Source: an uncultured Phycisphaerales bacterium (GTDB lineage Bacteria; Planctomycetota; Phycisphaerae; Tepidisphaerales; Tepidisphaeraceae). Taken from it: a DNA stretch of 64,000 bases. Both the position numbers and the translations under genes were made by a program. Positions 1-64,000 of this stretch are shown in pieces (the stretch's first letter is position 1; every line of letters begins with the position of its first letter). The stretch is from assembly GCA_963755915.1 (NCBI GenBank), contig CAVWLP010000003.1, forward strand, positions 1 to 64,000, read 5' to 3'. The notes under the pieces were generated by a model. That model saw only the letters and a program-made list of their open reading frames with translations. It searched no databases and had not been told where the DNA came from.

Positions 1-554
1 TCTCGAATCGCACTTCGGCAGCCGGCGCGTCACGGACTTTTATACAGTTGAAGGAGCGATTTTCAGCTTGGGACGAGGCGATTGAATCGCCGCCGTCAGT
101 GTTACGAAAAATACTCAAACCGATCGGATTATCGACCGTGCGATCGAATCAAATTCGCGGAGCCCTCAGACAGATCGTGCACGATTTCGGCCGTTGCGAT
201 CTTTCTGGTCTGCGGGAGAGGAGACACAATGCAGCGGAGGCGTATCTCGCGTCACTTCCCGGCGTGTCGCTGAAAGTCGCTAAATGCGTTTCCATGTACA
301 CGCTCGATGGCGAGTCTTACCGGGTAGACGCGCACGTTCACCGCATCGCTGGGCGGTTGGGTTGGATTAACCGAAAACGCGCAGATCAATGTCACAAAGA
401 GCTTGAGGCCATTGTGCCGCCGGCTTTGAGACATGCCTTTCATGTGGATTGCATCGCCCATGGTCGGGCGATTTGCAGGGCGAAGCGGCCGGCTTGTGAG
501 TCGTGCTGCATTCGCCAATACTGTGAATATTTCAAGGATGGGAAGCGAGGCTAA
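1..554 (+). CDS. Endonuclease III-like HhH-GPD DNA glycosylase with C-terminal Fe-S cluster (5' end probably upstream of the window)
   Basis: HhH motif LPGVSLKVA, VDAHVHRI (catalytic Asp), Fe-S motif C-x6-C-x2-C-x5-C (CRAKRPACESCCIRQYC). Stop overlaps the next ATG. Confidence 0.85.
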   Translation, partial: SNRTSAAGASRTFIQLKERFSAWDEAIESPPSVLRKILKPIGLSTVRSNQIRGALRQIVHDFGRCDLSGLRERRHNAAEAYLASLPGVSLKVAKCVSMYTLDGESYRVDAHVHRIAGRLGWINRKRADQCHKELEAIVPPALRHAFHVDCIAHGRAICRAKRPACESCCIRQYCEYFKDGKRG

Positions 555-1678
555 TGGCGCGACCAATTGGGATCGAACTATTCTGTGGAGTTGGAGGAAT
601 GTCGCTCGGTTTTGAGCAAGCGGGAGTTTGCGTGCCTGCCGCATTTGATTCCGATCCAGTGAACGTCGAGTACCATCGACGCAATTTCCCTCGATCGCTG
701 ACGTATCAAGATGATGTGTCGAAGCTGTCTGCCACAGATCTACTCAAGAAAGCCGATCTCGCCGTAGGCGATATTGACGTGTTATTCGGCGGGCCTCCAT
801 GTCAAGGCTTTTCCGAAATCGGCCAACGGAAACACGGCGATCATCGGAATCTTCTGATACTTGAGTTTGCTCGACTCATTCGCGCCCTACAACCGCGGTA
901 CTTCGTCGTCGAGAATGTTCGGGGGCTGCTGTACTCATACTCAAAATCGATCCTCGATTCCTTCGTTCTTCGCGTGAAGCGCTCGGGCTACAATGTTCTA
1001 GATCCTATTCAGGTTTTGGACGCCAGCAACTATGGCGTTCCTCAGAAGCGCCGCCGCGCATTTATCATTGGTCACCTCAAAAGTGTTTCTGCGCCGGAAT
1101 ACCCAAAGCCATTGCGTTGTGATGACGAATTCATCGATCCCCCAACCGTTGCTGAGGCCATTGGTGATTTGCCCTCCCTCGCTTTGCATGCAGATCTGCT
1201 TGAATCGGATGTCTTTACGGGAAAACTCGGAATACCTAGCGACTACGCGAAAGTGTTGCGCGGCGAATCTATCGACCCAGGCGATCATTCGTACAGGCGG
1301 ACATCTCCGAGAGAGGGCTTAAGCGGATGCTTTCGAACCAGTCATAGCGCGGAAACAATGAAGAGATTCCGCTCAACGGCACCTGGCACCTATGAGCAAG
1401 GCAGCCGTTATTATCGTCTCAAACTGGATGGACAATCGAACACGCTTCGGGCTGGAACCGGCCCGCTATATGGTTCGTTTACCGCCGCCCGGCCGATCCA
1501 TCCCACTGAACCACGGTGTATTACAACGCGCGAGGCTGCGCGACTACATTCATTTCCTGATTGGTTCGAGTTTCACCCCACCAAGTGGCATGGCTTCAAA
1601 CAGGTGGGGAATGCAGTACCGCCGCGATTAGCGCGTGCTGTTGCAGAATCTATTGTGAGAGCGGCCTGTAAGCATTGA
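554..1678 (+). CDS. DNA (cytosine-5)-methyltransferase
   Basis: Motifs I (ELFCGVGG), IV (GGPPCQGFS), VI (ENV), VIII (QKRRR), IX-X (EAARLHSFPD, QVGNAVPP). Confidence 0.97.
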   Translation: MARPIGIELFCGVGGMSLGFEQAGVCVPAAFDSDPVNVEYHRRNFPRSLTYQDDVSKLSATDLLKKADLAVGDIDVLFGGPPCQGFSEIGQRKHGDHRNLLILEFARLIRALQPRYFVVENVRGLLYSYSKSILDSFVLRVKRSGYNVLDPIQVLDASNYGVPQKRRRAFIIGHLKSVSAPEYPKPLRCDDEFIDPPTVAEAIGDLPSLALHADLLESDVFTGKLGIPSDYAKVLRGESIDPGDHSYRRTSPREGLSGCFRTSHSAETMKRFRSTAPGTYEQGSRYYRLKLDGQSNTLRAGTGPLYGSFTAARPIHPTEPRCITTREAARLHSFPDWFEFHPTKWHGFKQVGNAVPPRLARAVAESIVRAACKH

Positions 1679-1692
1679 GACAAGGAGTACCT

Positions 1693-3102
1693 ATGGCTAC
1701 CGACGCGTTGGATCCTGTATCTGCTCATCCCGTAAAGTCATTCTTTGTCCATATGTTGACGCGAGATATTTCGCTTGAAGACGCGGTCTTAGATCTGCTC
1801 GATAACAGCGTCGATGGAATCCAGCGCTCAGAAACCGTCAAGGCTTTGCAACGGCAAAAGCCTTATGACGGCTACTGGGCGAAGGTCAAATTCTCAGCAG
1901 ATTCATTCGAAATTGATGACAACTGCGGTGGTATTCCCTGGAAATATCATGACTACGCATTTCGGATGGGACGACTGAAATCCGACGTTGACAAAGGCCG
2001 TCCTACGGTCGGCACCTACGGTATTGGGATGAAGCGAGCGATCTTTAAGATCGGCACAAATTGCGTCATCACAACACACTCAAAAGACCTCTCGTATTCG
2101 CTCAAAATATCGAAATCTTGGATGGCCAGCGAAAGCGATTGGGACTTACAGCCCGAGGAAATCCCCGCGAGGGAAAGCACGGGAACGAGAATTAAGGTCG
2201 AGACGGTTCATCCCGCGATAAAACCGCGTTTAGCTTCGTCCCAATTTGAAAATCTTCTCATTGACCTCATAGCTACGCATTTCGCATACATTATGGCGAA
2301 GGGGTTCAAGATCAGCGTGAACGGAAAATCGGTGACACCCAAGACCATAAAGTTATTATTCGCTAAGCAACAGGCGCCGAAGGATACCATCAGACCATTC
2401 GTGTACGAAGCCGAGGACAAAGGCGTCAATGTCTTCTTGGCCGTCGGATTCACATCGCCGATTCCGAGCAAAGAAGAGGCCGACGAAAGCCAGGAAAATT
2501 ATTCTGATCGCTTCTCCTCCGCGTTGGCGGGATGGACGGTCATCTGTAACGATCGAACGGTTCTTTATTGCGACAAAAATGCGCTGACGGGCTGGGGAGT
2601 TTCGGGCGTGCCTCAGTTTCACCCTCAGTTTACAGCCATATCAGGGGTTGTCATCTTCACCTCAGACCAACCGGAGAAGCTGCCCACGACGACGACAAAA
2701 CGAGGAATAGATGCGTCGTCAAGCCTCTACTTGCATGTTCGCGACAAGATGATTGAAGGAATGAAGTTGTTCACGCAATACACCAACGTTTGGAAGAGCA
2801 GAGAACTGGTGGCCGAATCCAGGGAACGAATGAAGGCGATCGAAACCCTTGAAATATCGCAGCTTCGGCAGGAAGTTGGGGAACTGGATATGACATCGAC
2901 GAAGGGCGCCGTGAAAGGAAAGCAATACAAGCCCGAGCTACCGCGCCCTGTAATTACGAAAACAACGGACCGAATTTCATTTGTTAGGCCAACCCGGGAA
3001 ATTCGTAAAGTTTCCTCATTCCTTTTTGCCACTGCCTCGCGAGAGGCAAAAGCTGTTGGAGAGAAGTGCTTTGAATTGATCCTTGAGGAGGCAGAGAAGT
3101 GA
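1693..3102 (+). CDS. GHKL-superfamily (HATPase_c/MORC-like) ATPase
   Basis: N box DLLDNSVD, G1 IDDNCGGI, G2 GTYGIGMKRA, GTRI, followed by a long C-terminal region. Confidence 0.85.
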   Translation: MATDALDPVSAHPVKSFFVHMLTRDISLEDAVLDLLDNSVDGIQRSETVKALQRQKPYDGYWAKVKFSADSFEIDDNCGGIPWKYHDYAFRMGRLKSDVDKGRPTVGTYGIGMKRAIFKIGTNCVITTHSKDLSYSLKISKSWMASESDWDLQPEEIPARESTGTRIKVETVHPAIKPRLASSQFENLLIDLIATHFAYIMAKGFKISVNGKSVTPKTIKLLFAKQQAPKDTIRPFVYEAEDKGVNVFLAVGFTSPIPSKEEADESQENYSDRFSSALAGWTVICNDRTVLYCDKNALTGWGVSGVPQFHPQFTAISGVVIFTSDQPEKLPTTTTKRGIDASSSLYLHVRDKMIEGMKLFTQYTNVWKSRELVAESRERMKAIETLEISQLRQEVGELDMTSTKGAVKGKQYKPELPRPVITKTTDRISFVRPTREIRKVSSFLFATASREAKAVGEKCFELILEEAEK

Positions 3103-4120
3103 GCAAGCTAACTAAGAACAGGCATCCAGCTTATCATCTTCGCCCCAACAAGGCAGTTGATCGGCTACTGTTTCTCGAAATAATGCATGCGCTCGACGCT
3201 TTCAATAATTTAGATCGTCACACGTACGTTGGTTTCGCCGGGCCGTTTTTGGAAGACGCGAGGTTGGTCGCACAGAACTATCCCAAACTTCGTCAGATTT
3301 CTGTTGAGCTGGACGAGGAAACACACAAGCGTCAAAAGTTCCATCGGTGCTCCAGACTGCTGGACTTAAAGCATTCGTCATTCAAGGACTTTCTTGCTAC
3401 GGGCTTTCCTGCTGGCCCGACAATTGTCTGGGCTGACTACACAGATATGGATCGCCAAGTCTTGCTCGAAGTATCTGATCTAGCGCGCAAGGCAACGCCT
3501 CTGAGCATGTTGAGAGTTACTGTGTCAGCGGAAACCCCCGTTTATGAAGCTCTCGATTTGTTTCTGCACCCTTACAACCTTCCGAAAGGAAAGGTGCGAG
3601 AGTTCAAGAAATTTGCAGAGAAGTTCGCGGACCAAATGCGCATTCCGGATGTGGCGTATGACCCGTCGTTGTTTGTCTGGTCGAACTTTATTGAAGCCAA
3701 CTATCCAACTCTATTGGCAAGAATATTGGAGTCGGTGGTCCACGGCTCGTGCGTGCTACCAAAGCAATTCATCCCATTGCACGCAGCGAAGTATTCAGAT
3801 GGAACGATCATGCTAAGCTTGACTGGTGTCTTCTGTGAGTCGTCAACCAGCGGCGAAGTGCAAAGGCATTTCCAAAAGGCAGGAATCTTGAGGAGCCAAC
3901 CAGTTGCCGTCGAAGCGATCGACATTCCAGTCCTCACTACGAAGGAACGCATGCATTTGGAATCATTGCTTCCTACGGCCACATTTGACGGAAAGCGCTG
4001 TTGAAAACGTATGGGTTATTTGATTGAAGGGGACGATTCCGAGGAATTGAGCGACTATAAGCTGGGCCAATACGAAAAGTATCATCGGCTGTATCCATTT
4101 TCGGACGACTTGTGCCATAA
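3099..4120 (+). CDS. Uncharacterised methyltransferase-like protein, interrupted by a probable sequencing-error stop at 4002-4004
   Basis: N-terminus YHLRPNKAVDRLLF, YVGFAGPFLED, WADY, YSDGTIML resembles a family annotated 'O-methyltransferase' (from recall). The same frame continues past TGA as KRMGYL...YEKYHRLYPF; adding one T gives YPFFGRLVP* ending at 4120. GTGA overlap with the ATPase gene. Confidence 0.6.
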
Positions 4121-4186
4121 TCGCATAGATATGCGGGCGGCGAAGTGATGCCGACGTTTGAGGTGACAGAACATGTGGAGGAAATC

Positions 4187-4360
4187 ATGAACGTCGAATT
4201 ATCGCGCGACGAGATTCGGACCCTTCTCGAATCTCTCGATTATTCCCTTCAACGCGTAGGATCCACACAAGGCACCCCGCGAGATGTAAAGCAACAGAAT
4301 TTGAAGCGCCTGGAGGACGTCAAGGAGAAACTTCTTGAAGCAACACGGAATGGGGAATAA
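4187..4360 (+). CDS. Small hypothetical protein
   Basis: GGAGG Shine-Dalgarno before MNVELSRDEIRTLLESL; helical composition. Confidence 0.5.
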   Translation: MNVELSRDEIRTLLESLDYSLQRVGSTQGTPRDVKQQNLKRLEDVKEKLLEATRNGE

Positions 4361-4400
4361 GGGCCGGGCGGGACGGTAAAACTCTAGTCGCACCATCACA

Positions 4401-5072
4401 TCACCACAGGGTCGGATGATCAGGATGAGGATCGACATACGTATCCTCGCCATCCACGGGACGCGGTGGTTGCACCTCACCGTCGCGCGTGACTTCCCAA
4501 ATCAATTCGCAGGTACAGCGACGATCCTGCCCAGGCTCTATGAGCATCTTCGACCCGCATGCTTGACACCACACGCGAGCAGTATGGCAATGGCGACAAG
4601 CCCCTGCTAGCCACCAGAGCCAAGCTTGGATGTATTCAACCGCTCCATTTTGATCGAGGACGATGCAGTCCTTTCCGCATGATGGGCACATGATCCAGAA
4701 GTCCTCGACCATGAACTCCAACGCCTCTTCTAATGTCCAGACTCGACAATCGAGCCGTGACGCATCGGCTTTCGCGATCGCTCCCTCAGTGAAGCCATTC
4801 GGCGCCACGATCACGGCCTTGTCTGCACTGACGGCTTCCGCGAGCATGATGACCTGCTCAACCGTATTCACATCGATACGATCCTCATGGAATTTCGCGT
4901 CAACCAACACGTGAAGGGTCATGCCCTTGAAATTGCATTCCATCCAGAGGTCAATTTGGCGGGGACGACCGGTATCTTTATCGGATCGACGGATGTTCCG
5001 AAAGACATGGCCGAGCTGGTCCATCTGCTCATATAGGTCACCAACCGCAGACTGATACTCTTGCCACGTCAT
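4401..5072 (-). CDS. Mrr-like PD-(D/E)xK restriction endonuclease with C-terminal Zn ribbons
   Basis: TWQEYQ, RQIDL, VLVDAK, VAPNGFTEGA; CxxC pairs CPSC, CRHC, CQAC. Confidence 0.8.
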   Translation of the reverse strand: MTWQEYQSAVGDLYEQMDQLGHVFRNIRRSDKDTGRPRQIDLWMECNFKGMTLHVLVDAKFHEDRIDVNTVEQVIMLAEAVSADKAVIVAPNGFTEGAIAKADASRLDCRVWTLEEALEFMVEDFWIMCPSCGKDCIVLDQNGAVEYIQAWLWWLAGACRHCHTARVWCQACGSKMLIEPGQDRRCTCELIWEVTRDGEVQPPRPVDGEDTYVDPHPDHPTLW

Positions 5073-5437
5073 CAACTCATTTCATCAGATTTGGCGTCCG
5101 CTGGAAATCCGAAAGGCGACGGCACTATTTTTGCCCAGCGCCCGCCGTCTTTTGCCCCAACATCATTCACCCGTTTTTGGTGGATAAATGTGTGAGCGTC
5201 ATTCATCGCCTTCGCCAGAACAAGCAAATCGTCCGGACCAAAGCTGGAACTGTCTTTCCATTCGTTCCCGTCCTTATATGAACGGCTGAACGTAACGTTG
5301 TACACTGGCCGGCTGGCGTTGCCGTTGTCCACCATGTTGCGCCAGATCGCGGCACGGACCGAGCCATAACGGATGGTCTGAACCGGACGATTTGCCGTCT
5401 TCTCGGTTTTGCTCGCATCGTTCGTTGATTGCGCCAT
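5072..5437 (-). CDS. Conserved small mobile-element protein (possible ssDNA-binding fold); paralog of 46659-46934
   Basis: IRYGSVRAAIWRN...NVTFSRSYKD..W....SFG.DDLLVL, shared with the second copy; GGAGG Shine-Dalgarno. Confidence 0.7.
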   Translation of the reverse strand: MAQSTNDASKTEKTANRPVQTIRYGSVRAAIWRNMVDNGNASRPVYNVTFSRSYKDGNEWKDSSSFGPDDLLVLAKAMNDAHTFIHQKRVNDVGAKDGGRWAKIVPSPFGFPADAKSDEMS

Positions 5438-5465
5438 ATCACACCTCCAGTTTGAGTGGGTTCAT

Positions 5466-5759
5466 TCAGGTCATTGCGGCCGCAAGAGAATCCAGTTCTT
5501 CCGCCGTTCCGCACACAATGCGCTCACACACGCGCACAAACTCGGCTACGCCGAATTGTTTGAGGAATCCGATCCGTGGCTCACGCGCCAGACCTCGCTC
5601 CGTCGCAATGCGCACCGCCTCGTCGTAGGTCGGCAACGCCGGGCCGATCGCGTCATGGGGCCGTATATCCGCCAGATCCGTGAGGATCGTGACGACTTGA
5701 ATGATGCTGGGTGAAGATTGCCGCTTGAAAACGGCGAAGGTTGCGGTGGCGGCGATCAT
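5466..5759 (-). CDS. Hypothetical protein at the end of the trb operon
   Basis: ATGA overlap with the upstream gene; AAGGAG Shine-Dalgarno. Confidence 0.5.
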   Translation of the reverse strand: MIAATATFAVFKRQSSPSIIQVVTILTDLADIRPHDAIGPALPTYDEAVRIATERGLAREPRIGFLKQFGVAEFVRVCERIVCGTAEELDSLAAAMT

Positions 5760-6039
5760 GGTTGCTCCTTCGGCGCCGGCGCCACTGAAGGCGCGGCGGA
5801 TTGGCGGCTACTGCGCGATCGGGCCTTGAGACCGTACTTGGCGACTTGGAATTCACGGTCGCCATCCATGAAACGACGGGCCATTTCGCGGAGTAGATCG
5901 GATTCCGACACGTCCGCGCCATACGCTTGCTTGTAAAACGCCTTATAGCCTCCAGGTCTTGCGCCAGTTCGTGGTTGATTTCTACGGTCAACTTCACGCG
6001 AGTTGTCTGGTGGAAAGGATGCAGTGCAATCTCGGGCAT
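5756..6039 (-). CDS. DUF2274-like protein (frameshifted)
   Basis: VKLTVEINHELAQDL joined to YKAFYKQAYG...LLREMARRFMDGDREF across two frames; canonical position after trbI. Confidence 0.75.
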
Positions 6040-6056
6040 GTGAATCTCCGTCAACA

Positions 6057-7382
6057 TCAAGGGACATACGGTTCCAGGATCATGTCTTTGTTCACAAGGA
6101 CGCGCAGGGGCCAGCCCTGCCGGATGGTGATCGTCGGCTGGACGTCGAGTTCGCGGTCAATCACTTTCTCGCCGATCCGGTCGACTTGTTGAGCCACAGT
6201 GTCGCCAACCACGTCTTGGCCATTGTTGCCGCTGCTGCTATTGGGATCGCGAGCCAAGTTACCGCCATAGGCGAGGGCAGTGGTCAGCGCCGTTGCTTCC
6301 GCCAGCTTGTCCAGGTGGTAATCGACCTTATCCTGTAGTCCGGCTTGTCCGGCTTCATCCGTCCCCGGCATTCCGTCCAGCACGATCGAGTTGCCGTTCG
6401 GATAGATCAGCCGTTGCCATACAACCAGCGCGCGGTTTTGGCCGTTTGTGACAAGGCTCTGATATTTGCCAAGCAGCTTCGAGCCTTGCGGAATCAATAG
6501 GTAGTTGCCGGTGACGGTATCATAGACGTTCTCCGTCACCTGGCCGATCACTTCCCCTGGCAGATCCGTGTTGATCGCTGTGACCAAAGCGCCGGGGATG
6601 ACGCTGCCGGCTTTCAACTCATACCTGGACATCGGATTGAGCAACGGCTTGGACAAGTAAGGCTCGACTGCCGCCCCTTGAGTCAAAAACGCTTCCTTCT
6701 CCTGCTGATGGTTTTGGATGCTTCCGCCGGATGGGCCACCGTCGGGTCCACTGACGTTCTGATCGCCACCACCAGTGCCCATCGTGCCTGCGTCCATCAT
6801 CCCACTGCGATTGGCACCGGGGCCAAGCATCACTATCGTCGGCATCGTCGCCGGACCCGATATGATCCCCGTAGATGTTGTTGATGACGAAGTTGACTTG
6901 GCCCCACCGAACAGCAGCGGCGAATCGAGGGCCGCTTGTTGCTCCTTCTGCTGTTGTTCCAGCATCTTTCGCCGTTGTTCGGCGAGCTCGCGCATCGCCT
7001 GGGCGAGGGCCTGATCCTGGGCGGACGGTCCCGCTGGACGAGTTGCTGGCGCCGGTAGTCCACTCAAGCCGTCATAACCAGTGCCAAGGCGATTCACATC
7101 GAATGAATAGTCCTGTGGCAGGTCTTTCACTGATTCAATCGGCCCGGTTGGACGAATGGAATTCTCGTCGGCGGGTCCGTCCTTACGCGGCGCGCTATGG
7201 TCGCCGAAGCCGAGCATCAGGACGACCAGACCGAGCGAGGCACCGAAAATTCCGGCCAGTAACAACGCTCGGCGGCTGATCCGAGTGACAGGCAGCGGCG
7301 TACCGCGCACGTCTATCCGCTCCTCGCCATTGCTGGCTGGTCGTTCGGTCTGTCCGAGATTGGAGGTATTGTTTGGAATCAT
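6057..7382 (-). CDS. trbI: Conjugal transfer protein TrbI (VirB10)
   Basis: YELKAGSVIPGALVTAINTDLPG, NVYDTVTG..LLIPQGS, PTITIRQG..LRVLVNKD; N-terminal TM segment. Confidence 0.95.
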   Translation of the reverse strand: MIPNNTSNLGQTERPASNGEERIDVRGTPLPVTRISRRALLLAGIFGASLGLVVLMLGFGDHSAPRKDGPADENSIRPTGPIESVKDLPQDYSFDVNRLGTGYDGLSGLPAPATRPAGPSAQDQALAQAMRELAEQRRKMLEQQQKEQQAALDSPLLFGGAKSTSSSTTSTGIISGPATMPTIVMLGPGANRSGMMDAGTMGTGGGDQNVSGPDGGPSGGSIQNHQQEKEAFLTQGAAVEPYLSKPLLNPMSRYELKAGSVIPGALVTAINTDLPGEVIGQVTENVYDTVTGNYLLIPQGSKLLGKYQSLVTNGQNRALVVWQRLIYPNGNSIVLDGMPGTDEAGQAGLQDKVDYHLDKLAEATALTTALAYGGNLARDPNSSSGNNGQDVVGDTVAQQVDRIGEKVIDRELDVQPTITIRQGWPLRVLVNKDMILEPYVP

Positions 7383-7397
7383 TGCAGTGTTCTCCGG

Positions 7398-8402
7398 TCA
7401 GTCTTTGGCGTCGGCGCGAACAATCGCCACGATGGTCTGCGGCGCTTGGCCGAGGCGCAATTCCGCTTTATCAAACAGTCGATCGACGATGTACCAGTCG
7501 TCTTTGACCCGGTAGTTGACGAGCTGCGCGTTGCCGTTGCGCCCCAGGACGAACAGAGGCGGCGCTTCGGTCACCGTGACTTTCGGCGGGAATTGGATGT
7601 AAGTCTTTTGCCCGTCATCGAAAGCCCGCAGCGGGCACCAAGGCGGTGTCGCCGAATGCTTTTGCCGCAGAATCAGGTAATTGAAGTTGGCCTTGGACAG
7701 ATCCAAGCCGGTCACAACCGTTGCTTGCGCCGCCGCCTGCTGGACCGCGACTTGATTCCGGATCATCACGACATCCCCGAAGGGATAGTTCCAGGCGATC
7801 ATGGTGTGATAAACGCCCGTATCAATGCTTGTCAGGTCCAGCGTGTAGATTCGCTGGTCGGTGGTGATGAGCAGATTCGTTTGCAATCCCGCCTTGCGCG
7901 GTTTGACCAGCAACAGCGTCTGCGCGGTCTCGCCCGAACCGGATTGCACGCTATCGACGAGCCAACGCACCGTATCACCCGCCGCGGCGGTGATAAGCTT
8001 TTCGCCGGGGCGCAGCGCGATCGTGGTGACGTATCCCGGCGAAGTGATAGCCGTATAGACGACACCCGGCGCGTAGTCGTAATACTGAATGGCATTCAGG
8101 AAGCCATCAGTTGTCGGCTGAGTCGTCGCGCCCGCGTTTGCCGCGGCGATTGCCGCAGCGCCAGTTTGGACCGCCGGCGCGTTATTCCCCGAACCGATGG
8201 GACGAAGTTGCGGACTCGCCACCGGCACCTTTACCTCGACGATCCTTGGAACGGTGGCAAAGTCATCGGGCATCAGCGCCGCCGGTCGCAGTCGTGGGTC
8301 CGGCATCACCGGCACCGTCGGCGTTTCGCAGTATTCGCAGCCACCAAGGGCAAATGTGGCCATGACGAAGCCGCAAAGTAATAAGCCTCTTCGATAATTC
8401 AT
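7398..8402 (-). CDS. trbG: Conjugal transfer protein TrbG (VirB9)
   Basis: AAAGDTVRW, LLVKP, TNLLITTDQR.Y, RAFDDGQKTYIQFP, APPLFV, LVNYRV, YIVDRLF. Confidence 0.95.
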   Translation of the reverse strand: MNYRRGLLLCGFVMATFALGGCEYCETPTVPVMPDPRLRPAALMPDDFATVPRIVEVKVPVASPQLRPIGSGNNAPAVQTGAAAIAAANAGATTQPTTDGFLNAIQYYDYAPGVVYTAITSPGYVTTIALRPGEKLITAAAGDTVRWLVDSVQSGSGETAQTLLLVKPRKAGLQTNLLITTDQRIYTLDLTSIDTGVYHTMIAWNYPFGDVVMIRNQVAVQQAAAQATVVTGLDLSKANFNYLILRQKHSATPPWCPLRAFDDGQKTYIQFPPKVTVTEAPPLFVLGRNGNAQLVNYRVKDDWYIVDRLFDKAELRLGQAPQTIVAIVRADAKD

Positions 8403-8417
8403 TGCATGCCTCCGTTG

Positions 8418-9183
8418 TCAGGATTGTTTGGATTGGGAGTCGATGCGTTGGGCGCGGCGCAAGCTATCGTCGCGCATCACCGCTCCCGAAAACTCTCGGC
8501 TCCAGGTGAAATTCGTGATGTAAACGCCAATAGGGTTCTTGAAGGAATCCGACTCATCCCGTGGGGGCATCAACTTGACCTGAAAGAGCCCCGTGTATTC
8601 CTCGCGCGATCGGCGAAGACCGTTGGAATAAGTCGTCTCGACCCAACGCACTTGAAAGGTGTCATTGGCTTTTTGAAGGATGCTGCTGATTTCGACGGTT
8701 CGCGCCGTCGCGCCCTCGCCGGGCAAGCTCTTCATGCCGGCGTCGGATGCCGCGTATTCGTTCATCGCGTTGACCGCTTGGCCGGCGAGGAATTGGTATG
8801 CCTTGGTCCACTGCTGACGCATCACGACGGGATCGAGCGGACGCTCTCGCACCATCCGCACGACTTCGCCAACGAAGTAGCCCACCTGCGCCATGGATGG
8901 CTGATACGGGGCGCTGGCCAGCGTGATCCGACCCGGCATCCCTGCCTTATCCACTTCAACGACATAGGTGGCGACCTGCTTCTTGACGCCCAGGACGACG
9001 GCGCCGCTCGTCGAGATCAATGCGATAGCCATCGACGCGAACGCGATGTATCGCCAGTTGCGTGCTTGCACGCGCCGATCCGATCCGTTCATCCCAGGCC
9101 GCCGCGGCGCGAGCGTATGGGTTGTGACTGTCGCCCGATCCACCGTTCTTGCCATAACTGGTTGTCATATTGGGAAAACTCAT
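8418..9183 (-). CDS. trbF: Conjugal transfer protein TrbF (VirB8-like), frameshifted near 9090
   Basis: NPYARAAAAWDERIGSAR + VQARNWR, YVVEVD, DPVVMRQQW, FQVRWVE, KNPIGVYI. Confidence 0.93.
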
Positions 9184-10352
9184 GTTGGAGTCCCTCCTGT
9201 GTTGGTTGGACCGCTCGTTCCTTTTGGCGAGCTTGACCCTGGCACGCGGCTGGCGGTATTCGCGGCTGTCGTGCTGCCCGCTTGCGGGGCAGTTGAGCCA
9301 GACACGACCGATGCGGCGGTTGCTCCCGTCTTATTGCCCGCGCTGCCACTGTTGCCGGTGATCTTTCGGACAACCGCCGTTCCCGCCGACGCGACCAGCA
9401 TCGCGCCTTTCGTCGGCACCGCCGCCGCCATCTTCACGGCCATGACGGCGGCGCGGGACCGACCGGCGGCCGTGGTTGTGTTGATCGCCGCCGCGGTCGT
9501 ATTGATCGCCGTGCCGACGCCCAGGCTCGGGCCGCCGATAATCATGTCAGTGGCCAGTCGCGAAGCGACCAGCGAAAGTGCCATAAGAAGCAGCGCCGCC
9601 AGGGCGATGCAAAAAGCCTGATAGGTCGTCACGGTCTGGCCTGCCGGCACTTTGAGTGATTGGAAGATGTTGTTGCCGACGCCAAGTACGAGCGTCAGCA
9701 CCATCAGGCGCACCCCGGACCCGACCACCCAACCCAAAGGGCGCTCGGCAATGAACGCCGTTTTGGACAGGACCGCGAACGGCACCAGCACGAACGCGGC
9801 GAGGCTGCCGAACTTAAACGTCAGTACCGCGACGACGACCTGAATGGTGATGACACAGAACGCCGTGACGATCGCGGCGACGGCAAGGAAGAGGAATATG
9901 ATCTCGACAATGTTCTTGAAGAACGCCACCGGCCCGGTCAGCCGCGCGATCTGATCCATAAGCGGCTGCGCCGTCGTGTACCCGAGGTATGCGATGTTCC
10001 CAGGCTGCGACGTGTAGTAGCTCGCGCCGTCGAATCCACCGGCCTTGAGGCCGAGATTCATGAAGGACGACGCCAACGTATCCGTGAGCGACTGCCAGTT
10101 CTGGATGATCCAGGCAAAGAAGCCGATGTAGACGATTTTCCTCGCAAAATGGGCAATGACATGGTCATCGCTCAGCGCCCACAGCGCCGCCGACCACATG
10201 ATGCTCAGGATAATGAGGACGTTGAGAACCCAGGTGACATCGCCTTTGATGAGGCCAAAGCCGCTATTGATCGCGTTGATGTACTGGTTGGCCACATCGT
10301 TGATGAGATCGGGGCCACCGTTGCCAAAATCAACTGCCAGAATCGCCGTCAT
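9180..10352 (-). CDS. trbL: Conjugal transfer protein TrbL (VirB6)
   Basis: INSGFGLI, KIVYIGFFAWIIQNW, LAAFVLVPF..LSKTAFIAER; multiple TM segments. Confidence 0.93.
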   Translation of the reverse strand: MTAILAVDFGNGGPDLINDVANQYINAINSGFGLIKGDVTWVLNVLIILSIMWSAALWALSDDHVIAHFARKIVYIGFFAWIIQNWQSLTDTLASSFMNLGLKAGGFDGASYYTSQPGNIAYLGYTTAQPLMDQIARLTGPVAFFKNIVEIIFLFLAVAAIVTAFCVITIQVVVAVLTFKFGSLAAFVLVPFAVLSKTAFIAERPLGWVVGSGVRLMVLTLVLGVGNNIFQSLKVPAGQTVTTYQAFCIALAALLLMALSLVASRLATDMIIGGPSLGVGTAINTTAAAINTTTAAGRSRAAVMAVKMAAAVPTKGAMLVASAGTAVVRKITGNSGSAGNKTGATAASVVSGSTAPQAGSTTAANTASRVPGSSSPKGTSGPTNTGGTPT

Positions 10353-10388
10353 GGAATCACCTGACCTTTCTTCCTTGCCCATCCGTGG

Positions 10389-11123
10389 TTACTGACCAGC
10401 CAGGGGAAACGCATTCGCCATGGAGCTGGTTGGCTGCTGAGGATTCGCCCAATCGCCGCGGACTGCCTGTTGCTGCTGCAAGGCGTATGCTTGTTCGGCC
10501 TGATCCTGCGCATTGCGCTCCACTTCGGCGCGAGCATCGGTGATTTCCTGAGCCTGCAATGCTTGAAGCTGCGCCACCAGCGTCGCCACTTCTTCATTGC
10601 CGGCTTGCATGGCGGAGGTGGCGCCGGACGCCGAATTGGAATGTTCGACGTAGGATTGAATCCGGTCAGCGGTCGGTTGCATGTTCAAATACGTCTGGTT
10701 CTGGACGGTGCGATTTTCGACCAGAACGTTGCTCTCTTCCTGATCCCATCCGTTTTCCATCGACTGGTAGCTGGCATCCGTCATGTTTGCGTAATTGCTC
10801 GGATCGGATGGATATTGGCTGTTCAGCGCGCTGCCGGGATCGGTGGACGAGTAGGTTGTGCCGGCTTGGCCGAAGACCTGCTGCCAGATATTCATGCTTT
10901 GCAGAATTCCGGGTAGCTGGGTGAAGTTCCAGCTTTTCACCATGGCCACTCCGTTGGTGACCTCTTGGTAGAGCTGGTCAACCATTTGCACATCGTCCGC
11001 CACCTGGAGCACCGCTTCGGCAAAGTTCGTCGGATCGAAAACGATGTCCGCGAATGCCGCCGTGGGCACAAGCAGCGCCGCCGTTGCAGCGAAAATGAGA
11101 AACCGTTTCTTTGAGCGTGTCAT
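10389..11123 (-). CDS. trbJ: Conjugal transfer protein TrbJ (VirB5-like), copy 2
   Basis: Signal peptide followed by IVFDPTNFA; SASGATSAMQAGNE; Gln-rich. Confidence 0.85.
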   Translation of the reverse strand: MTRSKKRFLIFAATAALLVPTAAFADIVFDPTNFAEAVLQVADDVQMVDQLYQEVTNGVAMVKSWNFTQLPGILQSMNIWQQVFGQAGTTYSSTDPGSALNSQYPSDPSNYANMTDASYQSMENGWDQEESNVLVENRTVQNQTYLNMQPTADRIQSYVEHSNSASGATSAMQAGNEEVATLVAQLQALQAQEITDARAEVERNAQDQAEQAYALQQQQAVRGDWANPQQPTSSMANAFPLAGQ

Positions 11124-11171
11124 GGCAAACCTCCTATTTCGCAAAATTCCTTCGAGTGCTTTGTTCGCAAT

Positions 11172-11954
11172 TCAGTTCTGAAACGGATCAACAACCGTCT
11201 CTGTCGGCGGTGCCGGGTTATCCCAACCAGTGCGGACCCGCTGCCGTTCAGCTTCAGCGAACGAAGATTCCGATTGCTGTTGGGCCAACTGCTCGGTCTT
11301 GAGCCGCGAGCGCGCGACCCTCAGAGATTGCAGCTTGGCCAGTTCACCCGACGCCACCGCGAGCAGATCGTTGTGCGCCTGGACCGCCGACGTTTCACCG
11401 GATGCAGAGTTCGACGCATCGACGATGTCCTGTACCTGCTGGTTCGTCGTATCCATGTCCTGATAGACCTGATTCTCCAATTGCCGGTTCTCCACCAGCG
11501 ATTGGCGCTGGTTATCCGTCCACGTCGATTGATCCGACTGGTACTGCGCCCAGGTGGCGTTACTCATGTCCGCCGGATAGCGCGTGTCGAGTTGGCTGGC
11601 CGGGTTCGGCGTGCTGTAGAGGCTGGATTCCAGTTGCCCTTCCACGCCGGAGACGATTCCGGCAATGTTCGGCACGTCGCTCAGGTTGAGATGCTCCAGT
11701 TCCTTGACTTGGTTCTCCACCTGCTGGACCACCGCATCAATTTGCTCGCCAAGGTCCACCACTTGCAGGACATGCTCAACCAAATTGACCGGGTCCAAGA
11801 CAATGTCGAACAAGAAGGCATTGGCTCGCTGCGCCGGGAGCAACACCAGCGCCGCACCGGTGGCAAGGAAAACGGCCGCCAGAAGCCTAGCTCGCCGCGG
11901 CGGATGCCTCGGAACCAGCCGATTCGCCGTCGAATTTAAGGATGAGTTGGTCAT
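11172..11954 (-). CDS. trbJ: Conjugal transfer protein TrbJ (VirB5-like), copy 1
   Basis: Signal peptide followed by IVLDPVNL; SNSASGETSAVQAHNDLLA. Confidence 0.85.
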   Translation of the reverse strand: MTNSSLNSTANRLVPRHPPRRARLLAAVFLATGAALVLLPAQRANAFLFDIVLDPVNLVEHVLQVVDLGEQIDAVVQQVENQVKELEHLNLSDVPNIAGIVSGVEGQLESSLYSTPNPASQLDTRYPADMSNATWAQYQSDQSTWTDNQRQSLVENRQLENQVYQDMDTTNQQVQDIVDASNSASGETSAVQAHNDLLAVASGELAKLQSLRVARSRLKTEQLAQQQSESSFAEAERQRVRTGWDNPAPPTETVVDPFQN

Positions 11955-11965
11955 GATCTTTCCTT

Positions 11966-14402
11966 TCAGTGTTGAAGGTTTCCAGACGCTCGGCCCAATG
12001 TCCGAGGCCCCGTTCGTTCAGGTACGCACGCGGCGAATTGCTCGCGATCGTTCTCTTTCAGCACATGGGTGATCCGCGCTTGATCCTGCGGTGAACCGGC
12101 AGCGCAGAAGGCCAGCGCCAATTCGCCCAGGCCAAGTTCAAAGAGCCGGTTGCCTTCCCGACTCTGGTAGTAGTAATCGCGCTTCGGAATCGACTGCTGG
12201 AGGATTTGCAGTTGCCGCTCGTTCAGCCCAAACGATTCATAGACTTTGCGGGTCCGCTCCTCCAGCGCGTTGCCGTTGGGCAGGAAGATGCGCGTCGGGC
12301 AGTTTTCGATGATTGCCGGCGCAATGGCGCTGTCCGCAATATCCGATAGACTCTGAGTGGCGAAGATGACCGCCACATTCTTCTTGCGAAGAACCTTGAG
12401 CCATTCACGGATCTTGGCGGCAAAAAGCGATTCGGTCAGGTACAGCCACGCTTCATCGAGAATCATCAGCGTCGGCGACCCGTCGAATCGCTTCTCCAAT
12501 CGGCGGAACAGATAGGTCAGCACCGGCAGCAGCGCTGCGCGAGTGCATCAGGTGTTCCATCTCGAATGCCTGCCAGCGGGCACCGCGTTCCACGTCGCCG
12601 TCGCCCAGGGTGTCCTGATTCGCATCCAGCAGCCGCCCATGCGGACCATCGAGCGTGTAGCTCCGCATCGCCTGTCGAACATGGGCATCTTGAACCAGAC
12701 CGAGGAGCGTGCTGAGCGTGCGCTGCACGCGCGGCATCGAAGCCAGGTTGGACAGCGCGGCCCAAAGCTCCTGTTTGGTCGCCGGCGTGATTTCCGCTTT
12801 TTCGCGATGCAGCAGGTCCGCGATCCAATCCTGCGCCCAGGCCAATTCCGATTCGTCGTCGATGCCGGCGAGCGGCTGGAAGCAAATTTCTTCACCTTCG
12901 CCGCCCAGGTCGTAGAAGTCGCCGCCCATCGCCAGCGTCATTGCCCGGCAGCTTGCGCCTTTGTCGAAGATGTAAACGCGGGCATTGGGATAGCGCAGCC
13001 ATTGGCAGGCCAGGAGATTCAGAAGCGTTGATTTGCCGGCGCCGGTGGGACCGGCAATGATCGTGTGGCCGACATCGCCTTGATGCAGAGACAATCGGAA
13101 TGGCGTCGATCCCTTTGTGCGGGTTACAAGCAGTGGCGGTCCGTTCAGGTGTGAACACCGTGCCGGTCCGGACCAAACGGCGCTGAGCGGGACCAGATCG
13201 CAGACATTCAGGGACGACACGAGTGGCCGGCGCACATCGGCGTAGGCATGACCCGGCAGACTTCCCATCCAGGCTTGAACAGCGTTGAAATCCTCGATTT
13301 CAGTGACGAGGCCCACACCGTCCACGACTTGTTGAACGGCCCGCGCTTTTTCCGTCGCGGTTTGCTCATCCTCATCCCAAACCGTGATCGTCAGCGTGAA
13401 GTCCCCGAACGAGCAGTGATCGCCGCCAAGCTCCTGCAAGGCATCGTCCACATCTTCGGACTTGTTCAAGCTGTCGGAATCCTCCAGCTTGGATTCCTGT
13501 TTGGTGATGGCTTCTTTGAGCAGGGTCACCATCCCCTTGCGCTTGGCGAACCACTGGCGGCGCAGCTTGTTCAGTTGCCGCGTGGCGTCGGTCTTATCCA
13601 TCGGGAGGTAACGCCCGATCCAGCGGTACTCGATCGGCAATTCGTTCAGACGGTCCAGCAGGCAGGGAAGCGTGCGATTGACGTAGGCGCGGACCGAAAC
13701 CGTTTTGAGAAAAAGGCGACCGAGCCGGGGCGACAATCCGCCGGCCAGGGGCCGGTCGGTAATCATTTCGTCGAGATAGAACGGAACGTCCGGCACGGCG
13801 ACGTTCAGCCGCCGATCCGAGATGCACGAATGCAGGTAGGTCAGCGTTTCGCCATCGTCCAATGGATGGACTTCGGGCATGAACGACGCCATCAGATTCA
13901 CGATCTGATCCACTTGGCCCAGGAAATGATCGAAGTGGGCGCGGTAAGAAACCCGCCCATCCACTTTGTTGTTGGGCCGGTCGATAAAGAAGTCGCCCAG
14001 CCGCGTCATACCTTCGGCTGGCGGCAGATACGTGAAGGTGATGAAGCACTGGCTTTCAAAATGGATCGCATCGGCCGTGAATGAATCCCGGCGCTCCTGA
14101 TCGATCATCGCGGCAACTGGATTTGGAAAGTCGCTAGCCGGATAGACGTGCGCCAAGCGTCTTGACGCCTCGACATGCACGCACCAATGAGAACCGAGGC
14201 GACGGAGCACATTGTTCATCCGGGCGCGTGCGGCGACCAGTTCGTAAGGGGTCGAGCTATCCAGATCGGGGCCACGAAACGCGATGGTTTTCTGCAAGCT
14301 GCCATCTTTGTTGAGCATCACGCCGGGCGCGATGAGGGTCGCCCAGGGCAGATGGTCAGCAAGACGCTGCGGATGTTTGCGATATTCGCCAAGGTTCCAC
14401 AT
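11966..14402 (-). CDS. trbE: Conjugal transfer ATPase TrbE (VirB4), frameshifted near 12525 and near the 3' end
   Basis: LADHLPWA, FRGPDLDS, Walker A GPTGAGKS, FDKG, Walker B ILDEAW, ATQSLSD. Confidence 0.96.
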
Positions 14403-14417
14403 GAATGTCTCTCCGAT

Positions 14418-14688
14418 TCAGGAATCCAAATGCGTCGGCTGGCGGACATGACGCCGGAAGATGTCAAACCAGTGCGGGTCGCGCTTGCTCATCAACACCG
14501 CCGTCATGTGCAGAGCCGCACCCGCCGGGAATCCAAGCCACCACAGGTGCAAACCCATTCCGATGACCAGGGCGACGCGTGCCGTTGAGAATCGCGAACG
14601 TCCGCGGCGCGCCGCCCATGAGGATCGGTTGGGTCAGAGCCACATGGAGCGGGACTTCGTAGCCTTCGATTTCTTCCGGGCGCGTCAT
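14418..14688 (-). CDS. trbD: Conjugal transfer protein TrbD (VirB3), frameshifted
   Basis: GYEVPLHVALTQPILMGGAPRTFAILNGT ... RDPHWFDIFRRHVRQPTHLDS*. Confidence 0.9.
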
Positions 14689-14726
14689 GGTTGCACCAAC
14701 TTTCCGCAGAGCGGGCATGCCGTTGC

Positions 14727-15074
14727 CTACCAGCCGGCGCCGCCGTCGAAGCCGAAGAACGTCACGCCGAAGCTGGTGGCCGTGACCGCGATGGACACGC
14801 CCAGCAGCAGGCCGAGGATGCGCCGCAGCCCACCGCCTTCGCTGAACGCGAAACCAAATCCGATGACCACGATGGCCAGGATGCACAGCGCCTTCGCCAC
14901 CGGGCCGGTGAAGCTGGCCAGCACTTGGTTCAATGGACCTTCCCACGGAAGCGGCTGGCCGCCATTGGCTGCCGCAGCTAAACTGGCACGAGGAATGCTC
15001 AGAAGTGTCAGCACACCCGCGATAGCAGGCGCGACAATCGAGCGTCGATAACGAACGAAGGATCGACTGTTCAT
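14727..15074 (-). CDS. trbC: Pilin TrbC (VirB2)
   Basis: LPWEGPLNQVLASFTGPVAK, FAFSEGGG, FFGFDGGA; AAGGAG Shine-Dalgarno. Confidence 0.93.
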   Translation of the reverse strand: MNSRSFVRYRRSIVAPAIAGVLTLLSIPRASLAAAANGGQPLPWEGPLNQVLASFTGPVAKALCILAIVVIGFGFAFSEGGGLRRILGLLLGVSIAVTATSFGVTFFGFDGGAGW

Positions 15075-15412
15075 GATTTGACTCCTTGTTGGCCCATAAC
15101 TCATCGGATCACTTGATCCATAACGATGTCATGGTTGGTATGGTCAATACCGTACACTTGCCTAACGAGGAAGTCAAGAAAAAAAGTTCGCAGTTTGTTT
15201 GGGTTGGCCTGGATGGTGCGGACTACGTTCGGGCGGGAGAGGCGTTTGACAGCGGAATCAAAATGGGATTGGCCGGAGCGTAGCCGCACCTAAGTGCGTT
15301 CCAATGCTCGCAATTTCGGCATGAAATCTAGTCGCACATCTTTGATTCGTTGGGGGAGGTGGTGGGAGTCAATCTTGCAAATGCCTCACTGCGATTTGCG
15401 GGGCGAGAGTGC

Positions 15413-15664
15413 CTATTCTTCGTCCCGCGCTCCGGAACCGATGCGCTCGCGATGCTTGTGCGCCATTGCCGCGCGTTCGTCTCGGCTCGCATCCAGCCAA
15501 TGCAGGATCAATGCCTCAATCACTCGCTTTGGGTTCGCCAGGTGCGTTGCACAGTCGTCCTCAAATGCCTCAAATAGCTTGGTGTCGAAGCGGTAGGTCC
15601 GCTGGACCGTCTTAGGCTTGGGCTCCTGCTTCAACGCACTGCGGTTTGATCGGGGGTTGGCCAT
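15413..15664 (-). CDS. Small ribbon-helix-helix-like regulator; paralog of 33847-34098
   Basis: Beta-strand VQRTYRFD followed by two helices (FEAFEDDC; NPKRVIEALILHWL); conserved in the second copy. Confidence 0.7.
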   Translation of the reverse strand: MANPRSNRSALKQEPKPKTVQRTYRFDTKLFEAFEDDCATHLANPKRVIEALILHWLDASRDERAAMAHKHRERIGSGARDEE

Positions 15665-15858
15665 AACGAGGTATTTTAGGTAAAATGCGATGGTATGCAA
15701 GATACCAAATGGTAAATTTGAAGTTATTTGGTAAACATGGTCCCTTCGGGGGGTAGAGTTGAAAAGTACCGGACTGGGTTCGCGAGTAGTGGCATGGAGC
15801 ATAATTCGCTGTACAATGTGCATGTAAATGCCGATAACTACAGACGGATGGTACAACC

Positions 15859-16497
15859 ATGCGAACGCCCACGCTTACTAAAACCCATAACGGCAGCACC
15901 GCAGAGCGGCAGATTGTGAAGCTGGTCCGACGCAAGGGCCTGCTCCGCGCCCGCGACCTGCGGCCACTTGCCATTCCCCGACGGCACCTGACCCGTCTAG
16001 TCGCGGAGGGCGTGCTGCTCCGGTCCGGTCGTGGAATCTATGCGCTCGCGAATGCCGCCGCCAGCGAGCATCGGTCACTGGCCGAAGTCTGTGCGCGGGT
16101 TCCGGCCGGAGTCGTCTGTCTCCTTTCGGCGCTTCGCTTTCATAGCCTAACGACACAAAACCCGTGGGAGGTCTGGCTGGCGATCACTCCGGCAAGTCGG
16201 AAGCCGCGTATCGACCATCCGCCGGTTCGCATCGCTCGATTCTCCGGATCGGCGTTTCGCGAAGGCGTGGACCACCATCGCATCGAGGGGGTGGAGGTCA
16301 AAGTTTATTCGCCTGCCAAGACCGTCGCTGACTGCTTCAAGTATCGCAACAAGATCGGCATCGACATCGCCATTGAAGCGCTCCGCGATGCCTGGGGCAA
16401 ACGCGCAGTGACCGCCGATCAGCTTTGGCAGTATGCCAAAGTCTGTCGAGTCACCAACGTCATGCGGCCCTACCTCGAAACTATTGCCCACAATTGA
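15859..16497 (+). CDS. abiEi: Type IV TA antitoxin AbiEi
   Basis: wHTH N-terminus (RSGRGIY), GVVCLLSALRFHSLTTQ.P, YSPAKTVADCFKYRNKIG, MRPYLE. Confidence 0.9.
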   Translation: MRTPTLTKTHNGSTAERQIVKLVRRKGLLRARDLRPLAIPRRHLTRLVAEGVLLRSGRGIYALANAAASEHRSLAEVCARVPAGVVCLLSALRFHSLTTQNPWEVWLAITPASRKPRIDHPPVRIARFSGSAFREGVDHHRIEGVEVKVYSPAKTVADCFKYRNKIGIDIAIEALRDAWGKRAVTADQLWQYAKVCRVTNVMRPYLETIAHN

Positions 16498-16519
16498 ACG
16501 CGCGAGATTAACGTCTGGC

Positions 16520-17458
16520 ATGAAGAATCCACCACATAAAATCGCCGCTTCCGTTCGCCAACGTCTTTTGAACCTCTCGAAAGCGTCGGGCGTGGATTAC
16601 AACCAATTGCTAATCCGTTACGCCATCGAACGGCTCCTGTACCGCTTGAGTCGTTCCCATCATCGCGAGAACTTTGTGCTCAAGGGGGCGATGCTCTTCG
16701 TGATTTGGGAGGGATCGCCGCATCGGCCGACTCAGGACGTGGACCTGTTGGGATTTGGCGACCGTTCGCCCGATCACATCGCTAGCGTGTTTCGGGAACT
16801 CTGCGAAACAGCCGTCGAAGACGATGGGATCATCTTTGCCGCAAAGACCGTGAAAGCCGAGGAAATCCGCACGACCGACGAGTACGGAGGTGTCCGAGTG
16901 AGCTTCGCCTCATCGCTTGGCGGCGCGATCATCCGTGTCCAGGCGGATGTGGGATTTGGCGACGCCATTACACCTGCATCGCCGGAATCGAACTATCCGA
17001 CGTTGTTGCCAAACCAACCGGGGCCGCACTTACGCGTCTATCCGCGCGAAACTGTCGTTGCCGAAAAGTTGGAAGCCATCGCCAAACTCGGGATGCTCAA
17101 CACACGGTTCAAGGATTATTACGACTTGTGGTATTTGGCGGAGCGTTTCGAGTTTGATGGTGCGATGCTGATCGCAGCAATCACGGCAACGTTCGAGCGC
17201 CGCGGCACGCCGCTGCCGTCCGCGCTTCCAGTCGGCTTGAGCGCGGCTTTCGTAACTGACGCAGTGAAGCAGACGCAATGGGCTGCTTTTCGTCGACGCC
17301 AGCCGGAACAGAAGCTACCGGACCTGCCCGATGTGGTTGCGGCAATCAACCGCTTCGTTGAGCCTGCGTTGCTGGCCGCCGGCGAACGATCCTCGTTCGC
17401 GCGCGAATGGAATGTCGTGCGCGGATGGTCGGTGAGCGGTGCGTCAACCGCGTCGTAA
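16520..17458 (+). CDS. abiEii: Type IV TA toxin AbiEii (nucleotidyltransferase)
   Basis: ERLLYRLS, FVLKGA, RPTQDVD, DVGFGD, AEKLEA, KDYYD. Confidence 0.93.
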   Translation: MKNPPHKIAASVRQRLLNLSKASGVDYNQLLIRYAIERLLYRLSRSHHRENFVLKGAMLFVIWEGSPHRPTQDVDLLGFGDRSPDHIASVFRELCETAVEDDGIIFAAKTVKAEEIRTTDEYGGVRVSFASSLGGAIIRVQADVGFGDAITPASPESNYPTLLPNQPGPHLRVYPRETVVAEKLEAIAKLGMLNTRFKDYYDLWYLAERFEFDGAMLIAAITATFERRGTPLPSALPVGLSAAFVTDAVKQTQWAAFRRRQPEQKLPDLPDVVAAINRFVEPALLAAGERSSFAREWNVVRGWSVSGASTAS

Positions 17459-17660
17459 AATAAAGCATTACGCTAGCGTGCCGTTCCGACAGACGATGGG
17501 AACGCCACCCCCGTCCCGGAGCGGAATCGTCATGCGGACAAAGGCCAATTGGTATGGAGAGGGGATCCCGATGCGCCGGGATCGCCGCGCCGAAAAAATA
17601 GATTGACAATGTCTCTAAATTGGCCAAATTGACTCGCAAAACACTTAAGCTAGGTGCCAG

Positions 17661-18702
17661 ATGAAAGCGCAAAGGAAACTCGCAGATGGAATAGCGCAGT
17701 TAAGGCTCGCTGCTCGATGCTTACATGCTGGCGATGAAAGTGGTGGAAACATCGCCAAAAAGTTTCAGCAATTGGGGGTCAAAGACACGCCCGAAAATCG
17801 CATCGCTTATCGGGGCGCGATGTTTACCACCCCCGGTTACGGTAAGGTGATCGGCGGCACAATCCTCTTCGACGAGACTTTTCGACAAACCTATGAGGGC
17901 CGCTCCGTTACTGATATCTTAAAACGCCAGGACGTCGTCATCGGCGTCAAAGTGGACTCTGGTTTGCAGTCCTTTGGTGGTTCAAAGATCGAACAGGTCG
18001 GAAAGAATGAGTTGAGTGCGCTCCCAAAGCGTATGGAAGAGTACGCCACGAAGGAAGTTCAATTCACCAAATTTAGGGTGGTCGCGAATATCGGGCGAGA
18101 ATGGGAAAACTCTTCCCAGTGATGAATGTCTGACAGCTAACGCCGCATTGTTAGCAGAGTACGCTGAAATCTGCCACCGCTTCGACATCGTGCCAATTGT
18201 CGAGCCTGAAGTACCGATGGAGGGTTCGCATTCTTTGGAGGACTGCCGTCAAGCGACTGTGCGTTTTCTGAAGGCGACTTTCGCCGCTTTGAGGAAAAGG
18301 CAGATTGTTCTACCGGGAGTTATTCTAAAGACCAGTATGGTCCTTCCTGGCACCGAAGGACCGAAGGCCAACGAGGCTGACTGCATTAGAGAAACGATGT
18401 CGACTCTGGCAACGACCGTGCCGCCGGATATCGGCGCAGTGGTATTTCTGTCAGGTGGCCAAGCAACTGATGATGCGATGAGACGATTGGAAGGGATGCG
18501 CAACGCCGCCGCACAGACCGGTTTAGCCTTCACCGTGAGTTCGTCCTTCAGCCGCGCCCTGCAGGGCCCCGCCTTAGAAGAATTCGGCGCTGCGGTCCGA
18601 GACCATGGGAACGCCGCCGAAATCAAGAGGCGGACGCAATCAAAATTCGCAGAAACTCTGAAACTTAATGGAATGGCACTAAATAATTCAGTTAGGCATT
18701 GA
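17661..18702 (+). CDS. Class I fructose-bisphosphate aldolase (frameshift near 18100)
   Basis: AGDES, ILFDETFRQ, GVKVDSG, VPIVEPEV, ILKTSMV, VVFLSGGQ, SFSRALQ. Confidence 0.9.
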
Positions 18703-19281
18703 GGGAATTCGAATTCAAAGGGCTCAATCCCGTGGTCCAAGACCACCGAAGCCAACAAAAGCTAGACAGAATCGTATGCCGCCGACTTGATGACGAAGTT
18801 CGTCGCTTCTCGAATCGTCCTCAGGATTCGATGGTGTGTGACCGGTGCGTCAATCGCGTCCCACCCCAAGTAAGGCCGTTAGCGCAATGAATCCGTCGCA
18901 GATTATGGATTTCAATAGGGATCGTCGGATCCGTCTGAATTGCTTAGTGTTGGGAATAGACATCCCGCCAGCCAGGATCAAAGGCGCCGTCGAGGCCGTT
19001 TGAGCGTGCGCAATGTCGCTAGACTCCGCGGCCGCAAAAAACTCTTGTTGTATGGTCAGGTTATCCACCAAATTGTGCACCACGATCGACCTTTTTCTGT
19101 AAGCACTTGCGCCAATCGGAGAAAAAGCAGGCCAAAATCTTTCGAAAATATGGGGGTTTGGCTTGATTCGGGGTATCGTAGCGCCTCACGGAACCATCGC
19201 GCTCCTTCGAGATCGGGCGTTTCGGCCTCCGATTGAATCGGATTGCCGCAACAAATGGCCCCTTTTAGACAGGAGTTTGCC

Positions 19282-20576
19282 ATGAGCGAGATTAATACAA
19301 TGCAACCAGCCGCCGAGCAGGCGGCTCACAAGAATACGCTTCGCCCAATCCATCTGAGTGTTCCGGAACAGCCGGCTGACAAGACCGCCATCCGTCCGTT
19401 TCGCGTGACTTTTCCAGAAGCGGAACTCACCGAATTGCGCAAGTGCATCAACGCGACAAGGTGGCCCGACCGTGAAACGGTCACGGATCAATCGGAAGGC
19501 CCCCAACTCGCGACCCTGCAGAAACTCGCGCGCTATTGGGAGAAAGAGTACGACTGGCGCAAGGTCGAGGCCAGACTGAACGCCCTGCCGAATTTCATTA
19601 CCGAGATCGACGGTCTCGACATTCACTTCATTCACGTTCGTTCGAAACATAAGAACGCGTTGCCCCTCATCGTCACGCACGGATGGCCCGGCTCGATCAT
19701 CGAGCAGATGAAGATCATCGATCCACTGACCAATCCCACGGCTCACGGCGCAAGCGCATCGGACGCTTTCGATTTGGTCATTCCGTCGCTCCCGGGCTAC
19801 GGGTTTTCAGGCAAACCGACCACGACCGGCTGGGATCCCGTCCACATTGCTCGTGCCTGGGTGGAGCTGATGAAGCGCCTCGGGTACACGAAATTCGTGG
19901 CGCAAGGCGGCGATTGGGGCGCGATTATCACGGACGTGATGGGCACACAGGGGCATCCGGAACTGCTTGGCATTCACTCCAATATGCCAGGCATCTTTTC
20001 ACCCGAAATTGACAAGGCTGCCCGCGAGGGCGCTCCGGCGCCGGCGGATCTCTCCGCTGACGAGAGACTCGCGTACGAGCGGGTGGCTTCGGTATATGCG
20101 AAGGGCATCGGTTACGGATATCAGATGGGGTTGCGCCCGACAGGCGCTGTACGGGATCGCAGATTCTCCCGTCGGCATAGCCGGTTATTTTCTTGATCAC
20201 GACGCGCGTAGCTTGGCAATGATCTCTCGTGTGTTTGACGGGCAGCCCGAAGGCCTTACACGAGATGATGTCCTGGACAACGTCACGCTTACCTGGTTGA
20301 CGAACAGCTTCGTTTCCGGCGCGTCTCTATTGGGAAGACTTCGCTTCACAAGTTTCGTTCTTCGGTGTCAAAGGCGTCTCCATCCCGGTTGCCGTGAGCG
20401 TCTTTCCCGACGAACTCTATCCAGCTCCACGGAGTTGGACCGAGAAGGCGTATCCCAAACTGATCCATTACAACCGGTTACCAAAGGGCGGACACTTCGC
20501 CGCTTGGGAGCAACCGCAACTTTTTTCAGAGGAAGTTCGCGCGGGCTTCAGATCGCTGCGGGAGGGTTCCTCATAG
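19282..20576 (+). CDS. Epoxide hydrolase (EHN plus alpha/beta hydrolase), frameshifted
   Basis: IRPFRV, THGWPGS, PSLPGYGFS, AQGGDWG, GGHFAAWEQP. Confidence 0.93.
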
Positions 20577-20726
20577 GAGCGACTTGGAATTGAACTTCGG
20601 CCGGTACCTCCCTGCGCTCGGCGCGCGGACGACCATGACACGGGTACGCAGCCCGGCTGATTCTCGCCCTCGGCGTTGCCTTTTGGCGCAACGTGGAATC
20701 ACTGTCCAGGGATTTTGAAGGTCAAC

Positions 20727-21935
20727 ATGTCATCCGCTTTCCGCTTCCAGGACATCTTCGTGCGAGGGGTCCAAGACCCTTATCCTTTTTATCACTGGCT
20801 TCGCGCCGAGACGCCTGTCTACTGGAACGCCGAGATCGTACCGGCCTGGTTCATCTCCCGCTACGATGATGTGGTGGCCATCACCGAAAATAATCGGCAG
20901 TTCGGCAGCCGGAGAGGGATTGAATCAGCCCTCCAACAGGAGCGGGACGGTTGTTTCTGGCACACCCAAGCCGCGGGGGCCGTCTTCACCGATGGGGCAA
21001 TCCACAGCCGAGCGCGTGGCCTGTTGGATCAGTCGTGGCCCTCCCAGCACATCGCACAGATGCGTGGCCGCATTTTGGAACTCGCAAATAGCCTCCTCGA
21101 TCGGGTCCGGGGGGCCGGGACGATGGAAATCGTAACCGAATTTGCCGAACCCCTCTCTTATACTGTCTTCAGAGAGTTCCTGGGGGCTGCCGATCTGGAT
21201 TTGCCCACGCTCATTCGATGGGCCATCGCCATTCATGCCGCCTACGACCCCCTCGGAGGGCCTGATGAAGCCGCAAGCGCCCAGCAAGTCTGCCGCGAGG
21301 TGTCAGCCTACTTCCGCGACTTGATCGGCCGGCGCCGCAAGAGTCCGAGAATCGACTTCCTGAGCTGCATGGTCGCAGCCGAGTACGGCGGCACTCCGTT
21401 TACCGACGAAGAGATTCTCGGCAACCTGATTCAGATCATAGCCGGTCCGGACTCCCTGATGATGCTAATCAGCAACGCGGTGCTCGCCCTGCTTCGCCAC
21501 CCCGACCAACTCGCCTTGCTGAAGAAGGACCCCGCGTTGATTGGGGGTGCCGTCGAGGAATGCTTGCGGTACGACTCTCTGACCCTGGGGTTCCCGCGCG
21601 TGGCGACGGAAGACGTCAACGTGCGCGGCCAGTTGATCCGCAAAGGCCAGCACGTGTTTCCTCTCTTGCGCTCCGCCAACCGCGACCCGGTCCGATTCCC
21701 GGACCCCGACCACCTGGACATTACGCGCCAGGACCTCGGGCAGTTATCCTTTGGCCACGGCGTCCACTACTGCCTCGGCGCGCCTCTGGCTCGACTGCTG
21801 GCGCAGATCGGCGTTGGTACGCTGGTGCGACGATTGTCCGGGCTCCGACTCGCCGCCCATACGCTGGAATATCGCAAGCATTTCAACTTCCGTGCCCTGC
21901 TGGCCCTGCCGATCAGTTTCCAGCCTGCGTCGTAA
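20727..21935 (+). CDS. Cytochrome P450
   Basis: DPYPFY, EECLRYD (ExxR), ANRDP..FPDP, heme motif FGHGVHYCLG. Confidence 0.95.
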   Translation: MSSAFRFQDIFVRGVQDPYPFYHWLRAETPVYWNAEIVPAWFISRYDDVVAITENNRQFGSRRGIESALQQERDGCFWHTQAAGAVFTDGAIHSRARGLLDQSWPSQHIAQMRGRILELANSLLDRVRGAGTMEIVTEFAEPLSYTVFREFLGAADLDLPTLIRWAIAIHAAYDPLGGPDEAASAQQVCREVSAYFRDLIGRRRKSPRIDFLSCMVAAEYGGTPFTDEEILGNLIQIIAGPDSLMMLISNAVLALLRHPDQLALLKKDPALIGGAVEECLRYDSLTLGFPRVATEDVNVRGQLIRKGQHVFPLLRSANRDPVRFPDPDHLDITRQDLGQLSFGHGVHYCLGAPLARLLAQIGVGTLVRRLSGLRLAAHTLEYRKHFNFRALLALPISFQPAS

Positions 21936-22003
21936 TCGTTCTCGGGAGATCGACCTTCGTGCATTGAGGACAGCCATGATCGATCACATGCGACGTGACG
22001 CCA

Positions 22004-22088
22004 CATTACAACCGGCCACTTTGCGGCCTGGGAACGGCCGCAACTTCTTTCAGAAGATGTTCGCGCGGGCTTCAGATCGTTACGGTAG
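22004..22088 (+). pseudogene. 3'-terminal remnant of a second epoxide hydrolase gene
   Basis: Encodes GHFAAWERPQLLSEDVRAGFRSLR*, matching 20466-20564. Confidence 0.8.
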
Positions 22089-22231
22089 GTTTCTTCACAA
22101 GAGAGCGGGAAAAGAACGAGCTTGCGTTCCCAGTGTTAAGCGACATCGGCAACACGCTTGCTCGCAAGTTTGGAATTGTGTTTGAGCTGGCTGGTGACGA
22201 GCTCGAAACTAAAAAACTCACGGAAGGAAGT

Positions 22232-23758
22232 ATGAAAACATCAACCTCAACAGAAGAATGCGATCTGCTCGTGCTGGGCAGCGGTGGTGGCGGCAAAGTT
22301 CTTGCCGGTGCCCTCGCACAAAAGGGACAACGCGCGGTTGTGGTCGAGCGCAAATGGGTGGGCGGTTCGTGCCCGAACATCGCGTGCCTGCCCAGCAAGA
22401 ACATCATCCACAGCGCCAAGGTTGCTTCGTTCTTTTATCGCAGCAACGAATTCGGCATCAGCAAAGAGAATGTTCACATCGACATGGCGGCCGTGCGTGA
22501 ACGTAAGCGCAAGATGGTGGTGAACGTTGTCGACATTTTTCGCGACACTTTCTACACGAAGACCGGCGCGGAACTGGTGATGGGCACAGGACGCTTCATT
22601 GGCCCGAAAACCATCGAAGTTGCCTTGAACGACGGCGGGACACGCACATTCCGCGGCAAAATTGTAGTCCTCAACACCGGCTCGCGCGCCACGATTGATC
22701 CAATTCCGGGATTGGCCGAGGCGAATCCGCTCACCCACATCGAGGCCCTGGAACTGGATCACATCCCGAAACATCTCCTGGTTCTGGGCGCTGGGTATGT
22801 CGGACTCGAACTTGCCCAGGCCTTCCGCCGTTTCGGCGCCGAGGTCACGCTGATCGACCGCAACGGCCGCCTCGCGCACAACGAAGACGAAGATACCTCG
22901 CAGGGACTGGAAGAAATGTGCCGGGATGAAGGCATCACGGTCGTGACGAACGCAAAAATAACCCGCGTCGAGGGCAACTCCGGCGAGTGGATCAGGCTGC
23001 TGGGCCGGCGCGACGGAGCCGAACTTACCCTGGAAGGCACGCACCTGCTGGTGGCCGCGGGACGTACTCCAAATACCAGCGGCATCGGCCTGGACAAGGC
23101 GGGAGTGGAGACGACGGCGCGAGGCCATGTGAAGGTGAACGAGCGTTTGCAGACGACCGCCGAGGGTGTTTGGGCCATCGGAGATTGCGCCGGAAGCCCG
23201 CATTTCACGCATATCTCATTCGATGATTTCAAGGTTGTGAGTGAAAACATCGCCGGGGGCAATCGCGTGACGACGGGCCGGCAGGTTCCGTTCTGCATAT
23301 TCACCGACCCGGAGTTGGCGCGGATCGGACTCAGCGAAACGGAGGCGAAAGAGCGCGGCATTCCGTATCGCGTCGCCAAGTTGCCCATGGCAGCCGTCCT
23401 TCGCACCATGACGATTTCTGAAACGCGCGGATTCATGAAGGCGCTAGTCGATACGGAAAGCGACCGCATCCTCGGATTCACCATGTTTGGCGCCGGGGCT
23501 GGAGAGCTCATGACAGCCGTGCAGATTATGATGCTTGCTGGATTGCCTTACACCCTGGTACGCGACGCGGTCATCGCTCATCCCACTATGGCGGAAGGGT
23601 TAAGTTCGCTTTTTGGCAACGTCCCTCCCATTTCCGCGCATCCGCCAAACGTACGAGGTAATGCCGAAGGCTCGTCACCCGAGATTCAGTTAAACACGGC
23701 CGCTTTGGAACAAGTTGGAAAAAGGCGCAGGGCAGATCCGCTTTCGTCTATTTCGTAG
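22232..23758 (+). CDS. Class I pyridine nucleotide-disulfide oxidoreductase (RclA/MerA/Lpd-like)
   Basis: GSGGGG, GGSCPNIACLPSK, GAGYVGLE, WAIGD, HPTMAEG; no C-terminal CC of MerA. Confidence 0.9.
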   Translation: MKTSTSTEECDLLVLGSGGGGKVLAGALAQKGQRAVVVERKWVGGSCPNIACLPSKNIIHSAKVASFFYRSNEFGISKENVHIDMAAVRERKRKMVVNVVDIFRDTFYTKTGAELVMGTGRFIGPKTIEVALNDGGTRTFRGKIVVLNTGSRATIDPIPGLAEANPLTHIEALELDHIPKHLLVLGAGYVGLELAQAFRRFGAEVTLIDRNGRLAHNEDEDTSQGLEEMCRDEGITVVTNAKITRVEGNSGEWIRLLGRRDGAELTLEGTHLLVAAGRTPNTSGIGLDKAGVETTARGHVKVNERLQTTAEGVWAIGDCAGSPHFTHISFDDFKVVSENIAGGNRVTTGRQVPFCIFTDPELARIGLSETEAKERGIPYRVAKLPMAAVLRTMTISETRGFMKALVDTESDRILGFTMFGAGAGELMTAVQIMMLAGLPYTLVRDAVIAHPTMAEGLSSLFGNVPPISAHPPNVRGNAEGSSPEIQLNTAALEQVGKRRRADPLSSIS

Positions 23759-23800
23759 GACAGTCATCATAGTTGATGGGCCCGTCATCAAGGAGTAATC

Positions 23801-24583
23801 ATGAAACTCACAGGCAAGAAGGCGCTCATCACCGGCGGAAACAGCGGCATCGGCCTGGCCACTGCCCGCCTTTTTGTTGCAGAGGGCGCACAAGTCGCGA
23901 TTACCGGGCGGGACCAGAAGACGCTAGATGAAGCAGTCGCCGAACTGGGACCCAACGCGCGCGGCTATCGCGCCGACGTTACCCTGGCGGACGACCGGAA
24001 GCGCCTCTTCGCGGATCTTGCCAAGGATTTCGGCAAGCTGGACATCGTCTTCGCCAATGCCGGCATCTCCGGCCAGACCCCTACCGGCTCGACCGACGAG
24101 GCGACTTTTGAGAATGTCATTCGTACCAACCTCAGTGCCGTTTTTTTCACGGTGAATTCAGCTGCCCCTTTGCTGAACGACAATGGCAGCATCATCTTTA
24201 ACGGATCGGTACACAACCATCTGGGCCAGGCCGGTGTGGCCGCCTATGCGGCCACGAAGGGCGGCGTTGTCTCCATGGCGCGTTCTATCGCCGCCGATCT
24301 TGCACCGCGCAACATTCGTGTGAACGTCGTGGCGCCAGGGGCGACGAAGACTCCTATTTGGAATCGCGGGCCACGCGCTTCTATGTCTGAAGATGAATCC
24401 ACCAAGCTGGCCAAAGCCATATCGTCCAGGATTCCACTGGGCCGCTGGGGTGAGCCGGAAGAGCTTGCCAAAGCCGTGCTTTTCCTTGCCTCAGATGACT
24501 CTTCCTACATCAACGCCATCGAGCTGATGGTCGATGGAGGCGCGACGGGCGCACCGTGGGGAGCCCCCATTGTTCACGAATAG
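23801..24583 (+). CDS. Short-chain dehydrogenase/reductase
   Basis: TGGNSGIG, ANAG, YAATK, IRVNVVAPG. Confidence 0.95.
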   Translation: MKLTGKKALITGGNSGIGLATARLFVAEGAQVAITGRDQKTLDEAVAELGPNARGYRADVTLADDRKRLFADLAKDFGKLDIVFANAGISGQTPTGSTDEATFENVIRTNLSAVFFTVNSAAPLLNDNGSIIFNGSVHNHLGQAGVAAYAATKGGVVSMARSIAADLAPRNIRVNVVAPGATKTPIWNRGPRASMSEDESTKLAKAISSRIPLGRWGEPEELAKAVLFLASDDSSYINAIELMVDGGATGAPWGAPIVHE

Positions 24584-24725
24584 CCTCGGAGCCCGTTTCG
24601 TTTTCGTGCAACAACAACCTCCGCACGCCTGAAACCGAAAACGGGACAGGTTCCCCTTTCCGAAGGGCTCATTCGGCTCCTCCTGGGGATTCCAGCGAAG
24701 GCACAAGCTGCCGACCGAGTGGGTT

Positions 24726-25241
24726 ATGAAACGTCGCCTTTGTCTTCGTGACGAGCTGTTGCTTGCGGTGCTTCCAACCGTAACCGTGCTATTGGTGCTT
24801 GGATTGGTCAAAGCACTAAGCACGCAACATCTGCTTTGTGCAACCCTCGCATCGAGCGCGATGCTTATCTACCTGGACCCAAGGCATAAGACAAACACAG
24901 TTCGTACGCTCGTCCTGGCACAGATGACGGCGGCACTTGTGGGATGGGCGTTGTGCTGGCTGTTTGGTCCTGGATACCTGGCGGCTGGCACGTCAATGAC
25001 GGTAACGATCCTGCTAATGATCGTGTTCGACGCCGTTCACCCGCCAGCCGCTTCCACCGCCTTGGCGTTTCCCCTTCGGCTGGGAGGGAACAATAGTCTG
25101 ATGATCTTCGGCTTAGCCGTCGGAATTACCGCCGTGCTCATTTTGTTGCAGCGAGCCGCCTTCTGGTTCCTTAACAGATGCTCTGCAGCAAACAAGTCGC
25201 TATCCCGGGCGTTCGATCTCTCCCATCGTTACGCTCAGTAG
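24726..25241 (+). CDS. HPP-family membrane protein
   Basis: LASSAMLIYLDP, AVHPPA; four hydrophobic segments. Confidence 0.85.
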   Translation: MKRRLCLRDELLLAVLPTVTVLLVLGLVKALSTQHLLCATLASSAMLIYLDPRHKTNTVRTLVLAQMTAALVGWALCWLFGPGYLAAGTSMTVTILLMIVFDAVHPPAASTALAFPLRLGGNNSLMIFGLAVGITAVLILLQRAAFWFLNRCSAANKSLSRAFDLSHRYAQ

Positions 25242-25284
25242 CCGTGGCGGGGACAACGGGTTTTTGAGATCGACTATCCGCAGA

Positions 25285-25528
25285 CACATCCGCCTCTACT
25301 GTGAATTCTTCGTCGGGCAGTTACCCCGGAGATTGACCTGAATTCTTGCCCCATTTCTTGCCCCATACGAATTGCAAAACATGGCAAATATGCGTACCAT
25401 GGAGCATCGCGAGCAGTGGACGTAAACCGCTGCTGTCGCTGCAAATAACGGCGGCATCTGGAACTTACGGTTTTGAGCGAATTACGCTCATAACCCGGAG
25501 GTCGAGGGTTCGAATCCCTCCCCCGCTA
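25285..25528 (+). repeat. Element right end/att, copy 1 (~244-bp imperfect direct repeat of 30572-30815)
   Basis: Collinear similarity from CACATCCGC to CCCCGCTA; tandem TGCCCCAT motifs (candidate arm sites). Confidence 0.95.
25486..25528 (+). other. 3' half of initiator tRNA-Met (att core), not a complete tRNA
   Basis: GCTCATAACCCGGAGGTC GAGGG TTCGAAT CCCTC CCCCGCTA: CAT anticodon loop, T arm and acceptor 3' strand; 5' half absent. Confidence 0.9.
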
Positions 25529-25541
25529 TTGGAAGTCATTT

Positions 25542-25570
25542 CAGGCCAGCCACTTATGGCTGGCCTGTTT
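25542..25570 (+). terminator. Hairpin/terminator after att core 1
   Basis: CAGGCCAGCCA-CTTA-TGGCTGGCCTG-TTT. Confidence 0.8.
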
Positions 25571-25720
25571 CATTACACTTCGTCGGGCACCACCCCGGAG
25601 GTCGGTCCAACTTATATGTTGTGTATTCAAAGGTGGTTGCGTTATCCCAATTTTGATTTGCCACCGTGCATGCCCCATAAAAGGCGCCACAACTGGTGCA
25701 AACATGCCATCCGCGCGGCG

Positions 25721-25888
25721 AAGTCCGTGGAAGCGCGTATGCTCAAAGCCGCACGTTTGCTTCACAAACCGCAGGTCGCGCTGATGCTCCGGGCGCAGGT
25801 GGATGATGGCGCGGTCTGATCCGATGGAGAAGCGAACGGCACGATTGAGCGGTTCCTTCATCCGGTTCTCCCGTATCAACTTCATCAC
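25721..25888 (-). pseudogene. GH39 beta-xylosidase N-terminal fragment
   Basis: FSIGSDRAIIHLRPEHQRDLRFVKQTCGFEHTRFHGL resembles the GH39 N-terminal pattern (xGSxx...LR...QL......GF.YIRFHG); similarity stops there. Confidence 0.6.
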
Positions 25889-26130
25889 GGCGAGATTGTA
25901 ATCATGACCACTCCATGCGATGGCTGCGAGAGGTCAAACTTGAAGACAAATGGCACGGCGCTTCGCCCCGACCGTAATTGAGAGACCAACTGATGACCAC
26001 CCAACGCGAATCTCGGCGAGCTTTCTTTATGTTCCGATCTTTTCAAATCCATTCGCTATTGAACAGTGAATCCGCACGCGAGACAATAGCCGCGGCGCTG
26101 GCGGATACGGTCGCAGAATTGGAGAAGCCA

Positions 26131-28920
26131 ATGGATTTTCGTCGTTTGAGCCGCTTGGCAATGATCGCCAGCTTGGCGATTACTGTGTGGGCATCGCTGT
26201 TAGAGGCAGCACCGTCGCAGCCCACTGAGACACGGACCATCGACAACTTTGAGCAGCTCGGCATCGATACCCCTGCCCCGCGTTTTGCGTGGGTAATTAG
26301 CGATCCGGTTCGCGGCGCTCTCCAATCCGCCTATCAAATCATCGTCGCGCCGAGCCAGGTGGCACTGGCAAGCGGAACTCATTCATTCTGGGATAGCGGC
26401 AAGGTTACTTCATCGCAGCAATATGGCGTGGAGTACGCCGGAGCCGCGCTTGAAAAGACGACAGAGTATTGGTGGAAAGTGCGCACGTGGGATGCACAGG
26501 GACAGGTTTCACCCTGGAGCGACGCCCGCTGCTTCGTCACATCGTTCTTTACACCCGGAGACTGGAACTCGGGAACTGTTTGGATCGGCAATCCGCAGGC
26601 CGCTTCAACCAAAGCTAATTCACTGTCACAATTTCGCAAAGAATTCCAGATAAACAAACCAATCAGCGCCGCTTATCTTTACATCTCCGGGTTAGGTCAA
26701 TTCGTGGCGTTCATCAATGGTGCGAAGGTCGGTGATCACATCATGGACCCGGCTTGGACCGATTATGACCAAACCGTCGACTATGTGACCTTTGACGTCA
26801 CATCGCTGGTGCGAGAGGGAGGCAACGCAATCGGAGTCATGCTGGCAAATGGATGGCTCGCGGACAGCAAGGATCAATTGAACACACGCAATTTCGGCCC
26901 GATGAGATTGATCGCTCAACTGCACCTGGTTTTCGCAGACGGGACGAGCAGCGACGTGGTCAGTGACTTGTCATGGAAAAGCAGCGCCAGCCCCCTGACG
27001 CACTCGGAAATCCACGGATCCGAGAATTACGATGTGCGGCTTGAACAACCAAGTTGGAGTGCGCCTGGATTCGACGACTCGAAATGGCTGAGCGCGGCCG
27101 CTGCGCAGCCGCCAGCTGGGCTCCTTGTCTCGCAGCGTTGTCCTCCGATGAAAGTACGCCAGGTATTCGCATCGCAGACGGTCACAAATCCCGCGTCGAA
27201 CGTTTATGTTTACGACTTTGGACAGAACATGAACGGGCAATATGAAATCACCGTCAAAGGAAACGCCGGCGCGACGGTAACGCTCCAGCCCGGGGAGCAT
27301 TTGGAAAGCAATGGGCGAGTGAATTCGGGTCGAGCAGGGCCATCGAGGTACACGCTCAAGGGAAGCGATTGGGAAATCTGGGGCCTGATGTTTAATGCGA
27401 CCGGATTTCGCTATCTAGAAGTCCAGGATGTAACGACGGACCCGCAGAACACCGCATTACCGCTCATTCAGAAAGCCACCGCGTATTTTGTATGCAGCGC
27501 CGCCCGCGACGTGGGATCATTTACCGCATCCGATTCTCGCTATGTGCAGATCTATGATCTTGCGGTGCGGACACTGCGAAGTAATTTAGAATCGATCCAC
27601 ACCGACGGCCCGAATTTCGAGCGACTGGGATGGCAGGAAGTGGTATGGACCACCCCTTCGTCAACGGTCTATTGCAACGACGTGCAGACGCTGTTTGCAA
27701 AAATCATGCGGGATGTCCGCGATGCGCAGCGTGTCAGCGGGCTCTGTCCGGACATTGCGCCCAACTGGTTCCATACCAAGGATACCCCGCCCGGCGACAA
27801 ATACGACGATGCACCGGCCTGGGGTTCATCGGCGATCATCTGTCCGTGGATCATGTTTCAAACTTACGGTGATGAACAAATTCTGTCTGAGAACTACGAT
27901 ACGATGAAAAAATATCTTGCCTACCTCAAAGGCAAAGAAATTAATGGCCTGATCACTTATGGATTAGGGGATTGGATGGCGCCGGCGGGAGATGATGTGC
28001 CGAATATGGAGGGTGCGGTTTACGTTTATGACACAGGTTTGATGCGAGACATCGCGTCGGCACTGGGCAAGATAGACGACTCATCTGCATACTCACAAGA
28101 CTACACGCGCGTGTGCGACGCATACAACCGAGCTTATTTTGATCCCAAATCAAAATCATATCGGCCGGTGAAACAGGCCAACGAGGCGATTCCGCTGGTA
28201 TTACGGATGGTTCCGGACCGCGATGTTGAATCTGTGCGGCAAGCCCTGGTTGATGACATCGCCCATCCGCAGGAGAACGGCTCGCCTGTCAGCTACGGCC
28301 GCCTCGGCGAGTTCGGGCCGGTTGTACCAGATCACATTTCCGCCGGTGATATCGCCACGAGCGCCGTCTGGCAGGCGCTGGGCGATGCCGGACGAGCCAC
28401 TCTTGTGCAAACCATGGTGATGCAGGAGACGCCCCCGAGCTACATGTACCTAATTAACCATGGGGCGACGACGATTTCCGAAAACTGGAACTACGAGAAG
28501 TCGCGCAGCCACAATCATGACATGTATGCTGGCATCCTCGCTTACCTGTATCGCAATGTTGGCGGCATATCGGCGATAAAACCGGGATACGAACTGATCC
28601 AGATCAAACCGTCGCCACCGCAGGGTTTGAAGAGCGCCTCGGTCACTTACAACTCAATCCGCGGCTTGATTGAGTCCTCATGGTCCGTCGACGGCACGAA
28701 ATTCACGTTGAAAGTTCGCATTCCCGCGAATGCGACGGCCATCGTGACCGTTCCCGCCCTCGACGCCAGTTCCGTTCGCGAAGGCGACCAGGCGGCCAAA
28801 GATGCGACAAGCGTCAAGTTCCTGCGATCCGAATCGTCGGCAGCCGTATTTGCCATTGGTTCGGGCGTCTATGTATTTCAGTCGAACGTCGCCGCGCCCA
28901 CGTCGGCTGCGACCCATTAG
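26131..28920 (+). CDS. GH78 alpha-L-rhamnosidase family protein, secreted
   Basis: Signal peptide, QSAYQI, WDSGKV, DFGQN, FRYLEV, TDGPNFERLGW, LGDW, GATTISENW, SHNHDM. Confidence 0.92.
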   Translation: MDFRRLSRLAMIASLAITVWASLLEAAPSQPTETRTIDNFEQLGIDTPAPRFAWVISDPVRGALQSAYQIIVAPSQVALASGTHSFWDSGKVTSSQQYGVEYAGAALEKTTEYWWKVRTWDAQGQVSPWSDARCFVTSFFTPGDWNSGTVWIGNPQAASTKANSLSQFRKEFQINKPISAAYLYISGLGQFVAFINGAKVGDHIMDPAWTDYDQTVDYVTFDVTSLVREGGNAIGVMLANGWLADSKDQLNTRNFGPMRLIAQLHLVFADGTSSDVVSDLSWKSSASPLTHSEIHGSENYDVRLEQPSWSAPGFDDSKWLSAAAAQPPAGLLVSQRCPPMKVRQVFASQTVTNPASNVYVYDFGQNMNGQYEITVKGNAGATVTLQPGEHLESNGRVNSGRAGPSRYTLKGSDWEIWGLMFNATGFRYLEVQDVTTDPQNTALPLIQKATAYFVCSAARDVGSFTASDSRYVQIYDLAVRTLRSNLESIHTDGPNFERLGWQEVVWTTPSSTVYCNDVQTLFAKIMRDVRDAQRVSGLCPDIAPNWFHTKDTPPGDKYDDAPAWGSSAIICPWIMFQTYGDEQILSENYDTMKKYLAYLKGKEINGLITYGLGDWMAPAGDDVPNMEGAVYVYDTGLMRDIASALGKIDDSSAYSQDYTRVCDAYNRAYFDPKSKSYRPVKQANEAIPLVLRMVPDRDVESVRQALVDDIAHPQENGSPVSYGRLGEFGPVVPDHISAGDIATSAVWQALGDAGRATLVQTMVMQETPPSYMYLINHGATTISENWNYEKSRSHNHDMYAGILAYLYRNVGGISAIKPGYELIQIKPSPPQGLKSASVTYNSIRGLIESSWSVDGTKFTLKVRIPANATAIVTVPALDASSVREGDQAAKDATSVKFLRSESSAAVFAIGSGVYVFQSNVAAPTSAATH

Positions 28921-29100
28921 AAACTTTTGCGGCTTTCGCAAACGATTTCACCGTGAAATCGCTGAGCCTTGCTCGATAGATCAAGAGACAGGTAGGAAGT
29001 TCAATTGCCAGCGCTCCGTTAGGGTCAATAAATCATCTGGCGACAGGATACGAGTTGAACTTTTCCTTTTCTTGCACGATAGCGGCGCCGTCGGGGAGGA

Positions 29101-30142
29101 CTATCGCACCAGCGTGAGCACCGCCGGTTGCCAGGGGAGTTGGTTGTAGGTAAGACCTGCCGCGTGGGGCCGAGACCCTGGTAGAGGAACTGCAAATTGG
29201 ATGGGTCGATGGTCTGCGTTTCGTCGGGATTGGTGCGAACCAGATCCCGCTGCTGATGTCGCTCGTCCAGGCGTTGCCGTCGCTGAAGGTGACGTTGGCC
29301 TTGCCGGCGAAGGGATTGCTCTCGCTCGCCGCCAGCGGGGTCCACGAACCCGCGAGATCGGTCGCGGTAAAGGATCGGAAATACCTTCCTGCGCGGCCCA
29401 TCGCCTCGACGAGCATGAGGTACTGGTTCGTCCCCTTCACCGTGTAGACCTGCACGGCCTCGAACAGGTTGGCCTTGGTGTCGGTCATGATGGTCGTCGG
29501 GTTGGTGAAGGTGCCCGGGAAGTCGCCGATCGGCATCGATGCCCGGTAGATGTTTCCGTTGTCATTCGCGAAGAAGAGATAGGCGGTCGTGCTGTTGCAG
29601 ATTACCGTTTCGTCGATTGCAGCTGTCCCCCGTAGAGATCGTGTGGGGCCGACCAGCCCGACGGGTTGGTGGGGTCGGTCGAGGTCAGGTAACTGAAAGG
29701 CCACGGGCCCCACTCGTACATGAGAACCCAGATCTTCTTCGGGGTGAAATAGATCAAGCGTCGGCGCAACGCCCCCTACAGGCATCGAGTACTGGGTGGC
29801 TGTGGCCATTTGCGACCAATCGGTGAAGGTCATCATGGCCCCGCCGTAGTTCCCTGCGTTGTTGACCCTCGACATATAGACAATGTACTGATTGTTGTAG
29901 ACCACGCAGCTGAAGTCCTTGAGCGAGACCCACCCGGACTTTGGCTGAGCAAGCGGGCCCGTCGACGTCCATTTGAAGGTCTTGGGCAGCGCAGACGGAG
30001 ATGAACTCGACGTCAGGTTGACCGCGATACTGGGCTGCGTGCTGGCGGGAACGGGATCGGCCGCGAAACAACCTGGTAATGAGCAGCAGATTGCTGAAAA
30101 ATATAGGAATGAAGCGGTCGTAAGAACGCCTTTTCCCCACAT
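29101..30142 (-). CDS. GH62 alpha-L-arabinofuranosidase (several frameshifts; start uncertain)
   Basis: FKWTSTGPLAQPKSGWVSLKDF, YLFFANDNG.IYRASMP, NLFEAVQVY, GRYFRSFTA, YNQLPWQPAVLTL. Confidence 0.92.
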
Positions 30143-30571
30143 TTTTGCAATAGGCTTCTGTCGGTGCGATTTAAGGGCTAACGATCTCATTCGGCATTCC
30201 ATTTGGTTTTCTTGACCACGACCGCCTTGAGCTTTTTCGTGATTTTGTTCCTGCCGGGAGCAACTGTCAAATGTTCTGGACGCCGCCGTCAGGGCTTGCA
30301 TGCTACGTCTCAATTGGAGTGAACGCGATTTCAATCCAGATTCGACTGGCTTTACATCCCTCCATTCAAGGGAAACTCTCAACAAAAGTTCAAATCACTA
30401 CACCCCCAACGATCCACACCTTGAAGGGCAAGGAGTATGGCATCGGTGATGGGATTTGAACTCGTGGTGTGATTGCTTAATTTCCGCAGATTCGGCACCG
30501 TGTTTCGCGGACGCCATCATGGAACAAAATTTTCGCAAATCGTACAAAGTATTTGCGTTTCCATCCTCAAC

Positions 30572-30815
30572 CACATCCGCTTTTGTGTGAACTCTTCGTC
30601 GGGCAGTTCCCTCCATAGATTGACGCGAATTTCTGCCCCATTTCTTGCCCCATACGAATTGAAAAACATGGCAAATATGCGTACCATGGAGCATCGCGAG
30701 CAGTGGACGTAAGCCACTGCTGTCGCCGCAAATAACGGAGTTATCTGGAACTTACGGTTTTGAGCTTAAAACGCTCATAACCCGGAGGTCGGAGGTTCGA
30801 ATCCTCCCCCCGCTA
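30572..30815 (+). repeat. Element right end/att, copy 2
   Basis: Direct repeat of 25285-25528. Confidence 0.95.
30773..30815 (+). other. 3' half of initiator tRNA-Met (att core), copy 2
   Basis: GCTCATAACCCGGAGGTC GGAGG TTCGAAT CCTCC CCCCGCTA; 5' half absent; integrase starts about 170 bp downstream. Confidence 0.9.
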
Positions 30816-30825
30816 CTTCCCTTAT

Positions 30826-30870
30826 TCAGGCAGAGCCAACAACTTATGTGGCTCTGCCTGATTTTATTTT
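30826..30870 (+). terminator. Hairpin/terminator after att core 2
   Basis: TCAGGCAGAGCCA ... TGGCTCTGCCTGA followed by TTTTATTTT. Confidence 0.85.
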
Positions 30871-30985
30871 AGGGACACGTTTCGTCGCTTCCCCTAAACT
30901 TCCCCTGTGGATGTGCACTTCATGCAGAGCCGGTACTCGTTGCGGCTTTGTTTCGAGCGCTTTGCGCTCGAGGAGGTATGCGTCC

Positions 30986-32119
30986 ATGGCCAGTCTTCTC
31001 AAACGCGGGAGCAAGTTCTATATCCGCGTGTATGTTAATGGAAAAGCGAAGGATATCGCGACCAAAACCACCAACATCAAGATCGCGGAAAAGCTGTTGC
31101 AGAAGGTGGAATACGAGAATGCCACCGGCCAGCTTGCCACGGCCACCAGAACGCCGCTGGCCAAGCTGCTTGAGGATTTCGTCGCCCATCTCCGCGCAAA
31201 CCATCGGCAAAAGTCCGTCAAGAATGATCTCTCCCGGCTGCGGATGATCTTTGGTCCGCTGACGCCAGCCTTGGAACTTGCCGCCAAAAAGGACAATTTG
31301 ACAGGGGAAGTTCAGGGGAAGCCGCAAGAGCCGGAAGCCACGGAATTGCCCCGTGTGGTGGCCGAATATGCCGAACAAATCAATCCACCGCTGATCAACC
31401 GTTACCTGGATCACCGCGCGGCAGTCGTCGGCCCGAAAACTCTGAACGCCGACCGTGAAATTCTCTACCGGCTGTTCCGTTACGCCATCGAGCATCACGG
31501 CCTGGTCTATCCCGATCCACGTCTCAAGAATCCGGTGGACGGCGTTCGTCCCCGGAAGCTCCTGGCCCACGACATCCGGTTTCTCAACCCTGAGCAGATC
31601 AAATCCCAGTTGGAAGCGGTGAAGGATGAATCGGAACTGCATGCAGCCGTGGCGATTTTGATCTATGCGGGCCTCCGTCGTGAAGAGGCCTTGTGGCTCA
31701 CGCGCGAGGATCTGGACCGTAAGGCGGGCTTGATTCGCATTCGGGCCAAAACGATCGATAGCCAATTTTGGCAACCAAAGACTGGGCGAAATCGCTCCGT
31801 ACCGATCAGCACCGCGCTCGCGGCGGTCTTGGACAAATACAAACCATCGGCAGCCGGGCCTTGGTTGCTGCCAAGTCCCGAAGGCGTCCGATGGGATCCG
31901 GATAATTTCAGCCACAAGCTCGCCGATGAAAATGCGAAGGCAAAGCTGCCGTGGACGTGCTTGGATTTTCGGCACACGTTTGGTTCGATGCTGGCCCAGC
32001 GCGGCATCAGCCTGTACAAAATCAGCGCGATGATGGGCAACTCGCCGGAGATTTGCCGCCGGCATTACGCGGCGCTCATCCCGGACCAGTTTGTCGGCGA
32101 CGTGAATTTCGCGGCCTGA
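30986..32119 (+). CDS. int: Tyrosine recombinase/integrase
   Basis: AGGAGG Shine-Dalgarno; YAGLRREE, PKTG, DFRHTFGS, MGNS...HY. Confidence 0.96.
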   Translation: MASLLKRGSKFYIRVYVNGKAKDIATKTTNIKIAEKLLQKVEYENATGQLATATRTPLAKLLEDFVAHLRANHRQKSVKNDLSRLRMIFGPLTPALELAAKKDNLTGEVQGKPQEPEATELPRVVAEYAEQINPPLINRYLDHRAAVVGPKTLNADREILYRLFRYAIEHHGLVYPDPRLKNPVDGVRPRKLLAHDIRFLNPEQIKSQLEAVKDESELHAAVAILIYAGLRREEALWLTREDLDRKAGLIRIRAKTIDSQFWQPKTGRNRSVPISTALAAVLDKYKPSAAGPWLLPSPEGVRWDPDNFSHKLADENAKAKLPWTCLDFRHTFGSMLAQRGISLYKISAMMGNSPEICRRHYAALIPDQFVGDVNFAA

Positions 32120-32170
32120 GCGCAGAGGGTCAAAGCTGAACGCGCGACTGCGAGGACGGACAGGCTTGTG

Positions 32171-32752
32171 ATGGCGAAGGAACATCCCGATTTCCCGCGA
32201 CTGCTGGAGGCGATGAAAGTCGCCGCGGGCCGCGCTCGCCCATGGGCGGGCACGATTTTCCGCTCCGCGCCGCCGAAATGGGCCACCGGCAAGGAAATGC
32301 TCACCGGTGTTGGGAGCATGAAGTCCGGCGCTCGGTTTAACGCGCCCGGTAGCTTCCCCGCCATTTACGGCAGCACGACGCCAGAACTGGCCATGATTGA
32401 ATCGTTGGCCTATCAGCGCCGCGCCAATCTTCCGTTGGAGCGGGCAATGCCATTGGTGTTCAAAGCCATCTCGGTCGATGTCCAGCGGTGTGTGGACCTA
32501 ACCGAAGCCATGGTACTCGCTGATATCGGTCTGACACTCGATCAGATTCGGACCGAAACTTGGTGGCTGGCTCGGGCTCGCGGTGAGGAATCTTTGACCC
32601 AAGCGATTGGCCGGGCCGCTCACGACTGCGGCATCCAATCGCTTCTGGCCGCATCGGCGCACGCCGTGGATCAGGGCATCAACGTCATTGTATTACCGGA
32701 CCACCTCAAGCCGCCCAGCCGCGTAGCAGTGCTTCGACGCCCCACGAAATAA
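32171..32752 (+). CDS. RES-domain toxin
   Basis: IFR, GARFN, AIYGS...LAMIES, TQAIG, LLAASA, N.IV. Confidence 0.85.
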   Translation: MAKEHPDFPRLLEAMKVAAGRARPWAGTIFRSAPPKWATGKEMLTGVGSMKSGARFNAPGSFPAIYGSTTPELAMIESLAYQRRANLPLERAMPLVFKAISVDVQRCVDLTEAMVLADIGLTLDQIRTETWWLARARGEESLTQAIGRAAHDCGIQSLLAASAHAVDQGINVIVLPDHLKPPSRVAVLRRPTK

Positions 32753-32779
32753 TGGCCTCAATCGTCAATACGAATTCGT

Positions 32780-32823
32780 ACACGCATATTTGCGTGTTAT
32801 CGTGCTTGACTTTTTGCACGATA
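32780..32823 (+). promoter_or_regulatory. Two palindromes (candidate operators) around a TTGACT -35 box upstream of the antitoxin gene
   Basis: ACACGCA-tatt-TGCGTGT and TATCGTGC-N10-GCACGATA. Confidence 0.55.
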
Positions 32824-32853
32824 TAGGCAAGGATGTCTTAAGAGGTAACGATC

Positions 32854-33243
32854 ATGGCCGCGGCGATAAAGCACTCTCGCGTTCATTCGAAGGTACGCAA
32901 GCCGGTTTCCGGTCAGTCCGCCGGCGTCGAGGTGCGCGATTTGCGACGACGCCACGCGCTATCCCAGGGCCTTCTGGCTCGACTGCTTGACGTATCGCTG
33001 CGCACGGTTTCCGGTTTGGAATCCGGATCGGTCGTCCCGGCACAGCTTCGGCGAAACTTGGTGCAGGTGAATCGCCTTTGTGGTGCGTTGGCCGAAGCAA
33101 TGGAATCCAGCTACGTCGGCCGCTGGTTGGATGAGCCAAACGAAATGCTTGCCGGCCTTAAGCCGGTTGAAGCGGTCGAGCGAGGTCAGATCGACTTGGT
33201 ATGGCAGGTGGTCGAGGGATTGCGTTCAGGGTCGCAACTATAA
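32854..33243 (+). CDS. Xre-HTH / MbcA-ParS-type antitoxin
   Basis: HTH LSQGLLARLLDVSLRTVSGLE; C-terminal RWLDEPNEMLAGLKPVE. Confidence 0.85.
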   Translation: MAAAIKHSRVHSKVRKPVSGQSAGVEVRDLRRRHALSQGLLARLLDVSLRTVSGLESGSVVPAQLRRNLVQVNRLCGALAEAMESSYVGRWLDEPNEMLAGLKPVEAVERGQIDLVWQVVEGLRSGSQL

Positions 33244-33285
33244 CGCCTGCGCCTGTCGCTCGTGTGGATAACTTCCCATCTAACG

Positions 33286-33318
33286 CGAAGACCCCGCTCG
33301 AACGCGGGGTCTTCGTTT
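33286..33318. terminator. Intrinsic terminator between convergent genes
   Basis: CGAAGACCCCGC-tcgaac-GCGGGGTCTTCG-TTT. Confidence 0.75.
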
Positions 33319-33347
33319 CCCTTACTCAGACAGAACAAAGAAATCAT

Positions 33348-33593
33348 CTATGGTTCACGGCACCTCCTTTCGTAATCTTCGATATCCTTGAGCAGGTATC
33401 GCACGATGCCGTGCTTTCCATGCCCGAGGCAAAATGCTTTCACGCCCGCGGCCTCCAGATTTCGCCGCACGGTACTTCGATCACAGGCCCACCGATCGGC
33501 AACCGCCTTCAGGGAAACGTATCTTCCGCTGACCCTCTCGCTCTTCGATTGAGGTGATTTGGCCGACTCAGGCCATGCCAATTGATTGCTCAT
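33348..33593 (-). CDS. Excisionase/RDF-like winged-helix protein
   Basis: YVSLKAVADRWACDRSTVRR...G.VRY...DIEDYE; basic, 81 aa, convergent on the int operon. Confidence 0.7.
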   Translation of the reverse strand: MSNQLAWPESAKSPQSKSERVSGRYVSLKAVADRWACDRSTVRRNLEAAGVKAFCLGHGKHGIVRYLLKDIEDYERRCREP

Positions 33594-33846
33594 GGGTATT
33601 TCTGCCTTCTTAGGTCACAAAGGCTGACAGCATTGATCGTCTTCGACCGCCACCCGGACCTTCGCCGCTCTCCTCACAACCGGAGTTAGCATATTGTTCG
33701 GTATTGTCGAAGTCAACGGTTTATTTGACTTTATTCTTCCTGGCCGGCAGTGTTCGCTTTCGCGTCGCGCATTCTCTGTTGGCGACACAGCGTTTGGCAT
33801 ATTTAACCCCTTGCATACCGATGCATTAGGCCATAGAATGTGCCTT

Positions 33847-34098
33847 ATGGCCACTTCTCGCCAAACCCGCGGCGCTTCCAAACCGGAACCATCCCCCAAA
33901 ACGGTGCAAAGGACTTATCGGTTTGATAACAAGACTTTTGCTGCGTTTGAAGATGACTGCGCTCAGCATTTATCTAATCCGAAGCGGGTCATAGAAGCTC
34001 TGATCCTCCACTGGTTGGATGCGAGTGCCGAAGAGCGTGCCGCAATGGCTCAAATACATCGCCAGCGGATCGGGGCTGGTTCTCAGGACGAAGCATGA
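33847..34098 (+). CDS. Small ribbon-helix-helix-like regulator; paralog of 15413-15664
   Basis: PKTVQRTYRFD...AFEDDCA.HL.NPKRVIEALILHWLDAS. Confidence 0.7.
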   Translation: MATSRQTRGASKPEPSPKTVQRTYRFDNKTFAAFEDDCAQHLSNPKRVIEALILHWLDASAEERAAMAQIHRQRIGAGSQDEA

Positions 34099-34469
34099 GC
34101 CGCTTCGCATGAGAGTCTCGATTCGCAACGGTGTGGCCATTCGCCTTTGGTGATGCCGCGTCCAAAGGCCTCAGTGCGGTTGATTTCTAATAGCTGGGGC
34201 GAATCCACCCCGGCACACCCATCCACGGCGTTGCATTCTCAACTCTTTGTCTACCGCCAAGGCATTGGAAGGCAAAGCGTTACCGCAATAGGCGACAGCG
34301 ACGTTCTCGTGCCGATCCTGCGATTGGACCTCTAAGGCCGCCGTTGAACGGTGTTTGCCGTTAGATTCTGTCCGCTAAGGATATTGCCCTCAGAGTCGAT
34401 GTCGCCCAGCTAGGTCTTTGTCGGATCTCATCTGCGGCCCTTGGGATCGTCCGCTGGCGCGGCCCATTT

Positions 34470-35460
34470 TCAACGCGTGGTTGATCGTGGGTCGTCAAAA
34501 TGAAATGCCTCTCTGACCGCATAGTCTTCTGCCGCGAGGCCGATAACTTCGCAAATTGCGGAGATGGACCTTCCGGGCAATTCGCGAACGCGCTCAATGA
34601 AAACGATGTAATTGATAGCCGCCGAGATAGATCGCCGCGGAATCATTGCGGAAGCTTCACCCACCAAGTCTTCGATGCGCCTCAGAGCGTCCGTGGCCGA
34701 ATTCGCGTGAATGGTGGCAACACCGCCGGGATGGCCGGTGTTCCATGCCTTGAGCATCGCCAGGGCCTCCGGTCCCCGAACCTCGCCGATGATAATCCGA
34801 TCGGGACGCAAGCGCAGCGTCATGCGGAGCAAGTCGGTCATCGTCACCCGCGGCTCAGTGTTCTTCGTGAGCAATTCCACTTTGTCCTCTGCGGGGCATT
34901 GAAGTTCCTTCGTATCCTCAATCAGCACGATGCGGTCGCTCTTGAATGGCGGCTCGGCCAGGATCGCGTTGACCAGCGTGGTTTTTCCCGACCCTGTGCC
35001 GCCGGCAACCAGAATATTCTTCCGATCCACGACAGCCCGACGAATCACCTCGGCGCCAGCGGCCGGCAGGATTCCCTTGGCAACATAGTCATCAAGCGTG
35101 AACACGATCGATGCTCGCTTGCGAATGGTGAACACGGGCCGCTCTGCCAGCGGGGGCAACAAGCCCCTGAAATCGTTCGCCGCTGCGCGGCAGAACGCCG
35201 GCGACGGCAGGACGATCCGGTGTGACGGTCTCGCCCATATGGCTTGCCAGTAGCCGAATCGTCGTCTCGGCGGCCGATTGCTCGATTCGGCCCACTTTCT
35301 CGCGTCCAACGCCGGCCCGATCGACCCAAAGCGTCCCGTCCGGATTGGCCATGATCTCCACGACATCCGGTTGGGCCAGCGCATCGGCGATCAACGGCCC
35401 CAATGCGTGATAAAGGCTCTCCTGCTGTCGGTGGTGAACAGAATGTGAATTTGCCGCCAT
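34470..35460 (-). CDS. trbB: Conjugal transfer ATPase TrbB (VirB11), frameshifted
   Basis: VVEIMANPDG, GGTGSGKTT, IEDTKEL, LRLRPDRIIIGEVRG, WNTGHPGG. Confidence 0.95.
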
Positions 35461-35484
35461 AATTGAACTCCTTCGTGTTTGGAA

Positions 35485-36103
35485 TTACTTCTCGCCCCGC
35501 GGCTCGAACAATCCCCAGTTTCGTTCGGCTTTCTGCCCATTCGCTGCTGCTGGCCGGGTAGCTGTGCGGTCGGATGGACGCGCGACAACTCATGCGGGAA
35601 TCCGGTTTTTCAACGGGTAGCAACGGATCTGCCTTCCCGGTCACTGAAACTTCCCCCTGCGGTGTTTTCGATTCGCTCGGCGCGTCGAACTCCGGCAGCG
35701 GAATATCGCTGAGGATGGACTCGCCCTTGCGAAGATTCTTGGCCAGTGTGTCCAGATAGCCGTGAAAACGCTGCTTCCCGCTGAGGATCGCCGCGGCCTT
35801 GGTCGCCTCTGGAATCGGCGTGGTGTGGTTAAAGAAGGAGCGCATTCCAAGCCCAGCCATCTCTTTCAACACCGCGAGCTCCACGGCCAAGCGCTGGTCC
35901 AGCCGGCGCAGCGCGTGGAAGTTGCGCTCGACCGCCTTGAGAATTTCCTGCTCTCGCTCGCTGCGATAGGTGGACAGGAGCGATTCTTTCAAGGCTTCGA
36001 CGATGGCGGCCGACAGTGACACCTGCATGTTGGCAGAACGCTCCCTGGCCGCTTGAAGCAGTTGCGCGTCCAGATAGATTGTCACCTGGGCCAAGCGCTT
36101 CAT
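35485..36103 (-). CDS. CopG-like RHH protein of the traG-trbB locus (3' end uncertain, frameshifts)
   Basis: VTIYLD..LL, SLSAAIVEAL, LRRLD.RL, GKQRF..YL; canonical position. Confidence 0.75.
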
Positions 36104-37958
36104 GTGTATTCACCCTCGGAACGTGAGCGCTCGTCCGGAACTTCCCGGTCAACCTCGTCGTCAGGCACTGCGGGTGAACGGCCATCGGATAAGAGGCCGT
36201 TGTTGCCGGTTCCGGGCAACGTCAATTGCTGCCCCTTTCGGCCGCTCATGCAGCCAGTCGATTTTGGGTTTGGTCGGAACATTCAGGTACGCCGATTGGT
36301 CGGGCGCTGGCAGAAGCCGTTTTGTGAACGTCGGATCACTGTAGTACCGCACCCTCTTGACTGCGCATCGGCTTGTACCCGGTCACGAACATGAGCTGGT
36401 CGTCAACCGACAACTCCCGAATGTCCCCCGGTGAAAGAAGCGGCCGGACATGCTCGCTGTGGCTGATGTTCCTCATACCGATGTTGCGACCGGGTTCAGA
36501 ATAGCTTTCCCGGTACTCTGTGACCGTGCCGACCATCTGGCTGATGCGCTGGCAAGTGACGGTGTCGGCAGCGGCAAAGGTGCTGAGGATGTGGCAGTTG
36601 TCCAGGATCGTATTGTTGATGCCGTACTGCTCGATGATGTCGTTGAAGGATTGGACAATCAGGTGCGCCTTGATTCCGTATCCGGCCATCTGGCGCAGGT
36701 TCATCGTGAAAAAGTCCAACCGTCCGAGCGTCGGGAACTCATCGAGTGAAAGCAGCAGCCGGTGATTCTTCGGTCGGCCCGAACTGTCGCGATCCAGGAA
36801 TTCCATCAGCGCCCGGCAGGTTTGATTGATCATGAGCCGAACCAGCGGGCGCAATCGCGGCGAGTCCGATGGCGGCGGCTGGATGTAAAGCGTCATCGGC
36901 CGGTCCGCGCAGACCAGGTCGGCAAGCCGGAAATCGCTTGTGGCGGTGTTCCGGGCGATGATGTCGTCCGCCCAGAGTGTCAGATAGCTGGCCGCCGTGC
37001 CGGTCACGCTGGACTGAAACTTCGCCGGCTGGCGGCGCAATTCGTTGGCAACCAGCGCCACTTCCGGGTGAACTTCCGGCGCACCCGTTTGCGGATTGAA
37101 TCGGTGCGGCGTGGTAATCATCGCCACCGCAGTCCGCTTGAAATCCAGCAATCGCGCCCGCACCGTCGCCAAGTTCTTGAATTGATCCGGCTCGGCATAC
37201 AGCACATGCAGGATCAGCGCCACCAGAAATTGGCTGGCCTGCTGGTCCCAAATGTCCATCGTGTGCTTGGCGCCGGTGGGGTTGACCAGCATCTCGACGA
37301 TGTTCTGCGCATTGCGCACTTCGTTGTCGCCCTTGCGAATCTCAAAGAGCGGGTTGAAGCGGGCGCTGTCGGGCCGGGTGGGATTGAAGAACAGGCAGTA
37401 CCCGCGTCTGGAGCGCATGCCCGCGGTGATGTCCCACAACTCATTCTTCACGTCATAGGCGAGCACACTGCCGTTCCAATTCAGCAGGGTTGGAATGACG
37501 TGGCCGACGCCTTTGCCGGATCGGCTGGCGCCGGAGACAAGCTGATGTTCGGGGCCGTCGTAGGTGAGGTAACGATCAAAGGCATGTCCCAGGACTGTAC
37601 CCTGGCCAGTCAGCAGGCCCGCCCGCTTCATGTCGCGCTTGGTGGCCCAACGGTCTTTGCCGATCTCGCGCACGGGAATGTTGCGGCGCAATCGGCGCGC
37701 TCCAAGCAGCATGAGCGTGGCCAGAATGAATGCACCGCCGATGAACGCATATCCCTCGTTGAGCGTCTTGGGGATGTTGTCGCCAAAGTCGCGGGCCCAG
37801 GTGAAGATCGCCCACGGCGGATAAATAATGTGCGCGCCGATCCGCAAGCCGCCCAGATCGGGATGATAATCCAGCCGGTAGGCGACCCACTGGGTCGCCG
37901 CGATCAGTCCGGCCAGCAACACGATCAGATACGCAATGATGAGTCGTCGGGCGTTCAT
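36100..37958 (-). CDS. traG: Type IV coupling protein TraG/VirD4 (frameshift near 36350)
   Basis: ATQWVA, DGPEH, SRSGKGVG.VIPTLL.W, DVK.E.W, LDEFPTLGRLDFF, RPLLSPG. Confidence 0.95.
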
Positions 37959-39937
37959 TCGTCACCTCCCGGTCCATCCAAGCGACAGGCCAGCGTCCAG
38001 ATCCAGCGTTTGTCCCGCCGCCACTTCAACGGTCGCATCCTGCGCCGATGTGCGCTGCAGAGTGACTTCGCTGCCCGCGCCAACATCAGGGTCGTTGCGG
38101 ATGGGCGAGACGAAGACGCTCTCTTCCGCGATGACCACGGCCAGCTTGCCGGCGTGGAGGTGTTCGGTGCCGTGGTATTCGCCTGAGACCGTTCCGCCGC
38201 GAGGGAGTTCGTTCACCGGCAGGCCATACTTGGCAGCGAGCCGTTCCGCCACATCGGTGCGTTCTTCGGCGGCAAGGTTGTCCAGCGCATCGGGAAGCAA
38301 ATCGATATTCTTTTCGTCGCCGGAGCGCTGCGCATATCCGTTTTGAACCAGCCATTCGCGCCGCTGCTGCACCGCTTCCTGTACGGTTGGATTGTCAGCC
38401 GTCCGTGCATCCGGCCGCTGGCCGAACGCCTGGCGATCCAGCCAAGTCACTGCGTGCGCTTCGATCTGCTCGACCAATGAATGCTCGGCGATCACCCTCA
38501 CGTCGGTTCGTTGGCCGGTTCTCTGGCTGAATTGTGTAAACGCATCGGCATCGACGACGTAGGTACCATCCTCTGATGTGCGCACCCCTGCACCCTCAAA
38601 CCCGGCGACAAAACTCAATCGCGACGTGGCCGAACGCACATTCGACGCGATCTCCCGGTCAGTCGAATCCGGCTGAACCGTGCGCAGATACGCGTCATGC
38701 AACTCCGGCGAATAGACCCCGTCATTCGCTTTGGCGACGGCTGCGATCTGCTCGGTCACCAGCCGCCGCCGCTGTGTTCCCGCGCCCAGTTCGGCAATCG
38801 AGCCGATATCCAAGTCCCGATAAGCATCACTCTCCCGGACCTGGCCGTAATGGGCGCGCCCCGTTCCGTCACGGATGACGACAAACCGATCCTCTCCCAG
38901 CTCATCCGTGCTTGCCTTGGCAATGACAATCCCGGCCACGGGTGGCGATGGTTCGCCGCCGGCAATCATGCGCTCGACGCGCCCGGCTTCGCTTCCAAGG
39001 TGGCTGTAGAGTTGCTTGATGATGTCGTTGCGGTCGCCCAGTTCGCGCAATGCCTGTTTGAAATCCCCCTCAACCTGCCAGATTGTTCCACGCCCCTTGT
39101 GCGCCAAATCCATCTGCTCAAGGAACTGCAACCGGCCCATCACCAACCGCCGATCATCCGCGCCATAGCCGATGTGCTTGGACGGCGAAACGTCGATCTT
39201 GCCGTTCTCCAAATCCCGCTCGATCATCCGGTCCAGGGAGGTAAAGCGCTCCGCTTCCACCTCCTTGGACTTGGCCAATTGCACTTCCTGCGCGCTCCGC
39301 TCCCCCAAGAGCTCGGTCGCCACGTCCGATGCCCGGTCCCGGATTCCATACGATATATATTGTCGGGGGATGACCAGATCGGCCCCGTCCGGCTGCTTGC
39401 CGCGCAGCAGAACATGCGCATGCGGGTTGTCGGTGTTGTGGTGATTGACGGCGATCCATTGGAGCTTGGTGTCCAGATCCCGCTCCACCCGGCGCATGAC
39501 TTCGCGGATGTAGCTGGTCATGTCGGGGATGTCGCCGCCGCGCTCGGGCGACACGATCAGCCGGAAATGATGCCGGTCCTGCGCCCATTGGACGGCCTCC
39601 TGCCTGGCGTCCACTCCCTCGCGTGCGGCGTCATAGAACACGCCATGCTTGCCGTCGGCGCTGGCGCTTTCCCGCCCCAGGTAGGAGACATGGCGCGCCA
39701 AACTTCCCCGCGCCTTGCCGGGTTTGTGCCGGCTGACGTGCGCCTTGACGACGACGCGCTGGCGCATTCCCCGGCCAGCGGAACCGCCAGACAGGTACTT
39801 GCGCGTGCGCCCTTGAACCCGCGCAGCCGCCTGGCCAGCTCGCTGTTGACGCTCCGCTCTTTGCGGCGACTTCCTCCCATCCGGCCAATCTGGTCCGAGT
39901 CAACGCTGTTCGCCTGTCGCCTGAATCGTCTTGGCAT
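37955..39937 (-). CDS. virD2: VirD2-like relaxase with DUF3363 (frameshift near 39770)
   Basis: RVVVK, HVSYLGRE, DRHHFRLIVSPE, HHNTDNPHAH.LLRG, RFTSLDR, TWLDR. Confidence 0.93.
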
Positions 39938-40139
39938 ATCCGCCTCCGCTCTCAAAAGGACCTGAAAACTCGCAAGGTGAAAGCAACGTCTCCAGTCGAG
40001 CCATACGTTGCGGCAACCATGTGAGGAATCGTGACTTACAAATCCCACACCTTGATCCCTTTTACCTTGCCTTCCTTTCTTAATTACAAAAAATAGTTAA
40101 ACCCGATGGATTTAACTAAACCGATTATACCAAACAGAT

Positions 40140-40208
40140 GCCGAACGTCAAGTTCGGCCAGACTGATTTGAGTTCAGCCGGACAGTAATCTGTCTGGCTG
40201 GACTCAAA
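40140..40208. repeat. Two inverted repeats upstream of the relaxase (candidate oriT region)
   Basis: GCCGAAC-gtcaa-GTTCGGC, and TTTGAGTTCAGCCGGACAG-taat-CTGTCTGGCTGGACTCAAA (17 of 19 positions paired). Confidence 0.6.
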
Positions 40209-40322
40209 CGGATTCAAAAAAAATGGTGAGGATGGAGAGAGTTTTCGAGACGGGATTGTGGCCAACGATATAATGGAGCGAGTGTCATCTACTGGCAGTG
40301 CGAAGCGCTGCCGGAAGGATGC

Positions 40323-40676
40323 TTGCGATGGAGATTGCCGGATATGCTGCGATGGATTGGCGGCAGTTTGAAGTTCCTCTACTGGCTCGGCCTGCTGCAA
40401 CTGGCACGCTTTGCCGTGGTGCTATTCTGCATTGTTGAAGTCGTCGGCGTGTTGACGCTGTGGGCCTTTGCCTTCTCGGAATTGCTCGTGCATAACCGCC
40501 CGATCTTCTTCTGCATCCCCATCGGAGCATCGCTGCTTGTCGTCATTCAAGTGGCGTTGTGGCAGTTCACCTGGCTGCAACTGGCGCAACGTGGCGGTAA
40601 GTGGCGAGCGCTTGCCGAATGGTTCTCAAGCGTTGTCCGCTATCCCGTCGTGCGTCCGCCTCACCCATGGGAGTAA
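40323..40676 (+). CDS. Small membrane protein
   Basis: Two to three hydrophobic segments. Confidence 0.55.
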   Translation: MRWRLPDMLRWIGGSLKFLYWLGLLQLARFAVVLFCIVEVVGVLTLWAFAFSELLVHNRPIFFCIPIGASLLVVIQVALWQFTWLQLAQRGGKWRALAEWFSSVVRYPVVRPPHPWE

Positions 40677-40691
40677 ATTGGGGAATGACCG

Positions 40692-42680
40692 TCAATGTTC
40701 ATGGCACCAACAAAGAAGCCGGATCAGGTATGCCCGATCCGGCTTCGTTCGCCATGTTTGAAGGCTTGAACTATGCCGCCGATGCCTGCTCGGTCGCCTC
40801 GCCTTCGGCTCATCCCGAAGGTTGGATGGCAGCCAAGCGTTGAACTTGGCGGCAACTTTGGCATCCTCCATACGGCCCTCGGCTGCCTCCGTAAACAGCT
40901 TGGCCAAGTCAGCAACCAACTCTGACTTCTTCTTGAGCTCCGCTGCTTTGGCATACACCGGACCACGCAACTCGCCGATCAGGTGCGCCAACTGAATCTT
41001 CTGGTATCCCGACAGCCAACGCTCATCGGGACGCCAGTAGCGGCGAATCTCCACGCCCAATTCCGATGCCAGACGCCAAACCAATTCGGTGCGGCGTTGC
41101 AGGTGGGCCGTGATGCACTCCACTGTAAGCAAGTCGATCAGTGCATCCAACTTCTTATCCGATAGCGCCTGGAAGGCGTCATAGGCGGCATGATCTTCGA
41201 CGTAATGCTTATCATGCAGCGGGTCCAACTCGGCTCGGCGTTTGCGGATTCCATCGAGAGCGGCGGACGTGAATCCTTCGGCATTGTCCGCATGAACCGT
41301 GCTGCCATTGGCGTCATGCCGGATGGCCAGCGCTTCGCTGCGCACCTTCTCATGCAGGATCAGGGCCAGAATCCGCCTGCGGGCTGTGGCATCTTTCAGC
41401 ACTGCTTCGCGCACGCCAAGCGCCTGATGGGTGAACGTCGTGGCAAGTTGAGCCTCTTTCAAGTCGTCCGATGTGGGCGGCTTGGGTGCCTCCGTCGAGC
41501 CGTGCCCGGCTTGACCGTTGCCGTTGCTGGATACGCCCTGACGTGTTCGCGGTACGCGATATTCTCGCCGGACCCGTCCATCGGGGTCGAGTAACAGGAA
41601 GGTTGTGCCAACCGCCTTGGTCGCCTCGGAATAGTGAACCTCGGCATCCTTGCTCACGGTCTGTTCCTCGTCGTCCAGCGCTTCCAGCTTCGTCTGAATC
41701 GCCTCGACCGCGCCTTGATCGGACTCGTCCAATTCCTCAAGCTTCGATTCCAGCTTGATCCGCTTGTCGGCCAGCTTCTTAAGTTTGGCCGTGGTCTGCT
41801 CATCATACTCCTGCGGAGCATCGGTCATCGCGTACAGCCGATCCTGCACGTCGGCCTGCGGGCCGACAATGACTTCGGCCCAACCGTCCTCGATCAGCGC
41901 TTGGCGCTGCGCCAGAAGCGCCTCGGCCTGCGCCTCCATGAACGCGCTGCGCTCCACCAACACGCGCTCGGCGAACAAGTCCCGGCTGACGGCGGTATCC
42001 GGGAGTTTGGATACATCGAACGTCGCGGATGCGGCGTCGATCCACGCATGGGCAATCACGTTGCGAACGTGCTGCGCATGTTGCGGGTTCCCGGCCAATT
42101 CCTGCCAGACTTCCAGTTGCCGATCTGGCGGGACGGACGCGAACGCCTCGGCGGTCGCGGTGTCGATTGCGCCCTGGCGGTATGCCGCTTTCACCGGCTC
42201 GGCCAGCGTCGCCAGCTTCATGCGCTGGCGCACATAGGGCTGGCTGACGCCAAACTCCGATGCGATGGATTCAACGCCCTTGGCTTCCTCACGCGCCAGT
42301 TTGGCAAAGGCTTCGGCTTCGTCCAGCGGGTGCATCGGCTCGCGGACAAAGTTTTCCGCCAGCGCCAAGGCGTCGGCGGTGTCGTCGTCCACGGAGCGCA
42401 AGACGCATAGCACCTTCGGCGGTCGGGGTGAATCCTTGTACACGTCGCGCAGCGCCGCCAGTCGGCGGTTGCCCGCGATCACCTTGAAATCGCCGGGGCT
42501 GGCGTCGTCGGCTCGGACCACCAGCGGGGCCAATAGTCCATGCGCCCGGATGGATGCCACCATGCGGCGGTGGGCATCCCGTTCCGGCTTGACGCGCCGG
42601 GGGTTCCGTTTGCTGGAAATCAGCTTAGACAGGGACACGGTAATCTGAACATCACGAGATTGGGAAAAACTGCGATTCAT
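40692..42680 (-). CDS. Large ParB/RepB/Spo0J-family protein (true stop probably near 40771 after an indel)
   Basis: NPRR, ASIRAHGLL.PLVVR, VIAGNRRL, AENFVRE.MHPLDEAEAF, HTH. Confidence 0.9.
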   Translation of the reverse strand: MNRSFSQSRDVQITVSLSKLISSKRNPRRVKPERDAHRRMVASIRAHGLLAPLVVRADDASPGDFKVIAGNRRLAALRDVYKDSPRPPKVLCVLRSVDDDTADALALAENFVREPMHPLDEAEAFAKLAREEAKGVESIASEFGVSQPYVRQRMKLATLAEPVKAAYRQGAIDTATAEAFASVPPDRQLEVWQELAGNPQHAQHVRNVIAHAWIDAASATFDVSKLPDTAVSRDLFAERVLVERSAFMEAQAEALLAQRQALIEDGWAEVIVGPQADVQDRLYAMTDAPQEYDEQTTAKLKKLADKRIKLESKLEELDESDQGAVEAIQTKLEALDDEEQTVSKDAEVHYSEATKAVGTTFLLLDPDGRVRREYRVPRTRQGVSSNGNGQAGHGSTEAPKPPTSDDLKEAQLATTFTHQALGVREAVLKDATARRRILALILHEKVRSEALAIRHDANGSTVHADNAEGFTSAALDGIRKRRAELDPLHDKHYVEDHAAYDAFQALSDKKLDALIDLLTVECITAHLQRRTELVWRLASELGVEIRRYWRPDERWLSGYQKIQLAHLIGELRGPVYAKAAELKKKSELVADLAKLFTEAAEGRMEDAKVAAKFNAWLPSNLRDEPKARRPSRHRRHSSSLQTWRTKPDRAYLIRLLCWCHEH
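40715..40746. terminator. Hairpin between convergent genes
   Basis: GAAGCCGGATC ... GATCCGGCTTC. Confidence 0.65.
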
Positions 42681-42738
42681 AAGTCACTCTTTCTTTCTTG
42701 GTTATTGGATTGAAATCAAACACCTCGGCCCACTTGGG

Positions 42739-43170
42739 CTAGATGGGAATCTCTTGACCCGCGCCCACAAGCTCGCCTTTCCTGCCGTTGCTGCGGCGCT
42801 TGCCGCGTCCGTTGCGTTCGGCGGGCTGGCTGGGGTCGGGCTTGCGGTCCACAAATCGGAACTGCTCGACGACCACGCGAATCTTGCTGCGCCGCTGGCC
42901 GTCCTCCTGTTCCCACTGCTCGAATTTGAGTCGGCCTTCGATGTGGATGGGTCGGCCCTTGGTCAAACTCTCACCGATGGTCTGCCCCGTCTTACCGAAG
43001 GCGGCGCAGTCGATGAATAACACTTCCTCCCGGTCTGCCCCGTCGGTGTCTTTCCACCGGCGGTTGACCGCCAGCGCGAAATCGCACACCACCGTCTGAC
43101 TCGGAAGCGTCTTAAGCTCCGGGTCGCGGGTGAGGTTGCCCATGAGGATCACTCTGTTGTAGCTGGCCAT
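42739..43170 (-). CDS. ssb: Single-stranded DNA-binding protein
   Basis: NRVILMGNLTRDPELK, LAVNR, KGR.IHIEGRL...W. Confidence 0.96.
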   Translation of the reverse strand: MASYNRVILMGNLTRDPELKTLPSQTVVCDFALAVNRRWKDTDGADREEVLFIDCAAFGKTGQTIGESLTKGRPIHIEGRLKFEQWEQEDGQRRSKIRVVVEQFRFVDRKPDPSQPAERNGRGKRRSNGRKGELVGAGQEIPI

Positions 43171-43281
43171 GATGAATCTCCTTTGTATGTGTATGGCCTA
43201 TTTGGGCGGCGTCACATTGACAACCGCTCCCCAGCCCGCCCCGGCTCTTTCTGCACCGGGACGGGTTCGGGGAGGGGTCGC

Positions 43282-44289
43282 CTACAGAACGCCCGCCAGT
43301 TCAAGCGCTCCGCGATACGCAGCCTGCTTGAATTGATGGGATTGGCCGAACCAGACTGAATCGAGTTGCCTATCCAGCTTGTCGGCGGATGACGCGCCGC
43401 GATACTTCCGCTGGTGGTCCGCCCATTCGCTCACGGCGTTGTACGCGCCCCATGCCGTGTGCTTCACGCCGGGAAGCGTGTTGCGGTCGTTATCGAAGTT
43501 GTCGAGCATTTGCCCGAACACCTTCTCGCGGGTTTTCTTCTGCCGATCTGTGCCATGTGGAAGGTCCGCCCCAGTCAACCCCCGGAAATATCCGCCCGCC
43601 TCGGTTACGCTCAGTTCCTTGGCAAGCATGGCATGCAGTTCATCATCAAACTTGTCGAACCGGGCGGCGATGATGCCCAGCTTCGCCCGCGCCTCGGCAA
43701 TCCGGCTCTCAAGCCGGGGATGATGGGAAATCGTCAATCCCTCCACGCCCGATTCCCGCAAGGCCAGATTCAATGTGTTCTGGCATACCACGCGCACCGT
43801 CGTCGGAATCATCCGAAGCGCCTGGCTTCCGTCGTGGGTGTTGGTGAGCAAGACATACGGCTTAATCAGGTCATCCGGCCCGGCCCGATACTCTTTGGGA
43901 ATGCTCGCCATCATCCACACGCGCTTGCCACCGTGCAGACTGCCCGCCGTTTCGTACATGGCGAGCTTGTCGCCCACTAATCCATCCATGAAGTCGAAAG
44001 CTTCATGGTTCTGGAACACCCGATAGCGCCGTCCAACCACACCCAACACCGCCTTGGTATCGGTGCGGACATTCGCCACCGTGTCCGGTATGCCCGCCTC
44101 TATCGTGTTATTGTCCGGGTCGAAAGCCCGGACCGGCCATTGCTCGACGCGCCAATCCAGCCCGGCCAGTTGAATCGCCTCGGCGCTGGTGGTCGCCTGC
44201 TCGATCACCGTGCCCAAGCGATGCCAAGCAGGCTCGCCGGTCACAAACACTGCCGCTCGTCCCGTCGTCTGGTCGATCTCGTGTGCCAT
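43282..44289 (-). CDS. DUF932 phage/plasmid-like protein
   Basis: MAHEI, PAWHRLG, AGLDW.V, QN.EAFDF, ETAGSL.GG, HDGS, VRVVCQNTL, TAWGAYNAV.E..DH. Confidence 0.92.
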   Translation of the reverse strand: MAHEIDQTTGRAAVFVTGEPAWHRLGTVIEQATTSAEAIQLAGLDWRVEQWPVRAFDPDNNTIEAGIPDTVANVRTDTKAVLGVVGRRYRVFQNHEAFDFMDGLVGDKLAMYETAGSLHGGKRVWMMASIPKEYRAGPDDLIKPYVLLTNTHDGSQALRMIPTTVRVVCQNTLNLALRESGVEGLTISHHPRLESRIAEARAKLGIIAARFDKFDDELHAMLAKELSVTEAGGYFRGLTGADLPHGTDRQKKTREKVFGQMLDNFDNDRNTLPGVKHTAWGAYNAVSEWADHQRKYRGASSADKLDRQLDSVWFGQSHQFKQAAYRGALELAGVL

Positions 44290-44804
44290 GACAGCACCTC
44301 CCGAAAAGGAAGAAAACTCCAAACCGGGATGGCTTAGGCCCACAAAGGCCCAAGCAATTTTTTGACCTCCCGGCTTCGAAAGAAGCGGCCGGGAGGTCTA
44401 AAAAAGAGAAATCCTTCCTGCTGGCGACGGGAATTCGAGTGGAGCGGACGAAGGGCATGCCACGCGCAGGCCCGCAGCACCTGTACTCGGGTGTGAGGAG
44501 CCGAGCATGGCAAGCGCAGCGGTGACCTTTCGATAGCGCAGCGAGCAACAGGCTGTAGGCCCGCTGCCGCCGCCGCTTGCGGCCTTCAGCAATTCAGCGG
44601 GCCTACCTTCCCCCCATGTTCCCGGCGCCATCCTTATTGCTTCCGACAGCAATCACACCGGATTTAGGCCAAGGAGTGGGGGTGCGGGGGCGAGGAACGG
44701 CCCGGAGGGCCTCGCCCCTGCGTCTGCGTCCTCTTCAAGAATGTGAAAAGGAACGGGGAAGCAATACATACGTCGCTCCCGACAGAACGGGTAAACTTTT
44801 GCCT

Positions 44805-45446
44805 ATGAATCAAACCGAAATGCAACCGACCGTAGCAATCGCGCTTCCAAACGATCAGATGCCCGAAGTTGAAGTAATGCTCCGGCTTGCGTTTTATCTT
44901 CTTTCGCTGGAAGACAGCGCAGACGAATGCACGATAACACCGGATTGTCAGCACGTCGAAAGTGCGGGCCGCGCTATTTTCCCGCTTGTCGAATTTTTGT
45001 CGCAAGAGGGCTGGAAGCTAATCGAAGGGCGCGGGAACGAGCCGTGGGAGGGAGTATACCCAAGGGATGGCAAGCGCCTCATTATCGTCGCGACGCCAAG
45101 CCATGCAGATGTGTTCATTCGCATAGATAAGCGACTAATTCGTGCGGAGTGCAAGAAGGGGCCGTTGGTTAAGCGCCCCGGAAGTCCCGAACGTTCGATC
45201 ATGCACAAACTGATTGGCCAGTTGATGATGAGCAAGGCGATCGAACCGGATGAGTGGCTACTCGCCGCAGTCCCCAACACAGAGCGCTTTCGAAAGCTCG
45301 TCGCATCGTGCCGGGCCGGTGACCGACTCAAACCGACGGGAATCACGTTTGTCCTCGTGGGCCGTGATGGATCGGTTGAGGGCTTCGCGTCGCCGGCAAC
45401 CAGCAAACGTTCTGTCATAATGGCAACGAAATCGGCGGCAGTTTGA
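44805..45446 (+). CDS. Hypothetical protein, possible PD-(D/E)xK nuclease fold
   Basis: HADV...IRAECKKG...LIGQLM pattern. Confidence 0.55.
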   Translation: MNQTEMQPTVAIALPNDQMPEVEVMLRLAFYLLSLEDSADECTITPDCQHVESAGRAIFPLVEFLSQEGWKLIEGRGNEPWEGVYPRDGKRLIIVATPSHADVFIRIDKRLIRAECKKGPLVKRPGSPERSIMHKLIGQLMMSKAIEPDEWLLAAVPNTERFRKLVASCRAGDRLKPTGITFVLVGRDGSVEGFASPATSKRSVIMATKSAAV

Positions 45447-45505
45447 GATCCAGAATTTCCTTGCGCAGCCGCGTGCAAAAGCGTGCGTTGGAATGGCCAT
45501 GAGAT

Positions 45506-46551
45506 TCACGGCCATGGAGTCAGAGCCAAGGTATTGGCCAGCGTTGTTGGGCTTGAACTACCGGGCCATTTGGCAGAATTTCGTAGAAGGCCGTGTCGGC
45601 GTGGTGCCGTCGGACTGGTCGTCCAGTCAAAGATCACGACGCCAAGCCAGCGGTCTATGCCAGGCATAGCCGCCAGCGTCGGATCAGTATCGAGACCTGG
45701 TAGCAGCAGTTGCAAATCCCTCGGCTTTACGTCGGCGGTCCCTGAATTGGGCGGGCGGACGTATACGATGATGAACTCGCCGTTGGATTTCGCTGCTTGC
45801 GCAGCTTTGCTGATTACATGACCACACACGACATTCCGAATCGAGTTGGCGCGGGCAAGCACGCTGGTAACGCTGACATTCATCGACGAGCCAGTAGCAG
45901 CACGTAAACTGACACGGATCGTGGTGTTCCCCAACGTCAGCGGAATTGGCGTGGGCGGATACGCGTTGTTTGTGGATAAAATATTCTGAAACGTCGCGAC
46001 CATTGCTGTTTTCGCCGGTCCCAAATTCTCCTGCGTCACCGGACCGCTGGTGTCGAATTCGATTTCTGATTTGGGCAGGCCGTTTGCGCTACACCAGGCG
46101 GTGACAATCGGAGATAGCGCGTTCTCCAGCAGGCGAAGGCCCACATTCGCGGCGTTCTTCACGTCGAAGGCGATTGGCTGATTGGCTGCATTAACATCCA
46201 GTAGCCGGCCCTCAAACGGCGGGGTTGTGCCAGGGACCGAAGGAGGCCAACCGATGCAATCCAATTGCCCATCCTGCTCTAATCGAGAGAAGGCCAGCAA
46301 CTCGGTCATCGCCGCCTGCCACTTCCCTTCCGTGGCGCCGAATGCGTCTCTGATTTGCGCCGTCAATGCCGCTGGAGAGAACGGGGGCAACAGGACGCCC
46401 AAGTTGTGCCAAGCGTCGGAATGTCGTGAAAATGAGGATAGCCGGGGTAGAGCGCCGTCGCCATGTAGCTTGCCTGCAACGGGGGAAGGTTCGCAATTGC
46501 GGAATAGGCTGCGGCGAGCGATGGAAATTGAGCGAGTTGTTGTGGCGTCAT
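45506..46551 (-). CDS. Hypothetical protein (frameshift near 46410), possible PD-(D/E)xK fold
   Basis: Long ORF; MTELL...PFEG...IAFDVK. Confidence 0.5.
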
Positions 46552-46658
46552 CGTGTATCTGGTGCCGTTTCTGCGCAGATTATATTCCGTTTGGCGAAAC
46601 AAAGTAACCCGGCCGGTGAACGGTGCCCGGCCGGGCTTGAGAAGTTATTGCGATCGAA

Positions 46659-46934
46659 TCAGGCGGCGGGTTGCTCCTGCCGCTGCTCGCGATTTTCACC
46701 GAGCAATTGCATCACGCGGGTGTGTGTGGCGTCCGCGACCTTCATCAGCACCAGCAGGTCGTCGCGGCCGAAACTGGTTGTGCTCAGCCACTTGCCCTCC
46801 TCGGTGCGGTAGAGACGTTGGAAGGTGACATTGAAGCGCGGGCCGCTTTCGCCTTCGTTCCTCCAGATTGCGGCTTTGATGCTGCCGATGCGGATTTCCT
46901 CGACCGGTTGCACTTTGTTCTGTTTCTTCGCCAT
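46659..46934 (-). CDS. Conserved small mobile-element protein; paralog of 5072-5437
   Basis: IRIGSIKAAIWRN...NVTFQRLY...W....SFGRDDLLVL; AAGGAG Shine-Dalgarno. Confidence 0.75.
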   Translation of the reverse strand: MAKKQNKVQPVEEIRIGSIKAAIWRNEGESGPRFNVTFQRLYRTEEGKWLSTTSFGRDDLLVLMKVADATHTRVMQLLGENREQRQEQPAA

Positions 46935-47681
46935 GACAGTTGCTCCTTTCAAAGGGTTCGTGTTGGTCCGTTCTTTGGACACGCAGCGACGGATCAACAT
47001 GAATCCGCAGGAGCAATGGCCGGAGGGGACGAGGACCGCGCCGGGAGTCCAAGGCTAGCGAGGGCGCTGTGACGGAGGGATTTTTCTTTGCGCAGCAAAC
47101 CCACCGGGGCGAAGAGCGAAAAATCCGGACGGCACAAGCCGTTGCAATGCCGCAGGGCGCAGCCCGATGGACGACTAGAGCGGGCGGCGGCCCCGCGGGT
47201 GGCTTGGCGAAAGACACGGAACAATGCGGCATGGTCGGATTATCCGCGAGCGGCAGTTCTTCAAGCATTCAGGATGGATGAAGGCCGGAGCGTCCCACGA
47301 GCGTCATCATTCATCGGTCCGCAACGAGAATTGCGATGTGGTGCATCGACGTTCGGCCAGGACTCCGGCGCGATGATGGTCGCTGGCGGCAGATCAACTT
47401 GGATGTAGGCCGGTTGCGCGTTGAAGCGGCTGGATCGGACGACGCGATCGATCGCGACTTCTCAGGCCCGGCAGGCTTTACAACGGATTGGATACAAACC
47501 GGCAATGCATCGGTCGTCGGTGAGAACGCGCATAAAAAAACATCGGCGGTTGAAGAAGGGGGGGAACCTTCTTCGGGGAATACCGCCAATGCAGCAGAAA
47601 CTATGCCCCGGATTCGTTGAAGATGCAAATACAATTGATCGTTGCGACACCCACGATCCTGGAGATTACTGAGGCAAAAGA

Positions 47682-48235
47682 TCACCAGGTAATCAATGGA
47701 CATCTGACAGACAGGATTTCGCGCCGTTGGATCGGGCCGTAGCAACGGCTGTCGAAGCTATTGGGAATGCGAGCAGAGAAAACAAAGAATTCATCGTCGG
47801 CAAGACGCCTACGGGCTCGCCAGATGGGAAGCGGGCGATGAGCGCTATCTTCTCGTGGAGGCATTGGCGCAATCCGCTTGTCGTTGACGACAAGCCAGTC
47901 TCCAAGTGTATCAATCCGATCTCCAGGGCCAGCGATTATGGGCTTGAGAATGTACCAGTCGTCGCCGTTGTTTCCGGTACGTCCGCGTACATAACCCCGC
48001 GCCGCCGGCGGAATGCAGAAGTCCACAAGTTTGCCGACGGCCGGTTCTTTCGAAGAACGCAAATACAGGCCGGGTGCGACGCTCGGCGATGTGTTGATGA
48101 CGATCACGTGCCGGCCGACGACGGTTGGAAGGATTGCCCATGCCGCAATGAATCCGAATACGATTCGCTTGAGCCACCGTCGCGCCCGCTAAAACCGGGA
48201 ATGAAAGCGACGATTGAATTCAGTCGGTTGGGCAT
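47682..48235 (-). CDS. traF: S26 signal peptidase TraF-like (5' frameshift)
   Basis: INTSPSVAPGLY, LKPIIA.PGD, RPLP.W, SFDSRCYGPI. Confidence 0.88.
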
Positions 48236-48240
48236 CGAAT

Positions 48241-48716
48241 TCATTCGGCAGTCGAGGAGTCCGCGAGCAACGGATGCAGCAGAATTTTATGCGCTGCCTC
48301 GGTCCAGAATGACGGTGGCAATTGCTCCAACTTCTTGCCGCGGCGCTTCAGGTCTTCAATAAGATCAAGAAGACAATCGACCGCGCCATCCTGGCCTGCC
48401 GGCCCGTGTTGATCAGCGATCGCATGGACGGCAACAGGGGCATGGATACTCGGCAGTTCGTGGCCCGGTTGATCTGCCGCAAGTGCCTGAACAATTGCGA
48501 CCGCGCGATGCTGACGGTCATTTCCATACCGACGCCACCAAACCACGCCGAAGATTTGGCCTGGGCGGAAGTGGTACACGCCGCGCCCATTGCGCCCGTC
48601 GTGATGAAGCGTGGGCACCCCGAAACAAAGGCTGTCCAGCCGACGATGGGAAACGTAGCGAGAAACGAATCGGGTTAAGCTGACAGGTGCAAAATCTGCC
48701 TCCTTCTCTGTTGCAT
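48241..48716 (-). CDS. DUF2840-like protein (start uncertain)
   Basis: FRPGQIFGVVWW, AIVQA, V..LLDLIEDL...P..FW; canonical position upstream of traF. Confidence 0.65.
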
Positions 48717-48760
48717 TCCAATGAACCGAACATTATACTAACAATCGGTCTGAGTCAAGA

Positions 48761-48842
48761 TCAAAATGTCTATTTTGAATCCATTTTGAATCTGTTCTCA
48801 GTTGTTTTTGGATTGACGGATGCTATGGCGCTGGCATTTAAT
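48761..48842. promoter_or_regulatory. Divergent promoter region with palindrome/direct repeat
   Basis: TCAAAAT-gtct-ATTTTGA; ATTTTGAATC twice; TTGACG (48813) and TTTAAT (48837). Confidence 0.45.
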
Positions 48843-48848
48843 ATGGCG

Positions 48849-49565
48849 ATGAATCGCGCATCACGAACCGTAATGGTTACTGGCGAGCGTCTGGCCGCGC
48901 TCTGGCGAGAATCGGCGATGTCACAGGAATCGTTCGCGCATGCCATCGGGATGAAGCGATCCGGGTTCCTCCGCCTGATGCAGCCGGGCGAACATGGAAT
49001 GTTCACCGACAACTTCCGACGAATGGCTGACGCTGTTGGCGTTACACCGAACGAATTACGCAGCCGAATTGGACCGGATGGAAAAGTTGACCTTGACCTC
49101 GATGGTATTGCATCCGCACCGCTTTCTCGCGTCGGCCGCGGTATGTCGGGAGTGTCGGGCCCCGCGCATCCACTCCAAGGAATCACACGATTTCACGGAA
49201 TCAGCGCCGGGGCGCGCCTGGAACGGCTTCCCTTGGAACAGGGAACCGTCAAGGTTCCGGAGGATTTTGGTGAGTTCGCCGTGCGTGTCGATGGCGAGTC
49301 GATGGAACCTGAATATCCGAACAATGCCGTAGCGCTGTTTGAAAGCGTAGCGGGACAGCAATTCACCTTTGGGAAGGATTACATCATCTGGTTCGGCAAC
49401 GGCGAGTGCTATTTCAGTCGGGTCGTCGAAAGTGACGACGACCGCGACGTGCTTCTGCTCCAAAAGATCAATCCGGATCGGGAACGGTTTCCCGACCGGA
49501 CGGTTCATCGACGCGAAATCGAACGGGTCGCCCTGTGCGTGGGGGTGCTGATCCGCAAGAAGTGA
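48849..49565 (+). CDS. XRE-HTH plus S24 (LexA/cI-like) regulator
   Basis: MSQESFAHAIGM HTH; ISAG; VRVDGESMEPEY; INP. Confidence 0.85.
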   Translation: MNRASRTVMVTGERLAALWRESAMSQESFAHAIGMKRSGFLRLMQPGEHGMFTDNFRRMADAVGVTPNELRSRIGPDGKVDLDLDGIASAPLSRVGRGMSGVSGPAHPLQGITRFHGISAGARLERLPLEQGTVKVPEDFGEFAVRVDGESMEPEYPNNAVALFESVAGQQFTFGKDYIIWFGNGECYFSRVVESDDDRDVLLLQKINPDRERFPDRTVHRREIERVALCVGVLIRKK

Positions 49566-49587
49566 TCGTGCTAACAAGGAAAAGACG

Positions 49588-50457
49588 ATGTCGAAGCTCA
49601 CACAATGGCTCGACCATCGCATGGAGGTGGTGGGACTGAATCGGTGGAAGGATCTGTCAGAATACTCGGGCATTTGCCATCAAACGATCCGGGACATGAA
49701 TACCTGCGGCTCGCTGCTGGTGCTCAGCCGCTCTGACCGGCGCTCGCTGGCCGCGGCTTTGCGCGTCTCGCTGCGCAAATTGGAACAGCTTGACGCCGGG
49801 CAACTCGACTGGATCGAGGACAAGTACGTTTATGACGTTGGAGTCGTGGGACGTCCAACCCCGTCACAGGAAAGCGATCCGGCCTACTGGGTTCCAAAGG
49901 AAGCCAAGGCCGAAGATCGCGGTACGCCGCTGATCGGGAGAATTCGGGCGAGTGGCAAGGCCGAACCTGATGAGGACTGGCAAGAGGAATTGGGGAGGCA
50001 CATCCCGCAACGATTTGGAAAAGGCCACGACATTTACGGCTTGGAACTTGATGCAACCAGGCAATCGGTCGTGTTGCGGAACATCCCTTTGTGGGAATTC
50101 CGGGAAGGAATGGCCGCCGTGTACTGCTGGAATGGCTGGGAAGCCGAAGGTTGGTTTGGACGCGTTTATCTGCAAGCCACCAAGGCGCGCGTGGTGACGT
50201 CGAATGGAGAGCGACACGACTTGGACCTGGCTAGCGTTGTGCGGATAGGAAAGCTTGTTGGGCATTGGCCGCTGTCCGACTCATGGGCACGAAATTGCAC
50301 CCGCGCGGGGAAGAATAGGGGAGCCGAACCACGTACTTCTTTGATATCTTGGGCATGGCAAACCTTCCTTGGTTATGCCATTGACGTTACCCTAAATTCG
50401 AAGCGTGACAATGCACTAGTCAGGCCTTCGACCATCGGGTTCTCAACCCGGCAGTAG
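49588..50457 (+). CDS. Degenerate HTH/S24-like regulator (3' end may be extended by an indel)
   Basis: WKDLSEYSGICHQTIR HTH-like, PLIGRIRASG, IYGLEL, VVRIGKLVG. Confidence 0.55.
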   Translation: MSKLTQWLDHRMEVVGLNRWKDLSEYSGICHQTIRDMNTCGSLLVLSRSDRRSLAAALRVSLRKLEQLDAGQLDWIEDKYVYDVGVVGRPTPSQESDPAYWVPKEAKAEDRGTPLIGRIRASGKAEPDEDWQEELGRHIPQRFGKGHDIYGLELDATRQSVVLRNIPLWEFREGMAAVYCWNGWEAEGWFGRVYLQATKARVVTSNGERHDLDLASVVRIGKLVGHWPLSDSWARNCTRAGKNRGAEPRTSLISWAWQTFLGYAIDVTLNSKRDNALVRPSTIGFSTRQ

Positions 50458-50542
50458 CGAAAGATGCTGTGATGCGCTCGCCGTCGGCGAACGATGCTTC
50501 CTCGATGAGGAAGGGATTGGCTTTTCGAAAACTCTACGTCTG

Positions 50543-51763
50543 CTACGCGATCGACCCGAGCGGACGGGCGCTGATCGGCAAAGGTTTCAGCGGTTTGTTT
50601 TGAAGGATGAGCGGCACGTCGACCACTCGCCGGAAGAGCAAGCGGAAGGTTGAACCGACTCCGACCCGCGAATCGACGGTGAGAGTGCCTCCCAATAATT
50701 TAGCTGCCTGCGATGCAATGGCGAGGCCCAGTCCCACGCCAGATTCGCCGTGAACGTCTCCTCTTTTGAATGCCTCAAAAACCGTCTCCAAGAGCGCGGG
50801 CTCAATTCCAGGCCCCTCATCCAGTACCCACAGCACCGGACCATCTGACTGAGCGTCTTTTCCGAATCCAACGCGGATATCTCCACGGCTGATGTATTTT
50901 ACGGCGTTGCCCACGAGATTTTGAAGCACCAAGGTGAGCAACTCGCCATCTGATTCGACAACCGTGCCAGGGCGCATCTCGACAATGAGCCGCGCTCCTT
51001 TGGCGTCAGCCTCGCGCGAGAATTGCCCGAGTATTTTTGTCGCCAGTGCATGTAAATCGACGGGCGACAGCGTTATCGCTTTGCCGGATTTCCGGAGTCG
51101 TTCGTGGTCCAGTAGTCGACGCATGCCCATGACCGTGTCATGGATGCATTGCTGCGCGTGGTCAAGCGACTCTTCCGCTTCTGGGAAGCCGCCTGCCCGG
51201 TTCAAATCCAATCGGAGCGCTTGCAGTGTGAGCGTTACACTATTCAGGTTGTTGTTGAGGTCGTGAGAGAGGAACGAGAGAAACTTCAACTCCGTCTCGG
51301 CAGCAACGCGAAGTTGATTCTTCTGTTGGTCCACGAGGGCAATTACGGATCGCTGGAGCATCACGTCGATAGCGGCGTGGAGTGCCGCGGATTCCATGGC
51401 TTCCATCCGCCGGTTTAGCGCCTGTTCAATGTGCAATACAGTGATGGCCCTGAGCAGCCGATCCTCCTGCATGACCTCGACCACGTCGAGGTTCAGCCTG
51501 AAACGTGAAAGGCCCTGGGACGGTGCGCGGCTTACAAGCTCTCGAATCACGTCCGGGTCATCCGACGCAAGGGCTTGAGCGATCGCGAGCAATAGCTGGG
51601 GCGTAGAATTCTTTAATTCGTCGGATGTGAGATGCTGCATCTGCGGCATCGCCGCTCGCACAGCGGCGTCCCAATCCAGCGTTATCTGGTCCGCGCCAGT
51701 GCGCAGGATTCTTGCCAACTCGGGGAATGGGCGATGCGTGAGTTGTGCCAGCAGTGGATTCAT
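50543..51763 (-). CDS. Cytoplasmic sensor histidine kinase
   Basis: H box LSHDLNN, N box NLVGNAVKY, DEGPGI, GVGLGL, GSTF; no TM segments. Confidence 0.93.
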   Translation of the reverse strand: MNPLLAQLTHRPFPELARILRTGADQITLDWDAAVRAAMPQMQHLTSDELKNSTPQLLLAIAQALASDDPDVIRELVSRAPSQGLSRFRLNLDVVEVMQEDRLLRAITVLHIEQALNRRMEAMESAALHAAIDVMLQRSVIALVDQQKNQLRVAAETELKFLSFLSHDLNNNLNSVTLTLQALRLDLNRAGGFPEAEESLDHAQQCIHDTVMGMRRLLDHERLRKSGKAITLSPVDLHALATKILGQFSREADAKGARLIVEMRPGTVVESDGELLTLVLQNLVGNAVKYISRGDIRVGFGKDAQSDGPVLWVLDEGPGIEPALLETVFEAFKRGDVHGESGVGLGLAIASQAAKLLGGTLTVDSRVGVGSTFRLLFRRVVDVPLILQNKPLKPLPISARPLGSIA

Positions 51764-51999
51764 CGTTTTGCCTCCTTGCGGGAACGCAACACACCTGCTA
51801 CAGTGGGATTTCTCGCCCAGTCGGATGGTTGGCGGCCTCGCGTGGTGCCCGGAGGGCCGGGTATCTTGTACACTGTTTAAAATGGGCCGTCTGTCCGTTA
51901 GCGGACGGTGTCAAGTAAAATCTTCTGCTACCGTCAAAATCCTTAGAGCCGGGCTATTCCATGCCGCCGACGTGTAACTACTTACTGGAGCGAAGCTAA

Positions 52000-52705
52000 G
52001 TGACGATCGCAGCCCGCACGGGCAACAAAATTTTGGACCGCCTGCCAGAGCAGGATTTTCATCGAGTTTTCTCTCAATTGGAAAAAATTGCGCCCGATGT
52101 TGGCGAGGTCGTGGCCTATCCGGACAAAGAGCCAAGCGCGTTCACTTCCCAATCTCGGGCGTGCTTTCTTCGATGGTGGTCCTTGAAGACGGGTCGATGA
52201 TCGAGGCATCCACAATCGGAAACGAGGGCATGGACGGCCTCTATCTTATGGCTGATCCACTGGCCAACCCCTACCGCATCAACGTTCAGGTACAAGGCGA
52301 CATGCTCTGTATGTCGGCGTCAGCGTTCCGGCGTGCGTTGTCCGAGAGCCACGCGCTGACGCAACTTTTGCTCAGATACGCGATGGTGCTGATCCAGCGG
52401 GTGCTCAAAATGGAGCGTGCATTCAACACCACACGATCGAGGAACGAATGTGCAGATGGTTGCTTGAAACGGCTCACCGCAAGGGGGAAGATCATTTCGG
52501 CCTAACCCAGGAATTTCTGAGCGACATGCTCGGCGTCCGCCGACAGAGCGTAAATTTGACGGCGCGCATCCTCCAACAGGTCGGCCTGATCAAATATCAC
52601 CGGGGCGAGTTGACGATTCTTGACAGGGCCGGTTTGGAAGAATCTTCCTGCGAGTGTTTTCGTGTCACCAGCCAGATGTACGAACGCATGATGAGGCTTA
52701 CGTGA
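52000..52705 (+). CDS. Crp/Fnr-family regulator (two frameshifts)
   Basis: NKILDRLP, IGNEG, MCRWLL, LTQEFLSDMLGVRRQSV, SCECF. Confidence 0.9.
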
Positions 52706-53188
52706 ATATCGCCTTGGGATGCGATCATCGCGGATACGCCGCCAAGCGGGAACTATTGCCGCAATTGCGAACTCTCGGCTATCAAGTAGAGGACTTTGGT
52801 TGCCCTACCTCTTCCGGCGTCGATTACGCGGACATCGCCTATCCCTTGGCGTTGGCGGTTGCCGCGGGGCAATGTGAGCTTGGAATTCTGATCGGGTGCA
52901 ACGGGATGGGCATGAACATGGTCGCGAATAAAGTCCCGGGCGTGCGCGCCGCGTCGGCAGACGATGAATTCGCTGCGCAGCGCCCGTGAAAAGTATCACT
53001 GCAATATCATCTGCTTTGGCGCGGATGTCGTCGGCGGGAATGAGATTCGAAAAATCGTGGAGGTGTTTTTGCAGGCAACGGTCTCCCCACGCCATGCACG
53101 ACAAGTTACAAAAATGAGGGAGATCGAGGAAATGGTGGCCAAAGTTTATGTCGCAAAGCACAATCAACCGTTCGTGTCGCTCGTTTGA
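52702..53188 (+). CDS. rpiB: Ribose-5-phosphate isomerase B family (frameshift near 52980)
   Basis: IALGCDHRG, DYAD, ANKVPGVRAA, RHARQV.K. Confidence 0.85.
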
Positions 53189-53195
53189 GACGACG

Positions 53196-53576
53196 ATGAA
53201 GACTCAAGGCGAAATCGAAAGCGCGATTTCGGAAGGCATCGGGCGTTTTGAACAGGAATACATGGGCCGTGGCCCCAAGGACGTTCACGCGCACTTGATC
53301 GGCGATCTGCTTGTCGTCCGGCTCAAGGGTGTTTTGACAGCAGCCGAGCAGCACCTCGTCAAGACGCTACCAAGTGAAAAGGGCCGGGATCTTCTCAAGC
53401 AGGTGCGCAGCCATTTGATCGAAATAGCGCGACCGCAGTTGGCGGCGATGATCGAGGGCATCGCGGGCGCCACGGTTGTGAGCCTGCACCATGACATCAG
53501 TACAGTGACCGGTGAAGAAGTAATTCTCTTCACCCTTTCAAGTTCGCCGCTTTGCCGCGAGGTGAAGAAGAGATAG
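53196..53576 (+). CDS. DUF2294 (MpsC-like) protein, copy 1
   Basis: KTQGEIE.AIS, FEQEYMGRGP, LKGVLT.AE..L, SLHHDIST.TGE. Confidence 0.9.
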   Translation: MKTQGEIESAISEGIGRFEQEYMGRGPKDVHAHLIGDLLVVRLKGVLTAAEQHLVKTLPSEKGRDLLKQVRSHLIEIARPQLAAMIEGIAGATVVSLHHDISTVTGEEVILFTLSSSPLCREVKKR

Positions 53577-53684
53577 ACAATTCGATAAATCGACATTGTC
53601 CATTGCTATTAGCCGTTGGCACGCGTACCGTGTGACGTTGCGCAGGAAGTGTTCGTGCCTGTGCGTATTTGAAATATAAAGTCG

Positions 53685-53789
53685 TCGGACGACTAAATAG
53701 ACGGCATCCCGGTCTCCGGGCGGCCGGTTGCAGAGTAAGCCGACGTGGTTCCGCACCGTAAGGGTGTTGAACCACGTCGGTTCTTTTTT
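53685..53789 (+). promoter_or_regulatory. Conserved leader RNA with intrinsic terminator, copy 1
   Basis: TCGGACGACTAAATA (53685-99), GAGTAAGCCGACGT (53733-46), stem 53738-51/53769-82, T tract. Confidence 0.8.
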
Positions 53790-53817
53790 GGCTTAAACGA
53801 AGTCGGAAACGTACGTA

Positions 53818-54225
53818 ATGCCTAATTCCACGCAAACAATGGCTGAAGAGATTGGCCAGGTCGCAGCAGCGTTTCAGCAGCAAAGAACCGGCATCGAGCC
53901 CAAATCCGTGCATGTCGTGCTTAGAGGAGACACCTTGGTGGTGACACTGCAGGGCGCACTGTCGCTGGCCGAGCAGGCTTTAGCGCGGAGTGCCGAAGGC
54001 GCGGCGGAAGTACAAGAGCTTCATCGTCAGTTGTTTCTCACGGCGTTCGACAGGCTCCGAGCGGAAATCAGGCGGATCACGGGGTTAAACGTGTGTGAAG
54101 CGGCCGAAGTCGAATCAGCGGCTGGGGCAGCAATTCAGGTTCTCGCCAGTGGAACGATGGTTCAAGTATTCCAACTTTCCGGAAAGTTGCCCCCCGGAGA
54201 TTTCAGCTCTGGGGACAAACTGTGA
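53818..54225 (+). CDS. DUF2294 (MpsC-like) protein, copy 2 (divergent)
   Basis: FQQQRTG..PKSV.VVL..DTLVVTL.GALS.AE..LA, EIRRITG, GTMVQVF.L. Confidence 0.8.
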   Translation: MPNSTQTMAEEIGQVAAAFQQQRTGIEPKSVHVVLRGDTLVVTLQGALSLAEQALARSAEGAAEVQELHRQLFLTAFDRLRAEIRRITGLNVCEAAEVESAAGAAIQVLASGTMVQVFQLSGKLPPGDFSSGDKL

Positions 54226-54334
54226 AGCCACGGTCTCTGGAGTTGCGCTAAAAGTGCCAGTGATTGTCAATTTTAGTTTTACGGACCCAAGGCAATTTCG
54301 CTTCTGGGCCGAAGACTTTTTTAAGGAAATGGAC

Positions 54335-54874
54335 ATGTTAAGTAAGAACTCGGTTATCGCGTTATTCGATCAACACACTCAAGCCGAAAACGCAGTGAAG
54401 GAACTGCAGCAGGCGGGCTTCGACATGAAGTCGCTGTCTATCGTCGGAAAGGATTACCACACCGACGAGCACGTCGTCGGATATTACACGACCGCCGATC
54501 GCATGCAGTATTGGGGCAAAAATGGCGCATTCTGGGGCGGAATCTGGGGCCTGCTCTTTGGGTCAGCCCTCTTTGTCATCCCGGGTATCGGTCCGATTGT
54601 GGCAGCCGGGCCGGTGATCGCGTGGATCGTCGCCGCTCTCGAAGGTGCGGTCGTTGTCGGTGGCCTCAGCGCTCTTGGCGCCGGGCTCTACAGCATCGGC
54701 ATTCCGAAGAAAAGCATTTTGCAATACGAAACTTCGCTGAAGGCAGGGAAGTTTATGCTGCTGGTGCATGGAACCCCTGAGGAAATGAGTCGAGCTTCGA
54801 CGATCCTCAAAACCACCGGGGCATCGGAATGCCAAGAGCACATGGCGGATGCACCGGTTGCCGCGCTTGTTTGA
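54335..54874 (+). CDS. General stress membrane protein (YflT/DUF1269-like)
   Basis: H.QAE.AVKELQ..GFD...LSIVGKD, IPGIGP...AGP, YE..LKAGK. Confidence 0.8.
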   Translation: MLSKNSVIALFDQHTQAENAVKELQQAGFDMKSLSIVGKDYHTDEHVVGYYTTADRMQYWGKNGAFWGGIWGLLFGSALFVIPGIGPIVAAGPVIAWIVAALEGAVVVGGLSALGAGLYSIGIPKKSILQYETSLKAGKFMLLVHGTPEEMSRASTILKTTGASECQEHMADAPVAALV

Positions 54875-54953
54875 TCGACGTGATTCTCACCCATGCACAT
54901 CCGGAAGCGATTCGGAGCACGATTGCCGGATCGCTTCCGCGACATTAGGAGCA

Positions 54954-55640
54954 ATGATGAATTCTCAGCTATCGGGCACACACCAGAAGGTTTACCAGCA
55001 TCTTTTCCAGCATCCGATGCCGCACAACCTCCAATGGCGAGAAGTCTGGTCAATGCTCGGTGCAATGAAGGATGCACAGGCGATCGGAGGAAGCCAAAGG
55101 CAATCTGAAAGTCGAGCGAAATGGTCAGGTCCTCACGCTGCACCGTCCGCGCGGCAAGGACTTGGCGGACAAACAGGAATTAATGAAGGTCCGCCATTTC
55201 CTGGAGCGCTCTGAATCGCCATTGCCAAAGCCCGAGCCGGGAGGCACCCACTTATTGGTTGTCATCGATCATCGCGAGGCGCGAATATACAGCGCGGAAA
55301 TACATGGATCGGTTCCGCAACGGATCAAGCCTTATGACCCTTTCGGCTTCGATCGAGATCTGCATTACAACCAGGACGATTCCAACGGCCAGCGAAAACC
55401 GGAGAAAAAGAGCTTCTACGAGGCAGTCGCCAAAACGCTGCGCGGGGCGAAGCAGATTTTAATGTTCGGCAGCGCCACCGGCGCCAGCAGCGCGATGGAA
55501 GCGCTGGTTGAGGAGTTGAAGCATAATCACCCCGATGTCGCAGAGCGGATCATCGGCACCTTTACTGTTGATGAGCATCATCTAACTGAAGATCAGTTGC
55601 TGGCTAAGGCGAGGCGCGCTTGTTTTTGCCTGCACATAAG
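54954..55640 (+). CDS. Host-attachment/eRF1-like family protein with a small N-terminal domain (frameshifted; 3' end uncertain)
   Basis: LFQHP..HNL.W.EV + VVIDHREARIY, FYEAVA..L.GA..IL.FG, LTEDQLLA.AR. Confidence 0.6.
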
Positions 55641-55677
55641 TCTGCGATGTCTGCGGCGAATTGACATAAAGATAGTT

Positions 55678-58202
55678 ATGACCACATCAACGATGTCCAA
55701 ACCTCCTGCGTCGACGGCACGCCCCCACGAACTGGCCCGGTTGCTTCAGCAATACGGATGCGGGCCAATTCATTTCACCGGCACGGATGGATTTTACGAG
55801 AGGCACCTCGTCTTCGACACCGTGAAAGATTTGGCCACCACCAGCCCGCGTGAACACTTCGAGGCAGTCGCCCGCTCGGTTCGCGATGTTCTCTCGCAAC
55901 GCTGGGTGGCCACGGAGAAGACCTATGAGCGCGAGAATCCCAAGCGCCTTTATTATCTCTCCATGGAATTCCTCATCGGCCGTTCGCTTGGCAACAATGT
56001 CACAAATCTCCTTCTCGACCCTCTGGCAAACCAGTTCGCGGCGATGAAGAAGCTCGATTGGCTGGAACTGATCGAAAAGGAGCCCGATGCCGGCCTGGGC
56101 AACGGCGGACTGGGTCGGCTGGCCGCCTGCTTTCTGGATTCGTTGGCCACGATGCAGCTTCCGGCCATGGGTTACGGCCTGCGTTATGAGTACGGCATTT
56201 TCAGACAATCCATCAAGAACGGATGGCAGCAGGAAAGCCCGGACAATTGGCTGCGTCGCCCGGACCCATGGGAAGTCGCCCGCCTGGATCGAGCATGTCA
56301 GCGTGAACCTGAACTGTTCGTTCAAAATGACCGGACGGAAACTTGCACGCCATTCCGGGCACGCAGTCCAATCTGATCGGTATTCCCTATGACCGGCCGG
56401 TGGTCGGATACGGCGGCAAGACCATCAACACGCTCCGCCTTTGGGCCGCGGCAAGTTCCGGATTATTTTGATTTCCAGAGATTCAGCGGCGGCGATTTCG
56501 TCGGCGCGTTGGCGGAGATGCTGTCGGCGGAATCGCTGACCCGCGTCCTGTATCCCGACGATTCGACCAGCCGTGGGAAGAGCCTGCGCTTTGTGCAGGA
56601 GTATTTTCTCGTCGCCTGTTCGCTGGCCGATCTTGTCCGCCGCTTTCGCGAAACCAATTCCGATTGGACCCAGTTGCCCGAGCATGTCGCCATCCAGCTC
56701 AACGACACGCATCCCTCGCTGTCCGTCCCTGAGCTGATGCGAATTTTGCTCGATGATGCCCATCTGGGATGGGACCAAGCCTGGGACATCACGAAGCGGA
56801 CGCTGGCCTATACGAACCACACGCTTGTTGCCCGAAGCCTTGGAGAAATGGCCTGTCGAGTGGTTCGAGAAGCTGCTGCCGCGCCACCTGGAAATCATTT
56901 ACGAGATCAACCGGCGACTGCTCGATGATGTGCGTGCAGAAATTCCCAGGCGACGAGGGCCGCGTGGAGCGCATCAGCCTCGTCGAAGAGACGGACGGCC
57001 GCAACATCCGCATGGCGAACCTGGCCATCGTCGGCTCGCACAGCACCAACGGCGTGGCCGCGATTCACTCCCGCTTGCTCCGAACCACGACCGTGAAGGA
57101 TTTGGCCGACATGTTTCCGGAGCGGTTCAACAACAAGACCAACGGCGTGACGCCGCGCCGCTGGCTGCTGCTGTCGAATCCCATCGCTGGCCCGCGTGAT
57201 CACGCGAAGCGATCGGCGATGGCTGGATCACTGACCTCGATCAATTGCAGAAACTCAAGCCGCTGGCCGAATGACAAAGGCTTTCGCGACGCCTTTCTGA
57301 AGGCCAAACGCGAGGCCAAAGTGCGGTTTGCCGATTGGCTCAAGGCTAGCACCGGGCAAGCCGTCGATCCCGACACCATCTTCGATTGCCAGATCAAGCG
57401 CATCCACGAATACAAGCGGCAACTGCTCAACGCGCTGCGCATCGTCGTGCTTTACAACCGGCTGCGCGCAAATCCGGAACTCAATATGCCGCCGCGGACG
57501 TTTTTCTTCGCCGGCAAGGCCGCGCCGGCCTATCACCTGGCAAAGGTCATCATCAAGTTCATCAACAACCTGGCCGGCGTCATCGACGGCGACCCGGCTA
57601 TGCGAGGCAAGCTCAAGGTCGTTTTCCTGCCGGAATATTCTGTCACGCTGGCCGAGCGGCTGATTCCCGCCAGCGATGTCTCCAACCAGATTTCGACCGC
57701 GGGCTACGAAGCCAGCGGCACCAGCAACATGAAGTTCATGATGAACGGCGCTCTCACGCTCGGCACGCGCGATGGCGCGACCATCGAAATGGCTGAGGAA
57801 GCCGGCGAGGAAAACTTCTTCCTGTTCGGCCTGACGGCCAAGCAGGTGGCGGATAGCCGGAGCTGGTACAACCCACTACTGGCATTACGAAAACGAGCCG
57901 GAGACGCGTGCCGCGCTGGACCTGATTTTTTCCGACCATTTCAGCCGCGATGAACCCGGCATCTTCGAGCGAACTGCGCGAGACGCTCTTCTGACGGGCG
58001 GCGATCACTACATGCACCTGGCGGATCTGAAGTCCTACCTCGAGCGCGGACCAGCAGCTGGTCGAGTTGTATGCCGAGCAGGATGCCTGGGCGCGGAAGG
58101 CGATATTGAACGTGGCCGCGTCTGGGAAATTCTCCAGCGACCGAACCATCGCGCGAATATGCGTCGGAAATCTGGAACGTGAAACCATGCCCGGTGGCAT
58201 GA
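55678..58202 (+). CDS. glgP: Glycogen/maltodextrin phosphorylase (many frameshifts)
   Basis: [54 protein letters not shown]. Confidence 0.96.
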
Positions 58203-58218
58203 GAAGCAGACTGCAGCA

Positions 58219-59880
58219 ATGACGATTTCTCCACTCGCGGGTAAACCGGCTCCCAAGGAAATGCTGGTCGATCTGGCTCGCCTCGAACGCGAGTATTACG
58301 AGCGGCAGCCCGATTTAGCTGATCCCAACCAAATGGTCAGCTTCGGCACCAGCGGCCATCGCGGCTCGTCACTGCGCGGCACATTCACCGAGGCCCACAT
58401 CCTGGCCATCACCCAGGCGATTTGCGATTACCGGCGCAGGCCGGAAATCAGACGGCCCGCTTTACATGGGCAAGGACACGCACGCGCTGTCCGCGCCAGC
58501 CCAGCGCACGGCCTTGGAAGTTCTGGCGGCCAACGGTGTCGAGACCATCATCCAGCCAGACGACGGCGTAACGCCGACTCCGGTCATTTCGCGCGCAATC
58601 CTCGTCTACAACCGCAGCAGGAAACAACGTCTCGCCGACGGCATCGTCATCACGCCTTCGCACAATCCGCCGGAAGACGGCGGGTTCAAATACAACCCGA
58701 CCAATGGCGGTCCGGCCGACACCGACGTGACCGGCTGGATCCAGGACTCGCGCCAACGAATTGTTGCGCAGCAACAATGCCGGCGTGAAGCGCGTCCCCT
58801 ATGCCGCCGCCCTCAAGGCGGCGACGACGCACACCGAAGATTTCATTCTTCCCTATGTCAACGACCTGCGGAACGTCATCGACATGGAAGCGATCCGCGA
58901 GCGCGGGCCTGAAGTTGGGCGTCGATCCGCTGGGCGGCGACGGCGCTGCCTTATTGGGAGCCGATCAATTCGATTTACAATCTCGATCATCACGGTCGTC
59001 AACCCAAGACAATCGACCCGCCGTTTGCGTTCATGACGGTGGACCACGACGGGCAAATCCGCATGGACTGTTCCAGCCCGTACGCGATGGCCAGACTCGT
59101 CGGGCTCAAAGATAAATACCGCGTCGCCTTCGCCAACGACCCCGACTCCGATCGCCACGGTATCGTCACGCCGTCCGTCGGTTTGATGAATCCCAACCAT
59201 TATCTCGCCGTTGCGATTGGCTATTTGCTCATCCCATCGCCCGCACTGGCCGGGCAATGCGCCGGTCGGCAAGACGCTGGTCAGCAGCAGCATGATCGAC
59301 CGGGTGGTGAGCAAGCTGGGTCGACAGCTCTACGAAGTTCCCGTTGGCTTCAAATGGTTTTCGCCGGGACTTTTCGACGGCTCTCTGTTTCGGCGGCGAG
59401 GAAAGTGCCGGTGCGAGTTTCCTGCGACTGGACGGCGCGGTTTGGACGACGGACAAGGACGGCCCGATCATGGATTTGCTTGCGGCCGAAATCACCGCGC
59501 GCACCGGCAAAGACCCGGGCGAGCATTTTCGTGATCTGACAGCCGAGTTCGGCACGCCTTATTACACGCGCATCGATGCACCCGCGACGCCGCAGCAGAA
59601 GGCGAGTCTTGCCAAGCTGTCGCCCGAAGCGGTGAAAGAATCAAGTTTGGCGGGCGATCCTATCACCGCAAAGTTGACGCGCGCTCCTGGCAACAACGCC
59701 TCAATCGGTGGTTTGAAAGTTTCGACCGCGAGCGGCTGGTTTGCGGCCCGTCCGTCCGGCACCGAAAACATCTACAAGATTTACGCCGAAAGTTTCCGCG
59801 ACCAGAAGCATCTGAAATCCATTGTGGATGAAGCTCAGCAGATTGTAAGCGGCGCGATCGCCGGACCGGCGAAGGGTTGA
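58219..59880 (+). CDS. pgm: Phosphoglucomutase (many frameshifts)
   Basis: [40 protein letters not shown]. Confidence 0.96.
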
Positions 59881-59892
59881 TCGGAGTTGCTG

Positions 59893-61599
59893 ATGCCGAA
59901 CCAACACCGTCAAATTCCTGTCCTGCCTTTCCGCCCGCGCGTCCATCCCATTGCGGACAAAGTTTTCCGTTCCTATCCCGTGGGGCGGCAGAGTTTCTCC
60001 CGCGCTTGCCAGGGGAATGTTCTCTCGCTCAGGATTACCACAACAAAGCCTCTGGCGCAGAACGTACGTGCTATCCTGGCGACAACATTGAATTCGGCTG
60101 ACGGTAGGTCATGGACAAAGGTGCCGTTCGAGCGCGAAAATGATCGCACCCTTTTATGCTGCATCACGCCTAACCACCCCGGTTTGCATTCCTTCCGTGC
60201 CGAGTTCTCGCTAGACGGCGGCACCAGGTGGCTCGGCGATACCGTGCCAGACGCCTGGATTTTGATCGATCCACCTCAGGTAGACGCGCTGTGCATTTAT
60301 ACCCTAATTCCCAATGTCTCCGGCACGCTCGCAAATTGGAAAGCTGACCTCAAGCGGATCGGCGATATGGGCTTCAACGCAATCCATCTATTGCCCATAA
60401 CCACGATGGACGATTCCGAAAGCCCCTATTCGGCGAAAGACCTCTTCAAAGTTGACCGCAGCTACTTGAGCACAGGATCACGGGACGATGACCTCTCGCA
60501 GTTAGAAGACTTCGTCGCAGAAGCCAAGCGACTTGGGATTCGGCTTGTCTTTGATTTGGTTCTCAATCATGTAGGAGTCCATAGCACGATGGCGCTGCAG
60601 GCACCGGACTGGATTGTTCCCGATCAGAATGAGCCGGACGGACTGAAGCGCGCGAGATTTTGGTGCGATCAGGGGTGGCGCAACTGGAATGATTTGGTCT
60701 TGATCAATTATGAGCATCCATCGGAAGCGGTCCGCGCAGAAATATGGTCGTACATGACCGATTATGCCTTGTTCTGGGCGAAATACGCCAACGACACCGG
60801 AGGCTTTGTACGTTTTGACAACCTCCACAGCAGCGATCCCGCCTTTGTTGCTGCGCTCACCACGTCATTGCATGCTGAATATCCAGAAGCTGGCATTCTT
60901 GCCGAGTATTTCACTGATGAAAGCACGCTGCTTCGGAATGGGCCAGAATGGGGATTGAATTTGAATCTGGCCACGCCCTGGAATTTCAAATTCGTCCCTC
61001 AACTTCGCGACTATCTGAAATACATGCACCGGGTTTCGGAGCACATCCGATACTTCATGCCGATCACCTCACACGACTGCGGCTCACCAGCACAAGAATT
61101 CGGCACCGCGGACTCGACGGTCCCTCGCTACGCAGTCGCGGCCCTGCTTGGCACTGGAGCCACCGGAGTTCCGCAGGGAGTGGAATTCGGCGAGAAAGAG
61201 CGGATCGACTTTATCGGCAGAAAGCCGAGAATGTCATATCCCGAAAGACCAAGGTTTGCCCAATTCATCCGTCAGGTCAATGAGATTGTCGCGAAATATC
61301 CGGCATTCCGACGGGGTGAAAACTGCTGGTTTGTGGATAACGGCCATTCCGCAGTCATAGCGGCATTTCGACGGGATTCAGACGCGCAGACATCAGGCTT
61401 TCTTGTCGTCTGCAATTTCGATACCGCTGGTCCGCAGCATATCACGATCGAACTTGGGCCCTTGTTGAAAAGAGACGGACCCTTCAAGTGCATCGAATTG
61501 TTGAGCGGCGACACTCGAATTGTGATGCATCCGCACATGGAGCTTGCACTTCCGGCATGTGGCGTCGAGGTGCTGAACTTTCCCGGAAAGGAAAATTGA
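59893..61599 (+). CDS. GH13 alpha-amylase family glycosidase
   Basis: MGFNAIHLLPI, SPYS, DLVLNH, RFDNLHS, LAE, SHD. Confidence 0.85.
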   Translation: MPNQHRQIPVLPFRPRVHPIADKVFRSYPVGRQSFSRACQGNVLSLRITTTKPLAQNVRAILATTLNSADGRSWTKVPFERENDRTLLCCITPNHPGLHSFRAEFSLDGGTRWLGDTVPDAWILIDPPQVDALCIYTLIPNVSGTLANWKADLKRIGDMGFNAIHLLPITTMDDSESPYSAKDLFKVDRSYLSTGSRDDDLSQLEDFVAEAKRLGIRLVFDLVLNHVGVHSTMALQAPDWIVPDQNEPDGLKRARFWCDQGWRNWNDLVLINYEHPSEAVRAEIWSYMTDYALFWAKYANDTGGFVRFDNLHSSDPAFVAALTTSLHAEYPEAGILAEYFTDESTLLRNGPEWGLNLNLATPWNFKFVPQLRDYLKYMHRVSEHIRYFMPITSHDCGSPAQEFGTADSTVPRYAVAALLGTGATGVPQGVEFGEKERIDFIGRKPRMSYPERPRFAQFIRQVNEIVAKYPAFRRGENCWFVDNGHSAVIAAFRRDSDAQTSGFLVVCNFDTAGPQHITIELGPLLKRDGPFKCIELLSGDTRIVMHPHMELALPACGVEVLNFPGKEN

Positions 61600-61699
61600 A
61601 ACCTAGAAATATTATTTTGCTGGTTCACGGTTGGGATCGCCTATACTATGACATGCAAGTTGGCTGATCCCTCTGCTCCGTGCAGAACAGCGAAAATCT

Positions 61700-61804
61700 T
61701 CGGATGACTAAATAAAGAGTAATCTGGCCGAACCGCCAGAGGACTCGTTAACGAGTAAGCCGACGTAATTGAACACTCCCGTGTTCAGTTGTGTCGGCTT
61801 TTTT
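61700..61804 (+). promoter_or_regulatory. Conserved leader RNA with intrinsic terminator, copy 2
   Basis: TCGGATGACTAAATA (61700-14), GAGTAAGCCGACGT (61753-66), stem 61757-76/61781-800, T tract. Confidence 0.8.
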
Positions 61805-61843
61805 GTTTGCGCAACAGGCGTTTAACGCCTGGAGAACCTCAAA

Positions 61844-62776
61844 ATGAGAACTCCCAGTCCTTTCGCGGCACTGATCTTTGTCGTAATCCTCGCCATTGGG
61901 GGAGGTTTGGCGTTCGCCGCCTACAGCGCCGCAGCGCCCGAAAAGAGCATATGTACCGGGATCATTGCATTTGTGATTGCTGTCGTCGCCGCTCGCTCAA
62001 TCAGGGTCGCCGATCAGTGGGATAAAGCCGTGATTCTGCGGTTGGGCCAGTTCCACTCACTAAAAGGTCCGGGGCTTTTCTTCATAATACCTATTGTCGA
62101 TGCGATTCCCTACTGGATCGATACCCGCGTAATCACAACCGGCTTCAAAGCTGAAAAGACGCTGACTAAGGACACCGTCCCGGTGGACGTCGACGCAGTG
62201 CTGTTTTGGAAAGTCATCGACCCCAAAAAGTCGGCGCTGGGCGTAGCGGATTATCGGAGCGCCATAAGCTGGGCATCGCAGACCGCGCTCCGCGATGTGA
62301 TTGGAAAAACGATGCTTTCAGACATGCTGGAAGGCCGCGACAAAATCAGCGCGGTGCTGCAGAAGATCATTGACGAACGCACCGAACCATGGGGCATCAA
62401 TGTTATTTCTGTAGAGGTGAAGGACGTCTTGATTCCCCAAGCCCTTGAGAATGCCATGTCCATGCAGGCCCAGGCCGAACGAGAGCGCCAAGCCCGTGTG
62501 ATTTTGGGAGATTCGGAACGGCAGGTAGCGGAGAAATTCGCTGAAGCGTCCAAGAGCTACCAGCATAATCCGGTCGCATTTCATCTCCGGGCAATGAACA
62601 TGCTTTACGAGGGGTTGAAGCAGAATTCCACCATCGTGATCGTTCCCAGCACTGCCGTCGAAAGCATGCAGTTAGGCGGACTTGCTGGATTGACCGCCCT
62701 GACTATGGGAATCGGTCAGGACGGCGGTGGCAATGGAAAGCCGGTGCCACCCAATGAACCTGCATTGATCCGATAG
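61844..62776 (+). CDS. SPFH/stomatin-like (slipin) protein
   Basis: Two N-terminal TMs, GPGLFFIIP, TKD.VPV.VDAV, QTALRDVIG, QAQAERER. Confidence 0.93.
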   Translation: MRTPSPFAALIFVVILAIGGGLAFAAYSAAAPEKSICTGIIAFVIAVVAARSIRVADQWDKAVILRLGQFHSLKGPGLFFIIPIVDAIPYWIDTRVITTGFKAEKTLTKDTVPVDVDAVLFWKVIDPKKSALGVADYRSAISWASQTALRDVIGKTMLSDMLEGRDKISAVLQKIIDERTEPWGINVISVEVKDVLIPQALENAMSMQAQAERERQARVILGDSERQVAEKFAEASKSYQHNPVAFHLRAMNMLYEGLKQNSTIVIVPSTAVESMQLGGLAGLTALTMGIGQDGGGNGKPVPPNEPALIR

Positions 62777-62862
62777 CGGTCGTTGGATGGACCCGGCGGA
62801 CCTCGTCCGTCACGGACTCGCTTGAGGCAACGTGACGCAAACTCTCGTGAAAGGAACTCATT

Positions 62863-63024
62863 ATGTCCATTCTATTCATCATAATTATCATCCTCGTGAT
62901 CATGAGCTTCGGCGGTGGGTACTATAGGCCGGCTTATCGAACGCATGGGATTTCACTTGGAACGATCCTCTTAATCGTACTGGTCTTATGGCTTTTCGGC
63001 GTGTTTGGCAGCCGGCCGTTTTAG
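62863..63024 (+). CDS. 53-aa membrane protein (DUF3309-like), below the ORF-track cut-off
   Basis: AAGGA Shine-Dalgarno; MSILFIIIIILVIMSFGGGYYR...GTILLIVLVLWLFG. Confidence 0.75.
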   Translation: MSILFIIIIILVIMSFGGGYYRPAYRTHGISLGTILLIVLVLWLFGVFGSRPF

Positions 63025-63143
63025 GTGTTGTTAGGCCCCCCACGGAATTCTTCTGTTGGAGCCGACAGGAAAGACAATGCCCAGCATGCACGCAAGGAGA
63101 TACCGTCATTCACACGCTAAATAAAATTTCGCTCGATAAAATC

Positions 63144-64000
63144 GTGCCTCAGGAAAATGCCCCAGGCGCCCCGGGATTCCGCCACGTTGGACTTGCAGCG
63201 CAAAAACGGGCGTGGGCACTGCCCTCAGCAACAAGAGCCTTGTCTGGTTCACGCTGAGCCATGGAATTTTCAACGAAATATTTTATCCCCGTATCGATCA
63301 AGCGTGCGTCCGCGACATGGGATTGATAGTCACGGACGGAGCGGATTTCTTCTCCGAGGAAAAGAGCGACACCAAGTCTGAGGTTCATTGGCTGGCTGAG
63401 GGCGTCCCAGCATTCCGACTGGTCAATACGTGCCGCGCCGGCCGATACCGCATCGAAAAGCAAGTCGTGACTGATCCGCAGCGAAACACAGTTCTGCAAC
63501 GCATCCAGTTCACCGCAATGCAAGACCATCTTTCCGATTATCGGTTGCATGTGCTGCTGGCGCCGCATCTGGGAAACCACGGCGATGGCAACAATGCCTG
63601 GGTGGATGAGTTTGAAGGCTTGCCGCTTCTGTTTGCCCAGCGTGACGGATATGCGTTGGCACTGGCCTGTTCCGCGCCATTACTGAAGCGATCCGTCGGT
63701 TATGTCGGTTCTTCCGACGGCTGGCAGGATCTAATGGCGCACAAGCAGATGACCTGGGAATACACGCAGGCTCGGAACGGGAACGTGGCTTTGACTGCCG
63801 AAATCGATCTTCTTCACCCCAAGGGACATTGCGAACTGGCCTTGGGCTTTGGCAAGAACTCTCAAGAAGCGGCGGAGAACGCAATCGCCAGTCTTCGCGA
63901 AGGTTTTGACAACATCAAGCACGAATACATTGCCGGATGGCAGTTTTGGAAGAAGTCGGTGATGTCGACAAAAAAGGACCGTTTCCATGCGGGCGATCTT
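63144..64000 (+). CDS. Glucan 1,4-alpha-glucosidase/glucodextranase (GH15) N-terminal part, runs off the window
   Basis: APGAPG + PRWTCSAKTGVGTA, VWFTLSHGIFNEIFYP, FFSEEK, LLAPHLGN, GYVGSSDGWQDL. Confidence 0.88.

Follow-up and report, generated by a model that had tools for sequence, protein, structure and literature searches.

In the BglG/SacY/LicT systems, a hairpin known as RAT overlaps the 5' arm of a terminator, and a dedicated protein stabilises this hairpin so that RNA polymerase reads through. One such antiterminator protein may serve several leaders. The target RNA of ANTAR proteins has two small hairpins in tandem, whose loops are hexanucleotides. HutP, which controls the hut operon of Bacillus subtilis, is thought to need a small-molecule cofactor for RNA binding, upon which termination is prevented. 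Transcriptional ON riboswitches include the guanidine-I, Na+ (DUF1646 motif) and Li+ (nhaA-I) classes. In the Planctomycetota gene control is little known, and we know of no described general stress regulator for this phylum.

The leader RNA described here lies between two genes in a window of 64 kb, the whole stretch of DNA that was analysed (Table 1). Both genes flanking leader copy 1 belong to MpsC/DUF2294 (PF10057, cut-off 23 bits), as the original prediction had it. The type A frame is open from position 53148, with the start conserved among homologues (MKTQGEIE...) at 53196. Type B is 38% identical to type A over 88 residues, and MpsC types A and B are cleanly separable by score. The two boxes of the leader, together with a second copy of both, are present at the positions first described. 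With 2 mismatches allowed, each box has exactly 2 occurrences in the window, against 0.08 (box 1) and 0.36 (box 2) chance matches from shuffles. The predicted spacings of 42 and 47 nt are correct when counted from GACTAAATA to box 2, and 28 nt indeed separate the end of the copy 1 T-run from the ATG of the type B gene. The inter-box stems of the two copies differ in sequence and keep their pairing, and folding bears out the 3' part of box 2 as the 5' arm of a strong terminator in both. With the terminator included, the minimum-energy fold is -59.5 kcal/mol for copy 1 (z = -6.1 against shuffles) and -52.5 kcal/mol for copy 2 (z = -7.3). Once the terminator 3' arm is left out of the fold, the same rod forms in both copies.

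Table 1. Features of the two leader loci in the window, with coordinates on the 64-kb stretch.
Feature	Position	Strand	Basis or remark
mpsC type A, candidate trans-acting factor	53196..53576	+	PF10057, 128.7 bits
Leader copy 1, rod-shaped hairpin	53685..53743	+	fold without terminator, covariance-model scores, pair counts
Copy 1 box 1, TCGGACGACTAAATA	53685-53699
Copy 1 box 2, GAGTAAGCCGACGT	53733-53746
Copy 1 P1	53685-53688 with 53740-53743
Copy 1 P1a	53692-53694 with 53734-53736
Copy 1 P2	53702-53705 with 53723-53726
Copy 1 P2a	53708-53712 with 53716-53720
Copy 1 intrinsic terminator and T-run	53738..53789	+	P1 3' strand inside 5' arm; hairpin 53738 to 53782, T-run 53784-53789
mpsC type B, paralogue predicted to be leader-controlled	53818..54225	+	PF10057, 59.6 bits
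Leader copy 2, rod-shaped hairpin	61700..61763	+	fold; R1 score 92 bits
Copy 2 box 1	61700-61714
Copy 2 box 2	61753-61766
Copy 2 P1	61700-61703 with 61760-61763
Copy 2 intrinsic terminator	61757..61804	+	overlaps P1 3' strand
SPFH/Band-7 gene, predicted to be controlled by leader copy 2	61844..62776	+	PF01145, 119 bits

The conserved element is a rod-shaped hairpin of about 60 nt with a single variable terminal loop. Its outermost helix, P1, pairs UCGG with CCGA and encloses a 3x3 internal loop with A-Y-G opposite A-A-G. The helix P1a (ACU with AGU) follows, and then a purine-rich loop starting with AAA. The inner part of the rod consists of the 3-bp P1b and of P2, which is of the GGGY/RCCC type, and the tip comprises a 2x2 loop, P2a and the variable end loop. 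Some 45 nucleotides distributed across several internal loops are near-invariant, and the GGA in box 1 is invariant. The terminator stem begins at GCCGACG and so contains the P1 3' strand, which makes the rod and the terminator mutually exclusive. This overlapping layout is found in 220 of the 238 copies with enough flank, where a hairpin with a median of 42 nt and -31 kcal/mol extends from GCCGACG and ends in a T-run.

The rod is a conserved structure backed by covariation in its inner helices. In alignment A4, built on 125 matches at 93 loci, paired cells make up 96.4%, 14 of 19 pairs are changed on both sides, and the observed covariation score is reached by 0 of 500 shuffles; slid partners are only 23-46% paired. 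The second set, A5, with 118 rows, gives 95.7% paired cells and two-sided changes in 12 of 19 pairs, and again 0 of 500 shuffles reach the score, both alignments being fitted to the model and the A5 loci being picked by a pattern that fixes P1 and P1a. The covarying helices are P1b, P2 and P2a; P1 and P1a are nearly invariant within the phylum.

Upstream of class I leaders, no strong shared sigma-70-type consensus is found. It is uncertain whether an A/T-rich hexamer 7-10 nt upstream of them is the -10 box; 40 of 239 copies have, upstream of this A/T-rich segment, another TATAAT-like box and an additional hairpin. The extra element in these copies is an inverted repeat, GGAGY-N(8-18)-RGCTCC, downstream of the TATAAT-like box and followed by CGGCAGAAUAUCG, exemplified in the own genome by locus L012 (C2:2128440-2128487). 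It represents either an added 5' transcript hairpin or an operator site. The GGCAGA part of the CGGCAGAAUAUCG segment resembles the first box of the class II leaders described below. In metatranscriptomes, one 212-nt contig with 1 mismatch spans 53791-54002, covering the type B start, and contigs of relatives span the leader part only (53679-53747). Such contigs do not show transcript ends, may reflect DNA carry-over and carry no meaning for the parts left uncovered, and they are at most a hint that the copy 1 locus is transcribed.

The leader is a real, uncatalogued RNA family. As the original prediction had supposed, it corresponds to no named family: Rfam 15 (4227 models) gives 0 matches in the whole window at gathering thresholds. 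At E <= 10, copy 1 shows weak Rfam matches only (best 17 bits against a threshold of 60) and copy 2 shows none, and the class II variants have no Rfam match either. A full-text literature search returned no description of the leader RNA and no RNA-related role for DUF2294/YbcI. One row of a published table lists 'Rhodopirellula-1' as a possible cis-regulatory motif of Planctomycetes and Proteobacteria, without Rfam accession and marked as uncertain even as RNA (Weinberg et al. 2010, PMC2864571). Compared by that table row, 'Rhodopirellula-1' might be an early sighting of the leader.

Covariance-model searches, by which the predicted RNA was to be judged, return hundreds of further homologs with covariation. 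Copy 1 scores 83 bits with R1, a covariance model from 6 copies, and 76 bits with the second model, R2. The own genome holds 11 copies at E <= 1e-7 (R1). The leader is carried by 40 of the 151 nearest genomes, one of them unpublished (G414), with a maximum of 15 matches per genome; in this set it is present in 12 of 12 other genus members and in 30 of 90 members of the family. Of 151 genomes sampled evenly over the phylum, only 6 contain it. When 185,579 species genomes were scanned by pattern, at least 119 stretches were found. Among the 80 matches listed, nearly every record title names Planctomycetota (Pirellulales, Planctomycetaceae, Gemmataceae, Isosphaeraceae, Thermoguttaceae, Phycisphaerae, Tepidisphaeraceae and Candidatus Kuenenia), with one labelled delta proteobacterium and one 'Bacterium HR36', and R2 confirms 79 of these 80 loci. 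A strict pattern search of 401 phylum genomes recovered true copies only in G000 and G003; its matches in G073 and G176 look like chance. G003, a Pirellulaceae-type genome, has 7 matches. Finding the family called for a covariance model. The distribution of the family is wide but patchy.

Behind 241 leaders, the top downstream family is MpsC type B (68 cases). It is followed by GlsB/YeaQ/YmgE-like proteins (16), PAS histidine kinase-receiver proteins (10), DUF5670 (9) and DUF3309 (7), and by P-type ATPases, Radical-SAM proteins, Ice-binding-like proteins and KaiC with 6 each. SPFH proteins occur 5 times, and so does a small 'HFWKHAHRDW' membrane protein that is followed by phosphoketolase. CsbD, Hsp20 and RpiB are each counted 3 times, BON and DUF883 twice. 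A separate homology search places CsrA-like genes in 20 of 172 loci, all behind the leader and none beside it. Elsewhere in the own genome, an SPFH paralogue also carries a leader. These families make up a general-stress and carbon-reserve set without a shared metabolite. A specific tie to Na+ or MpsAB bicarbonate transport is not supported. The putative regulon is one of general stress, and in S. aureus deleting mpsC causes no growth phenotype and MpsAB does not require it (PMC6689103), so that the transporter-based name says nothing on function.

Several neighbouring genes deserve description. Two leaders of the own genome, C3:67028-67105 (3 kb past the window end) and C2:2143645-2143722, precede HFWKHAHRDW membrane proteins, which match no Pfam family and are followed by a phosphoketolase-like gene, named by eye. 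In the window, the open frame after mpsC type B (54095-54874) matches YflT, a heat-induced stress protein, and ActD, and members of this family stand behind type B in 6 leader loci. The opposite strand encodes, 1.4 kb upstream of the mpsC pair (50543-51763), a histidine kinase whose N-terminal domain is RsbRD_N-like, a stressosome-type sensor module. Apparently broken genes occupy 55072-57953, 58219-59539 and also 52654-52989. Glycogen phosphorylase appears to be split into two frames of 434 aa (profile positions 6-88) and 394 aa (300-613), weak fragments are all that is seen of phosphoglucomutase, and RpiB, at 111 aa, is short. Either the genes carry frameshifts or the assembly contains indels; the completeness of the own genome is put at 81% and its contamination at 8%.

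The RNA is coupled to MpsC both in occurrence and in gene geometry. The association with DUF2294 on which the original prediction depended is present among the 151 nearest genomes: 35 (including G414) have both, 5 the RNA only, 6 MpsC only and 105 neither, although neighbouring genes are co-inherited and co-occurrence among relatives overstates the independent support. The RNA is found without an MpsC match in G412, G423, G448, G472, G507 and G057, which are 81-99% complete. An MpsC gene is located within 1 kb of 105 of the 241 leaders. The two types occupy distinct positions. Type A (66 genes) lies downstream on the same strand of 0 of the 241 leaders; 54 leaders have it in divergent orientation and 22 have it directly upstream, the arrangement seen in the window. 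The leader occurs in the 5' region of 46 of the 51 type B genes. Across the phylum, type A proteins share 67-83% identity, a degree of conservation close to that of the RNA.

Other MpsC lineages are accompanied by variant leaders. In 9 of 13 genomes with MpsC only (5 from the phylum sample and 4 from relatives), a variant 'class II' leader stands directly after mpsC, with the form GGCAGAU ... AUAGGCCG and a terminator, preceded by a TTGACA/TATAAT-type promoter. The one in G072 is also matched by R2 (E = 0.015). The class II rod is analogous in build: GGC pairs with GCC, followed by an AG/AG loop, a 3-bp A/U helix and a long helix. It covaries as well: 95.1% of cells are paired, both sides differ in 9 of 16 pairs, and the observed score is reached by 0 of 500 shuffles. 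A metagenome scan with diverse MpsC proteins yielded 80 loci, 23 of them matched by R3 or R2. All 24 matches are on the mpsC strand, and 23 of these start 73-169 nt after the mpsC match. In 3 copies P1 is UUGG/CCAA instead of UCGG/CCGA, and further variant leaders are seen by eye in many of the other loci. The proteins encoded behind the variant metagenome leaders include GTP-dependent PEP carboxykinase in 6 of the 10 tested, the others being CBS, HAD, DUF4914 and a type-B-like MpsC.

Additional structured segments occur in these loci. After the class II terminator, six loci (L300, L302, L303, L306, L309 and L314) contain a second conserved structured segment of the form GCUGUUGAAGUACGUU ... 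GGCGGAACAAGAUAC ... T-run with its own terminator, which looks like a tandem attenuator. Five others (L256, L267, L268, L273 and L297) have a third kind of leader after mpsC, in which UUAGAGUUGGAACGGG, a hairpin and AAAUAUAAGGCCG precede a terminator, and which R2 and R3 leave undetected.

The comparative evidence favours antitermination by DUF2294 over a riboswitch. Protein-dependent antitermination by MpsC-A is the best reading of how the leader is operated, and we regard it as moderately probable. The leader would act as a transcription attenuator. In the default state, the strong terminator would form and the downstream gene would be off, since the 4-bp P1 alone is no competitor for a hairpin of about -31 kcal/mol. 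In the closed state of the rod, P1 would sequester the terminator 5' arm and allow RNA polymerase to read through, turning the gene ON. The rod-closing factor would be type A MpsC/DUF2294, made from its own promoter beside leaders. MpsC-A is the best candidate because it is outside leader control, adjoins leaders and co-occurs with them, and because the RNA class tracks the MpsC lineage. Type B, the most frequent gene under putative leader control, would probably provide feedback. From these comparisons we infer the binding of MpsC-A to the RNA, the direction of the switch and the feedback role of type B. In the own genome, 11 leaders may control a regulon for general stress and carbon reserves.

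The AlphaFold model of type A, which is confident (pLDDT 89.6), comprises a helix, a hairpin, two helices and a second hairpin. It shows no match to a known RNA-binding fold (Foldseek best E 0.019; VIA best Z 6.7). The weak Foldseek matches have E-values of 0.019-0.14 and TM of 0.36-0.45, and the VIA Z values of Bet3 (5.9), V4R (5.0) and PoxR (4.7) all fall short of about 8, the level at which a match rises above unrelated folds. The faint resemblance is to YslB, Bet3, H-NOX and V4R-type ligand-binding domains. A PDB sequence search with MpsC found no solved relative and one weak, irrelevant match, and a Protein Atlas look-alike search with MpsC-A gave no usable match. The prediction of an MpsC A-B complex scores 0.20 against a mark of 0.32 and speaks neither for nor against binding. 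The family has at least 8000 homologues at E <= 1e-5, and its members carry the JGI name "uncharacterized protein YbcI". With a median pI of 6.5, type A proteins are not basic, and this counts against MpsC-A as the operator. So do the weak matches, which lean to small-molecule-binding folds and include none that binds RNA, the six genomes with RNA and without MpsC, and the near-invariant loop nucleotides, which resemble those of riboswitch aptamers.

Some of these observations speak for the main rival, an ON riboswitch with the rod as its aptamer for a small molecule or ion, such as a stress alarmone, an osmolyte-related ion or an inorganic-carbon species; the MpsC proteins would then be conserved regulon members or make or handle the ligand. 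An aptamer-like structure backed by covariation and a mutually exclusive expression platform are both found in the leader: the hairpin is long and irregular, its near-invariant nucleotides are in internal loops, and its terminator overlaps P1. Many copies per genome and a mixed regulon recall second-messenger riboswitches, a few genomes dispense with MpsC, and the weak fold matches of MpsC go to ligand-binding domains. However, a riboswitch needs no co-occurring outside protein, yet type A, itself never leader-controlled, adjoins leaders in a fixed geometry and is nearly always present where the RNA is. The RNA class changes along with the MpsC lineage, and the targets have no common metabolite. 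We consider a direct riboswitch rather unlikely, yet a serious rival. A hybrid in which the protein senses a signal and the RNA reads the protein is possible.

It is improbable that the leader answers to another trans factor, either a CsrA-like protein acting on the box 1 GGA or a small RNA, or to temperature as an RNA thermometer, the MpsC link then being shared regulon membership only. A CsrA-like factor would agree with the invariance of this GGA, with the alternative small hairpin (GUC with GAC) that would display it in a loop in many copies, and with the recurrence of CsrA-like genes in leader clusters. The alternative hairpin is, however, missing from many other copies, and the CsrA-like genes, confined to the minority of loci counted above, all stand behind the leader like targets; CsrA as operator is accordingly ranked low. 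Any such factor also leaves the fixed position of type A unexplained. A family of small terminated RNAs (sRNA genes), or a repeat with a terminator, that switches no gene is very improbable: each copy could by itself make up a complete transcript of about 110 nt, and the metatranscriptome contigs of relatives that span the leader part only are weakly in keeping with this, but a same-strand open frame of at least 38 codons starts within about 170 nt of the match end in all 11 own copies, the same families recur behind the leader across genomes, and the layout of P1 against terminator is that of an attenuator.

Returning to antitermination by MpsC-A, a broader proposal can be made tentatively, with somewhat less confidence. 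MpsC/DUF2294, annotated as part of a Na+/bicarbonate transporter that does not require it, may be the founder of a new, widespread family of RNA-binding antiterminators, in which a sensor-like type A closes the rod and the leader-controlled type B feeds back. In the Planctomycetota the pair would have grown into the general stress-response regulator of the phylum, with up to 15 leaders per genome, and related pairs in other bacteria would gate genes for PEP carboxykinase and carbon handling. If this is true, a new protein family would join the small set of known antiterminators, the misleading MpsC annotation would be corrected, and the regulation of PEP carboxykinase and of related carbon genes in many uncultured bacteria would be explained. 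DUF2294/MpsC gains a concrete and cheaply testable proposed function, that of operating a terminator switch. The leader itself would mark a coherent regulon for stress and dormancy, whose members a covariance model can pick out in any genome of the phylum.

Compared with the known systems, the leader shares with the guanidine-I, Na+ and Li+ ON riboswitches an irregular conserved hairpin, a closing helix set against a terminator, a presumed default OFF state and several copies per genome. It differs from them in having no relevant Rfam match even at E <= 10 and in its tight coupling to a protein that lies outside leader control. The ANTAR-type target, which the original prediction had raised together with RAT, is not what is found here, the leader being one continuous rod and not two tandem hairpins. 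As with HutP, a small protein is encoded just upstream of the leader terminator. Unlike HutP, the flanking MpsC proteins match PF10057 only and show no relation to it in sequence or fold, the RNA is a structured rod and not a series of spaced triplet repeats, and a second paralogue, type B, is itself placed under the leader. The likeness to BglG/LicT and RAT lies in a leader hairpin that overlaps the 5' arm of an intrinsic terminator. In contrast to BglG/LicT, the flanking MpsC proteins lack CAT and PRD domains (a Pfam scan of both gives PF10057 only), the short RAT hairpin is replaced by a multi-loop rod of about 60 nt, and in place of sugar operons there would be a stress regulon with up to 15 targets per genome.

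Follow-up and report, generated by a model that had tools for sequence, protein, structure and literature searches.

Between a GH13 gene and a gene for an SPFH membrane protein, the 64,000-nt stretch of planctomycete DNA analysed here (the window) carries a long hairpin that runs into an intrinsic terminator, raising the question of whether this element simply ends the GH13 transcript or gates the genes behind it and, in the latter case, what sets the switch. A preliminary description made from the letters alone gave the sequence and coordinates of 61700-61804 without error, and we confirm both its 20-pair terminator with a T tract, separated by 39 nt from the SPFH start codon, and its assignment as the second copy of a conserved leader, homologous to 53685-53790. 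The features of the locus are collected in Table 1.

Table 1. Features of the leader, its flanking genes and the mpsC locus.
Feature	Position	Strand	Remarks
mpsC-A (DUF2294/YbcI), candidate antiterminator protein	53196..53576	+	PF10057, E 1.3e-37
First copy of leader and terminator, between mpsC-A and mpsC-B	53685..53790	+	74.6 bits with model R1; R1 training sequence
mpsC-B, divergent acidic paralogue under leader	53818..54225	+	PF10057, E 3.7e-16
GH13 gene, upstream	59887..61599	+	not owner of the terminator
Predicted sigma70-like promoter	61617..61647	+	TTGCTG-19 nt-TATACT; predicted start near 61654
Predicted 5' hairpin of leader	61660..61694	+	-11.5 kcal/mol; sequence unconserved in family
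Antiterminator hairpin (predicted)	61700..61763	+	lowest-energy fold of transcript ending at 61763; pairs UCGG 61700-03/CCGA 61760-63, internal loop AUG/AAG, ACU 61707-09/AGU 61754-56, UAA 61713-15/UUA 61748-50, GAGU 61717-20/ACUC 61743-46, UCUGGC 61723-28/GCCAGA 61735-40
Intrinsic terminator	61757..61804	+	20-bp stem 61757-61800 and six-T run 61799-61804
SPFH/Band 7 membrane protein, first gated gene	61844..62776	+	PF01145, E 2.6e-34; GGAG before ATG
Small DUF3309-like membrane protein	62863..63024	+	PF11752, E 2.9e-4, under curated cut-off
GH15 glucodextranase-type gene	63100..64000 (to 65542 in contig C3)	+	PF09137, E 1e-93; start approximate

The same-strand GH13 gene stops 100 nt before the element, which fits a plain GH13 terminator. 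However, the leader is present at six of the eight SPFH loci examined (two in the own genome, six in relatives), and a GH13 gene precedes it at two of these six, both own-genome copies; at the remaining four, other genes lie upstream. Since the element stays with the SPFH orthologues while the upstream genes change, it is not the terminator of the GH13 gene, in agreement with the preliminary description. The two SPFH loci without leader belong to one genome that has neither MpsC nor the element (G185) and one that has both elsewhere (G154). A promoter-like site between the GH13 gene and the element, 53 nt 5' of the core, points the same way. Of 187 homologous upstream regions, 158 hold a comparable site above threshold (76 on average and at most 95 in shuffles), and in 97 of these 158 the distance to the core is 50-69 nt. 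The scoring scheme is home-made and allows the 19-nt spacer; owing to this spacer length, a standard promoter scan did not list the site. Two metatranscriptome runs (word shares 0.18 and 0.07) yielded sparse contigs without start, end or strand.

The preliminary description was also right that a conserved leader with a switchable terminator precedes the SPFH gene, but the pair of competing folds it proposed does not hold. It had set the hairpin GAGT-AA-TCTGGC-loop-GCCAGA-GG-ACTC at 61717-61746 against the palindrome ACTCGTTAACGAGT at 61743-61756. Both exist, and the palindrome alone reaches -5.2 kcal/mol, but its pairing stays at or below 0.02 at all eight transcript lengths that contain it, with three start points each. 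Nor is it conserved: 66.8% of cells pair across 41 homologues, a value matched by 241 of 500 shuffles. It also ends one base short of the terminator, with which it is compatible, and therefore cannot block it. Similarly, GAGTAA does occur at both 61717 and 61753, but not as a repeated box, as the first occurrence is the local variant of a covarying stem that reads GGGC, GGGU or GAGC in homologues. We consider it barely credible that the element is either a plain GH13 terminator or a switch between 61717-61746 and ACTCGTTAACGAGT.

Co-transcriptional folding instead places the base of the long hairpin against the terminator, a pairing left unnamed in the preliminary description. The 5' arm of the terminator, AAGCCGA, is the 3' strand of the antiterminator base, with the base strand AGUAAGCCGA doubling as terminator arm, and positions 61754-61763 are thus claimed by both 61700-61709 and the terminator's 3' arm. 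In growing-transcript folding, the base helix has a probability of 0.97-1.00 when the transcript ends at 61763 and of 0.00 once 61800 has been made; with the longest 5' end it falls to 0.16 at 61770-61790. The best ON fold has -37.8 kcal/mol against -49.4 kcal/mol for the OFF fold, a gap of about 11.6 kcal/mol, and the predicted default state of the SPFH leader is OFF. Across 140 non-redundant homologues the median cost of the ON fold is 9.5 kcal/mol, and in 132 of them the transcript without its terminator folds predominantly into the base helix. Relative to shuffled sequences, the whole region (z -7.9), the hairpin 61717-61746 (z -4.1) and the terminator (z -7.8) are all unusually stable.

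Further pairings 5' of the core were also considered. A 5' stem of variable sequence is present in most homologues inspected. Bases 5' of the core can pair with AYGACU in about half of the homologues, giving a small CGG-looped hairpin, a would-be competitor of the base helix that is poor in the SPFH copy; its covariation is weak (p 0.003, among kin that are not independent). An anti-antiterminator, in which an upstream UCCG loop pairs with CGGA, was rejected as a family feature, being found in 38 of 168 sequences against a shuffled mean of 27 (maximum 37), with the TCC/CCG loop in just 8 of 110.

The own genome holds eleven copies of the element including 53685-53790, found by BLAST and profile searches and recovered as the same eleven by covariance model R1. 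The consensus fold of 41 sequences (39 non-redundant homologues and the two window copies) is one long, irregular, unbranched hairpin with a variable apical loop, in which 93.7% of cells are paired and 12 of the 19 pairs have changed on both sides; none of 500 shuffles and no slid control reached these values. The pairs of the hairpin base were imposed by the search pattern and so cannot count as covariation evidence; they are supported by thermodynamics and by reappearing, in different letters, in the second form described below. The terminator covaries within the eleven own copies (91.9% paired, seven pairs changed on both sides). A script found it in 124 of 131 homologues with enough downstream DNA, and five of the seven misses were recovered by eye; two matches without terminator, L028 and L101, look like chance. 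We note that L132:301-479 carries two full element-terminator units in tandem, 116 nt apart, and that the start of a second unit is visible at L111.

Scanning species genomes with a search pattern gave 134 stretches in 7 of 64 parts, which puts the overall estimate at about 1200, and 127 of the 132 loci have planctomycete titles. The range is patchy, with the element in 16 of 24 genomes of the own family against 4 of 150 in the phylum, the latter under strict filters with 34 candidates scored per genome. Rfam 15 has no match at gathering score in the whole window, nor in 61600-61850 at E up to 10, and the conserved leader RNA is thus uncatalogued in Rfam. In the open literature we found no description of the leader or of an RNA role for MpsC; motif tables in supplements may hold the RNA. 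Taken together, these observations make it very probable that the element is a real, uncatalogued terminator-switch leader gating the SPFH gene.

The copies are grouped in few regions, and the block GH13-leader-SPFH-GH15-MFS-leader-phosphoketolase, which occupies 59900-64000 and continues past the window, has a paralogue at G000:C2:2132930-2147528 with 75-84% identity, as might be seen if the element were a repeat spread by duplicated islands and merely a strong terminator or insulator. Yet compensatory changes extend over several planctomycete classes, the promoter distance is fixed, the copies stand in sense orientation before unrelated genes, and a terminator that always acted 39 nt ahead of a start codon would keep the gene silent; we regard a mere repeat as very improbable. 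The paralogous block on C2 also has a mobile-element-like insertion before its second leader.

Behind the leader, the SPFH gene is followed by DUF3309, GH15 and an MFS sugar transporter, with the next element at C3:67032; 61801-64000 contains no + strand terminator-like site. DUF3309 and GH15 are likely co-transcribed with SPFH. This wider unit is inferred only, since DUF3309 was found beside none of seven other SPFH homologues and GH15 beside two of the seven, within 1.5 kb. Relative to its intact paralogue, the GH15 reading frame breaks near 63165-63170. In 52161-59880 and 63100-63212, Crp-like, RpiB-like, glycogen phosphorylase, phosphoglucomutase-like and GH15 genes are frame-split; such a number of single-base breaks suggests assembly error rather than decay.

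Targets in the own genome are two SPFH genes, small ORFs before two phosphoketolase genes, mpsC-B, a desaturase-family gene, DUF5670 and a region with csrA and small proteins. Elsewhere, 38 of 54 first genes (heuristic gene calls) have a Pfam match, among them CsbD (2), BON (2), DUF3309, YflT, Hsp20, Hsp70, ferritin and transglycosylase-associated proteins, as well as PRC, fasciclin, CsrA, an ECF sigma factor, kinases and P-type ATPases. The genes downstream of the elements share no common pathway, and the set resembles general-stress regulons. The regulated genes here point to general stress or stationary phase.

The tie to DUF2294 (MpsC), which had been proposed from the sequence, is borne out by gene position and by co-occurrence across genomes. 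In the own genome, all three mpsC-A genes have an element within about 0.4 kb. MpsC lies within 4 kb of 41 of 80 elements (one of which, L069, looks like the window's own locus), and an mpsC-B start follows the core within 300 nt at 16 of the 80. Conversely, 65 of 80 MpsC loci (metagenome loci chosen by protein) have an element within 600 nt, and at 62 of the 80 the element is directed away from mpsC-A; among the 15 loci without a near element, seven have less than 450 nt of upstream flank and several have long flanks. Of 40 relatives, 14 have both, 22 neither, two the RNA alone and two MpsC alone, a count in which the 14 include the unpublished G164 and the kin are not independent; MpsC is thus present in 14 of 16 element-bearing relatives.

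An element without detected MpsC occurs in G173 (95% complete, two copies), G162 (81%), G138 (96%, a weak match) and G191, and a deeper profile still finds no MpsC in the RNA-only relatives. The copies in G173 (L241, L242), G162 (L243) and G138 each deviate from the invariant core, and one of L241-L243 has a damaged terminator; these changes fit decay, on a post-hoc reading. No MpsC was detected among 251 genomes from the phylum of G189. Upstream of the mpsC-A locus, a histidine kinase with an RsbRD_N-like N-terminus (50543-51763, - strand) diverges from the Crp-like/RpiB-like/mpsC-A run at 52000-53576 (+ strand), and a similar kinase precedes another element copy at C2:2151449; this kinase is a possible signal input.

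Inspection of MpsC genomes missed by R1 reveals a second form of the leader, GGCAGAU...AUANGCC followed by a terminator, mostly after a clear TTGACA promoter. It lies within 450 nt of the mpsC gene in 11 of 12 such genomes. Ten second-form leaders align with 89% pairing, and the bases common to both forms are GG..GA / UA.GCC at the base. A model of this form, R2, matches 7 of 141 genomes, all MpsC-positive (five training, two held out), and none of 128 MpsC-negative genomes. A hand-written descriptor for both forms found 3 of 18 MpsC loci with 14 extra own-genome matches and was dropped for R2. Two genomes, G066 and G483, have MpsC and no element on their short contigs.

Both forms occur inside one host family (f7). 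In a tree of 33 proteins, a single clade (100/100) unites the 15 first-form MpsC proteins, and those of the second form are not monophyletic; the bootstrap is unsettled, and the clade arises partly by construction, as 10 of the 15 first-form rows were picked by query similarity. Second-form targets include GTP-dependent PEP carboxykinase (4 of 7 loci scanned), DUF4914, NuoE/F-like genes and DUF1275, and the carboxykinase targets hint at a CO2/bicarbonate origin. We note two unusual loci: at L149:580-2898 (G011:C69) an mpsC-B-like domain is in frame with PEP carboxykinase with a second-form leader upstream, and at L147 (G120) a longer second-form leader lies between mpsC and DUF1275, with another promoter-hairpin-terminator 5' of mpsC.

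On balance, we favor a reading, drawn from sequence comparison, in which the leader would be antiterminated by an RNA-binding MpsC-A that serves a general-stress-like gene set. Judging from the family-wide promoter signal, transcription would start near 61654. The 64-nt hairpin would fold first, as computed and as covariation supports, until the terminator strips AAGCCGA once 61790-61800 emerges and, winning by about 11.6 kcal/mol in the computed folds, releases an RNA of ~150 nt. Conserved arginines and lysines of MpsC-A, to go by linkage and co-divergence, may bind the invariant basal internal loop GG-AYG-AC / GU-AAG-CC, and bound MpsC-A would delay the exchange such that polymerase passes the U run. 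SPFH, and probably DUF3309, GH15 and the sugar transporter if co-transcribed, would then be expressed together with the genes of the other ten copies. More speculatively, mpsC-B, itself downstream of such a leader and lacking the basic residues, may damp the response, making MpsC-B a candidate feedback antagonist.

The properties of the protein bear on this proposal in both directions. In MpsC-A, a protein of 126 residues, the core positions R25, R42, K62, R64, K68, R71 and R79 keep a basic residue in no fewer than 80% of 81 rows, and most of these residues are lost in MpsC-B (pI 5.1 versus 7.0 for MpsC-A). The AlphaFold model of MpsC-A (pLDDT 94) consists of a helix, two strands, two helices and two strands, and has no Foldseek match at E 0.001 or better. 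Among known folds its best Z is 6.8 (VIA), to an unrelated peptidase domain (rmsd 3.2, 93 aligned); RbfA reaches Z 5.4 (rmsd 3.9, 88 aligned), and RNA-binding folds such as KH type II are not clearly matched. The overall neutral protein, the lack of a clear RNA-binding fold, the MpsC-less element genomes and the 15 of 80 element-less loci speak against MpsC-A as the binder. A receiver-MpsC fusion at L146:3507-4364 (G003:C107) is as expected of an output domain, and phosphorylation may be one input to MpsC.

The main rival is a riboswitch aptamer for a small molecule or ion that turns the genes on, with the mpsC genes as partners that make, remove or buffer the signal. About 20 near-invariant bases, the tandem pair at L132 (equally typical of riboswitches), the copies in genomes without detected MpsC and the missing RNA-binding fold would all suit such an aptamer, as would a conserved core that overlaps the terminator in the manner of the ON riboswitches crcB and pfl, as far as the relevant part of the motif survey describes them (PMC2864571). 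However, the RNA is a single unbranched hairpin with its conserved bases limited to one small internal loop, and mpsC-A lies mostly upstream of the element or faces away from it rather than under it. In addition, the core sequence shifts with the MpsC clade, which an unchanged small ligand would not need, and the gene sets behind the two forms are unrelated. We therefore judge a riboswitch unlikely.

A further rival keeps a protein switch without MpsC-A as activator: MpsC-A could terminate, an A/B pair or another factor could act, or CsrA could read the 5'-strand GGA. The genome has three CsrA genes, one behind an element, and a 5'-end hairpin exposing CGG/GGA is possible, with five or six of six pairs in 67 of 140 homologues and position -2 occupied by G in 30 of the 42 with Y = C and in 42 of the 98 with Y = U. 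The staphylococcal data can be read in the same direction. The S. aureus mpsC deletion grew normally, mpsC being dispensable for growth in air and for transport; mpsC is separated from mpsAB by a weak terminator, and mpsA fell 1.7- to 2.5-fold in 5% CO2, and the passages on mpsC give it no function and propose no RNA role (PMC6689103). These results neither support nor exclude a regulatory role, and they weigh against a required activator of mpsAB. Yet a terminating factor would add little to a default that is already OFF by about 10 kcal/mol, the second form has no GGA at this place (GGCAGA), and the element tracks MpsC over genomes, a distribution counted for MpsC alone. We consider a protein switch of this kind decidedly unlikely.

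Four Bacillota plasmid records extend the association, with mpsC adjoining a bicarbonate permease, mpsAB, formate dehydrogenase or an MFS transporter. In three of them mpsC is followed by a terminator leader before the bicarbonate permease (L157), the MFS gene (L158) or formate dehydrogenase (L160). R1 and R2 give no significant match on the four loci (best E 0.13, L158). The likeness of the L157 and L158 cores, by descriptor and eye, is weak, and L159 and L160 have a leader terminator without recognisable core. At L159:2300-2507, a staphylococcal mpsA leader on a plasmid has a promoter-like site and, immediately ahead of the start codon, a strong terminator.

Tentatively, and with more doubt than confidence, we extend the MpsC-A proposal to a wider one: MpsC could be a new class of RNA-binding antiterminator with an older CO2/bicarbonate form, which a planctomycete clade may have rewired, with co-diverged RNA, into a general stress regulon governed by antitermination in place of an alternative sigma factor, with MpsC-B as built-in negative feedback. 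If true, this would give a function to the orphan domain PF10057, a neighbour of bicarbonate-transport genes in Bacillota, extend the small set of bacterial antiterminators by a new protein-RNA pair, and explain the co-regulation of CsbD, BON, YflT, DUF3309, Hsp20, ferritin and SPFH, typical general-stress genes, in some planctomycetes. Both components, a 126-residue protein and a 105-nt RNA, are small and come in two co-diverged forms. In sum, the observation in the preliminary description is partly confirmed and its interpretation partly supported.

Among known systems, the closest in logic are the antiterminators BglG, SacY, LicT and GlcT, in which a weak RAT hairpin, its internal loops conserved, extends into the 5' arm of an intrinsic terminator, termination is the default and the regulator gene often lies just upstream. 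The overlap of the hairpin with the terminator 5' arm is likewise present here. However, the RAT hairpin has ~30 nt and another sequence, against about 64 nt in this leader, and MpsC, unlike the BglG-type proteins, has no PRD domains, with a dispersed stress-type target set instead of sugar-uptake operons. The own genome (81% complete) has no match to CAT_RBD (PF03123; control positive in 4 of 14), HutP (PF09021; 1 of 14) or GlpP (PF04309; 4 of 14). By analogy, then, the leader would work like a RAT-type antiterminator from outside the RAT family. ANTAR regulators (EutV, AmiR, NasR/NasT) act on leaders with twin hexaloop hairpins through a helical domain. The likeness lies in a small output domain, alone or receiver-fused as in the L146 protein, that would serve many dispersed leaders; the differences are one long hairpin in place of two hexaloop hairpins and an alpha/beta MpsC model. 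The ANTAR domain (PF03861) had no match in the own genome, in a search whose control likewise matched nowhere.

In the crcB and pfl ON riboswitches, as the motif survey describes them, a conserved structure overlaps the terminator and its stabilisation turns genes on (PMC2864571); the present RNA shows no evident multi-helix pocket or pseudoknot, and no metabolite is common to its targets. The Rhodopirellula-1 motif, a planctomycete motif of that survey which is not in Rfam, is also a repeated hairpin with CGGAUGA near its 5' end, but, by eye against the first alignment rows and the consensus drawing, it has AAC...GUU ends, no AGUAAGCCGAC strand and no terminator (PMC2864571). On the protein side, the counterpart is the staphylococcal MpsC/YbcI of the mpsABC bicarbonate-transport locus (PMC6689103), which belongs to the same Pfam family, PF10057.
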